Assembly (NCBI GenBank): GCA_044892525.1
Contig: CM097885.1
Location: 207,824,001 to 207,888,000 of the forward strand
Length of the DNA: 64,000 bases
Source of the DNA: Schmidtea polychroa
Taxonomy: Eukaryota
Direction of reading: 5' to 3'
The position numbers and the translations under genes are program-made. The notes below the pieces were generated by a model. That model had not been told where the DNA came from. It saw only the letters and a list, made by a program, of their open reading frames with translations, and did no database searches. Of this stretch, positions 1-64,000 are shown piece after piece (within the stretch, counting starts at the first letter, position 1; every line of letters begins with the position of its first letter).

Positions 1-400
1 TTATAATCACGAATAAACTCAAATCTTTTAATTAATTTATTATCCCGATGTATTGCACCTGTCTGAATTGTTTTGCTGATAGTAAAGTCGAATCTGGTCA
101 CGCTCATGTATTGACAAGTTTTCTTAATCCGCAATAAAATTATCATGTTGGGCAAAAAGGGGGGGGAGAATTAATTTGTTAACCCGTAAACCTATAATTA
201 CTTTACGGATGTAATATCAATCAACAGGAAGTTTCGCTAACAGTCATTCCGTTTTCTTCTTGTCGGTCATTTCAACCCATGAATGTAATGTAGGGAATTT
301 ATGAGCCTTAATAAATAATTACGCTACTCTGATGGATTAGTAGAGCTAGCCAATTTTCGTCTTATCTCTATTATTCTTTCTTCATTATAGCTATCAAAAG

Positions 401-1144
401 ATGTTGCCAAGCACGAAATCGCCCATCAAACCCTGCTTCTCCTGCTCGGACAAAAATACCGTAATCCGAGAATTACAGGCCCAGATCGGTCGATATAAAA
501 AGAAGATCGACGATCTGGAAGGTACATGGTTTAGCCCAGTACAAATGAAGGAAGTTCAAAAGAAATTGTACCGCAGTGAGCATTGTCGCGATGCTTTGAT
601 AAGCGAAAGTAGAGCTCAGCGTAGCCTAATCAAAGAGCAGTCCGAAGCTCTACATAAAGTTTACGTTCAAGCCGCTACAACCCGAAGGATTGTTAGTATT
701 CCGATTAAAGAAGCGGACAATGTCTTCCCCGTTCACCATGAACCTTCAGTTAGTTCGCCACCCTTGTCGAAAAGATCTTGTCAGGAATGTGTGGAGGCCG
801 ACCTCTCCCCCAGGCCATCGGACGTACCTACTACCGGCACTGGCAAGGTATTGCATTCAGCCACGACGTCCTCGGCAATCTTGTCTGCCAACCCCTCAAA
901 ACCTAAGCGCCGCCAATTGTCCAGAGCGGAGCGTAAGAAGCGCCAACGTGAACGAGCAATGGTCAAACAACGAGAACTATCTGCCAACCACCTAAGTGCT
1001 TCGAATGATCCACCCGTAACGATCGATCTGACCGTAGGAATCCCAGGGCGAATCATATCTGCCGCTGGTGTGACTTGGGAGGAGAATGCCTCCGAGTTTT
1101 TTGATCTAGATGAGCTATTGGCGGATGCGGGGTGGGAGAAGTGA
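401..1144 (+). CDS. Orphan-family protein, copy 1 (247 aa, intact): N-terminal CxxC, coiled coil, basic NLS-like patch
   Basis: Open ORF with motifs PCFSC.DKN, EGTWFSP.QMKE, EHCRD and SEALHKVY, shared with 18994-19761 and other copies. A pyrimidine tract plus AG precedes the ATG and AATAAA follows about 135 nt after the stop. Function unknown. Confidence 0.75.
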   Translation: MLPSTKSPIKPCFSCSDKNTVIRELQAQIGRYKKKIDDLEGTWFSPVQMKEVQKKLYRSEHCRDALISESRAQRSLIKEQSEALHKVYVQAATTRRIVSIPIKEADNVFPVHHEPSVSSPPLSKRSCQECVEADLSPRPSDVPTTGTGKVLHSATTSSAILSANPSKPKRRQLSRAERKKRQRERAMVKQRELSANHLSASNDPPVTIDLTVGIPGRIISAAGVTWEENASEFFDLDELLADAGWEK

Positions 1145-1493
1145 TGGCCGCAACACAATGCAACCGTGCAGGGTGCGAATGGACAAATATACTATCTTGA
1201 CTCTTTTTCTTCTTAATCTATTCTCCACCAAGTGTACTTGTTATGTAGTGTATAATTATTTAATGTATCATGATAATAAAATAAAGAAATATTTGGTTAA
1301 ATTTTTGTTGTTGTTTAAATCTAACTAGCTGTGATAAAGGTTCAGCGTAGTGTTCGCAAAGCGAGAGTAAAGTTTGAGTTCGAGAGGCAGTGGTCAATTT
1401 TGTACCGAATAATGGGTCAGGGTAGAGGGAGAATCTGATGAGGTAAACAGACGTAAGTCCTTCCATCGGCCGTCAGAAAAGGGAAGTCGAGGC

Positions 1494-1540
1494 CTCAGTA
1501 AGGAGTAGTCCTAAGGTAGGGGCTCACCTGCTTACTGGAG
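1494..1540 (+). ncRNA. Putative conserved RNA hairpin downstream of orphan ORF copy 1
   Basis: 28-nt core GAGTAGTCCTAAGGTAGGGGCTCACCTG (1503-1530) is closed by the stem CTCAGTAAG/CTTACTGGAG. A same-length core with a different but still pairing outer stem is at 14956-15003 on the minus strand. Confidence 0.45.
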
Positions 1541-1769
1541 TCTCGCCGACATAGCACATTTCCAACGTGAAGCAATTCGCGGGTGCTATGTTGGAGGGCA
1601 AGTTGTGCGGGGTCCTGCTCCGGGTTGACACGGGCGTATGTAGCGTAATGATATGGGCACGCACCCCTAGACAAGGACGTAGATTGAGCAGAGTCAACCA
1701 AGCACTACCCCAGCACCTCATAAATACCAAATTTCCAAGCCAGCAGATGCCACCCACAAAAAAATAAAA

Positions 1770-3350
1770 AATGAGAGAGAACTCCTATCTGTTAGAAGAT
1801 TCCGTTTTATAATAAAACCTAAAGATGAAATACTAAAGATAATAAATGATACACAAAGTATACATAGGCCTACTATGAATAATATTCTTAACCTCTTTAG
1901 TGGTAAAAGCTCGTCAACGTCCAACTTGCTAGGTCTCTCCTTCCAACCTCACATAGAGAATTGTTCCTCTGTCCATACCACTCTTGAAGATATTCGGTTG
2001 ACCATTAAGTACTGCACCTGGAATAGATAAAATTACTCTGTCTGATTGGAAACGTATAAGCCCGGACCTTACACTAATACAGGCCATCTTTAATAGCATT
2101 CTTGAATCCTCTTTATGTCCCGTAAGCTGGAAAACCTTTAGAACAAAACTGATCTTAAAAAACGGTAAAAATGAATCTAGTCATGAAGCCGGTTCCTGGA
2201 GACCTATATCGGAAATGAACACAGCCTACCGCATATTCTCTTCTCTCCTAAATAATCGTATCCTCCAGTGGATTAGTGAAGGCCACCTGATATCCTCTAA
2301 TCAGAAAGCCATAGGTGCACCCGATGGTTGTGCCGAACATAATGTAGTCCTACACTTGATTAAAGATTATTCATACAGGAACAACAATGAACTCCATATC
2401 ATATGGCTAGACATCACAGATGCTTTTGGTTCCATTCCTCATGATCTTATATGGGACTCACTTACCCAAATGGGACTACATGATAAAACTATAAATCTTA
2501 TCAAAGACATGTACTCTAATGTCCGCACAATCTTTGAATGTGAAGGAGAAAAATCCCAATCAGTACCCATCCATAAAGGGGTAAAACAAGGATGCCCCCT
2601 CTCCATGACCCTCTTCTGCCTATGTATTGACTTTATACCTAAACGTATCTTGATTAACCACCCTTTTTTCCTCCATGAACATAATAAAGGTATCTTAGCC
2701 TATGCGGATGATATCGCCCTTATATCTAGTTCCTACACATCGATCTCTAATGCACTAGCTGAAACTGTCGAACTTGCCGGAAACGTCAACCTGAAATTCA
2801 AACCCTCTAAATCTGGCTACTTCTCTATAAACATCAACGAAAAACCTCCTCCAATAACACTCTATAATGAATCAATCCCAATTATAGATGAGGATAACCT
2901 ATACAGATATCTTGGTGTAGACTTTTCTTCTAAGAATCGCCACAGCATTGAGGAACGACTTAATCTTGCGCTAAGTGACACAGCTAAAATCTTTGAATCT
3001 CACCTACATCCTGCTCAAAAAATCTCTTCTTACAAAATCTTTATACACTCTAGACTTATCTTCACTCTTAGAAACTGTGTAATCAACCACATGACACTTG
3101 ACTCGAAAAGACAACAAAGAGGCAAATTACTCCATCTTGGATATGACCAGAAATTAAAAGAGATCTTTAGAGTAGCAATGGGGGACAAAATTATGCAACT
3201 TAACAACAACTTTCTATACACCTACATTAAGTTAGGGGGTATTGGTCTCACATCTGCCATTGACGAATACCTAATACAAAGTATAGTGCATCTTATTAGG
3301 ATACTCAACTCCGACGACCTGGGTTTCCGACGTATGGTTATATCTGAGCT
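1770..3350 (+). mobile_element. Non-LTR retrotransposon reverse transcriptase, RLE-type (NeSL/Utopia/R2-like), 5' disrupted and 3' truncated
   Basis: ORF 2215-3429 plus upstream in-frame residues give APGIDK, WRPIS, QKAIGAPDGCAEHN, WLDITDAFGSIPH, GVKQGCPLS, AYADD, YRYLG and LY...GGIGL. No C-terminal CCHC or RLE endonuclease is seen before the sequence changes at ~3350. Confidence 0.9.
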
Positions 3351-3399
3351 AACAGAAGAAGAAATGAGCTTTAGCGTGCAGCCAGTTTTGTTAATTGTC

Positions 3400-3556
3400 A
3401 TTGTATCAATTGTTTCTAAAATATTTTAGTTTTAAATAAATATTTAAAAGCATATTTGTTATTTATATCCAAATTACCTACACGTGATATAACTAATATT
3501 TGTGGAGTCAGATTTTCGATTGGGTTAGTTCGAGTACCTACCCATCGAACCTAACA
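3400..3556 (+). repeat. 3' fragment of an LTR-like repeat family (terminal hairpin ending CCTAACA)
   Basis: Similar to 6380-6525 and 31700-31837: TTGTGGAGTCA followed by GTTAGTTCGA...TCGAACCTAACA. Confidence 0.6.
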
Positions 3557-3619
3557 ATATTTTACCAAAGGGTAAAACTAAAGTAATGAAATTAATTCAT
3601 GACTTTTATAAGACTGCTA

Positions 3620-4260
3620 AAAGTGAGGTGGTATCAAAAATTCAATCGCATAAAGATCTTTGTGGTAAATTCAGTCATTACATGAATGGACTAGTTTACG
3701 AAACCGGCGCTATATCAAAATAAATGTTCATTTTGATACTAAATATATAAACTTAGGATTAGTGGCAATTGAAGGAAGTTGTATATCTGAAAAAAACAGA
3801 CAAATTGGTGAATTCAAAGCTACTATATTTTGGTATCAATTTATCTGATGTAGTCGCGTCGAACACAGATGGTGCTGCTGTCATGGTAAGATTTGGAATA
3901 TTAGCCAATTATATTCACCAGTTATGTTATAATCATGGCATACATTTAGCTGTTATTTATGTAATTTATAAAAAAGCGGAAAATGATGTTGTAAATGATG
4001 ATGATCAAAGTGATATCAGTGAAAATGAATATAGCTCGATTTCCGACTTTCTGCTTCTGATGGTGATGTTGAAGCAAATGATGCTAGAACCCAAAATCGT
4101 GAACGTGATGATATTAGTAAGGCCTTGCAAATGATAGAAAATAGTGTAAAATGTTTTAAAAGATCACCAAAATGAAATTCCATACTTCAAGAAACTGTCA
4201 CAGAAAAGCATGGGATACAACTGAGTTTGCTTTTAGATTGTAAGATTTATTAAAAAAAAA
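3620..4260 (+). mobile_element. Degenerate hAT (Ac/Hermes/ZBED-like) transposase remnant
   Basis: Frameshifted WTSLRNRRY, then DGAAVM and CYNHGIHLAV (C2H motif) in ORF 3769-4134. Related to 12200-13560. Confidence 0.75.
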
Positions 4261-5692
4261 TTATTTAATAATTTTAAGGTATGGTTTTTTGTTAATTTAT
4301 TTTAATTCATTTTCTTGATTATACAAAGAACGGTTAACATAATTAAAATTGATAATAAAACACGTTTAACCCTCAAATATAAATTATACAAAATAATATT
4401 TATTAATAAAAGCCCTCTAAAGTCTAATTAGTTTTTTTATTTTTTTTCGATGAACAGCATTATAATTAGTGGCAATCAAGCACTTTTCAAAATGCTTTGT
4501 TTTATACCTACTTTATCCATAGTTTTTATTCTTCAACGGTTTGAAGATTAAACTGAAAGTCAGTGGAAAATAATTGTAATTCTTTGTGTTATAATAAATA
4601 AAATTATACAAAAGATCTGTGGTCTTATTTATGTGAGAAACATCAAGTTGAAATTCTGGGAAACTCAACACTTCTTAAAATATGATGTAAGGAGGTTCAA
4701 TACTAAATTAATCAAATTTAAAATAATTGGAATTCACTAATCTGAAAATTAATTATAAGTAAATGATCACATAATGAAGAACTACATAGAATTTAACTCG
4801 AGCTATCAGAAGTACTTATTTCGATCAGTGAAAGAATGCAATGATCGATTGGAACACGATGACAATGACTGATGAGCAACGAGGACTCTATAATCGGTCG
4901 ATAGGAATGGAGGAAATATGTTGATGGAAATAATGTGTTATAAATTATATAACATGAAATAACTAATTAGTATTCTTTATGATATTATTGAAATTAATTT
5001 TAATCACATCTCGATATTTAGATAGATAAGATACGTTAACATAGGAAACGATCAACCGAACGGATGGAGAAAAAACGACTGATAAAACAAATCGGATAGA
5101 AAACACGTTCCAGATAAAGATAAAGAACCTTTTTCGTTATCTCATATCTCATCTATATATTTTGCTAATAAATCATTTTAACATTTTCAAAAGATGTCTT
5201 ACAAAATTTATGTAAAATATTAGTTAATTTTGTATGATAAGTGGTCTAAATTCTGAATAATAAGATATTTCAGAAAAACTGCACCCATCACACAACTAAA
5301 AATATAATTTTTTAAATTTATTTTTATTTTTACTTGAATTAAATTTAATCATTACCAAAAGACACTTAATTATTTTTTATAATTTGGATTTATACCGTTT
5401 TAATATGATTGGAAAAATTCTGTAAATTTTATTTGTTGGCCCAAGAAAAATAAGTTTGGGCGTTTTTAAATATATATGTTTTAAATGTCTTGATTATAAT
5501 TGTGTTTATATTTGTTAGATGTAGTGTAATATAGATTTTCAAACTTCAAGCAGTTATTTAATTATTACCATTATTTAATTTATTTAATGCTTTTTATATT
5601 TGTGTCAGAAACATGGCTGATGAGAATAGCCATATGCGTTTCAATTTTTCAGCAATTGCAAACGATGATTTTCCTAAGTAGACACAGCCTTT

Positions 5693-5736
5693 TGTTAGGG
5701 TCCGAAATGATATTGAAAAATAGTAATTAAATATAC

Positions 5737-5780
<44 letters not shown>

Positions 5781-6525
5781 TAATAAAATTAAATAGTAAT
5801 TAAATATTAATTTAGTGATTTAATATTACTGTATTTAGAAATTAAACATAAATATTTCTATATACATAAATATGGTAATTATTAATTATTATTTTTAGAT
5901 TCATAATTTAAGAAAAATTTAGTATAAATAGTTAATAGTTATTTTAGTAAGAGAATATTTTGTAACCAATATTAATCGACAGGTCTGTCGTTGAGATTTA
6001 TTAAGTTAAATCGACTTTTGGAAAAACCAAATCAATATTTATCGGCTATAATAAGCATTACTGCTTCGGTAATTCCTGAAATTCGCTCACAAGTCAATTA
6101 GGTACGGTAATTAATTAGCACCAGTGTTTTGTTTGTCAGTAAACAATTTTTGTTACTGTTTTACTCGGGGTAAATTATTAAATCAAACCAGCATTATTTA
6201 GAAGGAATTATTGCCTAATTTCTGGGTCAATACTATCGCGTAAACTCTCGGGAAACTACCCTCTTTTACCTTACACGTTAGGACCAGCCTTGACTCTTAG
6301 AAAAACTTCTTCGTGGCAGTTTGAATAACCGATTAGCTTTCTTTCAGGTGCAAGCACGTGTATTTTAAATTTTGTAGTTTATTTTTGTGTAAGAATTTGA
6401 ATAAATAATAAAAAATTTTATAAAGTCATATTGTTATTTACAACTAACCTTACACGCATTATTTAAATTAATTGGAGTTCAAACTTTAATTGTGTTAGTC
6501 GTTTTCAAATCAAACGAACTTAACA
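5693..6525 (+). repeat. Solo-LTR-like element (TGTTAGG...CTTAACA) with A-rich 5' part
   Basis: TG...CA ends with short terminal inverted repeats, AATAAA near the 3' end, and internal blocks homologous to 31180-31837. No clean TSD. Confidence 0.55.
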
Positions 6526-7561
6526 TTTTAACTGAATAATAGCAGAAGTGAGAAAACTATGTATTTTCAGTTATTCACAAGCCTTATACCCCATATTCCG
6601 GAAGAGCACTTGGAATTATCTAGACTATATTTAACGCTTTCATACACAATGATACGCAATTCTATCATTAAGGATTCAATGAAATCAGCGCCCGAAGCAA
6701 CTAATCCAAAAACAAATTTTAAAAGACCGAAAACCGAGTCAATCGAAATTTAAAAAAGTGAACCTAACACATTTCAAGACTAGCAATATAGCGCTGGCAT
6801 TATATACTACTTGCTTGATATATAAAGAATTGTTAGCAATTTATAATTGTACCTATCACTAAATATTATCTAAATATAAAGAGATTTAAATTGAAAATAG
6901 ACTAAGACAGTAACTTTGATGTTAAAAACCAAAAAAAACCTTTAACACCTCAATTCCAGACAGTTAAACTACGGCGCAAATAGTTTTTGGTAAAATATAT
7001 ATAACGAATGGTTGGATGCACAAAATTAAGTTTGCTAAAGAGAATACATATAGAAATTTAAAAAATGGTGAGTGTTTATTAGAAAAAATTTGTGTTATAT
7101 TGAGGACGAGTAATAACCAATAAAATACATGAAAGGTTCTATGAAATAATAATGGTAAAATACTAACAAAAAATCAAGAATAACTTCAACATTTTAAAAG
7201 GAAGAGAAAGGATCAAGTTAAATTAGGCATGTAATTAAACTTAATTAATTAATTTAAAAATTGTATGGTAATTAATTTAGCATTTAATATATATTACATG
7301 TAAATAATAATTTATAAATGTAAATGTATTCATGTATATTCATGTATGTTTTTATAGATCATCAAAGTTTTTATTTTTTCAACTATTAAACAGCTCATAA
7401 AGGTAATTAGAAAGTATTTAATTAGAAATTATTTAAATAAATACCGATGTTAATTTTTATAGCCCATATAATAAAATCTAAAATGTGTCGTCAAAAAAAA
7501 TTTTAAGTGTAGAATTATTTCAAAAAGCTGGATAATAATAAGAAAGCAGTATGCTCTAAAT

Positions 7562-7950
7562 CAGCGTTGCCCAACTTATCATAACCCGTGGGCCATATTT
7601 TCTTCACCAAACATTTCGAGGGCCAAGAAAGTTGATAAATGAAAAGTCAGTTTATGCTAATTAAAAAATATTTTATTTTAACTAAAAAGAAAACTTAAAA
7701 CTATTCGTAATATATTAATGAGAACAATGTGGCCGTAATTTTTTAGCAACAATATCTTTGATGTCCACATCAATATTTTGGTTGTGGCAAGTCTAATTAT
7801 ATCTTCAAGAATGGAATCTTTCAAACTGTTTCTATATTTTGACTTTATATATTTCATATCGGAGTATGAACGTTTGCATATATATGTACTTCCGAACATT
7901 GATACAATTTGAAGTCCAAAATCTCTCAGTTATTACAAATTTCAAAATTT
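7562..7950 (-). mobile_element. hAT Charlie/SPIN-type transposase C-terminus and terminal inverted repeat
   Basis: ORF 7678-7899 has SMFGSTYICKRSYSDMKYIKSKYRNSL (Charlie/Buster dimerisation motif). TIR-like CAGCGTTGCCCAACTT at 7562. Confidence 0.8.
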
Positions 7951-7964
7951 CAAAAGTTTTTTAG

Positions 7965-8450
7965 ATGGAACGTGTCATTAATACCGTTAAAAAATGTATC
8001 GTTGAAGATTGTACTGCTGATCAAACTGTTGGAGATTTAAAATTATTTTTGGCTAATGAAAAACAAATTCCACTAGATAAAAATAAATTTTTATCTAGTG
8101 GAAATGTTCTGGACGATAAAACACTTTTGTCGTCATTAGGTGATTCCGCCACCATTGATATTGAATTTGGACATCACATTAAAAATCAAACGACAGCAAT
8201 TCCAGATAATTTGAATACAAATATGAAATTTTTCTATATTGGCGTTGAAAGTTTTATCCAAGAATCTACTGAGGATGAAAATTTTGATGATTGTAAAGTA
8301 TTTGTGGCCAATGAAAAACAAATTCCACTAGATAAAAATAAATGTTTATCTAGTGGAAATGTTCTGGACGATCAAGTTAAAAATCAAACGATGAAATTTT
8401 TCATTAATATCTTTGAAAGTTTTGTTTTGGTAGAAAGAAATGCTCAATGA
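7965..8450 (+). CDS. Ubiquitin-like domain ORF with internal partial duplication (gene fragment)
   Basis: TVGDLKLFLANEKQIPLDKNKFLSSGNVLDDKTLLSSLG aligns by eye with the ubiquitin fold. About 69 bp at 8049-8117 is repeated at 8304-8372. AG acceptor immediately before the ATG. Confidence 0.55.
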   Translation: MERVINTVKKCIVEDCTADQTVGDLKLFLANEKQIPLDKNKFLSSGNVLDDKTLLSSLGDSATIDIEFGHHIKNQTTAIPDNLNTNMKFFYIGVESFIQESTEDENFDDCKVFVANEKQIPLDKNKCLSSGNVLDDQVKNQTMKFFINIFESFVLVERNAQ

Positions 8451-8545
8451 CCTAATTCAAATGCAAATTTAAATTAAACTTTTGACTCACTCAATAACTG
8501 ACGATTCGCACATTTGTGTTTTTGCTTGCTTTTGATTGTTTATTA

Positions 8546-8825
8546 CAGGTCTTCTTAAACTATGGGTCGCGAAATTTTTTTATAAAATATCCAAATACAT
8601 AAAATTGCATAATTGTCGTATGTTTTCCTACTCATTAGGCAAATGGAAATTTTTCCGTAGTGACCAACTCTGAAACGTCAATTTTGTCATATGTATTTAT
8701 ATTATTACTTAATTAATAAATCTTCACAAAAAATTTATATATCTTTATTTTAAATTATAAGGGGTCGCAAAAAAGGTTTACAATCATTAATGGGATCGCG
8801 AATGAAAAAAGTTTAAGAAGCACTG
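8546..8825. mobile_element. hAT-type MITE
   Basis: Imperfect 16-bp TIRs CAGGTCTTCTTAAACT / AGTTTAAGAAGCACTG with perfect 8-bp TSD GTTTATTA on both sides. Confidence 0.9.
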
Positions 8826-8929
8826 GTTTATTATAATGGCAATTCACTGCTTTTGATTTTGACTGAAATTTCAACTTGAATAAAAAATCTATGATTTAAA
8901 AAAAAAAAAAAAGAATTTAGATCCTGATA

Positions 8930-10864
8930 GGTTATCGAGTAATTGGGCATAGGAAAAGATTCTCTTTCTGTCATCTTATTCAACTCTCGATAATCTACGC
9001 ACATTCTTATTGAGCCGTCTTTCTTTCCTACCACAACCAATGGGGAGCTCCATGGACTTTTACAGCGTCTTATAACTCCAGCTTTTGTTAACTCTTTTAT
9101 CATATCGTCAATTTTCTGTTCTAGATGCATCGGTTGTCGTCTTGGAAATTGCATTGTTGGATTCCCAGATGTATTAATTTCGTGCTCTACGATTCTTGTG
9201 AATCCTAAATCAAATCTGGCTGCCATAAATATTGACCCGAATTCATCTAATAATTTGTTAATTATTGGCAATTCATTTCTTCCCAATTCCTTTTTTGCTT
9301 TTTGTCTTCTCTCGTCATCAGTATAATTGCTAATCTTTGTTTAGGATTCGATATTGTTAATTTCCATCAACTGCACTCCAAATGCTTTCAAAGTATCTAT
9401 CCAACCAATAAAACCTGGAAATATATTTTTAATAACAATTATTTTGATAGTCCTCATCTTATTGTGCCAATAAACATTTACTTCTGTACATCCCTGTGGT
9501 TTTTGAGTTCCTGGAAAAACTCCACATATTTCGATTTCACTGCTGCTTAAACGTGGACTGCCAATTTTATGCCATGTTTCCTCATTCATCACTGTAATTG
9601 AAGCTCCAGAATCCCACAACATCTCAATCTCAACATCATTTATCATCATCTTGCTCCATTCTCTTCCATCTGATGTCATCTGATTTTCTTCCTTTACAAC
9701 CCCATTGACGAAATGTATGCAATAGAGTTTCTCGTTTTTTTTTCAGTTTCCACATCATGAATTGCATAATCATTAATTGATTCTCTTGTTTCTGCATCAT
9801 CCGAGTAATTTCTTCCGTTTTCTTCGTCATGCACACAAGCTATCATTTTCTTGTTCTCATAGTTCTGTTGTTCTTTCCTTCTTAATAAATAACAATCACG
9901 AAAATTATGCCCTCCCTTACCACATATCAAACATTTATCTTTTAGTGGACATTCATATCTTCTGTGCCCATATTCTCCACAGCAAAAACATTGGCCTGAC
10001 TGTAATTCGCCGTTTCTTGGATCAGGAAGGTCTCGAGATCAATTGTATAATCTCTTGGCAATGTGTTTAAGCGAAACCGTTGGTGTCCTTCTCTGCACAT
10101 TCCGTTCGACTGTGTGATTCATTTCGTTATTTCTGTTATACGAATTATCTGGTAAATTCTCTCTTCTGTAATTTCCTTGGCTTCTTAATACATTGGTGTT
10201 ACTTCCATTTGTTTCTCTTGTAAAAGTTTCTGAATTTCTTCTCCTTGTTGCTTCCGCGTAACTACTCTTCTTTATTACCATAATTTCTTCCGTCTTTTCT
10301 TTTGATTCAACTTTTTCGTAAATTTTGGCCAGTTGATTTTGTTCTTCTGCTGTCATCGATGGTTTCATTGTTAGAGCATCCTTTAATCTTCTGTCTCTGA
10401 CGCGTCCAGTTATAATTTCATTGGCAATCTCCTCTACCATCATTCCTGAATTAATAACTTCACTCACTAATTTCAATACCCTGATTTCGAAGGTTGCATA
10501 TCTTTCATTTTCCTCTTGTCTAATTGCAGCAAGTTCTTTAATTTTGTCAATAATAGTCAATTTAATTGTAAATGTTTCGGAAAACCATTCTTTAGCTGCT
10601 TTATCTGTTTTGAAACTTTTCCACAGTGTAGCCGCTTCATCACAAAGGAGAAAATCGAATGCTTCGGTCCTCTTCAAATCATTTCTAGCGATCCAATCAT
10701 CAATTGCCTGTATCCATTTTTCAGCTTCCTTGGTACATCTGCCGTCGTATCTTCTAATCTCCATATCCAAGAGTTCTTGCGCACGTTTCGGTAGCGCGTC
10801 TCTTATAGACTTTTTCCCTTCTCCTCGAGTCGTCATTGTGTGAACATTTTCGGCGTGGTCGCCA
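8930..10864 (-). mobile_element. Ty3/Gypsy LTR retrotransposon gag-pro-RT, frameshifted and 3' truncated
   Basis: gag 10039-10884, two CCHC knuckles (CFCCGEYGHRRYEC, CLICGKGGHNFRDC) at ~9890-9990, protease LWDSGAS (9341-9679), and RT N-terminus SPWSSPLVVVGKKDGSIRMCVDYRELN (8831-9286). PBS TGGCGACCACGCCG at 10864-10851. Confidence 0.92.
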
Positions 10865-10997
10865 GTTACAACAATTGATTCCATCTAAAGATTTTATTAA
10901 TATTAACACAGAGTGATCACTCTTAAATAGTAATGTATATTGCGTAATAACTAACACATTGTATTGAATTACGCAATATACTCTGAACTTCTTCACA
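10865..10997 (-). repeat. Short (133 bp) 5' LTR of the Gypsy element
   Basis: Starts TGTGAAG and ends directly at the PBS. Contains AATAAA and a perfect 14-bp inverted repeat (10935-10948 / 10968-10981). Confidence 0.7.
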
Positions 10998-11039
10998 CTT
11001 GGTCCTTGGCCTCTAATGTAATATCATTACTCTCTCAAT

Positions 11040-12150
11040 TTTGAATATTTCTCTATCTAAAAATTTGAATATTTCTATTCCAGTTACTCCACGAGATGTA
11101 AAAAATGGGTCGGACACCAAGTCGCATAATTCTATTTGATATTTAAGATCAAAGGAGTTTATATTAATATTAATTGAATCACAAAATAAATCAATCAAAC
11201 TGAGAAAATCTTTTATTGAAATCTGTAATTAGAATATCCAATATTGGTAGAAATATTTTAAAATTCGCTTATATATTACATACTTTTATTTCTTCATAGA
11301 TCTCTGCAAGATTCAAAATGAAATAAATTATTTTACTCTAAATTAAATTTTAATTTATTTCTAAATCCAGTAACATATTTATAAAGGCAACAAACATTTT
11401 GATCTTGTCCTTGCAAGGATTTATTCAAAATATTTAAATATTTTATTATGTCCGCGAGGAAAGCAATTGAATAAATAAAATTTTTATCAACTAAATTTCC
11501 TGTCAAATTTTCATCGACGACAATTTCTGTGAGAAAAAGATGAACTTCTTTTCGAAGTGTAAATAATATCCTCAAGCACTTTCCAGCAGTTAACCAACGA
11601 ACGTTACTATGTAAAAGCAGATATCCGTGCTCAGTTTCCAATTCATCCAAAAATGTTTTAAATTTACGGTGTATAAGAGAACGATTTCCACCGCGAATTA
11701 AATTAGTTATTTTGCAAACCTTGTCTATTACGTCTTTTAGTTGTATGGGTAAACCACATAATGCCCCTGATGGATAATACAGTGTAACATACTTCATGTT
11801 ATTCCTTCTTTTTGAAAAGTCCCGCGAGCCAAATATTTTTACCCGTCATAGCTCTAGCAACGTCGGTTACAATAGCAGTGCACTTGTCAAATGTGCCATA
11901 CTGCTCTACTGCATATTTTAATTGTTTGTAAATTGTTCGTTTTTCCGTAGAATGATTGTAATTTTAAAAGTTCTTCTGAATAATTATAGTTTTCATTTAC
12001 AGTTCTTATTAAAATAAGCATTTGACTTGTATCGGAAATGTCTGTGTTTTCATTCAATGCTACCGAAAAATAGCAGCAACTATTGATTAGGTTTTCTAAT
12101 TTATTAGTGACATGCATGCTAATCTCGTTTACACGTCAGCTTACTGTCGG
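11040..12150 (-). mobile_element. hAT Charlie/SPIN-type transposase central region (same element as 7562-7950)
   Basis: FSVALNENTDISDTSQMLILIR (11887-12117) and HSNVRWLTAGKCL (11333-11797). The reading continues ...ELCDLVSDPF...IFKFLDREIF and resumes at ~7945 as LRDFGLQIVSMFGSTY. Confidence 0.85.
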
Positions 12151-12199
12151 GTGAGAAAACCATTAAATGCTTGAGCCATTTTTATGGCACATTTTTTAA

Positions 12200-13560
12200 T
12201 TAATTATCCAAAAAATGGCTTGCTAGAAACACTGAAATATATATAAAACAGAAGCTCAAAAACTCATGATGGCGCAGCGATTATGGTGAAATACGGCAAT
12301 AATATATCTGTTATTTCTCAACTATGTCATAATCACGCCTTACATTTACCAATAGTTGATTAGCTATATAAGAATAAATATTCAGAACAAACTTATAGTG
12401 GAGAAAGTTTTTGTTAAGAAAATTATGATAATTGATCTCCCCAATTAATTGACATTGACAGTGAATATAGCTATAACTCATTTAATTATGAAAATGATAA
12501 CAAGTCAGTTGATTATAGCGATTTTACAATTGAAAATATCAATTTGAATTTACAAATTACAGAAGAAGATTTTTTAGTGGACTTGAATACAAAACTTGAT
12601 ATTGTTGTTAACAAAGTATGAAAAATAGTCAAAATGTTTCAAAAGTCCCCAACTAAAAATAAGAAATTGCAAGAATATGTTTTGAAGCAACAAAATAAAA
12701 AATTCCGCATACTGATCGATTGGTGGAATTCAATAGCTACTACGATTAGACGATTTTTGAGATTCAAGGATTGCATTAATCATACACTAATTGAAATAGG
12801 TATGCAAACTATGCCTGAGTGATATATTAGTTTTACAGAACTTGCTTAATGTATTGACACCACTTAAAGTAGCAGTTAAAGAGCTCAGTAAAGATAATGT
12901 AACACTCGTGACAGCTGAAGGTGTTTATAAATTTTTATTCAATTCTTTTACAGGAATTGATGATTTAAGTAATATATTACTTATAGAAACAAAGAAAAGA
13001 ATGAACCAACGAAGAAATAAAACATTAACTACATTACTTATATATCTTGATACTGGAACTATACCGCAATCAACAGAATATTTCAAATATGCATCCAAAA
13101 GTTCCGCTAAAGATTTAGCAGAAAATATTATGAAAAGAATTTGTCCAGTAAATCTCAATAATAAAATCGACAATAACACCGACACTGACAATGATGATGA
13201 TGTACTGCTATCTGCCGAAACTGAAGGCAATGCAGATGATGAAAATGGATTACAAAAACAGCTACTTAAAACAATCTGTTCAATTACACTATTTCAAGAA
13301 ATGCTTGTGGTTCTGCTGAATCATCCACAACTGGTAGAAAAAAACTAACAAAAGATTTTAATTTTTTAAATGCGTTCAAAAAAAAGAAATCAAATCAATT
13401 TTTTATACAACCGACTTTTAACTATAAGTCCTACTTCAACAGCAACTGAGTTTCCTCAACAGCTGGTATTATCAAATCGAAACTAAGAAGCAGTCTGAAA
13501 TTTAAAAATTTTAAAGCAATATTGTTTTTAAAATGTATATTTAATAAAGTGTATCTCAAA
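12200..13560 (+). mobile_element. Degenerate hAT (Ac/Hermes/ZBED-like) transposase
   Basis: DGAAIMVK, then FQKSPTKN...WNSIATTIRRF, LTPLKVAVKELSKDNVTL, and a frameshifted PTSTATE..STAG dimerisation motif near 13430. Confidence 0.8.
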
Positions 13561-13692
13561 TAAAATATTGCATTTGTAATAATCAATTTTACGTTTTTCT
13601 GTTTTTCTTTTATTGTCTTTGATATTAGTTGTTTTTATTGACTTTATTGGTTCCACTTTTTATGCTATTACATTTTCAAAAAAAATAGTTCG

Positions 13693-14943
13693 AATAATGT
13701 TCGTTTTATTGACAGCATCCAATTTGTTAATTGTTCTTTAGCTAAAGCTGTGAAAACTCTTACTACTTTTCCTTTAACTTCATCGATCTTTCAGGGGTCG
13801 ATGATTCATTCTAAAGGTGTGTTTCCGTATGATTTTGCTACTTCTTTGGATGTTCTTGAGTTGACTTTGGAATTACTTCCTATTTGGTCTGATATTACGG
13901 AAGATCAGTACACTGAGGCTCATCTAATTTGGAGACAGCATAACTGTAATAATTTGTTAGATTATATGCTAATCTACCTAAAATTAGACGTATACCTCCT
14001 CGCAGACTATTTTCAGCAATTCCGTGGAAAGGCAATGGTCTGGATCCACTTAATTTCTACATTAACGGAACCTATAGAACTTTTGCAGGACATGGAAATG
14101 TACAATTTCTATGAGGGAGGTATACGGGGTGTGTTAACATTTGTTAACAAACATTACACGGCTACTTCAGCTAATACAGAATTATTGTATATAGATATAA
14201 ATAATCTGTATCGTTGGGCTCTTAGCCAAAATATTCCGTATGATGATTTTTCTTGTGTTAATGATAATTTGAATGATGTTTTGCTTGAATGTGTGAACAC
14301 GGATATTGATAATCTTCCATATGGGTACACTATGGAGGTTGATATCGATATTCCGGAATGTGTGCATGATTTCTTGAATGATTTTCCACTTGCGCCGGAA
14401 AAGTTGTGCCCACCTAATTCAAAAGTTGAGAAGCTTATGCTTACGCATTGGCCAAAGAGGAACTATGTTCTTCATTGGAGGCTTCTCAAATTGTACATAG
14501 AATTAGGTGCGGTTGTTGTAAATATTCATAGATGTAAAAATTGAAACAAGAACCTATATAGACACTAATACAACTTTACGATCTCAGTCTACAAGCGAAA
14601 TATATAGGGACTTGTTTAAATTGTATAATAAAAAAAGAATGAATTTGAGGTTGTGTAATTCATCTGAAAAGATGATAGTATGCTCCTCAAAACCGACTTT
14701 CAGACAGTCTATAAGAACCGATGTTGATCTGATAGCCACTCATTTAGAGAAGGACTCTATTTGTTTAGACAGACCTAGTTACATAGGTCAAACAGTACTA
14801 GATCTGTCTAAACTGCGGTTATACCAGCTCCAATATATTGATTTGGAGAAGTACAGGCGACAATTCAAATGCATAATAAATATTATAGCCGGTGATACAG
14901 ATAGCTTCTTTTTAGAAATTAAAAATATTAAATTGGTATTGTA
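13693..14943 (+). mobile_element. Polinton/Maverick (adintovirus-like) protein-primed DNA polymerase B fragment, degenerate
   Basis: RFIDSIQF..SLAK, KGVFPYD, YLKLDVYLLAD, GGIRG, LYIDINNLY, NYVLHWRLLKLY, PSYIGQTVLDLSKLRLY and GDTDS across ORFs 13750-14544 and 14612-14950. Confidence 0.88.
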
Positions 14944-14955
14944 CACATAGGTCGG

Positions 14956-15003
14956 AATCTATCGGCAGGTGAGCTCCTATGTTAGAACTACTCCCGGTAG
15001 ACT
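14956..15003 (-). ncRNA. Second copy of the putative conserved RNA hairpin, downstream of orphan ORF copy 2
   Basis: Core GAGTAGTTCTAACATAGGAGCTCACCTG (14993-14966) closed by AGTCTACCGG/CCGATAGATT, 9 of 10 paired including one G-U. Confidence 0.45.
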
Positions 15004-15308
15004 TCACGGTGCGGGTTCGCGAGTGCCATAGAAGGTCTTACCTCATTCTTTTTACTCAAACTTGCGTCCTGGTCCAAGGGACGTCTTTTATGCATCAAAC
15101 CGAGTCCTTAGAGGTTACCACTTTCATATTCTCAATTTACACAGTCAGCTTAAACGCAACAGTTTCAATACTAATACTTTTATTTAACTAACACGAGCAA
15201 TGTAAGATATTTACAAGAAAAACAAACAAAATTAGTTCATTATATGTGGAGTGCACCAGAAATCAAAACACAGGATTCGGATGTTCTAAAATGATTGTCA
15301 TTTGTTTG

Positions 15309-18300
15309 CTACATCTCGCTCTCGGCTAACAAGGCATCAATATCCACCTGTAGCCGGGCGTCTTTTCGGAGTTGGCATGTTTCCGCGGAGATAATTCGAA
15401 ACTCTCCAGTTGAGATAGGCACTTGAGCCTTGGGACTTCGTTCCCTAGACGACTGGGCCGCAAACAGAGATGCTTCCAAAGCGGCGATGGTATTTCTTCG
15501 TTTTTGGTTCTTCTCGGCCCGTGATGGCCGTTTCCGCTTCTTGTGTACTGAATCAGGATTGATGACGTTCGCCGTCGAGGTGGCATTAATTTTAGGAGAT
15601 TTCGACAATGTCGAAGCGAAGAGGTGGGAAATCATTTTCGTGCCCACTGCAATGAGATTTAGCGACTTGAGGTTTGTCCTGGTGGTGGTGGACTGGGAAG
15701 ACGTTAGTCCCATCGATGATCGGGTACTCTCGCACTCTTTGTAGTAATTCCTTTTCGGTGTAGATTTTGTGGAGAGCCTCTAACTGGGCTTTGATAGTCA
15801 ACCGTTGACAACGGCTCTCCTCCAGGAGGCTGTCACGGCAGTGTTCCAGCCGCAATATCTTTGCTCGCTCCTCCTTCATTTGTGGTGGGGAGAACCACGT
15901 ACCGTAGAGTGCCGAATAGTATACCTCCCCAAAAAGTGTACCAGTGGTATACTATTTTTAAAAAGTGCTAAATATTATATCATGGTACACTAATTGGATT
16001 TCAACATAAAACAAAAAAAATAATGATTTTGGCATCTAATTAGTGTACCATGATATAATATTTAGCACTTTTTTATGCAATTAAAAAAAATTATTATGTT
16101 GATATTTCTTCATCAAGTGGTTTGAATTTTAAATTTGAATTGGTTTGAATCCAGTATAATATGGGTTTTTCCTTTGACTATATAAATATCGCCTGCTAGT
16201 TGTACCCTTTATTGCCAGCAGCACCCTGCTGGCGCCACTTATGTTGAACGATTTTTATTTTAAAAATATATTAAAATGACAGATCGTTAGCAGTCCATCC
16301 ATATATATAGTCAAAGGTTTTTTCATAAATTGATGTTGACATCTATGACCAATTATTAAAAACAAGCATCCTACAGAGCAATTTCTTGCAAATCAATGTC
16401 AGAATTGATTAATAAATATAACAATAAAAAAATATAAAGTTTTGATTTTGTGTGTTTAAGCAAGTTGTTGTGGATCTTACCGATAAATTGGTAAATTTTA
16501 TTTTGTGTAGCTGTTTTTTAAAAATTAGATAGCTTATTATAATTTTTAATTGCAGTTCGCCCATGTCACCAAAACAAAAACGAAAATCTATTACTATCGG
16601 AGAAAAATTGAAAATTGTGGCCCGAGCAAAGCGTGGTGAGTCGCTAAATTTTTTACAAAAACAAACAGGTTATCAACGATCACAAATAAGAAAATGGATT
16701 TCTAAAGAAAATGATTTAATTCAATCAAAACGCAATCAGAAAAGAGTAAGGGGTGGTGGGCGAAAGCCTGCTTTTCCTGAAGTGGAAAAATTGGTAATTG
16801 AATGGTTTAAGAGCCAAAGAGAAAAAAACTGGTTGTCAACTATAATATGTTTAGGAGGAAAGCGAAAACAATTTTCAAAAATATCGGGACCCCTACAACA
16901 ATAAACGAATTTTCATGCAGCAACAAATGGATCCGAGGAGTTTGCCGTCGAAATAAAATTTCATCAAGAAAAATTACACACCAAAGCCAACAATTCTTCA
17001 CCAATTGAAATTCACAATAAAGTGAAAAAATATCTTTCAGCAATTAATCAAAAAAGTGTAAATATTCCGAAAAATTTAATATTTAATATGGATGAAACTC
17101 CATGTTATTTTGATATGACCTATGGCCGAACGCTTCATTTTCAGGGAGAAAAAACAGTAGATGGTTTAAATACAGGTCATTGTAAAAATAGATTTACTAT
17201 CGTATTGTGTATTTCTGCAGCTGGTTCTATTATCCGAACGCAAATTATTTTAAAAGGTCTCAAAAAGATTCCAAAGGTAAAGTTGCCGAAAAATATTGAT
17301 TTAGTTCTGAGTGATGGGGGTTCTATGACAACTGATTTAATGATGAAATGGATACAAAATTGTTATAGCCAACAATGCAATACTTTTAGACACGAAAATT
17401 CTTTGCTGATCATGGATTCATATGGTTGTCAATTGAAAGACGTGATAATAGAAAACTTTAAAAAAAAGTGTCTTGCAGAAGTTATAATAATTCCACCAAA
17501 AACCACATCCTTTTTGCAACCACTAGATGTGTCGATCAATTATCCATTTAAAAACGCTTTAAGAGCCGAATAGAACAATTGGCTAGCAGAAGCACCTGAA
17601 GAATATACAAATAAAGGTTATCGAAAAAGGCCAAGTTACCAAAATTTGGTGGATTTTACTGTAGCAGCGCTGAAAAAAAATTTCTCCTGAAATCATAATG
17701 CGATCTTTTGAATGTTGTGGGATTGGGGAACGTGGACTAGAAAAACCTTTATCCAAATTAAATAAAAGAAGCAGTGTTAGCTTTTGATGAGGTTTTACAA
17801 CAGAGGTCTGAACAGACTCTGGTCCTGGAAGAAGAGGAATATCAAGAACATCCTGACGAGGAATATGAACTGCTATTTCAGGAAGAATTTTCCAGCGTTA
17901 GTACTGAAGAAATTTTATTGTCATCATTAAGTATTGAAGATGATTCTAACTGTGACGATGAGTCGGATTAAAATATTAACAGATTCATTTCACCAAATTT
18001 AATATATGTGTTTTTTGATTTAAACTATTTAAGTTTTTGTTTGGATTAATTTTTTATTAAAAAAAGTTCCTATATTATTTATTTAGGTATAGGTACATAA
18101 AATAATAATTACCTATTTATAATGTTTCTTGATACCAAATGAATTATATACCTGGTAAAATTATTTGCTTTGTTTAACTATAGTAAACATATTATAATTT
18201 CTTTTTTGTTATTTTTTTGCAAATTAAATATAATACATTTTATAACATTACCTACTTGTTATTGTGTTTAATTTAATTAATTTGAATTTTGTCATTAAGT

Positions 18301-18650
18301 AATGAAAAAGTTTAATAGGTAGGTACCTATATGGTATAGTCTAATCGTATACCAATTATTATACCATGGTATAATAAACCAATTAGTATACCATGGTATA
18401 ATAAACCAAATAGTGTACCATGGTATAATAAACCAAATAGTGTATCTGGTATAATATTTGGATTTCAAAGTAAATCAAAATTTTGGCGTTTTCCATATAG
18501 TGTATCATGGTATTAAAATCGGCACTCTACGGTACTCTCATAATATTCAATCCGTTTCTTAAGAGCCCCATTGTATTCCTGCAGCTTCTTTATATCTGCA
18601 TTTTTGTGAGCACATGAGAAACAATGCACAATTGACGATTTTTATTTACC
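15309..18650 (-). pseudogene. Orphan-family copy 2, frameshifted and split by a pogo insertion
   Basis: N-terminus HCFSCAHKNADIKKLQEYNGALKKRIEYYES at ~18640-18535 joins TWFSPPQMKEERAKILRLEHCRD at 15900 across the TA target site. C-terminal part in ORF 15309-15713 ends VDIDALLAESEM. Confidence 0.85.
15902..18532 (+). mobile_element. Full-length pogo/Tigger-like DNA transposon (2631 bp) with a disrupted transposase
   Basis: 14-bp TIRs CCGTAGAGTGCCGA / TCGGCACTCTACGG with TA TSD. CENP-B-like HTH in 16563-16904. DDE_1 domain in 17022-17573: NMDETP, LLIMDSY, LQPLDVSINYPFK. Tandem 27-bp subterminal repeats at ~18350-18450. Confidence 0.95.
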
Positions 18651-18993
18651 TTGAATTATTTTATTTAGGGTGATCTGTTCCCTCTTCAAATTAGCATAAC
18701 GAGAAATTTATATGTACTGAAGCATCTTATTTATATTTATCAATAATTTAGCTAATTTATCGGTCAGAACACAATAAACTTTTCGCTGTCAGACAATCAC
18801 ACAACAAATACGTACTCCATAGCAATCTCAATCGAATACCCTAAAGACACGGATAGAAATTTTATTATAGTAAACTAAAACAATGGTACATGCAAATGAG
18901 TTACATACAAAGAGTCAGATAGAAAGCGAAAAAAGCATGAAGCAAATCACAACAAGCCGGCTGGAGTCAAATAACTGTCTTTTGACTCACGAA

Positions 18994-19761
18994 TCACGGA
19001 AAACTTTCTCCCTCGGCCAGAATCTCGTCAATGTCCACTGGTAGTCGGCGGTCTTCTATGAACTTTGCTCCGCCTGCTGGAACGACTGGAAATATCTCCT
19101 TGGTTGGTACGGAGTGTGTAGCAGTGATTTCTTTGATGGTTGATTGTGCAACCGATAAGGACGCTTCTAAGGCAGCTATAGCATCTCGGCGCTTTTGATT
19201 TTTCTCGGATCGCGTAGGCCGTTTACGCTTCCGTATCGACGACGTAGAATCGGTATTGGGTTGCACAATTAGAGAGGGAAGAGGGGCAATTGCCATATGG
19301 ACCGACGGACCACTCGACGCTGGCCTAGAGCTTGATAGAATAGGTTCAGAAAGGGGTGGTAGTTGAGGCCCGTGCCCCAGACAGCTAGTTGAGGGTATTG
19401 ATGCCCCATAAGTCTGATGATGGGCCGGGAATACGTTGGTCCCGTCCTGAATTGGGTACTCCCGAACGTGTTTGGCGACTTCAGCGTCGGTGTACACCTT
19501 ATGCAGTGCCTCTGATTGGGCCTTGATGGTTAGCCGCTGGCATCTGCTCTCTTCTAGGAAACTGTCACGGCAGTGCTCCAAACGTAGGATTTTATTTCGC
19601 TCTTCTTTCATTTGTGGCGGGGAGAACCACGTGCCCTCGTATGTGTCTATACGTTTCTTCAGAGCCCCAATATAGATATGAAGTTTCCGAATGTCTTCGT
19701 TCTTGTCTGCGCAAGAAAAACAAGGTCGAAGGTCTTTGTTGGGAACGTTGGTTGCTGACAT
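18994..19761 (-). CDS. Orphan-family protein, copy 3 (255 aa, intact)
   Basis: Same motifs as copy 1 (PCFSCADKN, EGTWFSPPQMKE, EHCRD, QSEALHKVY, RKRKRPTRSEK, DIDEILAE). TTTAATTCTAG acceptor directly before the ATG, AATAAA downstream, TATAAA upstream near 19955. Confidence 0.75.
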   Translation of the reverse strand: MSATNVPNKDLRPCFSCADKNEDIRKLHIYIGALKKRIDTYEGTWFSPPQMKEERNKILRLEHCRDSFLEESRCQRLTIKAQSEALHKVYTDAEVAKHVREYPIQDGTNVFPAHHQTYGASIPSTSCLGHGPQLPPLSEPILSSSRPASSGPSVHMAIAPLPSLIVQPNTDSTSSIRKRKRPTRSEKNQKRRDAIAALEASLSVAQSTIKEITATHSVPTKEIFPVVPAGGAKFIEDRRLPVDIDEILAEGESFP

Positions 19762-22592
19762 CTAGAATTAAAAGGAAATTCCCTATCACGATTGGTAGCA
19801 ACCATTTCACCTTCTTAAAAGATCAGTTAGTTCTTAAAAATATTAATCACAGCTCTCCCTTTCGCTCAACGTAAAGTCAGAACTCCTCCGAAAACTCTCA
19901 AACAGAATCTCACTGAAACCTGCACTCATTCAAATCGGTTCGCACACTACATTTATACACCCAACAATCGGTTGAAATTTAACTCGAATCAGGACTGGCG
20001 TGAGTGAATTACAAATATCCGTTTATTACATTCGTAAAACATAGTCTCCTCATTCTCCTACCCTTTGACCATAGTCATGACGGAATTTGCCCCGGGCAGT
20101 TGATATATACATTTAATACAATAAAAATCATGAAAACCACTTTCCCCTTAGTCAGTGACAACCGGATCCTGAGGGACTGGGAGAGGTTTGATCGAGATGA
20201 AGCAATCAACCGTAAAAAATGTAAAGCTCAAATTTTTGAGACTTTAAATTTTTACACATAGGTAAATTTGTTTATTTCTATGAACAGGAGTGTGCTGATA
20301 GCTGAATTTATGCGAAAAACGTGAAAATAAATTAGTGATCCAACTGTTAGAGATCCAATAACCTTATGTTTTAAAGCAATCACTAATTGTGTTTATAAAT
20401 TATGTAAAACATGAAAATTATCCCTGTAAGAACATAATGGGTTAGAAGAGTATTATCATTTCGGTTTACCGAAACATGTCACTAACAATGTATGTTTATA
20501 GCATGTAAATTACGTTATATGTATCATAAATTTTACAAATGATCATAAGATATTGAAAGAGAAATATTCAAAACAACAAAAGCCAATATTTCATGATTAT
20601 TTACACATTCCCCTAATTTAATTTGCAATTAGTAGAAATTCTGTAAGTTATGGTGCTTACGTAATCTTTAATATCATCACTGTTTGTATGTACTGGTGTA
20701 ATTTTTCAGCATTGCGTAAGCCCCCTACTGTTTAGACTATTCATCAAATGAAATACTAGCAGTACCACTTAATTTGAAGAGAAATTTGCTGATAGCTTGG
20801 AGAAATCAGAGATTCACTTTGATTGTTTATTCCTTTAAATAAATTCATCTTAACGTCAGAATGTTCCGGGTGCGGAATTTGTCGTCAGCACACGGTGGAG
20901 TTGTTATCTCGGTCATACTACAGATAACCGGCAATTCAGGTTCGTACAATTTCCATTCGACGATGGCAGATGTTTATCTGTAGAATCAAAAGCAGTGCTA
21001 ATCTAAGCCTAGACATGACATCGTCGACGTAAAGGTGCGACAGCTACATTTATATTGAGGAATGGTTTTATTTTTATTTTATTTCTTTAATTTCTCGTTT
21101 ATTTTCTTAAATTTTGGCTATTTTATTTTCCTTTTATTGTTATGCGTATTGGGTAGTTTCCTTTTTGTCCTATTTTCCATCTTAAAAGTTCTATTATTTT
21201 ATTAGTTATTCCTGTCTCTTTTATTGTTATTTGCTTTATTTATTCTTATATTTCTCTGTAGTTTTCTGTAAAATTTATTTTTCTCTATTCTATCCCTTTT
21301 CTCATCCTTGACTTTTTCAACACTTTCAAAACTTGGCCCAACAGCTGGTTTAAGTCGATACTTAACTAATCTAGTGGCCGCTTTATATATTAATTTTCGA
21401 ACAATCATAATTGAGTCGGGTTGTTTTTTAATTATTTTTCTTTATTCATTATTTTTTCTTATACATTATTTTTTTTTATTTTGTTGTTCTATTATTTTCC
21501 TCGCGTTTTGCCTAATTCCGGCTAATTTTATGGGTTTTTGGTGGTGTAACAGCCTATTTTGGTTTTTTCCTGAAATTAAATTGATATTTTATGTTTATTT
21601 TATTTCAACGATATTCTTGGTAGTGAAAGTGGATTTAAACTGCTAATTAATTTCCCTATTTGATTTTTCGATTTAACTTAAATTGGTTTGAGAATTACGA
21701 AATTCAAGGTTCAGTTATGAAGTGCCAGTTATGAAATTACAGTTCGTATACTTAAATTGAGAATCAATAAATTTAGGTTTGATGAATTAATAGTTGGTAC
21801 AGTAAAAATGGAAAATTAAAATTTTATAAATTAAACTTCCAATACCTATTGTTTAAATCATTCAAAGATTTAATTTATTAGTTTACACTAGTTTATATTA
21901 GTTTAAATATTAGTTTACATGCAATAATTTTCTGTCGATATTTTTAACAAAAATTGTGCTACTAGGACCCACTATGGGAAGCGGGTATTGTTAATTGTCT
22001 GAATTTATATTCAGCTCTTCGCAAATCCCTGACCATAGTGGTTGTAAGTGGCTCTCCCATCAACTGATATTTGACGGCTAATGTAAATTTTGATTTTTTA
22101 AATTTGTCTAATTTCAGGGATGGGTCTCCAAACAATCCGCTTTAAACATGACATCTTAGTCAAATAATGTATTCGAGATATTTCTGCCTGACGGTAATCC
22201 AAAATATGCCGACATACTCAATTTGTGAGATGTTTAGCTGGAAATTTTTACTCATTTCAGATTTTGGATCTATGCCGTGGAATTTTAAGATAACAATTTG
22301 AACTAGAGGGCAGTCAGAAAGGTCCTCTCTTTCATTTATTTTCGAGAATTTACAGTGGTGGGAATAGTTGGTTAAATAATTTTTGTGAAGCAAATATCCA
22401 AAGTGATTTTATTTATGTCATTCTCCGTTTTTACCTCTATTACCATCAGGCAGCGAAAGGGCTCGGTATTTTAGTCAATAAATCAAATATTTCAATTTTT
22501 AAGGTAACTTCTGCATAATTTTTATTTATCTAAACAGCTTCATAATATAATTCAACACGCCATAGTCAATTTACATTCGTCAATCAATTAAT

Positions 22593-22610
22593 ATCCCGAC
22601 TGAGCCCCCA
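22593..22610 (-). other. tRNA-Pro-like primer binding site candidate
   Basis: TGGGGGCTCAGTCGGGAT matches the canonical tRNA-Pro PBS TGGGGGCTCGTCCGGGAT at 15 of 18 positions. No LTR is clearly delimited upstream. Confidence 0.35.
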
Positions 22611-22749
22611 AAAATCATGCTGGGGCACTACTCGGTTGACTTCAACTACGTTAACTTTTCGTCTAAGAGATGATTGCCCATTCCGTATATAATAGCCATT
22701 ACCTAGTCCGAGAGTTTGCTAACGATAAGAGCACTCCACAGCGGGGTTT

Positions 22750-22884
22750 TCATTTTTCCCACTCTGTGTCGGCTAATAGCTTGTCTAGATTGAAAAATTC
22801 GGAGGCATTTTCCTCCCAAGTTACACCAGCGGCGGAGATGATTCGCCCTGGGATCCCTGTTGTCAGATTGATCACTGCAGGAGG
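22750..22884 (-). pseudogene. Orphan-family copy 4, C-terminal fragment
   Basis: Encodes PPAVINLTTGIPGRIISAAGVTWEENASEFFNLDKLLADTEWEK*, versus PPVTIDLTVGIPGRIISAAGVTWEENASEFFDLDELLADAGWEK* in copy 1. Confidence 0.9.
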
Positions 22885-23902
22885 ATTGTTTTATTTTACT
22901 TGCCTCCACATGTTGTATTGGAAAAATTTTAGGTGCCATATCATCGTCTGTCGGTTTCTTATCTAATCTGCAATATTGGAATTTGTTGCTACAAGTCGTA
23001 ATTTCTCTAGAGTTGGATATTTTAAACGATGGAGGATCTTTCTGAATCGGCTGGACAATGTCTACAAATTTTATTTCAGGGGCGAATATCTCGAATGAAT
23101 CGCATAGAGAATGTTTATTCAGGTAGTACCAAATTTTCTAATAATTGTATTTAAATAAATTATTGTCATACATATAGTCTTATGGTTTAATGTATTTTGT
23201 GTAAATATTAGTATCATATTCTCTTGTCTGAATGTCATAATGTAAAAGTGAGAATCTCGAATCAGGCTTATTATCCGAAAAATGAAATGTGAGCTCAATT
23301 TTTAAGATGTTGGAGAATTTCGTTGGAGATGAGTGTTAATCGAATTATTAATGTAACATTAGAGATTCATATTTACAGATGGTGATAGCATGAATTTCTC
23401 GAAGGATGCTTAATGTTGTAGAGTCATTGTAGGTACAAAGATGGTAACTCCCTCAATCACTGTGAATCGTATATCTTACTTTTCTGTCGGTTTATTAATG
23501 CACCCTATATTCTAATATTCGAACTAAGTTTAGATCACTTTCAGTGACGGACCCGTGAGGAAGCCCCCACATTACGGCCTGAATCAACTGCGTGATTGAA
23601 AGGTTTTATGTCCACCGGTTGAGCACCCGAAGGCCCCTCACACCATGACATGAAACGTCTCAACTCCACGTTTCTCATAAAATATAAACTCATAAAATAT
23701 TAGATCATGAAACAAATCAAAAGTTTCTAAATAAGTCGTTTATTATTATCAATTACATTTAAACATTCAAATTTCTAACTTCGTTAAAATTACTAAAACG
23801 GATCAAATGAAGAGAATTTCGCATAAAACAAAGATTTTAATTATTTAATAAATATCCATGATTCAAAAAATAAAAAGATCTCCTTACTATTGTTTATCGG
23901 TA

Positions 23903-24425
23903 TGAGGACTGAGTCGAAAATGAATTGTTCGTTTTTGAAAATAGTCTGCTTGAGTTCAAATACTGATGGTTCCTTGAATGTTGATTCCTATTACTAGTTA
24001 TGCTTAGGCTAATTTCGGTTGCTTGTGAGTCGCTGCTGTTTCTGGATTTACCTATAGAACTTTTGAATTAACGGTGATTTTAATGATTTTGGTGCTTACT
24101 TATATATTAATTTTTCATGTGTGCGGAGTACCGCTTAGTTTTGCTAATTTAATTTACTTTTCTTGTTTTTTGGTTATTTTTTCTTATTTTCCTTATTTTT
24201 ATTATATTTCTTATTTATTTCTTTAATTCCTCATTATTTATTAAATTTTACGTCATTTTATTTTCTTATTTTAATTTTCTTATTTTATTTTTTTGTTTTA
24301 ATTCTTAATTTATTGTTTCTTTTGTATTTTGATTTATTTTTTTAAAATTTGTTTGTCTTATTTTTATTTTATTTAACGTCTTGCTTGTCCTAATTTCCTA
24401 ACTATCATTTCGACTCAGCCCAACA
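23903..24425 (-). repeat. LTR-like element (523 bp) with ~20-bp inverted termini
   Basis: Begins TGTTGGGCTGAGTCGAAATGATA (compare TGTTAGGGTCCGAAATGATA at 5693) and ends TTTTCGACTCAGTCCTCA. A-rich 5' half like the other family members. Confidence 0.55.
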
Positions 24426-24666
24426 AATCACTGGGGGACCCATCAAAATTGCGTCCCGCAATTACATATTCGAACTACCTTCATTCATTCCTAAAAAGAT
24501 AAAACTCATTCATAAAAAAGTAAAACAATAATCAACAAAAATTATAATCAACAACAAATTTTTATTCAGATAAATGGCAAAGTTAAGATAAGTAAGAATC
24601 ACTTAAGATGTTCATATATACAATAAACGTTTCCACATACTGTTTCCGTTATAGTTCAGACACTGT

Positions 24667-25314
24667 TCAACAATCAGATGTTTCTGCTGGTGGCTGTTGG
24701 TGGGTTGGGACATTAATGTTACGGTAGGTTTGACTGTTAGCGGTTGATTGGCTGGTCTTGGTATTGGTCGTTCTGGGTCGGAACGTTGTTGGGATAAGGT
24801 TTGCCAGGATCACTTCTTGAGGGTTTTGGTGCGGGGCTTCTCTCGTCGATGTCGAGACTTGACATCTCTTTCGGACTTAGTAGATTTTCAGGAGTGTTAA
24901 TAGGCATAGGAGGATGGTTTCCGCGATCACCACATACAAGAGGAGATGTGTGTCGCCTGGTTCCGGGGATTTATCTGGTTCGAAATTTTCCTGCTGTATT
25001 TGTGATTCCAGCTGGTTCAAGTGATGGATCTGTTCTATCAGCACTTTATTTATCGTTTTACATATGGGATTATCTCGGCACATTATTCGGACATTGTTGA
25101 TATAGGCTCGGGTTGAGCGGATGTTGTCTACGATATTGATCTTTACTGAAATGGGGTATGCCCGTTTGGATGATTCGGATTCGGCTTTCGGGTTCTTTCT
25201 TCTGTGGTCTCGGATGTTATCTATCTGGGGATTGATCTGCGACTTACTCATCAGATTGTTGGTCAATATTATCAGTGTGATCATCCCTCCGCACCGCATT
25301 ATACTGTTATACAT
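24667..25314 (-). pseudogene. Predicted small type I membrane protein with an in-frame stop after the TM helix
   Basis: ORF 24877-25314 ends in hydrophobic LLLYVVIAETILLCLLTLLKIY*. The same frame stays open for 69 more codons (VRKRCQV...ETSDC*) to 24667. Confidence 0.55.
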
Positions 25315-25353
25315 CTATTATTTATTATATTTACAATTGGCTTTAAAGGGTTT

Positions 25354-26067
25354 TCAGTTAGATGGTTCTCTTTTGGGGTTATTTTCGGCGATTCTCATCA
25401 GGGTAGACTCTGCCTTAATGACCCTGTGTTTTAATTCGGGTAGCATTTCTAACTGCCTGTCTTTTTCACGTGCTTCCCTTTTCAAGTGTCTTATCTCTTT
25501 TTCTAGTTTTCTTATTTCTTCCCGTTTCCTGTCGAGATTTCTTTTTAATTCGATTTGTAGGAAATCTTGTTCTGGCTCCTGATGATTACCTCTTCGATGC
25601 TGCTGTTGCTGGTGCTTCATTTCTATTTCCTAATACTTACGGCTCCATTTCTTCATCTCTTCACTTTCTTGTTGTTTTTCCTTTAACTGTTGACTCAATT
25701 TGTTTATGGTTGCCTGGCGCTCTTTCGCCTCTGTTTTCCAGTAACCTTCGATTACTTGCTCCGCTTTGAAGCTTGCTCGTTCTTTCCATAATTCTTCCGC
25801 GATCTTTTCCCAATTTCTTCCTCGCTTTTGTTGTTCTTGCAGTCATTCGTTTCTCTCTTCCGCTTCTCTCTTTACTTCCTCTAGTACTTTGTACTCTTTC
25901 TTTAGTACCTTTATTATTTTCCGGTCTTCTATGCATTTGTTTGCCAGTCTCTCGTTTTCTCGTTTCTCTTCCAATAATTCTTCCTTTAGTATTTGTGCTT
26001 CTGTGGTTTCTATTTCAATTTCTCCTTCTACTTCAATCATGGGTTCTACTATCTCTTCAATCTTCAT
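25354..26067 (-). pseudogene. Coiled-coil (Smc-like) ORF broken by in-frame stops
   Basis: 25843-26067 and 25354-25620 are in one frame, with E/K/R-rich heptad sequence between them. Confidence 0.55.
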
Positions 26068-26235
26068 GTCTACAATATTTAAAATTAATAGTTGCGCTAC
26101 AATGCGGCTTATACTTACACATTTATATGCAATTTTATAATCAGGGTTACAGTCCCTTGAATATTTTTACTATACTTTTAAATTTTTTTTTCTGTTTGGG
26201 ATCTCAATTTTATATTTTTGTCTTTTTATTGGTTT

Positions 26236-27255
26236 CTATACGAAGGTTTCCTCTTGACCCACGTATCCCTCGTCGCTCTCGACCGATGACTGTAACTGGA
26301 TAGCAATTGGGTCGTATGGTATATTGTATCGAGGAATTTGAGCTCTCAGCTCATGAACTTCGTCTCTTAATGCTCTGGTTATATTCAGCTCTTCGTCGAG
26401 AAAATAGGTGAGGTATCTTGTCTCATCATCTTTCACCTCTATTTGCTTATCTAGTTCCTTTATCTTTTCATCGCTCTTCCATTTTTCGATCTCTATCTCC
26501 AAATTTTTGATGTTTTCATTATACATTTTTCATTCGTTCTCCAGCTTTTTATTTTTCCCCGCCAGTACCATATTTCTCTGTTCCAGAGCTCCTTTATATC
26601 CATTGTTGTCTCTTTCTAGTTCGGCGACTTTATTTACTAATTCCACGATCCATCCCGATTGCTGTAGGATCATCTCTTCCATTGCAGCGTTTTCGTGTTC
26701 TTTTATGGAGATTTTCATCGCCAAGTGCCATGTTTGACTGCGGCCGGCGATCTTTCTCAGTCGCTTTAATTCCTCCTTTTGGTCCAGATTTTCTTCCCAT
26801 TTACCTTGTTCGCTTTCATATTCTAGTCTCTGAGGCAATTCTCTCATTTCCTTTTTCATCTCTCTACTCTGTCGTTTCCATTTCCTGGCTTCTGCCAATA
26901 GTTGATTCATTTTCCTTTCTTCTCTTTGCTTTTCGGTTTCTCGTTTTTTATTTTCGTCGGTTAGTCTCTTCCTGGATTCTTGTAGTAATTGCCTTAGGTA
27001 GAGGCTATGTGATTCTTGTCGGGTATGTTCTAGTGACGCCCATTGCACTGCTCTTTTGCGCGTTTCCGCTTCCGTTCGTAAATTATCCACTATTCGTCGG
27101 TATTTATTATTCTCCCATTCCCTAGCCTCCTCGATGTGGTATCGGGTTAGGTTGGTTAATTGGAACATTACTTTGTCCCATTTCCTCTTGATTTCCCCAC
27201 TAATTCTGATTGCTGTTGGGCCCTCGTTGTTTGTGGTTATTCTTTCTTGTGTCAT
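26236..27255 (-). pseudogene. Coiled-coil ORF (~339 codons) with one in-frame stop
   Basis: 26530-27255 and 26236-26526 are contiguous in frame across a single TGA. E/K/R-rich. Confidence 0.6.
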
Positions 27256-27445
27256 TTCTAAATTATATACATTGTTAAATCTTTATTGTAGTAATAATTT
27301 TATTATTCAATTAATTTTTTTCATGGATTTTTCGCTTCATTTTTGGTTGTCGTATTTGAGGTTCCCATACCATTATTATATACTATTTGATTGGTTATAT
27401 ACACCGATATATACAAATTTATTATATACAACATTATTCCACTGG

Positions 27446-28210
27446 CTACTCTGTTCTGCCCTTCCCGTCTTTTCTTACTGTCATCTTTATATATATTGTA
27501 TCATTTCTTGCCATATCTTCTAACTTTCGTTGTAAAATGAACGTAGGTGCTCCCGTTGCTGCTCCTTCTTCCTCAGTAGGTCTCTGATAACATAGCTGGT
27601 TTCCCGTGGTTTTGAAGCTTTGTTCGTGTACGCTATGATCGTTCATTATTGTGATATCGATTTTTGCCTGAAACGGCCATTCTATTATCTCATCGTGTTC
27701 TCCCTTACATAATAGAAAAAATATCGAGAAGTGTGTCCCCAATCCGGTTCCGTCCCCGTTGGGATATCTTTATTTTCATTTTATATCCGTTCTTCCATGA
27801 ATGAAATGCGGGACTTGTTATTTTTGTATCTTCCCCAATTTTTGCTTTTCGTATCTTTTCTTTCACTCCCGTAATTTTCCATATGTAGGGTGCTGTTGGT
27901 ATTACCTCATTGAGATTTATTTCGCTTATCTTTTTATGTAGCACCTTGGCCTGATTATTACTGATTTCTATCCGATTTATTTGCATCTTTATGTTTGCTC
28001 GGGCTTTTTCAAAGGCTTCTCTTTCTTCTAACAGTTCTTTTACCAATGCTTTCAACAATGTTATTTCTATCTCCATTTGTTGAACTTTTTCTTCATTTTC
28101 TTGCAACGCAGTTGACCACATTTCTGCGTGAGTTGATACATTTTCTGTTAAATGGTGTGGCAATTCTCCTCGGTGTAGTAGTTTCTGACAGCCCCATTTA
28201 CCTAGTACAC
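27446..28210 (-). pseudogene. Intronless TRAF-like gene: zinc-finger remnant, coiled coil and MATH/TRAF-C domain; frameshifted and 5' truncated by Tc1
   Basis: C..GKWGC..LLHRGELPHH, YIWKI, SPAFHSWKNGYKM. Correcting a frameshift at ~27765 gives KIYPNGDGTGLGTHFSIFF, followed by GEHDEIIEWPF, RP, G.PTF and NDTIYIK. Confidence 0.88.
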
Positions 28211-28213
28211 ATA

Positions 28214-29500
28214 TACTGCCCGACACTATTTTTAGCACAGTAAGAAATTTCGTTACAAAATCATGAATAATGTAATAAATGAAATAAATTTTGTATGATT
28301 GTAATTAATATAGTAATACTTTTAATAATTATCACTACTTAGACATATATTTATTTTTGTTTAAATAATATTTGAATTCTTAGGTTTTTTAAAAATTAAA
28401 ATACGACACAATTTTTAGCACACTTTAAAGATTTTTAAGTATTAATAATTTTAACCTATTTTTTTATACTACTTTATATGATTTTAATGTTTATAATAAT
28501 TTTAGAATTGATTATGAGATCTCCAGATTTAAAGAAAGTTTCTATAAAGATGAAACAGGAAGGTAACAGTTATGGTGCAATTGGCACCATTTTGGGCATG
28601 TCTAGATGTGCTGTTAAGAATTTAGTCACCTACAAATATGTCGAAACAGAAGAAAAATAAGTAAAGCAGACGCGTTATCCATCAAAAGAGAAACTGCACG
28701 GATAACGAGAGCACAGGAAAAAGTTAATACGCCCAAGATCAAGAGAAATTGTGGGCTACCTGTATCAACAAGGACAGTACAAAGGTATATGCAGCTTTCT
28801 GGTATGAAATACGCAAAAAGTTATCACGAAATCATCCTATCTAAGAAACACAAGGAAGAAAGAATGAAAGTGATAACAGAATGGATTTCGACCAATCACA
28901 TTTAGGAGAATATTATATTCTCAGACGAAAAAAGGTTCACACTTGATGGACCAGATTGTTGGATGACATATATTCCGAAAACATCAAAATATGTGCGTAA
29001 TATTCGGCAATGTCATGGAGGTGGAATTATGGTCTGGCTGATGATCCTTCCTAACGGACTTCTATCTTTCCACATGATAACTGGCAAATTTAAGTCGACC
29101 GATTACATTACCCTGTTGAAGACCTTTGCTGTGCCAATAATGAAAGTTAACCTAAAGAGGAATTTTTACTTCCAGCAAGATAATTGTACAGTACACAAAG
29201 CACGGATTGTCCTAGATTATCTGAAATCAAGTAATATATCAACGATTACATGGCCGTCACGAAGTCCAGACTTGAACATAGTTGAGGATGTCTGGAAGAT
29301 GATTTCAGATATGGTTTATGACGGACCGCAGTTCTTAAACATAGCTGTTTTAGAAAAAAAAATTACGGATGTCATATCTCTTATCAACTGTACCAGGCGA
29401 CATAAAATTTTGGATTTCAATGCATCAATAAGATTGAGACTGTAAAGTTCTGAGTAATCACGGAAATTTGTATAATTGTTAAGTATTAGTGTGTATAAAA
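28214..29500 (+). mobile_element. Tc1-family (DD34E) transposon, degenerate; right TIR not found
   Basis: Left end TA|TACTGCCCGACAC. HTH at 28514, FSDEKRF at ~28920, GGGIMVW, FQQDN and WPSRSPDLNIVE. Confidence 0.9.
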
Positions 29501-30636
29501 AAATTAAAAATCACTTGGTGCATAATAATCTAGTTTTTTAGTGGTTATTAAATATTGTCATAAGCACAGTTAAAAACAGAACATATAATAGAGGCGTATC
29601 CTAATTTTTTTATTCATAAGGTAAGTAAACAATCAAAATATTTAAATAATCTGGAATTATGAAAAAAATTGGATTGATAAAATGTGTCTTTAATTATTTG
29701 AAATTAATAGTTCATTTGTTTAGATTTTCCTTTAGATGAGAAACAAACATTGTCGGGTCAGAAAGCTCAAATGAAATAACTAAATATATGATAGGTTAGA
29801 TTCATTGAAATAACGTTATTTATTGATAAATCTTTTATAAGAAAAAATTATTCCAGCACTTAGCTTGAAAAAAGAATTTAACAAAAATAAGTCGAAACTC
29901 AATAATTAAACATAAAATTTAACGATAAAAAGATTTTGGATACATTGAAATAAAATTTTAAATTAAAATATTTAGATATTTTATAGCAAATTATTTTTTT
30001 AAATTGATATACATAAAAATCATAAGCAATTATTAATTAAATTAAAACACATACTTAAAATTACTTGCAATTTACATATCTATTCATTCAACATCATTTT
30101 TTGTGATTGACAGATATTCTAGGCCATATTTAAAATTAAATGTTTAAAATTACAAATATTTAAACAATTTAATTTGCACCTAAAGATATTATTCATATAA
30201 TTTATTAAATTCAGAATATGTTTGTCCACCATTAAACATTAAACTTTTCAGATTTATAGTATTCATTTGTATCGTTACATTATTTCTATAATCTGGTTAA
30301 TATTTATGTTTTTGGAATATTTTTGAATGCTTTCGTCAAATTCTAATGTAAATCCATAAAACTAAACATAAGATAAATATCATATTATTTTGATAATAGC
30401 CATGTTATTAGACGCTTGTCTACAATGCAAGTTTTTCGTGGTTTTTAATTCTCTTAGATTTTTCAAGGCCGTGAATTTTTTTTGACTTTTTTGCGTTGTT
30501 TGAGTTAAAGTCTTTTATTTTCGTAAAAATGTTTAAATTACGTTCCAAATGTTCATTGATTAAAATTTGATCGTTTTTCGTTTATTTAAATTTTAAGATG
30601 TGTGTCACTAATTTAAAATGGAAAATGGTGGACTAT

Positions 30637-31837
30637 TGTTGGGTCGTACTGAGAACCGGGTCGCTGAAATATGTGGAGGAAAAACGAGGTTATCCATTGG
30701 CAGACAACCACATGATTATTGAAAAATAACCCTCTGTATACCCATGGACGGCTGTGGGTTTTGCGGGGCTTTGGGAAAATATTATATGTTGGGGTTCAGT
30801 AGGAACCGGAATTAAAGGTATTAGGAAAGCTTTTGAATTAAATAAAAATTAATTATTAATAGTATTAAATAAATACCAAAAATAGAATTAAAATGACTAA
30901 GTTAGGATTTAATTATAAATAGTAATAAACAATTACTATATTTAGATTATTAACAAAAATAGTATTTAAATTAAAATAAGTAGTAATAATAGTAATTAAA
31001 TAATTACCATTAATAGAAGAGATTAAATAAAAATAATATAAATACGTTGTAAATTTTAGTTTAAGGGACAATCATTAGGTAGACACAAAAGGTTAATTAG
31101 ATAAGAAGTAAAATCTTAGTGTAGATAAAATTTGGTCAAGCTAGTTAAAACCATCCGAATCATTGAATAGATTTAATAGCCAAGAACAATCGTGATAGAT
31201 CGATAAATTAATCTCGAGTTGTCAACATACGATATCACTTTAATATTTACATTTAATTAAGTGGAATTCATTAATAACAATCGATTGTTGACCGAAAAAA
31301 TTCGATAAATATTTCATTTGGAATTCTTATTTTAATCTCTGAGAAAATAAGAGCTAGGATTTAACCATTTTCTACGGATAAACAATTAGTTAGTTTTATT
31401 TATATTATTTTTGCTTAACACAGTAAATTTTGGGGAACAAATGTCAGTACGCCTTTTGTACTGTTTCGTTTATTTGAAAATATCAAGTCTTATCCATTTC
31501 TGGGATTAAGACTATCGCGGTTAAATTTTGGGAATAACCCTCATCTTGACTTTGACACTTATATCGGGCTGTTGGCGCATTTAGGCCCAGCCTTGATTCT
31601 TTAAAATAATCTTAGGACGGTTTGTATAACCGATATCTATCCTTCATCTAGTTATTTTTTTGGGGATTATTTGTTTATCAATTTTTGTGGTTAATACATA
31701 TTTAGTTTTAATAAAAATGTAAATCATATTGTTATTTATTTATTTATTTAATATCAAAATATTCACGCTCAACCTTTCATATAATTTGTGGAGTCAAACC
31801 TTTTTGTGTTAGATCGAATACCGCATCGAACCTAACA
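30637..31837 (+). repeat. Solo-LTR-like element (TGTTGGGT...ACCTAACA), same family as 5693-6525
   Basis: 7/8 terminal inverted repeat, A-rich block, shared internal blocks (ACTATCGCG...CCCAGCCTTGA...ATAACCGAT) and 3' hairpin. No clean TSD. Confidence 0.55.
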
Positions 31838-32007
31838 TATATGCGGGGCATTTTTCCAAAAAGAAAGAATTGATACATGAACATAATTTTATCAATTTCT
31901 TTAATGAAATATTTATTTCTTCATTATATTCAATAATATACAGTCATAAACATAATATTTTTTATTATTATTTCGTACTAACTCTCCCTAGCTTATAATA
32001 GTTAGAA

Positions 32008-32170
32008 ATAGCATTCGTAAGGCCTGGAAGTATCGTGTATAGTGATTGTTTGGCTTTTTACGGAAATTTAGAAGATTTCGGATATGAGCATTTTAAGGGT
32101 AATCATTGTGAATATTTTGTTTATCGTGAAAATGAGTGTACTACAAATTATCAAAAATTTTTATGTGTAT
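32008..32170 (+). mobile_element. Merlin/IS1016 (ISXO2-like) transposase remnant
   Basis: VRPGSIVYSDCLAFYGNLEDFGYEHFKGNHCEYFV matches the Merlin pattern PGS.I.SD...Y..L...GY.H..VNHS..FV. Confidence 0.75.
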
Positions 32171-32589
32171 AGCGGGGCAAAGGTGAACTATGAAATATCT
32201 TTAAAAAGGGGCTCGCTCTTTTTTCCTCTTGTGATTCGTATGAACTAGTACCCTAGTAATGTGTCACCCATAGTAATGTGTCAGTACGACTGTGTTGGAA
32301 AGCCTCCAGAACACGTCACGCGCTTCGTTCTTTATCGTGAATATTCGAGTTATTGTACATTCAAGTTCAAAAAATTAAGTTGCGCGACGTGATATTCCAA
32401 ATTTAATCGTCATTGCTTGATGGCCATGACTTCGTCGCTTTACAAATGTATGTAATGAAAATGATTTCAAGGTAATATATTTTCTTTCTGAAAAATAGTT
32501 ACAAAGAAGAACAAGGGGTTCGCAAATCATTGAATAATTCAACAAAGGGCTCGCGCGAGCCCCCGCGAAACTCCTATAGCTCACCACTG

Positions 32590-32905
32590 TAGCGGGGAAA
32601 CTAAACTGAATAAGTGTCGAGTTATGTATTCTGTTGTGCAGTTCTGCTTCGTGTTGACCTAATATAAGGCATGCGCTTGGTCCTGAATCAGCGTGAGTTG
32701 AGCATGACTCTGTTCGATGGGACTATCGTGATAATGTTTGAGTCAGTGTACTTTCTCTATGCTTTCCTTCATCTGGACAGGGGTGGACTAGATTTCTTTC
32801 AGCCTGTCGACTTTGGTCTCTAGAAGGCTGATTTTGTCTTGCAATGTCCAGATAACTTCATTTTTATTTGAATAAGAGAAACAGGGTTTTAATAGGTTTC
32901 TTGTC
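32590..32905 (-). pseudogene. Orphan-family copy 5, degenerate N-terminal part
   Basis: PCFSYSNKNEVIWTLQDKISLLETKVDRLKEI*STPVQMKE..., preceded by a TTCTTTATAG acceptor. Confidence 0.75.
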
Positions 32906-33543
32906 TGAGTTATGTTATGCTATAAAGAAACAAGATAAAAGTAAAACATAGAATGAAATGATAGTTCATCGTAATTAAAATTAAAGGTTTATTCTCGGGG
33001 AGAGAATAATGTGATTTTATGTCTTGAGTGGAACAACCAAGCCAAATCACGATGGCAAATGTTATTTATTTATTTAGATTGTTAGACTGTCCATAGTATT
33101 CGAGTTGCTGACAATATTAATATTAATTGAAAATTTGCTATTAATAATTAGATTCATTTGAGCTCGGACTGTAGTTGTCCTAGAAGCATTAATTGGTATA
33201 AGCATAGTAATAACGATTGACAAAACTAATAAGGCTACCGGAAATATCAGCAAAAATAGGATTCCTTGGAAGGATAATGATCCCATTAAGTTGCAAATGA
33301 TGTTAATGATAATAAAGGGATTAATTTATTGAAAGTTTTCCTGGGGACCATATCATTAATATTAACATCACTAATAATAATCTCATAATTCGTTGGCCTA
33401 ATAACAACTGGACTATAATAATGAAAAAATAATGCTAATGTTCGGGTTCATAATGAGAACAATAATAGTAAGAGTTGTATGGAGATGGTGATACTCATGA
33501 TATTAGTAAAAACAATAAGGATAATATAAATAATAATCGTAAG

Positions 33544-33693
33544 NNNNNNNNNNNNNNNNNNNNNNNNNNNNNNNNNNNNNNNNNNNNNNNNNNNNNNNNN
33601 NNNNNNNNNNNNNNNNNNNNNNNNNNNNNNNNNNNNNNNNNNNNNNNNNNNNNNNNNNNNNNNNNNNNNNNNNNNNNNNNNNNNNNNNNNNNN
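33544..33693. other. Assembly gap (others at 36107-36339, 49181-49321, 59515-59657)
   Basis: N runs. Confidence 1.
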
Positions 33694-34641
33694 TGACGGT
33701 GATTTCATGAAGTGTTGAAGTGGAATTTATATCCATTATCAAATGGTCCGTGAATAAAAATTTTTATCTAAAACTAAATTTATTCGTAATAAAATGAGGT
33801 GATAAGCATTGTGCATTGCAAATAAGTCGATTTCATGTTTTTCTGTGCTTCACTTTCATCATCCTTTCCCTTGTCGCTTCTCATCCTATATCTCCGAAAT
33901 TTGAACTACGGGTTAGGGGAAGAAAAACCTTTCTTATGAGCCTAAAAACTCTGGTTTCGTGATGATAGTAGCGACGCTATTAATAAGTTACAAGTGACGA
34001 TGATCGTACAGGTTGAATATGAACAATTAGATTAAATTTAAACGGATTATCTCGCTGGGTAATCAGCTTTAGGGCCTCTCAATGTTTTGGATGAAGTGAA
34101 TTTGAGGGGTTTTTAAAGACAATTTTAGAGATAGTGGTATGTTAGAGATTTGCAGTATTTAAAATAATTTTAAAGTTATCAATAGGCTCGCTATGTCTTT
34201 CTATAGTAGATAGGCCTGTTAAAGCGATTTGGTTGCCAAAATTTTATTTGAAAAACCGTGTTTACTTTCCTAGTTGTGGTCTGAAGTTTGAGAGTTTATA
34301 TCCACGCTTTGCAGGTTTACCAATCGTGTGATTCAGTGGTCCAAAAAATAGAATATTTCCAAAGTCGATAAATAAATATTTGAAATTGTAGTTGAATTAA
34401 TCGAAATTAACTTTCAGCAATTGGTAAGATATAAACTTTGGAAAATTTGAAAATAAAGGCGTTTTACAAAAATTTTAAAAGTAGTAAAAAGTGGTGAATT
34501 TCCTGTTGAGACGTAGGCTTATATAATATTTTGTCAACTGATTCAACTAATCAGAATTGATCAAACATATCTTTTGATCATTTTTAATATCTTAATTTTT
34601 GTTTCAAATTCCAATTAATTTGGTTGGCTGTTTTTATTTTT

Positions 34642-35008
34642 GGTACTTCCTTGTTATCTTACCCCCAAAAATTAAATTATAAAATACAATTAAAATAACA
34701 ATACAAAAAATGAGAGGATACATTATTGATGACGTTATTGAACATTATTGAACATGAATTTATTAAGACTATCTGTGATTTATGTGATTATGTGAGTTTA
34801 TGTGGCGCAAACGTGTTCTAAGCAACAGTGCCGATGTGTTCGACACTATTCTCAACGACATTGTGATTTTCTGGCCACCTGGATGACCATTTACAAACTC
34901 TTTACAAACATTTGCTGAGTTTGTAACTGTGATTTAGAAAATAAATATAATAGTTATATGTGTTCTTTTTTAATTTAATTTTTGGGGGTAAGATAACACG
35001 GAAGTACC
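34642..35008. mobile_element. Merlin-like MITE, copy A
   Basis: ~38-bp TIRs starting GGTACTTCC with 8-bp TSD TTATTTTT. Inverted near-identical copy at 53678-54044. Confidence 0.85.
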
Positions 35009-37393
35009 TTATTTTTTGTTTTAATTCTTTGTTTTTTTAATTTTTCTTATTTTTCTGACGGGTTGAATGATTGTCTTTTCATATCAATTTTTCCCTTTGG
35101 GTAGGATGATATTAGTACTTCTTTTCGTCTATTTCCTTTGTGTTTTTGTGCGTTGAAATGTGTTACTTGTGTAACTGCTTGCTCTCTACGTTGAGACAGT
35201 CGACATCACTGACAGCGCATTACGTATGACGGTTTGTATAATGCAAAAAATTTCCAGAAAATAATCTATTATGAATTTTTGAATGTTTTTTAATTATTTA
35301 TTCTAATTTACTTAAAACGAATTGAATATAGTTTAATTATAAATATTAACCTCACCCAATCTTTCTACAACAACACAATTCTTTTTTCCAGGTCAACATC
35401 GAGACAATGTTTAAACATAATACAATAAATATCATTCTATTTAAAATAGTGAGTAATATATAATAATATAAATAAATCACTATCTAATATTGTGAAATAA
35501 TTTATTAACTATTCGAATTGGAAAGCAACTGGTGAAAATTCGTGTTGAGAAAAACAATGAATAATATTTTCGAAGAATTTGTCATATATTGACATTGAGT
35601 CATCCGGATTTCTAGAGAGTGCGAATTCACACGAAACAAATCATTGCTTAAGGCAGGAGAGTGGGAATTCATTGTCGCAATCAATTTCCATTGAGAATGA
35701 CAGCATTCGATTGTGTCCGGAATCTATGGAAATTCCGTAAAGAAAAATCGAAAACTCTAATAGAATGAGAATCGCATTTTATAAAACTGACTCATTGGCG
35801 CGCAGATTATTCACCCTATTCTCTCGGTGGCGCGATTCTAGCATGCAGTGCACTGCATGTTTTGCACGGCCGTTTATTATCAACCAAATGTTGTTCAATT
35901 TGCTGTTTATTATTTTATGTTGGTCAATAATTGCACAAACTTTCGATTTGTTAAAAACTGTTAATCATTTACCACATGCCATCTCAGACTTACCGCAAAA
36001 TCTCTAAAACAAACAACTCGATGGCACCGCAATGTGTGTTTTTCTAACGCAAAATTATCGAAAATCACTAACTAGAAGATCAGTTTAATGGAAAAGAATT
36101 ATAATANNNNNNNNNNNNNNNNNNNNNNNNNNNNNNNNNNNNNNNNNNNNNNNNNNNNNNNNNNNNNNNNNNNNNNNNNNNNNNNNNNNNNNNNNNNNNN
36201 NNNNNNNNNNNNNNNNNNNNNNNNNNNNNNNNNNNNNNNNNNNNNNNNNNNNNNNNNNNNNNNNNNNNNNNNNNNNNNNNNNNNNNNNNNNNNNNNNNNN
36301 NNNNNNNNNNNNNNNNNNNNNNNNNNNNNNNNNNNNNNNACAATTGAAATTTTTGAAATATTTATAACTGAAATTATCTTTTCCTAATATTAATTGACTT
36401 CAGTTTTTAAAAAATTCATCAACAATAAACTGAATATTCATAAAATTCAAAATGGTAATTTACAAACCGAAATCATAGTAAAATGAAAATGCGTTCAAAA
36501 TATTTTAAGAACAAACAAATTAATATTTTATTTTATTACGATATAAATTCTCTATTTTATAAGTTTTCAGATGAAGTAAGTAAATGATGGTGACCTTAGG
36601 ACGAAAACCACTTAAATCAACTAAGATCTTTTACTTAGAACACAATTGTTATTGAGTCAAAATTCAAAGCTATCTGCCATACCGTAAATTTATGGTAAAT
36701 TTGAGTGACAATACAGTATGCCCCTGGTAAGCGCGGTTTCAAAGAAATGACAGGTAAATTATAAAGTGATTAAACTTGCATTGTCCTGGGCCTAATGCAA
36801 TTTTATGATCAACATGCTTTATTTATGAAAGGTGTAAAATTAAATTTTATTAAAATTTATTGTTACAAAATTTTGATAACCAGTATTTTATTCAATATTT
36901 AAACTTACCAAAATGTCACAGAAAAAATTTTGGAAATTTTTGTTTAAAAAATAGATTTAGAACAGAGGAATGGGAAGAATTAAGTAAACAGTCTTCAGCA
37001 AAACCTAGCCAAATTCGCAGAGGTGGTTACCCAAATGGATTAAATTCGGATTAAACACGAGTCAAGATGATTAGCCGACCCAGATTTACTATTAGCAAGC
37101 TACTTTTAGAATAGAATATAATGAGATCAGAAAATTGATATTTTAAAATATTTAAGAAAAGGATACCTAATAAATTTCATTATTCCACTACATATTTGTA
37201 TTATAATTACTTAGGAATATTATAATAAAACATACTAGCAGTCAGACATCCATACAGATTAGCTGCCACCACTGCCATTATACAAGTTGATTATTATTGA
37301 AAAACAATCTAAAAGATTTAGAACGTCTTGTACTATATAGATACCGCATTATATGTTACCCAGCCAACCGAGTATAATATAAAGTATTATATA

Positions 37394-37398
<5 letters not shown>

Positions 37399-37469
<71 letters not shown>
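37399..37469. repeat. (TA)n microsatellite
   Basis: Uninterrupted TA run. Confidence 0.95.
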
Positions 37470-37474
<5 letters not shown>

Positions 37475-37600
37475 AGATAAATTATCATAAACAAAATGAA
37501 ACAAATAGATGATCAGAAATCAAAATTAAAATCAACAGTTATTATAAAGATGATAATTATCAGATTCAAACAAATCCAAGTTGGTATCACGAACTTCACA

Positions 37601-40504
37601 CACACCCGCATTATCCCATAGGCACAATAGGCACAGTGCCCATGGCCTACGAACTGTAAATGGCCTACGAAAATGTATACATATTATTATTTTCGAAAAA
37701 TTTATATAATAAATATTCAACCAAAGCATGAAAAGAAAAACTTCACTTAATCCAAAATAATTCAAAATTTATTTTCAAAAAACCAAAAAAATATCATTAA
37801 TTTAGTAAACAATTTATTTAATTATTACCTAAACTAACCTTCCTACATTTTTTATTGGCGAATTCGACAATAACATCTTCGAAACTAATTTCTCGCATTA
37901 AATCACTTTCAATTGATAATATGCATAAGAGATGATAATCGTTCCTGTCCCATAGTTGATCGGAGGCAATTTTTTATTCTTAAGCTTTGAAAAGTTCCGC
38001 TCCCCTTCCGCATTCGTTCCAAATATCGATAAATACATTCTTAACACAATATTTACATTAGGAAAACTGGTAACTAGTTTATCATTTATTTGTGCAATTA
38101 TCATTTCCTTCACTGATTTTTTATTCCCTTACATTGGTGAAGCACAAAAAAAAGTGTATATTGCTTGTAAAATTTCAAAAAACTTTACTGCTTCCAAGCA
38201 ACACTCCACAGCAGTTGAACCTACCAAATTAAGACTATGAGCAGCACATGGAACCCATTCAGCCAGACTATTTATTTCTCTAAATCTAGCTTGTACTCCT
38301 GCATATATGCTGCTCATATTACGGGCGTTATCATATGATTGGGACCTGCAATTTCCAATACTTATGTTATAATGTTCCAAAGTATGTCGTATAATGTCGA
38401 ATAAATATTTTCCATCGTGTTGTTCAATTGCAATAATTTTTAAAAATCGTTCAACCACATTTCAACATTTAAGTACATACCGAATGATCACGGTAAGCTG
38501 GTCCATATGACTAATATCAGGAGTTGACTCAATTCTGATTCCATAATATTTTGCTTCTTTTATTTCAGATATTTTCTGCGTTGTAACTTTAGATCCTAGT
38601 ATACCAATAAATTCTTCACATATAGCATTAGATAAATAGGAAACATTTCCTCTTTCAGCATTTGCATGTCTTCGAATATGTTCTTTTAAAAAGGATCAAA
38701 TTCGGCTATAAGATCGATACAACCAAGATAATTTCCATTATTAGAACAATTATGAATTTCATTATCGCCACGAAATGGCAAACCTCGTTCAGAAAGAAAT
38801 TTTATTACGGAAAGTATTCTCTTTAAAACTTCAAAATAGATACAATCTATCGCTATTTACACAATTTTTCTTTCTCTTTCTGTAGCTCTACATCAATTTT
38901 ACTATTCTTCTGTAATTGAAACATAGATGACACTGCGTCAAGGTGATCTTTTGATTTTTCATGTGATGTAAACCTGGATATTGCATTTTTCCAATCATCA
39001 AATCCATTTATAAGTTGGTTGAGGATTACGTTCACTCTAGGGAAAAGCTTGCAGATATAACAATGTACTGTTCGAGTTGATGGAGAATATATAAGCCAGT
39101 CTCTTTCGATTGCTTCCCCATTTGTTAATTGCCTCATAAAATACTCTTTACGTGGATATCTGATTTTGTCTCCATATTTTCTACCCTTCAAGAGAAAATT
39201 GAATTCTATATTTTGTGAAGGCTTATTTTCAGAAAAATAATTTATGAGATCTGGAGTAATAACCCAATTAGCTTGATCAGTATTATATTTTAAGTTTAAA
39301 TTAACTTTTGATATTTCATTAGATATTTCTATTATTTTATCCTCTGATGATATAAATATTTCGGCAGAAGTTCGGTCTTCTTCTACCTCTAACTCACATG
39401 TATATGTATCTTGTTTATTAGTATCTTCCGTACCAGATGATAATTGTTCTGAAGTTTTATTTTGATTTTGGTCTTCTGGACCAATAAATTCGGTTACATT
39501 TGTAGAGCAGCTTTCATTATTTCCTCTTGTTTCTGTTATATATTTGAGTAGTGAACCTTTCATTTTTTACAATGCTTCTTCTTTGACTATTTTCTTTTTA
39601 CGCTTTTCGGAGCCCGATTCATGTTTTCTCTTATATCCGTCAGACATTTTTTAATTTTAAACGGGCTGAACTAAATATATTTATATAATTAGAAAAAAAT
39701 ATTTTATAAATATTATGACTTACATCAACAATTTTTATATTATATGTTTTTATTATTCTGAATACAACTGGAACTTTTTGATAAATCAGTTAGAACTACC
39801 TCAATTTACTTTGAATAATTTATTTTTAGAATAACATATATATATTAATATTTTTGTTAAATTATCATATATTTAAAAAAAAGACTTACTTTTAATAAGT
39901 AATTAATATTTATAGTTTTACAGCAATATTATTTGTTATAACTAGATAACTCTAACAAAGTAGAAACACAATAAAAATTTCTTAATCTTTTCAGAAAATT
40001 ACTTGTAAAAAAATCAGTTGCTATGGTTGCACAGCTATAATCACAGAAAATTTAATTTCATTCGTATACATATGTAAGAAAATTAATTTTCTTTGCTATT
40101 GAAAATAAACCAGCCAGGTTTAAAATTTTTGTTTTCAAATGCGTGAAATTTAAATTTAGAAACAAAAGACTTAAAGTATAATAATTGGTACTCATCATCG
40201 TCATACATATACGAAATAAGCATTTCTTCATGTAATTTCGATCGTAGTAGAAATACGTTATAAAGCGAAATAAAGGCACCAATATAATATTCACAAAATA
40301 ACATTCATAAAATATACCAATATGGAATGAAACTAAACTTTGTTATTTAAATAAAGTGTTGTTAAACAAAAACACTTTTGAATTAAATTAACGCATTTTA
40401 AAAATAAACCACAGCTGACTTCATTAGGGATACTGGCAAAAAAACTATTCGATAGTGTTAAAGGTAAAAGTGCCTAGGGCCTACGAAGAGGTTAATTCGG
40501 CATG
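37601..40504 (-). mobile_element. hAT element (ZMYM1/TTF-zinc-finger type), internally deleted and degenerate
   Basis: Perfect 8-bp TSD ACTTCACA at 37593-37600 and 40505-40512, with imperfect TIRs. TTF Zn finger RDWLIYSPSTRTVHCYICKLF...GFDDWK (38853-39563), SQSYDNARNM / CAAHSLNLV (38129-38458), and GERNFSKLK dimerisation motif. Confidence 0.92.
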
Positions 40505-40776
40505 ACTTCACAGCCAATATTCATCATTCATTATCATTTGTTACATGAATGTTTATTCTATACCCATTATTTCCTATGGTATAGTATTTCAGCTTTATAA
40601 TTTTTATTATTTTTCCAAATTCTTACAGAAGCTATCTGATAGAAAGTATGCAAGGTCCGGAATGATAAGCGAGTTATAATTGTGGGGACTCAATTTCAGA
40701 AATTTTTTTTATAATACCCGAGTTTATTTTAAATATTTTTAATATATAATACATGATTAAAATAAAATATTAAATA

Positions 40777-41420
40777 CAGGTATACCTCGGTAATACGACG
40801 GGTATGGTTCGAGACCACCGCTACAATTCGAGTCACTTGCTTTTTTTCACTCGCTACCACATATTGTTTACACTATCATTTATTATTTGCGCAATAGCAC
40901 CAGGCGAAAAATAACAGTTTCAATTTAAAAATAAAATACATAATGAAGGATAAATAAAATAAAAATAATATATTTTAGCTTTAAAAACTTTATTAATATC
41001 ATTGAAGGAAGATTAAAGGATATAGTCGAGACTAGTCACCTGACCCTTCAACGAATCTAACTCTCTTGCTGCTGAAGAGTCTAGCGTTGATGTTGATGGT
41101 TGTTGAATGATAAGATTTGAAGGTGCGGGTATTTGCGGCACTGGCTTAAAATAAGATGTCAATGACGTTTGCTTCACTGAGAATCTCTTTCTCTCTCGAA
41201 GAATTTCAGTGTAGCATGTGATGTCGTTTAGCAATCTTTTGCCAACTTTCGAAGTTCTCTCAGAGTTATTATCAATTGATTCAAATCCTTCCACAACTGT
41301 ATGCACATTTCCTTAACTTCTTTCAAATCAACATCAGATTCAGCCTCTAGAAATAATTTACGTTGCTCATCGAGTAAAACATTATTGGAAAACATTATAG
41401 AGCAAAGTTCAATCGACTGT
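40777..41420 (-). mobile_element. Tigger1-like pogo transposon, 3' end
   Basis: TA|CAGGTATACCTCG TIR at 40777. ORF 41013-41306 has KVGKRLLNDITCYTEILRERK..QTSLTSYFK..QQPSTS, the Tigger1 C-terminal pattern. Confidence 0.85.
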
Positions 41421-41429
41421 GAAATTTAT

Positions 41430-42060
41430 ATCATTACGAGGATTGACATTTAGGGGATCTTTCGCCATATGAAAAATTTTGGAAATAATGCATAACATCA
41501 ACCACCATTTGTGAAGAATTAATAGAACTCATGACTCCGAAAGTTTAAGCTTCAAAGTATTTTGTATTTAGTGTGGATTCAACACCTGACATTTCACATA
41601 TTGAGCAACTGACCGCTACTATTCAATTAGTGAAAAGCAATGGTTAATCATTAGAATGATTTCTAAAATTTGTTCCAATTTCGTGGGACATAGGATTACA
41701 TCTTTTTGGTTGCATAAGATCAACATCTCAATACATGGGAATCGACATGAATCAGACAGGAAAATATTCCGGAGTAGTCTTAAATATCAATATGACGGTC
41801 ATTTACTGTCCATGGTACACTCGCTAAACCTTTGCTGCTGCCGAAGCGTAAATAGATACAATTATATTTTTTAAATTCATGCAAAATACGTTTGCTCTAT
41901 GTATCAACAGCTATGAAAACGCCATTAATAAACAAGCAAATGATTTGAAAATTTCACCACTTTTTCCAAGACGATTGAGTGATACAAGGTGGCCCGGCGT
42001 GTGTTTCGTTATCCATTATGAAACGTACTAATCGGTTTAATGATAATTTGCTACTGCCTA
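41430..42060 (+). mobile_element. Degenerate ZMYM1-type hAT transposase remnant
   Basis: Frameshifted RGLTFRG, FSVDSTPDISHIEQL, HSLNL and RLSDTRW motifs. Confidence 0.75.
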
Positions 42061-45000
42061 CATTTGAATGTCAGACTGTAGCTAATGAGGAAGCTTTAAT
42101 TAAAAACTCCCAAATAAATCAGTTTCAATAATACGTGGTTATCTTAATGTCAGTCTCAAGCATAAATATACAAATGAAACTTTATGATTTTCCCGCAATG
42201 GCTTCAAAATTTATTTGAATATATATGTAACAATTGTGTGTCATTAAAATTGACAATTTATTTTTATATATTCAACGTAATTAAATTTTTTGGTTAAATT
42301 AATTGGTAAAATTTCGAAAAACATTAAAACCTTTAAATGCGGAATTAAATTTCATAAAGAGTCAAGAAATGTGTCAATTATCCGTCAAAAATAAAGTTAA
42401 GGATATAATTGTGATTTGAAAATTTGAAACACGACCAAGTGAACATAATACATTAAGTATATATTTTTTTTCTCCGAAGGATTGTTAAAAGTCGAAACAA
42501 AGGTTTATTCAATAGTATTCGGATTTATCCTCATCTCGCATCTAAAATGTCAAGAAAACTAAATATTAATAGTTTTTTGTTGTTAAAATCAACCAATGTT
42601 TTTTATTTGAATATAATGAAATTCAAATTTATGTAGCTTTACGTTATAATTGTTGCGGTTGAAATTTAATTTAATTTAATTTAAAATCGAATAGAAACCA
42701 AATGAAATTTAATTTTGAAAATGTATATAAAAATTTAATGAAAACATTGTTAAAGGTAATAAGTTCATAAGGTAGAAAAAGCATAAAAATGCGAATTCTT
42801 TTGAAAATTAATAAATAAATAAATTTTTTAAATTCGAAGATGGAAAAGATAATTTGAGAATACATGATCGGAATGATTTTGTCGGAATATATACGAAAAT
42901 GTATGAAAAGCACATTTTTGTGAAAAATACAAAATAATTATCAATTAATTGGAAGAAAACCCCGTTGTGTAAACAAAAAAGAAAATAAAGAGCTTGAATT
43001 TTTGAGAGTCATTACCCCAATAACAATGGTTATCAACGGTGTTTGGAAAACCCAAATGGCCACTAATGGAAGTTTTTTTTCAGATGGTAGCCAGATAATT
43101 TGTTAAGCGAAAATTGTCACGAGAAAAATTTATAGATATTATTTTACTCTAAAGCCACTAATTATATGGATAAAAAGAAGTAATACAAGAAATTGGCTTT
43201 TTTTGCGCCTAATAGCAAACAATTGTAAAAGGATATCAATTGTGTTAAAATATTTGAAGAAACATTTCATAATTGTAGGAACATTAAGCTGAAAAACTAA
43301 TATAAGAAAGATCACATAAATAGTTTCACAGATACCAAAAGGGAATAGAATTTTCACATGGTTTACAGTACGGGAAACCGGTGAAGGTAGAGATCAGATA
43401 ATTGGGTATTTATTGAAACTATTCATAATTATTTATTATTATTATTATTTAAACAGATTATAATTATTTGTTTATTAAAATTCCAACATGATTTAAAATG
43501 ATATATTTATGTGGAATTCAAAGATGTGATTTTCATTTTTACAACATTTTTAATAACGGAATCATGGTTTTTGTGTTTCTTTCCATCTAATATTGATCTT
43601 GCAATATTTTGTTGCCAGGAATGTCTGAAAGCCATGCTGCACATGCTAAATAACTTGAATAAATAATGATAATAATGATTAATAAAAAAAATAAAACGTT
43701 GAAAACTGTTTTTTGTTATTCAAAAACTTGTTATTTTAACAAATATATTAGTTACTTATTTCCAGCATTTTAATTATTATATTCAATTATTAAATTTTAG
43801 TTCAGTTAATCACGATAGTGATCAATCAGAATATTTACTAATTTTAAAAAATTATAGCCTGATGGGGGATGGCTTATTAATATATATCAAGGAAACTTGA
43901 AAAACGTTGGATTTGAAAATATTAGAAAATATAATCATTTCGAATCCAGTTTAAATATTAATTGATGAATCTTTTCAAATGTACAAATAGGGAAATCAAG
44001 CACAAATCAAAACTTCTAGAATCAAAGTTTTGAGCTCTTTATTTCCCATTTTTCAGTGTAATGTAGGACGAGCACTTGAACCTTATGTTAACATTGCGAT
44101 CATTCTTTAAATAATTTTCCAATTTTTTAAATATTATTGAAAAATTAAATTACAATAAAAATTATTTAATTTGTTTAACTGATACTTGGAATTGAATAAA
44201 TTTGCCTGAGATAAAATAATGGCCCAGATAAACAATAAATCCGATTAAATTATGCCAATGCTAACATCCATAATTACAACTAAATAAATAGCCATGATAT
44301 TTAAACGAAAAAGATAGTTTAAAGGTAATTAAAATGATTAATAAAAAAATCCTAATGAAAAATATAATCATATTTATATAAATCTGATTGAACTAATAAA
44401 ACAAATTTTACCATCGAAATGAAAATCCGACATCAACAATTTATTTCGTGTAGGAAAATGTCAAATTTCCGATAAAACAACTCAAGTGAATAATTGCTTG
44501 ATTCAAATAAAAATATTTGTAAAATAATAATGATAAACATTTTCACCAATAAAATTCTAAATTTTGACGTGACACAGAAATGATTCCGATATAAGTCAAA
44601 TGGAGATTAAAACAAAATTTCTGACATTTTACTATTGTACATATGTAAATTTTTAACTTGATTGGGAAATGGCATAATTTATGAGTGATGAGGTATATTA
44701 ACAAGTTATCTCGTAATTATTATTTCTCTTGTACAATTTGTGGACTTCTTGATAAAATCTGAGGAGAATCTTCATATCAAATCATGAAACATTTCTAGAA
44801 TGCAATAATTAGCAACCCCTTTTAATATTTGGAAGTAAAGTTGCTGAGTTAAATTCCAAATGAGCTCAAAACTTTATAGAAATCGCATTGAATATCACGC
44901 TGGAGACTTTATTTTAATCAGTAAGTTTCAGTAAGAAAATCAAGGCTGTTTATTTCTAAAAGCCATAATAATTTTATGATATTTCTTTTTTGATTTCACC

Positions 45001-45164
45001 TTTGGCCTTTCTTTAATTCAATAATTTTCATATAAATGTTTGTAAGACTTTAGATCAAAACAATTATAGAGTACATAATATTTCGGCACAGCCTTTATCA
45101 TATGTTTTATTTCAATCGTTATATTAATTTATTCTTAAAAGGTAACTAAAATTCTATATTTTAA

Positions 45165-45704
45165 CCCTTTCAATACGATTTTTTTTATTTTAATAATTCA
45201 AGTAATATTTATAGCACAAAATATTTATTGCTAATTTAGTTTCACGGGAAAAACAAATATTTAAATAAATGATCTAAAACGAAAATTTTGAATATATAGA
45301 CTATTCAATACTGATGGGACATAATACCCCAATAATTAACACTATTGGGACATATAAGTCCCATTTTTATTTTTGTAAATAAAAAAACTCATAAAAAACT
45401 AGTGCTGCACACTAAGTAAGTAAAATAAAATTATAAATAACTTACTTGGCAATTCCGAGCACAACACATATAAAAACACAGTTAGTAATAAGCGTGACAC
45501 GTGTCTACTGTTTGTTAACAACATCTAGACTGACAAAATTTTATAGAAAAGAAACAAAGCAGACAGCAAACAGCAACTTGTTTACGAGCCTATGACCGTA
45601 CAGTACTAAAATCCCAGATCCCAAATGCATTTGTAAGCATTTAAATTATTTTAGTAATTATTAGAAATTCTCTGGGACAATATGTCCCTACAGTATTGAA
45701 AGGG
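45165..45704. mobile_element. piggyBac-type MITE
   Basis: TTAA|CCCTTTCAATAC ... GTATTGAAAGGG|TTAA. The left TIR is interrupted between 45177 and 45303. Confidence 0.85.
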
Positions 45705-47767
45705 TTAAAGTGATTTTATTGGATGAAATTAATTAAATTAAATTTATTTTTAATTTAAATTAAATTTAAATTCAAATTTAAACTTAATTTAATTTAATTT
45801 AATTTTGAATTAAACAAGACTTTGAGAGAATTGAATGTTGGATGGTTTGTGTTTTATGATGAAATGACTTTCAGAAGCTATTCTTTGTAATTATTTTTTA
45901 AGTCAGTCGTCTTGCAGAAGCTGCCATTTTGTTATGTTCTGTTATTTTTGTTATTTTTTGTTATTATTTACTCTTACATAATTTCTCTCAGTTTTCGTTA
46001 TAATTGCTGGTTTAGTTTATGATTTGATCACTGGTTAGACAGCGAAAAGTTCTTTGAGTTTCACCAATGTCGATTAAGTAATTTTTTATACAAATAAGTT
46101 TATACACTATTTTTTTAGAAAATCAGAAGCGCCTGGCAGTGGAGCAACAAAGGTATTTATTTATAAATATGTTTGATGTCGGAGCTTTCGAAGTTGTAAT
46201 TTTAAAGGTTCAGACGTGCGGAAAGACGAATGTGAATGGGCAAATCAATTTTGTTGATTATGTTTTTGATTTTATTTCGTTGTGGTGTCATTCAAGAAAG
46301 GCTATCGTAAGTATGTTGTTATTATGTTTCCTATTGGGGTTGCGTTTGTTTGTGTCCATTGTGATGGTGTTCGTTAAGGAAGTGTTTTATTACAAATTCA
46401 TCAGTGCTTTCCTTTGGCTTGCCATTCAAATATCTAAAAAAATATAATTAATTAATTTTTTGGTTCATTTGCACTTAACGACTGAAATTGGACAATTTTC
46501 TCCTCATATCCACGCCTACAGCTCATTTGTTCCCGCCAGCATTTTTGCTGAGTTCCTCTACATTTGATTTTAAGCACATTTCTCAAGCACAAAACAAATA
46601 ATGTTTTTCAAATAATATATTAACCAAAAATTATTATTAATTTCAAAAAACGAACTTTTGAAAAATGTGACCAAAAAAATATTGGCATTTAAAAAAACTA
46701 AATATAAAATCAAAATTTACGAGGCCAATTTATGAATATTAGTGTAACCACTTGAGAATAGCAACAGTAATGATAGGGCCACTGTGACATTAAGTGGTTT
46801 TGAGCAATTTTCAAGTTAATCAAACATGTTTCACCACAAACTGCAACACATAAAACTGAATGACATTTGGATTTGTTCAACCGTAACGGAAAACCACGAG
46901 ATTTCTAATCGTTTATTTCCCTTTCAAATCACACTTCATACTTGACCCTCCCAGTTATCGATTGAGTAAATGAAAGGTGTAAATTTACCGGATGTGGAAA
47001 AGTTAAAAATTAATTATTTATTTAATTATTAATTCACAAAAAAAATCCAATTCTTTTAAACAAAAAAATCAAATTATGATTTTATTATATATTTGTTGCA
47101 CATTTCGAAAACAAATATCGATTGCACAAGCAGTGACGTAATAACAATAATAATAATTATTATTATTATTAAATGTATGATAAAATTAATATCCAATTTA
47201 TAGAACTAACTGAAATAGCACTTCTGAAAGAAACAGAAATATTCATGTAGGATATCAAATTTGCAGAATTGACATTGCCAATGCCTTTCTGTATAATTTA
47301 GACAGCCGAGGCAGTTTTTTAGACACCTTTAACTATTTCACTTTTTGATTTCCTACTAAAGATATTTTGACATAAACTCATTCTACTTCAAAAGTACTCA
47401 TAATTTTTAAAAATGTATTTAATTGTTTCTTAATTAATTGAATTTTATTCAAAGATTTATTAACAGATGTTTTGAATATTCATAATAATTAATAATAAAA
47501 ATAAAACGATCTACAATGTCGAATAGAAACGAGTTCAAATCAGAAAATACAAATTCCATCAATTAAAATAAATAATTATAAATCTTTTCTACACGGTAAA
47601 ATATCTCTTTGACTTGGACTATTGGTTCCCTGATTATTTGAAACTTTTTATTAGAGGTTGAATATGATGGGCGGTCAAATAACAATCATTATATTGGGTG
47701 ATAAAATTTGTCTCCGAGCTGAAATTATAGAAATAACATAATCCGTTATATATCCATTTATATAAAT

Positions 47768-48115
47768 CAGTGGTTCTCAATTAATATAAAAGCACGGAAC
47801 ACCATTCACATGATTTTTTTTACGCGAAACACTGACAAAAAATACTTGTCCACTATGAGTGACCAATCACAAATTACTATAAATCTGTCGTAAACGTAAA
47901 CAATGCCTTCTTATAAGCAAAGAAAATACCACGCGCAACAATAACAAGCAATAAAAACAATTTTATATTTGTATGTTTATATATCTGTGAAACGGCTTTC
48001 TTATTGAATCATCTTATAAAAAAATTAATTGAGGTTTTTGATGATATGTATCTTAAATGCAAATTTAAAGATAAAATGTCATTTTTTTTCGCGGAACACG
48101 GGTTGAGAACCACTG
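47768..48115. mobile_element. hAT-type MITE
   Basis: 13-bp TIRs CAGTGGTTCTCAA / TTGAGAACCACTG with 7/8 TSD (ATATAAAT / ATATATAT). Confidence 0.85.
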
Positions 48116-48206
48116 ATATATATAGACGTGGTAACACTAAAAAGTTTTTAAACTCATACATATAATAAAGTTAGTGAACCAAATTCTTTATTACTAACTG
48201 TAGTGA

Positions 48207-48248
48207 GCCATTAGACGGTCTTATCGAAATCTATATAAATCATATATG
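48207..48248 (+). other. Planarian spliced-leader exon sequence without the SL-RNA intron
   Basis: GCCATTAGACGGTCTTATCGAAATCTATATAAATCATATATG matches the Schmidtea SL1 as I recall it (GCCGTTAGACGGTCTTATCGAAATCTATATAAATCTTATATG) at 40 of 42 positions. It is followed by AAATG, not a GT donor. Confidence 0.85.
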
Positions 48249-49049
48249 AAATGCATAATTTAATGAAATTGTCAATTCTTTACAATATTTGGAAATTCTC
48301 AATTTCTGAAAATTTGTTAACAAATGTCCGAGCTATTCAATCATATAACAAAAATACAATTAACAATTTATATTAGTCTATATTTTTGTAATATTTCTAA
48401 TGTGAATGTTTTATTGAATTTTTTTGGAATTAATTTGTTGAAAAGATTTATTCATATTTTTATTTGGATTTTGTTTTTTGTTTTACTACACCAAGCGGAA
48501 TTAATAGTTTTTCTAAAATTTTAAATACATTTTAAATGAGCAATTGTATATGATGTTTTAATATGCACTGAATTATTAATTTCAAATCTTTTAAATAAAA
48601 AATTTATTAATTGTCGGAATCTGTGCTACAGGCTCTTCAATGTGATATATTGAAGCAATTTCCAGATATTATTGAAAGTTATAAAGTTCATTTTAGGGAT
48701 AAAACTAATGGATCAGGTGGTAGGATGCCAAGTAAAAGATACAATTCTTGAAAGATACAATTCCACTACCGATTTGGGTGCTCAGTATTTCTTATTGAAT
48801 ACTGAAAATTTAAATTAATTCACAACCAAAAATACTGATACAATTTTACGAATGGTCCACCACTGATCTGAGGGTCATTTCGAAAAATTCTTGTTCGTTC
48901 TCCGTAAAACATTTCTCTCTCAATCTTGATTTTATTTTGAAGGAAGCTGTGTTTTCCTCTTGTAAACATTGCTGCAAACAACTCCATTTTCATGGTTTCC
49001 CTATTCTTAGACACAGTTTCCTTCAAATTTGCAATGTTTGACTGTCAAA

Positions 49050-49165
49050 AACACTTGTACGAAAACTCCCGAATCAAGTTAAATATTGTTGCTCTTGAAG
49101 GAGTCTCTTTGTCATATGTTTCTTCAATTTGTTGAATAATTTCTTTCTTTTCTATCTTATTTAAT
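49050..49165 (-). mobile_element. Possible mariner N-terminal HTH remnant
   Basis: EIIQQIEETYDKETPSRATIFNLIREF resembles the mariner pattern YG..APSR.TV..W..EF. Short and next to a gap. Confidence 0.4.
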
Positions 49166-52100
49166 AGTAAAAGCTAAATTNNNNNNNNNNNNNNNNNNNN
49201 NNNNNNNNNNNNNNNNNNNNNNNNNNNNNNNNNNNNNNNNNNNNNNNNNNNNNNNNNNNNNNNNNNNNNNNNNNNNNNNNNNNNNNNNNNNNNNNNNNNN
49301 NNNNNNNNNNNNNNNNNNNNNATAAATCGTCTAAATAAATAATAAATTAATTAATTTAATGCAGCATTTCAACAAAAGTGGCCTTTCTCATTAACATTCT
49401 AACTGGAAGCTCTATAGGCATATATTGGCGTCAAAACTTGTTAGAAAGCTAGAACTTATAAGATAAAAGACCAGAATTCTAGACCTTCTTGACCCTAACC
49501 TACTTTTATATTCTGCAAATGAAACTAAAATTTCAATAAGAAATAACACTTCATATCGAAATTTGTCAGAATTATCGAATTGAACATCACGAATCTGTGA
49601 ATTTCAAGGAATTAGTTAATTTGTTTTAATATTAATTTTAGTGTGTGTTCGAGAAATATATCATTTTAAATTTATCACACTTATTAATTATAACTTATTT
49701 TATTGCGATTATCGTAAATGTCAATGAAAATGACCTCAAACATTTTCTGTTACATTTAATAGGCTATCCTATATTATTCGATCAAATAACCCACTGATGA
49801 ATCACTCTTATTTATGCAGTTCACATGCACCTCCCAGACACACTAACACTATGGAACGCCATTTAATAACAGTCTCACATGTCACGGCTCGAAAGGAAAA
49901 GTTTCCACTTGAAAAGTTGTGAAACTTTTGAAATTTGTAAGTATTTTTAAATTTTTTTTATTTTATTAATTATAAAATTTTTTTTTGGGTTCTTTCTCAT
50001 TACCTTTGATTCTTTTTTTGATTCAATATACATACAAGCCGAGATATCGTGTATCTTATATATTCTTTTGATCTTTGCAAATTAAATTAATATGAAAATT
50101 ATTGATTATTTAAAATTTTATTATTTGTTTAAATGTATACATTATAATCACATTTATTCTCACCTCTCATTTAGGTATGTTCAAATTTTAAATAAACTCA
50201 ATTTTGTTTTTATGTGATGGATTGTATATATTGTATCCATCGGATTGTTGGGATTGTTATGGTCCAAAGTTTTTCCTGCCACAAAACACCTAGAACGTAT
50301 ATTATTCAAATATTAAAAATAATTTAACCTGCCACCGAATATACTGAACATTTCCAGATGTACTTTTTGATCAACTACGGTCAATATTCTCAAAAACTAT
50401 AATGAAAATTTCTCATCGTATTGCTCACCAGTTTCAACGTTATTAATATTTATAAAATAAAATTTTAAAATAAAATATTTTTTATGTCATGAGTTAAAAG
50501 ATTCTATCACATAGAAATGAAACAGTTTGTTTTACTGTGCTACCTTTATTTATTTAGAAAGTTTTCCGTTTAACTAAATTTATTTTTGTTTCAATCTTAT
50601 TGAATTAGTGCAATATTTTTTTTGTTAAATTAAAGTGCTGTCTACCCGAAAAAATGTGATATATATATTTTGATACATTTTGATAATCTTTTATAGGTCT
50701 TATATAAGCCAACAAAGTTTTTTCCCTTCAACTCTTTCGTTACAATATATATTTATAACAATTTCATTGTACAATCAATCGATATTTATATAAATATAAT
50801 GAAAAAGTTTAAAAAAAATTAGTTATTTAATTGACGAAAAAAAATCAAATTTTTTTATTTAAACTGACTCTAAATTTTGTTTGAATTGTTAAAAATCTCA
50901 TTAGACACAAGAGAATTATAGATTTAAACAAAACAAAATACTGGAAAATTTATTCAATACCTGTTGATATTTTAATTAATATGCAACAGACAACATGCAT
51001 CAGAAACTCTTCCTAATACTGGGCCACTTTTAAATCGCTATATAATAAAAATTACTTTATCTTGCAACTTTAGGGCCGTACATAAATAACGTCATGCGAC
51101 TAATAGGAGCTAAAGTCATACATTTGTGACGAAAGTAAGGGGTGCTTAAAAACGTCATATGAGATTGCATTAAATATAAACAATGAATTCAATAACGGTA
51201 ACTTACGGTAAACCACGGTAAATTACTGTGGTTTAATTTAATTTAATTTAATTTAATAATTAAATAATTAAATAATTAAAAATAAATATAGAAATGTATT
51301 AAACTAAACATTAAACTAAAACTTAAATAAAATATGTTATTGAATTGTTTTAATAATTAAAAAATTGTTAAATTGATTATGAATATCATTAAGTATTTAA
51401 AACCAGAACTAAAAATTGTATAAAAGTAATAAATAATTTATATGCTTTTTTATATATGCTTTTTTTTATATGCTTTTTTCACATTAAAATTCTTTTTCAA
51501 TCTGGTTTATTTTTTTCTATAATTTTTATAGCTTGGTTAATTAATAGATTTCATATTTTTTTGATAATTTCATTCTTTTCATATCGAATCTTTTATTTGT
51601 TTTATTTGTTTTAATCTAGGGCTCTTTTTACCTGATCCATAATTACGATTATTTCGTTCTTAATTTTTTGTTTATTTACATTTTGTTCTGTTCATCATCA
51701 TATTCCAGATTTTAATTTTTTAAATTTTTTTGGGATGCTCATAGATTTGTGAAGTAATATTTGAAGGAGATGTAACTCTTTGTGATCATGTGTGTAGAGG
51801 GTACAAAAATGGTTTAAAAGTGCGTGACATAATTTATTTCATTCCGTTTTAAATGGTAAAAAAATTAAAAAATAACTGAAAAGAATTAAATTTGTACATT
51901 TTTAATTTTAAATGTTAAAAATATGCTATATAGTGAAAAAAATATTAAATATGCTTGTCGTAGTCAAAGGGTAATGGTGAACTTTCACTCTTTTATAATA
52001 CTTCATTTTGGTATTATAAAAATTATAATCTCATTAATAATAAGTTTATAATTTTTATGGAGTATCATAAAATGTTGAAAGTTTTCCTACCCAAAATATC

Positions 52101-53677
52101 AGCTGTTTTATTTCAGTATTTGACTATTGATTGGGTTTGCTAATACTTTAATAAAATAAATTCATAAATTTCAAGAAATAAAATTCAGAAAGCAATCATG
52201 GGGGTATGAAACTACTAAGTTACATTGAAGAGTTTTATGATTGGTTAGTTGATTTACAAGTGTTAGATTGGCTGAAATATTTCAATGCTTATAATGTGCA
52301 AATATTCCACATGTAGTGAAATAAATCTCATGATTATCTACTAAACAAAATTTTATATTATTTATAATTAAATAAAGAAAATTTACAAATAAAAAGCTAA
52401 AAAAACAAATAAAGTCACAACGTTAAAGATGAAAACTGTTTCCGTAAACAAATAGCGATTGAATGACAAGATAAAGTTATTTCAGTAATTCTAATCCTAA
52501 ATAATCTCCCGACATAACATCATTCTAGAACATATAGACTTGTCATGAAACTGATTGTTCCTCTTCTCCAGATATTTCTACGATGTTGCCGACGTGTGAT
52601 ATGATATAATTATAAAAATTTATTTTTCACAAGATATTGTTGAGTGATTTCTGTGAGAGTAGTCAGCGTGTACATTTTTTCTTAAAATATTTTTCGATGA
52701 AATTATAATTTATCAGACAACGTTTATGTGTGATGTGATGCATAAATTATTAAAATAACTTTCCATTTTATCTTTTTTTTACTACTTTCATTTTAAATTT
52801 CTCTATCTCCTTACAAAAGCTTAGAATAGGTAAATGGAAAAGGATGTATAATGAATTGTTGTGGCAGTTAAACTCGATTCTATGGGATACAAGCGACAGT
52901 TGCTTATTTTAATCGAGTGTACAATATTAATTTATAATTTGAAACTTTAAAAGGTAACCATCCAATTCTACTCTTCCTAAATTTCAACTCCTAGTACGCG
53001 CATTTTATTACATACATAAACGAGATAAGTATAGAACTTAAAAACCATGAATTAATAATTTTTGTTAAAGAAAATTTATCTTGCTTCAAATTATGAATCC
53101 GTTGGCCAAATTAAAACTCATGCCTAGAGGAATTCTTTTCTACTTGTAGATATGAAATGTTCAATAGATCCATTCCGAAACTTGGAGATGACCTGCAAAT
53201 TACACTTCGAAAAATATAGTAAAATAAAATCGGAAAAATAGTACTACGAGGTTGGGTTTTATACTTGTACCATAAACTTTATGGGATCAATTGAAACTAA
53301 AACCTCTGGTTTTTTAATAAAAATGGCATTCGTATAAACCCGAATTAAAAGTGTGAACACTGTATGAAAATTTGTACTTTCATACTAATTGTAATTTTGT
53401 TTAATTTAAGATGATTAATTTTATTTAAAATACACTAACTTCCTGATATAATACATTTCGTTTGCCAGAATTTTTTGTATTATAACCAGATTTTATTATA
53501 GCCGATTTCCTTAAAATAGAACGTAGAGTACAGTACAAACGCTATTGGCACACATTAATTTTACAATATCAAATATTTTATAATATCTGACTTTACTATT
53601 TTGTAAACATTTACTCAAAATTTCTTTGAAGCTTAGTGTAAATAATTGAAAAATAAATTAAAATTATTGCGCAATTG

Positions 53678-54044
53678 GGTACTTCTGTGTTATCTTACCC
53701 CCAAAAATTAAATTAAAAAAGAACACATATAATTATTATATTTATTTTCTAAATCACAGTTACAAACTCAGCAAATGTTTGTAAAGAGTTTGTAAATGGT
53801 CATCCAGGTGGCCAGAAAATCACAATGTCGTTGAGAATAGTGTCGAACACATCGGCACTGTTGCTTAGAACACGTTTGCGCCACATAAACTCACATAATC
53901 ACATAAATCACAGATAGCCTTAATAAATTCATGTTCAATAATGTTCAATAACGTCATCAATAATGTATTCTCTCATTTTTTATATTGTTATTTTAATTGT
54001 ATTTTATAATTTAATTTTTGGGGGTAAGATAACACGGAAGTACC
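53678..54044. mobile_element. Merlin-like MITE, copy B (inverted relative to copy A)
   Basis: Same TIRs as copy A, with 7/8 TSD CGCAATTG / CCCAATTG. Confidence 0.85.
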
Positions 54045-57000
54045 CCCAATTGAAAACATTATATTTGTGAAAATAATGAAATTTGGAAATTGCAATTCGG
54101 AAATAAATTATATTCAAGCATTCAAAATTAAACACCAAATTCCTGTCGCAAAGCCGGATGATAGTACCCAATCAGCAATTTCATAATATACAATTTGTAA
54201 CTGCTTAAGACCTATTTTATGTCGAATTGTTATCTGATTTAAATATTCCATGTGTAAATTAAATACAGTATCTTCCGAATATATTGTAAAGTAGGATATT
54301 ATAAAAAATTGGAAATTGAAAAGTTACCTACTGTACCTGTATCTATGTAGCTATAGATGATAGAAAGAATGCTTGAAAAGCAAAAACAAGAAGGAAAACA
54401 TTTTTATTGTTCTTTGTATAGACAACATGTCCATCATCATTACTAATACAAATGGGAATACGATTCTATATAATTCTCTCAAAACATTTTTGAACTTTAT
54501 TTTCAGAAATGCCTGCAATCGCATCAGTTATCCTATCTTGCAAACAAATAATAGATAAATCTTTTGAAGACAAAAAAGCGGCTATTATGTACAATAGTAT
54601 TCCCCACTTTTTAAAAAAAAACAATTTGTGTAAAATTCTTTTTCTTTGCACCAATTATTTAAAGATTCGGAATCGTTTACAATGCTATAGAAGTCTAGTA
54701 AATCCACTGCCATTTTAAATTGTTAAAGTTATTATAAAATATTATTATATCGAATTAATTTCAAATCAGTTAAAAGTGAGGATACTATTGTACATAATAG
54801 CCCAAAATCCTTTTTACAGATTCTTTCTATCAGAAATACTTACGAAGTTACAAATATTTTTAATGGCACAGGGATCTTATATATTATATATTTCTTATGA
54901 GTAAAATCATTGATCTTTTTCGTTCCCTTAGATATGTTTTCATTTACGATTTCATTTATTTTCATTAAACTTCCGACAACAGAAAACATAATTGTTAATA
55001 ATTCATGAATTTCCGGTAAATGTCTTTAACTTTGACTTTTTTCGTGTTAATTTATGTTATATTGTTTAACATCTACAATTGTTTTACCGTCACATTTGTA
55101 ACACGGTTTATTTCAAAGAATATTTTGTTTAAATTATTATTTTATAAAAAAGATAAAATTTTGAAATATTCAAATTAAATTAATTATAAAATTATTTAAG
55201 TGACCCCCTTTCCGTTGTTTAGTAATTTACTCGTTGAAATTGATTTTCAGAATATGACCGCTTTAGGTTTTATGTACAGATTTAATAATATATTATTGGA
55301 ATTATTAATTTTAATATGAAATATTATTAATTGAATCTGTTGATTTAGAAACGAGAGAAATTTTAACTAATAATTTAAACAAAGATTTAATTGAACAAAT
55401 ATTCCGTAGTGAATTCAATAAGATTAGCAAGTAAACTCCCCTGGGAAGCATTCAAACAATGATCCATTCAATCAACAGAAACATCCCATGCAAAGCAATC
55501 AGATCGGTGGGTAACCGGATCAAAACTATAAGCTTCCCCAAACACACATCACCATCTATTTGCACTTTATCTTTTGTCTACCACATCCTTTTCCCTGGAA
55601 ATATTCATCTGAAACTCGCCTTGAATTGCTCCCTGTAAATAATGAAATTTTGCCAAATATTTATGCAATTAGAAGTGTTATTACTAACTCGGTGACTCAC
55701 AATCACATAATTTCTTTTAAAAAAAACCTAAGCAAATGATTGTCGACAATGTAAAAAATTATGATTTAAAACGCTAGATTCCTATTGGCTGACAAATCAA
55801 ATTAAATCTATTTATTTTAATTACAATAAAACTGCAATTTTAACATATTTTTTGATGAGTTTACTTGAAAATTACTTTAGTTAAACGGAAAATTTGCTTT
55901 TCACAATGAAACTTTGGATTTTTATTTTTTTATCATTGCAAAATTTACAGGCGTATTTATTCACTAATATTCTAATGAAAGGTAAATCTATATATTAATA
56001 AAATTAATATTTGAATTAAATTGATATTATATAATAAACATGAACAGAAAACCGAAAAAACTTTTTACATTTTTTAATATTTATTTTAAATATCATTTCC
56101 TATTAATTTACACGAGATTTTCAATATATCATAAGCTGTTATGTGCAATTATAAATTTATCCCAGGTGTCAAGAATAATAAAAATAATAAAATGAAAAAA
56201 ATGTTTTTATTTTCAAATAAAGGAAAATTTTAAAATATTTTTTAGTTTGATACAATTTGATAACGATTATTATTGATTAATTTGTTTGAATATTCTTATT
56301 TTCATTTAGTTGTTATTAATACGATTCCTAGGCTGAAGAAGATTGTTAAACGGTGAAATATATATCTATGTTACATAATATGCTTGGTTGGCGTTTTTCA
56401 ATTATTAAAACTATGCCTTCTTAATATAATTATGATAATATAATTATAATAATATAATTATGATAATGATAATAATAATAATATTAAATATTAAAGGGAG
56501 AAAATATCAGTATTAATAATATCTCATCACTACAAGGCTCAATTAATCAACTTAAAATTAATTATCATGTATGAATCAGGACGCTTTGGGAAGATTTTTC
56601 TTTCATTTGCCGCTCACAAATTGACTAAACTTAACCAATGGTGAATTGCACTGAAAAATCATTACAACGCGCCCCAACAATGTTTCTAATGCACGGGATT
56701 TATTGATCTTCAAGATTTAATTGTTTGATTAGTTTTCGGCCAAGTTTTATGTGAGAGAAATTAGAAATAAAAGTTTCATGCGTTGTAACGATAAATTCAG
56801 ATGGAAAAGGAATATATATCATTATTATCGTCACCCCCACCATAATCGAGATCATTTCCATCAACGGCAATATTATCCTCGTCATAAAATCCTATCCAAA
56901 AAGGGGTACTCCACGTGCCAGTCCAGTAAATTAACGAAGCTGTGATTGAATTTAGAAATATTTCCCGTTGATTGAAACACATTTTCTTTTGTTCTATGTA

Positions 57001-58043
57001 ATGCGCATGGTTTTTCAATTATTGAATTGTTATTTATGCGATGAGTTATTAACAGAGGGATTTTGATGGGGGCATCTAGGTTTGATTAAATCATGGATAG
57101 AACTTATTAATCATCAATCTTTGTTTATTTTGTTTTATATTTTATATTATATATTATATATTAAAAAAAAACTAAAATTTATTAAAAATTCTATGGAAAG
57201 AAATTACCAAAATAATTTTCCTTGTAAACATTTGTAATTTAAATTAATTCTCTCAATATCAAATTTTAATTAATTTTAATTTCAACACTTTTGAAAATCT
57301 TTAGCTACTTACAAAACCGCAAGCATTATAATAGCAATAAAAAAATAAATACTGAAACATGTTTAAAACACTATATTAACCCTAGGGAGGCCAGACGTTG
57401 CATTTTTTCACACATTTTCCCGTATTTTATGAATTTCTCCTCTGTCCCACAAAGTTATTGAGAGAAAGCGCAATTGTACAGCAGTTTTCTTTACATAAAA
57501 ACCTAAATCAATTTAGATCACTAACATAACCCACAGTATCTTTCAAAGGTTTTAAAAATGCATTTATTTTCTGTGTTTTTTAAAAATTGAAATGTCTCCA
57601 CAAATTTTACTAATATTCGAGTGAATATTACAATTGCTTAAAATTAATGTAAAATTTTACCCTCAAAATTTAAGATAATGTTAACAAGACATGAATACTT
57701 TCCAAAATGATACTTTCTTATTGAATTTCAAGATGTTAAGTTTATACCATTTCCATATTCAATCTTGTATATGCAGATAAATGTGAACATAGCCTAATAG
57801 ATGTACATATACTTATTTGTGACATATAGTCAGATCCACAGGATAAGCACTTGTTTGCACGTAATTATTATTATTAATATTAAAAAAACTCAATACTCTT
57901 ATATTAAGGAAACACACAAACTTACCTGAGTGTTGAATGTTAATGTTTTATAATTAACAATATTTATTATAGAAATTGAGAAGGGAGTAAAAAATATTTT
58001 AACACACAAACACGCTATATAATAAATTATGCATTGAAACTTT

Positions 58044-58059
58044 TGTTATATAGAAATAT

Positions 58060-58096
<37 letters not shown>
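58044..58096. repeat. (TA)n microsatellite
   Basis: Uninterrupted TA run. Confidence 0.95.
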
Positions 58097-58119
<23 letters not shown>

Positions 58120-58936
58120 CTACCGACTGTTTTAGCTTGATATCCGAAAGAGCTCTCTATCTTACGCATTTGTTTGATCTAAAATGATGTTCTCAAAAAA
58201 CGAACACAAATATTTAATATAATATTTTGCGTATTAAGTTTGGATCACTGGATCACATGAACTAAATAGTATATAACTAAAAACTCAATACCAAAACATG
58301 AATGGTATTTTACAGAATACAGCCAAACACGAGAAAAATTTATATCTTAAAATTTGACAGTATACGTAATATAGTTTTAGGTCTCGACTTAACAGAACGT
58401 AAATATTTTATTAAATTAAGCAATAGAGGAATTAGCATATATTCGTAATGATCGTAGAATAACATTGAAAGATCAGGAAATAATCTTAATTTATTTATAA
58501 TTTATGCAGTTTCCAATGAAAATCAAGTACACTTACACTTATAAACCAATTACAATTCATACACCAGATGATTCAATTGATTATTACACAGTTATTCTGA
58601 AATTTAATTAATATATGAGTTTGTTAATTATTAGTCTAAATTATTAGTACGATCGAAATAATATATAATTATACCGTACATTGCAGGCCGGGAATTTTCT
58701 TGCAAAAAACAAAATCTAATAAATGTATTAATAGTATATATAATGACATAAAATAAATATACAATGTGTTAACCAATAAAGGCACGGTTAAAACGGCGTG
58801 GACAATAAAGGCGCAGATAAATATATATCGAATCGTGAATAAAGTATTTATAACTAGATTCTAAAAGAATATATGGACTAGCTGGAGAGATATATCTATA
58901 TATAAACATTACAAGCTTTGTGATACCCAGTGCAAA

Positions 58937-58989
58937 TCCCAATAGTAGACTAGTTTCGAGCTTTTGGCTCTCATCAGTACTATTCAGGA
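58937..58989 (-). ncRNA. Type I hammerhead ribozyme, intact core, palindromic minimal stem III
   Basis: UCC-UG-AAUAGUA CUGAUGA GAGC-CAAAA-GCUC GAAA CUAGUC / UACUAUU-GGGA: full catalytic core, stem I with a UG bulge, loop II CAAAA, GUC cleavage triplet (cut between 58948 and 58947) and self-complementary ACUAGU. Confidence 0.9.
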
Positions 58990-59009
58990 GACGCGAATAT
59001 TTATCTTCG

Positions 59010-59023
59010 CGCCAGGTAAGTAT
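59010..59023 (-). ncRNA. U1 snRNA 5'-end-like sequence at the head of the hammerhead repeat (second copy 59366-59379, plus strand)
   Basis: ATACTTACCTGGCG equals the conserved metazoan U1 5' end. The rest of U1 (70K loop, Sm site) is absent. It could equally be a consensus 5' splice site read on the other strand. Confidence 0.5.
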
Positions 59024-59399
59024 ACAATATTGTCGATTCAACTCTATTGCATACTTTACCTACTACACTGGAAATCACATCACTTGCAAATTCGCTAAAT
59101 CACAGAAAAAATATCTGCAAACTTGTAAACATGGCGCATGAAAAATCATATTCACCTCTGGAAACACCGTCATACACAGAAACCGTCATACACAAAGTGC
59201 ATCCGTAAACCGTTAGCATTTTTAACTTGTAATGGTGTAAAATATTTTTTTTACGGATGTCTAACATTAAAATGATATAAACATTACAAGCTTTGTGATA
59301 CCCAGTGCAAATCCCAATAGTAGTACCAGGGAAAGTATGCAATAGAGTTGAATCAACAATATTGTATACTTACCTGGCGCGAAGATAAATCTTCATGTC

Positions 59400-59452
59400 T
59401 CCTGAATAGTGCTGATGAGAGCCAAAAGCTCGAAACTAAACTACTATTGGGA
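59400..59452 (+). ncRNA. Second hammerhead copy, cleavage triplet mutated (probably inactive)
   Basis: CTGATGAGAGCCAAAAGCTCGAAAC is intact, but TAGTC has become TAAAC. Stem I keeps pairing through an A-U to G-U change. Confidence 0.8.
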
Positions 59453-59659
59453 TTTGCACTGGGTATCACAAAGCTTGTAATGTTTATATTATTTTAATGT
59501 TAGACATCCGTAAANNNNNNNNNNNNNNNNNNNNNNNNNNNNNNNNNNNNNNNNNNNNNNNNNNNNNNNNNNNNNNNNNNNNNNNNNNNNNNNNNNNNNN
59601 NNNNNNNNNNNNNNNNNNNNNNNNNNNNNNNNNNNNNNNNNNNNNNNNNNNNNNNNNGC

Positions 59660-59900
59660 GCCTTTATTATCCTCGCCATTTTTGTCAAGCATTTATTGGG
59701 GTAAACCCTATTATATTACAGAGCTTGCTGCATACGACGTCACTCCGGGCTTGATCCTGTAAAAATTTTCTTTTGATTTTTTTCCAGGGGCTTGTTTTTG
59801 ATTATGATGCTTCCACATGATGCCTTCAATGCCTTCAATCTCTATTGTCTGCTCACCGAAAATAGAGATTCTTTCACAAAGTGGTGGTGGAGACGATATT
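59660..59900 (-). mobile_element. Possible piggyBac transposase N-terminal remnant
   Basis: Acidic stretch, then W...RIKPGVTSYAA, like the piggyBac PGPT.YA motif. Broken frames, ends at a gap. Confidence 0.45.
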
Positions 59901-62486
59901 CATCTTAAGAAGATTCACTTGTTCCACTCTCATCAGAATCCAATATGATTGATATGTTCTCAACAGCAGATGTTTGCAAATCCTTATTGATATTGTCTCC
60001 AGAATCATCGTGATTGATATTTCACATTGCTATTCAAAGAAGAGACGCATGACTCACAAATTGAAATGATCAATTTAAATATATTTAACATTATTGGTCG
60101 ACTTAAAAAATACTCTACAACAGAAAATCTTATGAAAAATGCCATCCACATAATACAAAATATGACTCAATTAATTTCTTTTTCTTACTGTGGTCTTGGG
60201 TGGACAAGTGGTTAAAGAGGAAGTCACATGAATGAACTTGTCTCTCACTATATTCTTTTATGCGTCCATATTCATATAAATGTCCATGTCATCCATGCCA
60301 TTTTGATAATCGGCGTCTCTTGTCCATAGCATGCCCATAGTTATCTCTAAAGTTTTATTGTAGTTCAAAGTGCCATTCTCAAATACTGTATGGACATATT
60401 CGTAGAGTTATAGTGCCACTATTATGAAATAAAAAATAATTTTTCTGACATTCTTGTTCATGATTTTGAATGCGTTTATAATTTCCTTTGAATAAAAGCT
60501 GGAAGATTAATTAATTAAAAATTATCCCGACTAAGATCTTGTTTCAATTTCAAGTTAAAAAACTACTCAATTTAATTAATAAGTAATATAATTTATGTTA
60601 AGATTTCAAATTATTCTCGACAGAAATCTGCAAATTCGGCTGTTCCAGTATCACTTGCCATTCGAATACTCTGATATCCATAGATTCCATCACCTCAATC
60701 CAAGCCTCAGATAATTCGAAATGCAGTCCAATTAATCATTCATATTCTCTGTCCCCCTATAATTGCTATTTCAAATATTTTGAGAATGTAAGTTTTGGAG
60801 TTGTTTAATTTTGAAATTCATGCCAAAACTTGATGGGATAATTATTAACAAATCTGTGTCACAATTTCCCAAAAAATCAACAGATTTCTTGAAAATATTT
60901 TTAATTGGTTAAAACAAATCTTTTCTTTTCTAATTTTTAAAATGCAATTTATTCATTTTATTTTATTATTAATTGAAAAATTTAGACATTTCTACCACGC
61001 TATTTAAATAACAAAAAAAATATTTATTTCAAATATAACTTTGCTAACAACCTACAACAATATAAAAAATAAAACAAAAAGATATTTATATTAAATTATA
61101 ATAACGTATTCGGGCCGCGTTAGTGTTAGTTTGCATTTCGAAAATATAAAAATATATTACTGTAATTGTCTAAATTTTTTAATTTTTTAATTTTTAAAAT
61201 TTTTTTAGAAGCGCCTTAAGTGTTATGTAGAAAAGGAATTTTTCTGATTTTATTTTAAGAACTTTTTTTATTCAAAATACAAACAAATTAATCACAATTA
61301 GTCATTAAAACAAGTTTAATTTCTAGCATATTCTTTCCCCATCTTTTTGACAGTAGATCGATGCCTTTTTTGGGGGAATAAAATGGACAACCTTTTTCTT
61401 GATACTTCCGAAATCTGAAGCTTTAATCCATTGAAACTTTCACCAAAGATCGAAACTAATAGAAATTAGGTAGAACAAAATCTGCGGAATATACAAAAGG
61501 AGTAGAACTTCTCGGTAACTCCTTTTAGTCATTAATGAAAGATGATGTTTTGATTAGTTATCCAAAATAATCTGTAGGATCGTCTTGGTTTCAACGTTTG
61601 ATTCAAATGTTTTGAACTAAGATTCACAATTACAGTATTTTGTAGGTTTTATGAGCTTCTGATTCTTTTAAACACAAATTATTATTGTTTATAGATATGT
61701 ATATTTGAAGTATGTAATAGTCCTTGACAAATTGAATCATTATTTTTGGTTGATAAAGTCGTAGTAGTAAATCTAATTTTTCTATTCCCAATTTCATATA
61801 GTGAGCTTTCCCAATTCTACCGAACTGAGAAAATCGCTCAATAACTGTGCTACACGGCTTTCTGAATGTTTGCATTATTAATATATGTATCCTTTGACAT
61901 GATTGAGGGAATGGAAAATCTTTTTAAAATTTAAAAAAAATATAGTATGCTAATTATTCTTAACAAAATGAAATAAGGATAACAAAGTAAAAAGTGTAAA
62001 GCTTTGAATTATTCGAGTGACAACTAAAGACCTCCGCGACAAGGTGTGGACTGGCCAGTCAAAAGGAATCAAATTGGCCACACTGGGAATTAGTGTGAAT
62101 TTTAAGCTATGAATCTAGATTCAAACCAAACGAAACGCTAATTAAAATAAAAGGAATAATTTGAAGAAACCCATCTTTCACTACTGATAGTGATTCGACG
62201 AACTTACAAACAAAAAGTGAGGTATTTCATAAAAGTACACAATAATTGCCTGAAAGTCAAAAAATTAACAAATTTATATTATCTTAAAATTTATTAGCAA
62301 ATACCAAAGAAAATTTGTTTAGAAACTGAAGTTTAAAAAAATCAGAAAATACTATTATGTTAGGATATTTATGCAATTGTTGACTCCCAGTTAACAATTA
62401 ACACGGCTCAATCTAATTTGCAATTTAGCTGATGTTACTCTCGCTCAAATTTCTTCTGTTCTTTTTGCTTTTCTTAGTGATGACAT

Positions 62487-62530
<44 letters not shown>

Positions 62531-63199
62531 TATTATTATTATTATCATTATTTTTATTATTATAGTCTTCATTATTTTTTTTTAAGATTTACCAAAATTA
62601 GATCAAATTTTGAACCAGATTATAGTTTCCGTTAAAAATAATAAATATAATCAACAAATTCTGACAATCTGGAACAAATAGATTCCATTTTCTCGTGGTT
62701 GCCAGAAAACTAATTACGTATGGATTTCATTTTCAATAACAATTCTATATAGAAATAGGATTCTAATTATTCGTTGTTATAATTAATGACAAAACATGTC
62801 ACCGGCCAATTAAGTGCAATTTTGTTGAATAATCCATCACTTAGTCCACTTACCAACCGTTTTTATTTTCACTTCAAAGTTGTCATACTTTTTCTTACTA
62901 ATAGACATACACTGATGACAGGATATATGAGGTAAGTCACAAAATATTTACAGTAAGCTTAAAAATTTTATTCGATAGAAAAATATCAAATTTAATAAAT
63001 TATTAAAGATTTATTATTATTTTTTTTATTATTTATTATTTATTATTTATTATTTATTATTAAACATTTTATAATAAAATTTATTTATCTTTTATTTTTT
63101 ACATTTATTACAGATTTTACTAGATTTAAAGCTCGTTAATATTCATTTCAGTTCAATATATTCTCATACAAATTTGAAATAGAGTTGAGATGTATATTC

Positions 63200-63415
63200 G
63201 AACAGCAACACCAGGATACATTGTCGAACCACTTGATAAGGTTTCATAAATTGCCATAGTGTGAGATATAGGATTACTAGAGTCCACAACGATACCCGAG
63301 GAACGACCTGAAGCGTACAAAGAAAGAACTGCTTGAATTGAAACATACATCATTGATACATTAAATGTCTCCAACATAATTTGAGTCATGAATCCTCTGT
63401 CAGCTTTGGAATATT
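63200..63415 (-). pseudogene. act: Actin pseudogene fragment with a large internal deletion
   Basis: [44 protein letters not shown]...IYE is fused directly to [14 protein letters not shown] (actin VLSGGTTMYPGIADR). Confidence 0.92.
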
Positions 63416-64000
63416 GAAAAGAACTTTTTGATCAGTTATTGAGATTGCATTTCCGGATGAGATAGATTTAAAATGAACAAAGATATCCTTAGAGCTACTA
63501 TCACTGTCAAGACTTATGAATTCATATCCATTCTTTAAGTTAAACCATTTCATAATGAAAATGAAAGTTTTTTAAAATCTTTATTCTATTCAAAAATTCG
63601 CCAAAACAAAACCTTTTTAAACAGACTTTAAAATCCGAAACATAAATTCATTAATTTTAAAACACAAAAATTAAAATTACCTTGCCTCGCGTCTGTGTGC
63701 GCATCCCAACAGAAAAAATACAATCACAGACGCGATAAATAAATAAACTCAGGATTAACAATGAAAATAAATTAAATTGTAAATGAAAATAGATCAAAGA
63801 TGAAGAAATTACAAATTTTATTAGTTTGCTTAGAATTATAATTGTACAGGAAGATATACTGCCACGACAAATCATTTCTGATCATTATTCCATATTAATT
63901 ATTTAGATTCTCCAAGCCGTTTTTATAAAAAGTATTTTTTAATTATTTTTCATTTGCAAAACACGGACATTTTTACGCATCAAAAAATCCCCTAAACAGT

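What the first reader, a model, noticed from the sequence alone, without database searches (positions are those of the whole stretch)
58899..59514. Small repeat fusing a U1 snRNA 5' end to a dimer-type hammerhead ribozyme
Seen: each full monomer reads ~35 nt leader, then ATACTTACCTGGCG, an 8-bp hairpin (GGCGCGAA/TTCGCGTC), a type I hammerhead, and a 3' tail ending in an A-run. Known: the hammerhead layout (UG bulge in stem I, CAAA-type loop II, palindromic stem III needing dimerisation) is that of Schistosoma Sm-alpha, newt satellite 2 and Penelope-associated minimal hammerheads. ATACTTACCTGG is the 5'-splice-site-binding end of U1. Inference: this may be a U1-headed retrozyme or SINE. Such an RNA could borrow snRNA-type transcription, pair with pre-mRNA splice donors as a U1 mimic, or release a ~70-nt U1-headed 5' fragment on self-cleavage. 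I do not know of a described U1-hammerhead chimera.
Basis: partly seen in the sequence, partly recalled or inferred. Interest (0 to 1): 0.88.

Follow-up and report, generated by a model that had tools for sequence, protein, structure and literature searches.

The report
Hammerhead retroelement with U1-like hairpin arm
This is one locus of a very abundant, gene-less, self-cleaving-ribozyme retroelement of a known kind (retrozyme / Penelope-like derivative), and its 12 bases identical to the start of U1 spliceosomal RNA sit inside the element as one arm of a hairpin, so nothing but those bases supports a U1-ribozyme fusion RNA.

Summary
The motifs are real but the layout differs from the finding. 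There is no array of small monomers. Two element copies lie head to head. The minus-strand copy (58900-59322) is one 375-nt unit plus a 48-nt terminal redundancy and has an intact type I hammerhead. The plus-strand copy (59323-59514) runs into the gap and has a broken helix III.

More than 10,000 contigs of one run fit the unit, and a second species carries it. The repeat continues at equal depth at least 100 nt upstream of ATACTTACCTGG, so the 12-mer is not the head of the element.

In the fold the 12-mer is the 3' arm of a 16-bp hairpin, with unpaired probability at most 0.11. No U1 model match appears even at E of 10 or less.

Copies end at two adjacent 3' sites, which is the "tail" signature of Penelope-like elements. 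The 375-nt monomer is strongly self-paired, like animal non-LTR retrozymes.

RNA contigs carry the family but show no splice joint at the 12-mer on either strand. Why the 12-mer is a perfect U1 match, and on the other strand a perfect splice donor, is unresolved. It may be a relic of a Penelope-type intron hairpin, an antisense donor, or chance.

The scan met this family before on other DNA of this genome, and two follow-ups reached the same verdict. It is a new member of a known kind, of modest interest.

The parts
58900..59322 (-). Minus-strand element. One 375-nt unit runs cut site to cut site (59322 down to 58948), followed by a 48-nt repeat of the tail (58947 down to 58900).
   Evidence: Direct repeat 58900-58948 = 59275-59323, 100% identical, spacing 375. 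Fold of the monomer is -112 kcal/mol, z=-6.5. Family-level depth covers 58900 to beyond 59130.
58935..58990 (-). Intact type I hammerhead of copy A. Helix I 5' strand 58978-58990; core plus helix II 58953-58977; helix III palindrome ACUAGU and C17 at 58948-58954; helix I 3' strand 58935-58947. The cut falls between 58948 and 58947.
   Evidence: Sequence, exact pattern match, HH9 alignment 22.3 bits with local E=0.007. No variant at 10% or more across over 10,000 contigs in 58900-58979.
59012..59023 (-). AUACUUACCUGG, identical to the first 12 nt of U1 snRNA. On the plus strand it reads CCAG|GTAAGTAT, a consensus splice donor.
   Evidence: Unpaired probability at most 0.11 in the 167-nt unit. 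No variant at 10% or more in 59004-59032 in four runs.
59014..59061 (-). Hairpin HP1. The 5' arm AGGUAAAGUAUGCAAUA pairs with the 3' arm UAUUGUAUACUUACCU (16 bp, one bulged A), with an inner 4-bp stem.
   Evidence: MFE and centroid structures. The 5' arm is the most variable part of the family (6 of 20 positions, P=0.001).
58990..59013 (-). Hairpin HP2, GGCGCGAA...UUCGCGUC (8 bp in this copy). In most family members it is a 10-bp stem closed by a GAAA loop.
   Evidence: Majority letters 58998 T>G and 59003 A>C.
59245..59322 (-). Long form of the tail (70 nt after the cut site) plus an A8 run. It begins at the first base after the cleavage site, where it abuts the inverted copy B.
   Evidence: Inverted repeat 59250-59324 / 59440-59514, 99% complementary. 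Sequence.
59067..59244 (-). 5' part of the unit (leader). 59067-59100 pairs with the tail in the monomer fold.
   Evidence: Depth stays about 2 million to 59110 and loose-end consensus continues to about 59142. Fold. Family status of 59143-59244 was not tested.
59323..59514 (+). Copy B, 5'-truncated and inverted. U1-like 12-mer 59366-59377, HP2 59376-59399, hammerhead core 59412-59436, helix III mutated (ACUAAAC), tail running into the gap.
59515..59657 (.). Run of N (gap or masked) that hides the 3' end of copy B. It was left untouched.

Best explanation
The locus holds two head-to-head insertions of a short, gene-less retroelement that carries a hammerhead ribozyme. It is an animal non-LTR retrozyme, that is, a non-autonomous derivative of Penelope-like elements (PLEs).

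Proposed mechanism:
- A multimeric or read-through transcript folds.
- Two hammerheads pair through the palindromic helix III (ACUAGU) and cut after GUC. This releases a 375-nt, highly self-paired monomer that may be circularised.
- A PLE reverse transcriptase starts cDNA synthesis inside the RNA, at either of two adjacent sites about 48 and about 80 nt past the cut site.
- This produces copies with a short or a long tail, and 5' truncations.

The sequence AUACUUACCUGG is an internal part of this RNA. It forms the 3' arm of hairpin HP1, which is followed by a GNRA-capped hairpin and helix I. It is not a U1 gene fragment, not an RNA 5' end, and not a free guide.

Its identity to U1 is most simply a by-product of being the complement of a splice-donor-like arm, whether as a relic or by chance. 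D. virilis Penelope has a 75-nt intron that ends at helix I. Here a GU..AG interval of 80 nt ends at the same place.

Shown: the anatomy, the abundance, the two 3'-end classes, a 5' end at the cut site, presence in RNA contigs, and presence in a second species. Inferred: cleavage, circularisation, mobilisation by a PLE enzyme, and the origin of the 12-mer.
For: - Hammerhead core and helices are intact in copy A.
- 10,506 contigs of run X1 fit the stretch. Summed depth is 1.4-4.6 million against 200-1,200 in the flank 58840-58889.
- There are no variants at 10% or more in the hammerhead core plus tail (0 of 80 positions, P=0.002).
- Depth declines from the 3' to the 5' side in both species, as expected for 5' truncation.
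- Loose ends at 58900-58902 fall into two classes. One continues as ...TAAAATA / TTTTTTTACGGATGTCTAACATT, which is the long tail also seen in B and B'. The other goes into unrelated AT-rich DNA, as copy A does. This matches the two adjacent reverse-transcription start sites and the optional 30-40-bp tail of PLEs (PMC11167929).
- Unit spacing is 375 nt, and the monomer fold has z=-6.5. This matches the 150-450-bp, low-GC, highly self-paired repeats with type I hammerheads, which are also reported in platyhelminths (PMC7229834).
- The hammerhead architecture fits the published description: helix I about 6 bp, helix II 4 bp, helix III 1-2 bp with a small palindromic loop, active as dimers (PMC4209133).
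- B' starts at the first base after the cut site.
- The 12-mer is paired, and repeat depth is flat across and upstream of it.
- There is no U1 model match at E of 10 or less.
Against: - No autonomous PLE sharing this hammerhead and tail was found. The only reverse transcriptase in the window (2215-3429) is 55 kb away and unrelated in position.
- Self-cleavage and circles are not shown. Rfam scores are below the gathering cut-offs, and MFE folding of the isolated ribozyme does not give the catalytic fold.
- A 12 of 12 (13 of 13 against human U1, from memory) identity is improbable by chance for one family. It stays invariant while its pairing partner varies and loses pairs (G.A at 59058 in about 55% of depth). 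Hairpin pairing alone therefore does not explain its constancy.
- The ratio of RNA to DNA-like depth rises about 2.5-fold at about 59050 toward the hammerhead. This could mark an RNA 5' end only about 27 nt before the 12-mer. Contig depth is a poor measure, so the evidence is weak.
Confidence: 0.72

Rival explanations
1. U1-headed chimera. The RNA starts at AUACUUACCUGG, uses snRNA-type transcription, and acts as a U1 mimic on 5' splice sites or releases a roughly 70-nt U1-headed fragment after self-cleavage.
For: - Perfect 12-mer at both copies.
- Invariant at the 10% level in two species.
- A step in the RNA/DNA-like depth ratio about 27 nt upstream.
- One deletion variant lacking the pairing arm (joint 59031>59067) is present in both a DNA-like and an RNA run.
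Against: - The repeat continues at equal depth at least 100 nt upstream, so the 12-mer is not the head of the retrotransposed RNA.
- It is paired, with unpaired probability at most 0.11.
- No U1 stem-loops or Sm site were detected by the covariance model at E of 10 or less.
- RNA contigs span the upstream leader (pieces 14, 16, 19).
- Its invariance is not significant (P=0.13).
Confidence: 0.05
2. Relic or regulator of a Penelope-type intron on the ribozyme strand. The HP1 5' arm (AG|GUAAAGUAU) is the donor, and the acceptor is CCUGAAUAG| inside the helix I 5' strand. The U1-like arm lies in this 80-nt intron and masks the donor, which balances spliced against unspliced RNA.
For: - D. virilis Penelope has a 75-nt intron 46 nt after its start site. 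Its 3' end maps to the 5' end of helix I (PMC2377424; PMC4209133).
- Here GU at 59059 to AG at 58980 spans 80 nt and ends at the same place.
- Anything that pairs perfectly with a consensus donor must read like the U1 5' end.
Against: - The GU is replaced by GG in about 55% of family depth, and the donor arm is the most variable segment.
- No joint skipping 59059-58980 appears among the listed joints of RNA runs X7 and X13. Logan contigs drop rare forms, and 12 joints were not shown.
- The element has no ORF that would need a spliced mRNA.
Confidence: 0.18
3. The selected feature is on the other strand. CCAG|GTAAGTAT is a consensus donor / U1 snRNP binding site carried by thousands of copies. 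It would affect splicing, exonisation or premature polyadenylation of host or antisense transcripts.
For: - Perfect 12-nt complementarity to U1 on the plus strand at 59012-59023.
- The U1-like arm is constant while its partner arm drifts.
Against: - No joint or loose end at 59016|59017 among those listed for the RNA runs.
- Tail structure, the A-run and the 3'-biased depth all show that the ribozyme strand is the transposition intermediate.
- Orientation relative to host genes could not be examined.
Confidence: 0.1
4. Pure coincidence. An AT-rich hairpin arm happens to equal the U1 5' end and has no splicing-related history.
For: - Many repeat families and many notable motifs were screened.
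- The invariance of the 12-mer is not significant.
- No comparable motif lies near 40 other hammerheads.
Against: The chance of one given 12-mer on either strand of a 375-nt unit is about 3-4 in 100,000 (my arithmetic). The partner arm is also donor-like.
Confidence: 0.2

Closest known systems
Animal non-LTR retrozymes (Cervera and de la Pena 2020, PMC7229834), proposed to be non-autonomous PLE derivatives (bioRxiv 10.64898/2026.07.22.740005)
   Same: Canonical type I hammerhead with a short palindromic helix III. Unit of 150-450 bp (here 375), low GC, no ORF, strongly self-paired monomer. Very high copy number. Reported in platyhelminths.
   Different: At this locus there are only 1.13 units plus an inverted truncated copy, not a long tandem array. 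Circular RNA is not shown. The conserved module upstream of helix I (U1-like/donor-like hairpin plus GNRA hairpin) is not described for retrozymes, as far as the papers read here show.
Penelope-like element pLTR with hammerhead and 3' 'tail' (PMC4209133; PMC11167929; PMC2377424)
   Same: Hammerhead near the 3' end of the repeat. Two adjacent 3'-end classes about 30 nt apart. Head-to-head inverted copies, which fit cleavage and extension on both DNA strands. AT-rich flanks. A GU..AG interval that ends at helix I, as the D. virilis intron does.
   Different: No RT/GIY-YIG ORF is adjacent. The hammerhead is of the canonical 4-bp helix II type, not the min-HHR with 6-bp helix II typical of many metazoan PLEs. 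Splicing is not seen.
Schistosome Sm-alpha / Sj-alpha SINE-like hammerhead repeats
   Same: A flatworm-type (probable) host. Dispersed, abundant, roughly 330-bp ORF-less repeat with a dimer-dependent type I hammerhead with a stem I bulge and an A-rich loop II (from memory and PMC4209133).
   Different: No sequence comparison could be run here. Sm-alpha is reported to have Pol III boxes, and none are evident in this unit.
U1 snRNA and snRNA-headed SINEs (SINEU; from memory)
   Same: Identity to U1 nucleotides 1-12.
   Different: No further U1 structure. The motif is internal and paired. SINEU heads are long snRNA-derived segments at the element's 5' terminus.

Membership tests
Hammerhead ribozyme, type I (canonical metazoan, dimer-dependent) | Conserved core CUGANGA ... 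GAAA and a cleavable NUH triplet | tested here: met
   Copy A has CUGAUGA, GAAA and GUC|U. The family majority is identical. In copy B the triplet context is mutated (ACUAAAC).
Hammerhead ribozyme, type I (canonical metazoan, dimer-dependent) | Helix II of about 4 bp with G10.1-C11.1; helix I of about 6 bp formed by the flanks; helix III of 1-2 bp with a small palindromic loop (PMC4209133) | tested here: met
   GAGC/GCUC with loop CAAAA; AAUAGUA/UACUAUU plus bulge plus CC/GG; ACUAGU.
Hammerhead ribozyme, type I (canonical metazoan, dimer-dependent) | Reaches the Rfam gathering score | tested here: not met
   HH9 scores 22.3 against 52 bits and Hammerhead_1 scores 16.9 against 34 bits. This is expected for a near-absent helix III.
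Hammerhead ribozyme, type I (canonical metazoan, dimer-dependent) | Self-cleavage | not testable with these tools
   Only indirect evidence: the inverted tail piece begins at the first base after the predicted cut.
U1 snRNA / U1-derived RNA | 5' sequence AUACUUACCUG | tested here: met
   12 of 12 at 59012-59023 (minus) and 59366-59377 (plus).
U1 snRNA / U1-derived RNA | The sequence lies at the RNA 5' end and is single-stranded | tested here: not met
   The repeat unit and the RNA contigs extend upstream. The motif is paired in HP1, with unpaired probability at most 0.11.
U1 snRNA / U1-derived RNA | Stem-loops I-IV and an Sm site (Rfam U1 model) | tested here: not met
   No U1 match at E of 10 or less on 58700-59520, either strand.
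U1 snRNA / U1-derived RNA | snRNA-type promoter (PSE) upstream | not testable with these tools
   No true U1 gene of this species was available for comparison.
Animal non-LTR retrozyme | Type I hammerhead in 150-450-bp, low-GC, ORF-less repeats arranged in tandem | tested here: inconclusive
   The unit is 375 nt, local GC about 29%, with no ORF beyond chance frames. Only 1.13 units are present here. First-stage notes (unchecked) report 371-373-nt arrays elsewhere in this genome.
Animal non-LTR retrozyme | Highly self-paired monomer expressed as circular RNA | tested here: inconclusive
   Self-pairing is met (z=-6.5). The family is present in RNA-run contigs. Circularity is not testable.
Penelope-like element (non-autonomous derivative or pLTR) | Two adjacent 3'-end classes ('tail') downstream of the hammerhead | tested here: met
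   Short end at 58900-58902 and a long form about 30 nt further to the A-run. Compare PMC11167929.
Penelope-like element (non-autonomous derivative or pLTR) | RT plus GIY-YIG ORF between the repeats, or an autonomous partner sharing the 3' module | tested here: not met
   No such ORF lies in or near 58900-59514. No partner is retrievable with these tools.
Penelope-type pLTR intron | Functional GU-AG intron ending at helix I | tested here: inconclusive
   The layout is present in copy A (80 nt). The GU is lost in about 55% of family depth, and no spliced joint is listed in the RNA contigs.

The most novel reading that the evidence does not exclude
The invariant AUACUUACCUGG, or its complement the perfect donor CCAG|GUAAGUAU, is the selected payload of a more-than-10,000-copy, ribozyme-processed and possibly circular RNA family. 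Once the variable partner arm is absent or opened (transcripts may start about 27 nt upstream), the RNA could pair with 5' splice sites as a U1 decoy. Alternatively, the antisense copies could recruit U1 snRNP genome-wide. Either way a mobile element would be tied to splice-site recognition in a trans-splicing animal.
Probability: 0.07. Interest if true: 0.8.

Novelty: new member of a known kind. Interest (0 to 1): 0.3.

Why it matters
If the best explanation is right, this is another large family of hammerhead-bearing, PLE-dependent retroelements, probably in a flatworm. It is useful for repeat annotation.

It also gives genomic support for two published ideas. One is internal, two-site initiation of reverse transcription by PLEs. 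The other is use of ribozyme-cut RNA as template, since one copy starts at the cut site.

The one point that goes beyond the ordinary is a conserved hairpin that pairs a donor-like arm with a perfect U1-like arm directly upstream of helix I. This is the position where D. virilis Penelope has its intron. It offers a concrete test of whether ribozyme folding and splicing are coupled in this element class.

Tried and rejected
1. Rfam at gathering thresholds on the whole window returned nothing. The permissive search returned only weak hammerhead matches and no U1.

2. Metagenome scan with the helix II-tolerant hammerhead pattern gave 38 loci and 40 hammerheads.

3. Two viral-contig scans, one for the hammerhead and one for U1 12-mer plus hammerhead, found nothing.

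4. I tried to reach other genomic copies through spurious ORF products of the element in the protein collection. No candidate was found.

5. Literature search for the exact sequences and for U1 plus Penelope plus hammerhead found nothing.

6. Thermodynamic folding of the isolated ribozyme, as monomer and as dimer, did not return the catalytic fold and is uninformative.

7. Template-switch chimera with U1, as in L1-U6 chimeras, was rejected. Such chimeras carry whole snRNAs at the 5' end, not 12 internal bases.

8. SL RNA gene on the antisense strand was rejected. There is no SL exon similarity and no Sm-like site after the donor.

Only the majority letters reported by the read-laying tool are quoted.

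Full report
**What is in the sequence**

The region is not a tandem array of small monomers, and Tandem Repeats Finder reports none. The repeat finder shows three relationships:
- a 167-nt inverted repeat (58900-59066 against 59323-59489, 94% complementary);
- a 75-nt inverted repeat (59250-59324 against 59440-59514, 99%);
- a 49-nt perfect direct repeat (58900-58948 = 59275-59323, spacing 375).

Read on the minus strand, 59322 down to 58948 is one unit that runs from one hammerhead cut site to the next (375 nt). It is followed by 48 nt that repeat the start of the unit. Copy B (59323-59514) lies on the plus strand, head to head with it, and runs into the N stretch. I left the N stretch untouched.

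**The motifs**

ATACTTACCTGGCG and CTGATGAGAGCCAAAAGCTCGAAAC each occur exactly twice in the 64 kb, once per copy, far above chance.

In copy A the hammerhead is complete:
- core CUGAUGA / GAAA;
- helix II GAGC/GCUC with loop CAAAA;
- helix I AAUAGUA/UACUAUU, extended past a UG bulge;
- helix III reduced to the palindrome ACUAGU;
- GUC followed by the cut between 58948 and 58947.

This is the canonical metazoan type I architecture. Helix I is about 6 bp, helix II is 4 bp, and helix III is 1-2 bp with a small palindromic loop, thought to act as a dimer (PMC4209133).

Rfam finds it only below threshold (HH9 22.3 bits, local E=0.007). Copy B has ACUAAAC in place of ACUAGUC and is presumably dead.

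**Where the U1-like bases sit**

Folding the 167-nt core (z=-5.3) and the 375-nt monomer (z=-6.5) gives the same local picture. AUACUUACCU is the 3' arm of a 16-bp hairpin (HP1). Its 5' arm is AGGUAAAGUAUGCAAUA, a splice-donor-like sequence with one extra A.

HP1 is followed directly by a second hairpin (HP2) and by helix I. In the partition function the 12 bases have unpaired probabilities of 0 to 0.11. In the monomer fold the leader upstream of HP1 pairs with the tail downstream of the cut site, which gives a highly self-paired RNA.

A permissive covariance-model search of both strands (E of 10 or less) returns no U1 match.

**Family-level evidence**

Laying the contigs of four public runs on 58840-59130 at 80% likeness or more gave the following.
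- *Abundance.* 10,506 contigs of run X1 fit. Summed depth is 1.4-4.6 million, against 200-1,200 in the left flank, so the family is enormous.
- *Extent.* The repeat does not start at the 12-mer. Depth is flat (about 2.0-2.6 million) from 59010 to about 59100, and the loose-end consensus continues to about 59142.
- *Truncation.* Depth is highest over the hammerhead 3' half and tail and falls toward the 5' side in both species, as with 5'-truncated retrocopies.
- *3' ends.* At 58900-58902 the copies split into two classes. One class continues with the roughly 30-nt extension ending in an A-run, which B and B' also carry. The other class, like copy A, ends there in unrelated AT-rich DNA.
- *Second species.* Run X9 (a second, coded organism) holds the hammerhead, HP2 and U1-like block at about 93-95% identity.
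- *Transcription.* RNA-labelled runs X7 and X13 contain the family, while the unique flank has zero depth in them.
- *Splicing.* No listed RNA joint uses the antisense donor (59016|59017) or the sense GU..AG interval. The one RNA joint (59031>59067) is also present in X1 and has GT..AC ends, so it is a deletion variant.

**Conservation**

Fifteen positions differ from copy A in 10% or more of depth in some run. None lies in the hammerhead core plus tail (0 of 80, P=0.002). Six lie in the HP1 5' arm (6 of 20, P=0.001) and six in HP2 or the helix I 5' strand.

None lies in the 29-nt block holding the 12-mer, but that is not significant (P=0.13).

The majority letters turn HP2 into a 10-bp stem with a GAAA loop. 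In about 55% of depth they replace the GU of the donor-like arm by GG, which makes a G.A mismatch opposite the U1-like arm.

**What it is**

Five features match animal non-LTR retrozymes, which are reported in platyhelminths among other phyla (PMC7229834) and have recently been argued to be non-autonomous PLE sequences (bioRxiv 10.64898/2026.07.22.740005):
- the unit size;
- the low GC content;
- the absence of an ORF;
- the self-paired monomer;
- the type I hammerhead.

The two adjacent 3'-end classes match the PLE 'tail'. Frangieh et al. traced that tail to two internal reverse-transcription start sites downstream of the hammerhead. They also found nicking and extension on both DNA strands, which would give head-to-head copies like A and B (PMC11167929).

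The inverted tail piece begins at the first base after the predicted cut (ambiguity is limited to the shared 'gta'). This is what a template RNA with a ribozyme-made 5' end would leave. It is a single locus, so it is suggestive only.

**Why the 12-mer looks like U1**

Three readings remain.
1. *Relic of a Penelope-type intron.* In D. virilis a 75-nt intron starts 46 nt after the transcription start and ends at the 5' end of helix I (PMC2377424; PMC4209133). Here GU (59059) to AG (58980) spans 80 nt and ends inside the helix I 5' strand. A hairpin arm that masks a consensus donor must read like U1. Against this: the donor is lost in more than half of the family, and no spliced RNA is seen.
2. 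*The perfect donor on the other strand is the selected feature.* No junction supports this.
3. *Coincidence.*

Forty unrelated hammerheads from metagenomes have no such motif within 200 nt, so the motif is specific to this family.

One weak, unexplained observation keeps a small door open for the U1-mimic idea. The ratio of RNA to DNA-like depth rises about 2.5-fold at about 59050.

**Earlier notes**

The scan has met this family repeatedly on other DNA of the same genome. Two follow-up reports reached the same negative verdict on U1. I list the notes that I used or tested in the report's earlier-findings field.

**Verdict**

This is a real, intact member of a known class, and it carries a family-specific hairpin module of unknown role. 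The U1-ribozyme chimera is not supported.

Noticed in passing
window 58773-58814 and 59658-59699: A 42-nt inverted repeat (79% complementary, relatively GC-rich) flanks the whole element pair on either side of the gap. The locus may therefore be part of a larger palindrome, or the two arms may be an inverted duplication and not two independent insertions.
   Followed up: no
window 59050 (bins 59040-59059): The ratio of RNA-run (X7) to DNA-like-run (X1) summed contig depth steps from about 2.4 to about 6-7 per thousand when going from the leader into the HP1 loop and U1-like arm. This could be an RNA 5' end or an artefact of contig depth.
   Followed up: partly
window 59031-59067: A family variant lacks 35 nt (the HP1 5' arm and loop) but keeps the U1-like arm. 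It is seen in one contig each of a DNA-like and an RNA run.
   Followed up: no
window 2215-3429 (+): A 404-aa ORF with a reverse transcriptase domain (RVT_1, E=1e-26, YADD motif). It is probably a non-LTR retrotransposon remnant. No GIY-YIG domain was seen nearby.
   Followed up: partly
window 17022-17573 (+), 13750-14544 (+), 7965-8450 (+): A DDE_1 transposase fragment (E=4e-16), a weak organellar/viral-type DNA polymerase B match (E=9e-5, below cut-off) and a ubiquitin-like ORF. The window is rich in mobile-element debris.
   Followed up: no
window 48207-48245: The sequence ...CCATTAGACGGTCTTATCGAAATCTATATAAATC resembles, from my memory only, a planarian spliced-leader exon. Together with about 28% GC this suggests a freshwater flatworm host. 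The exact string was not found in the paper library.
   Followed up: partly
window 58063-58117: A perfect (AT)27 microsatellite lies about 800 nt from the element.
   Followed up: no
L002 (88-112 and 1114-1138), L027 (25-49 and 1043-1067): Metagenome contigs with two identical hammerheads about 1,020 nt apart in direct orientation, within a conserved '...ACCGTCGGTGAATTC...' context shared by about 15 other loci. They look like multimeric copies of a roughly 1-kb ribozyme-bearing unit (a circular RNA/DNA replicon or retrozyme-like element) unrelated to the window.
   Followed up: no
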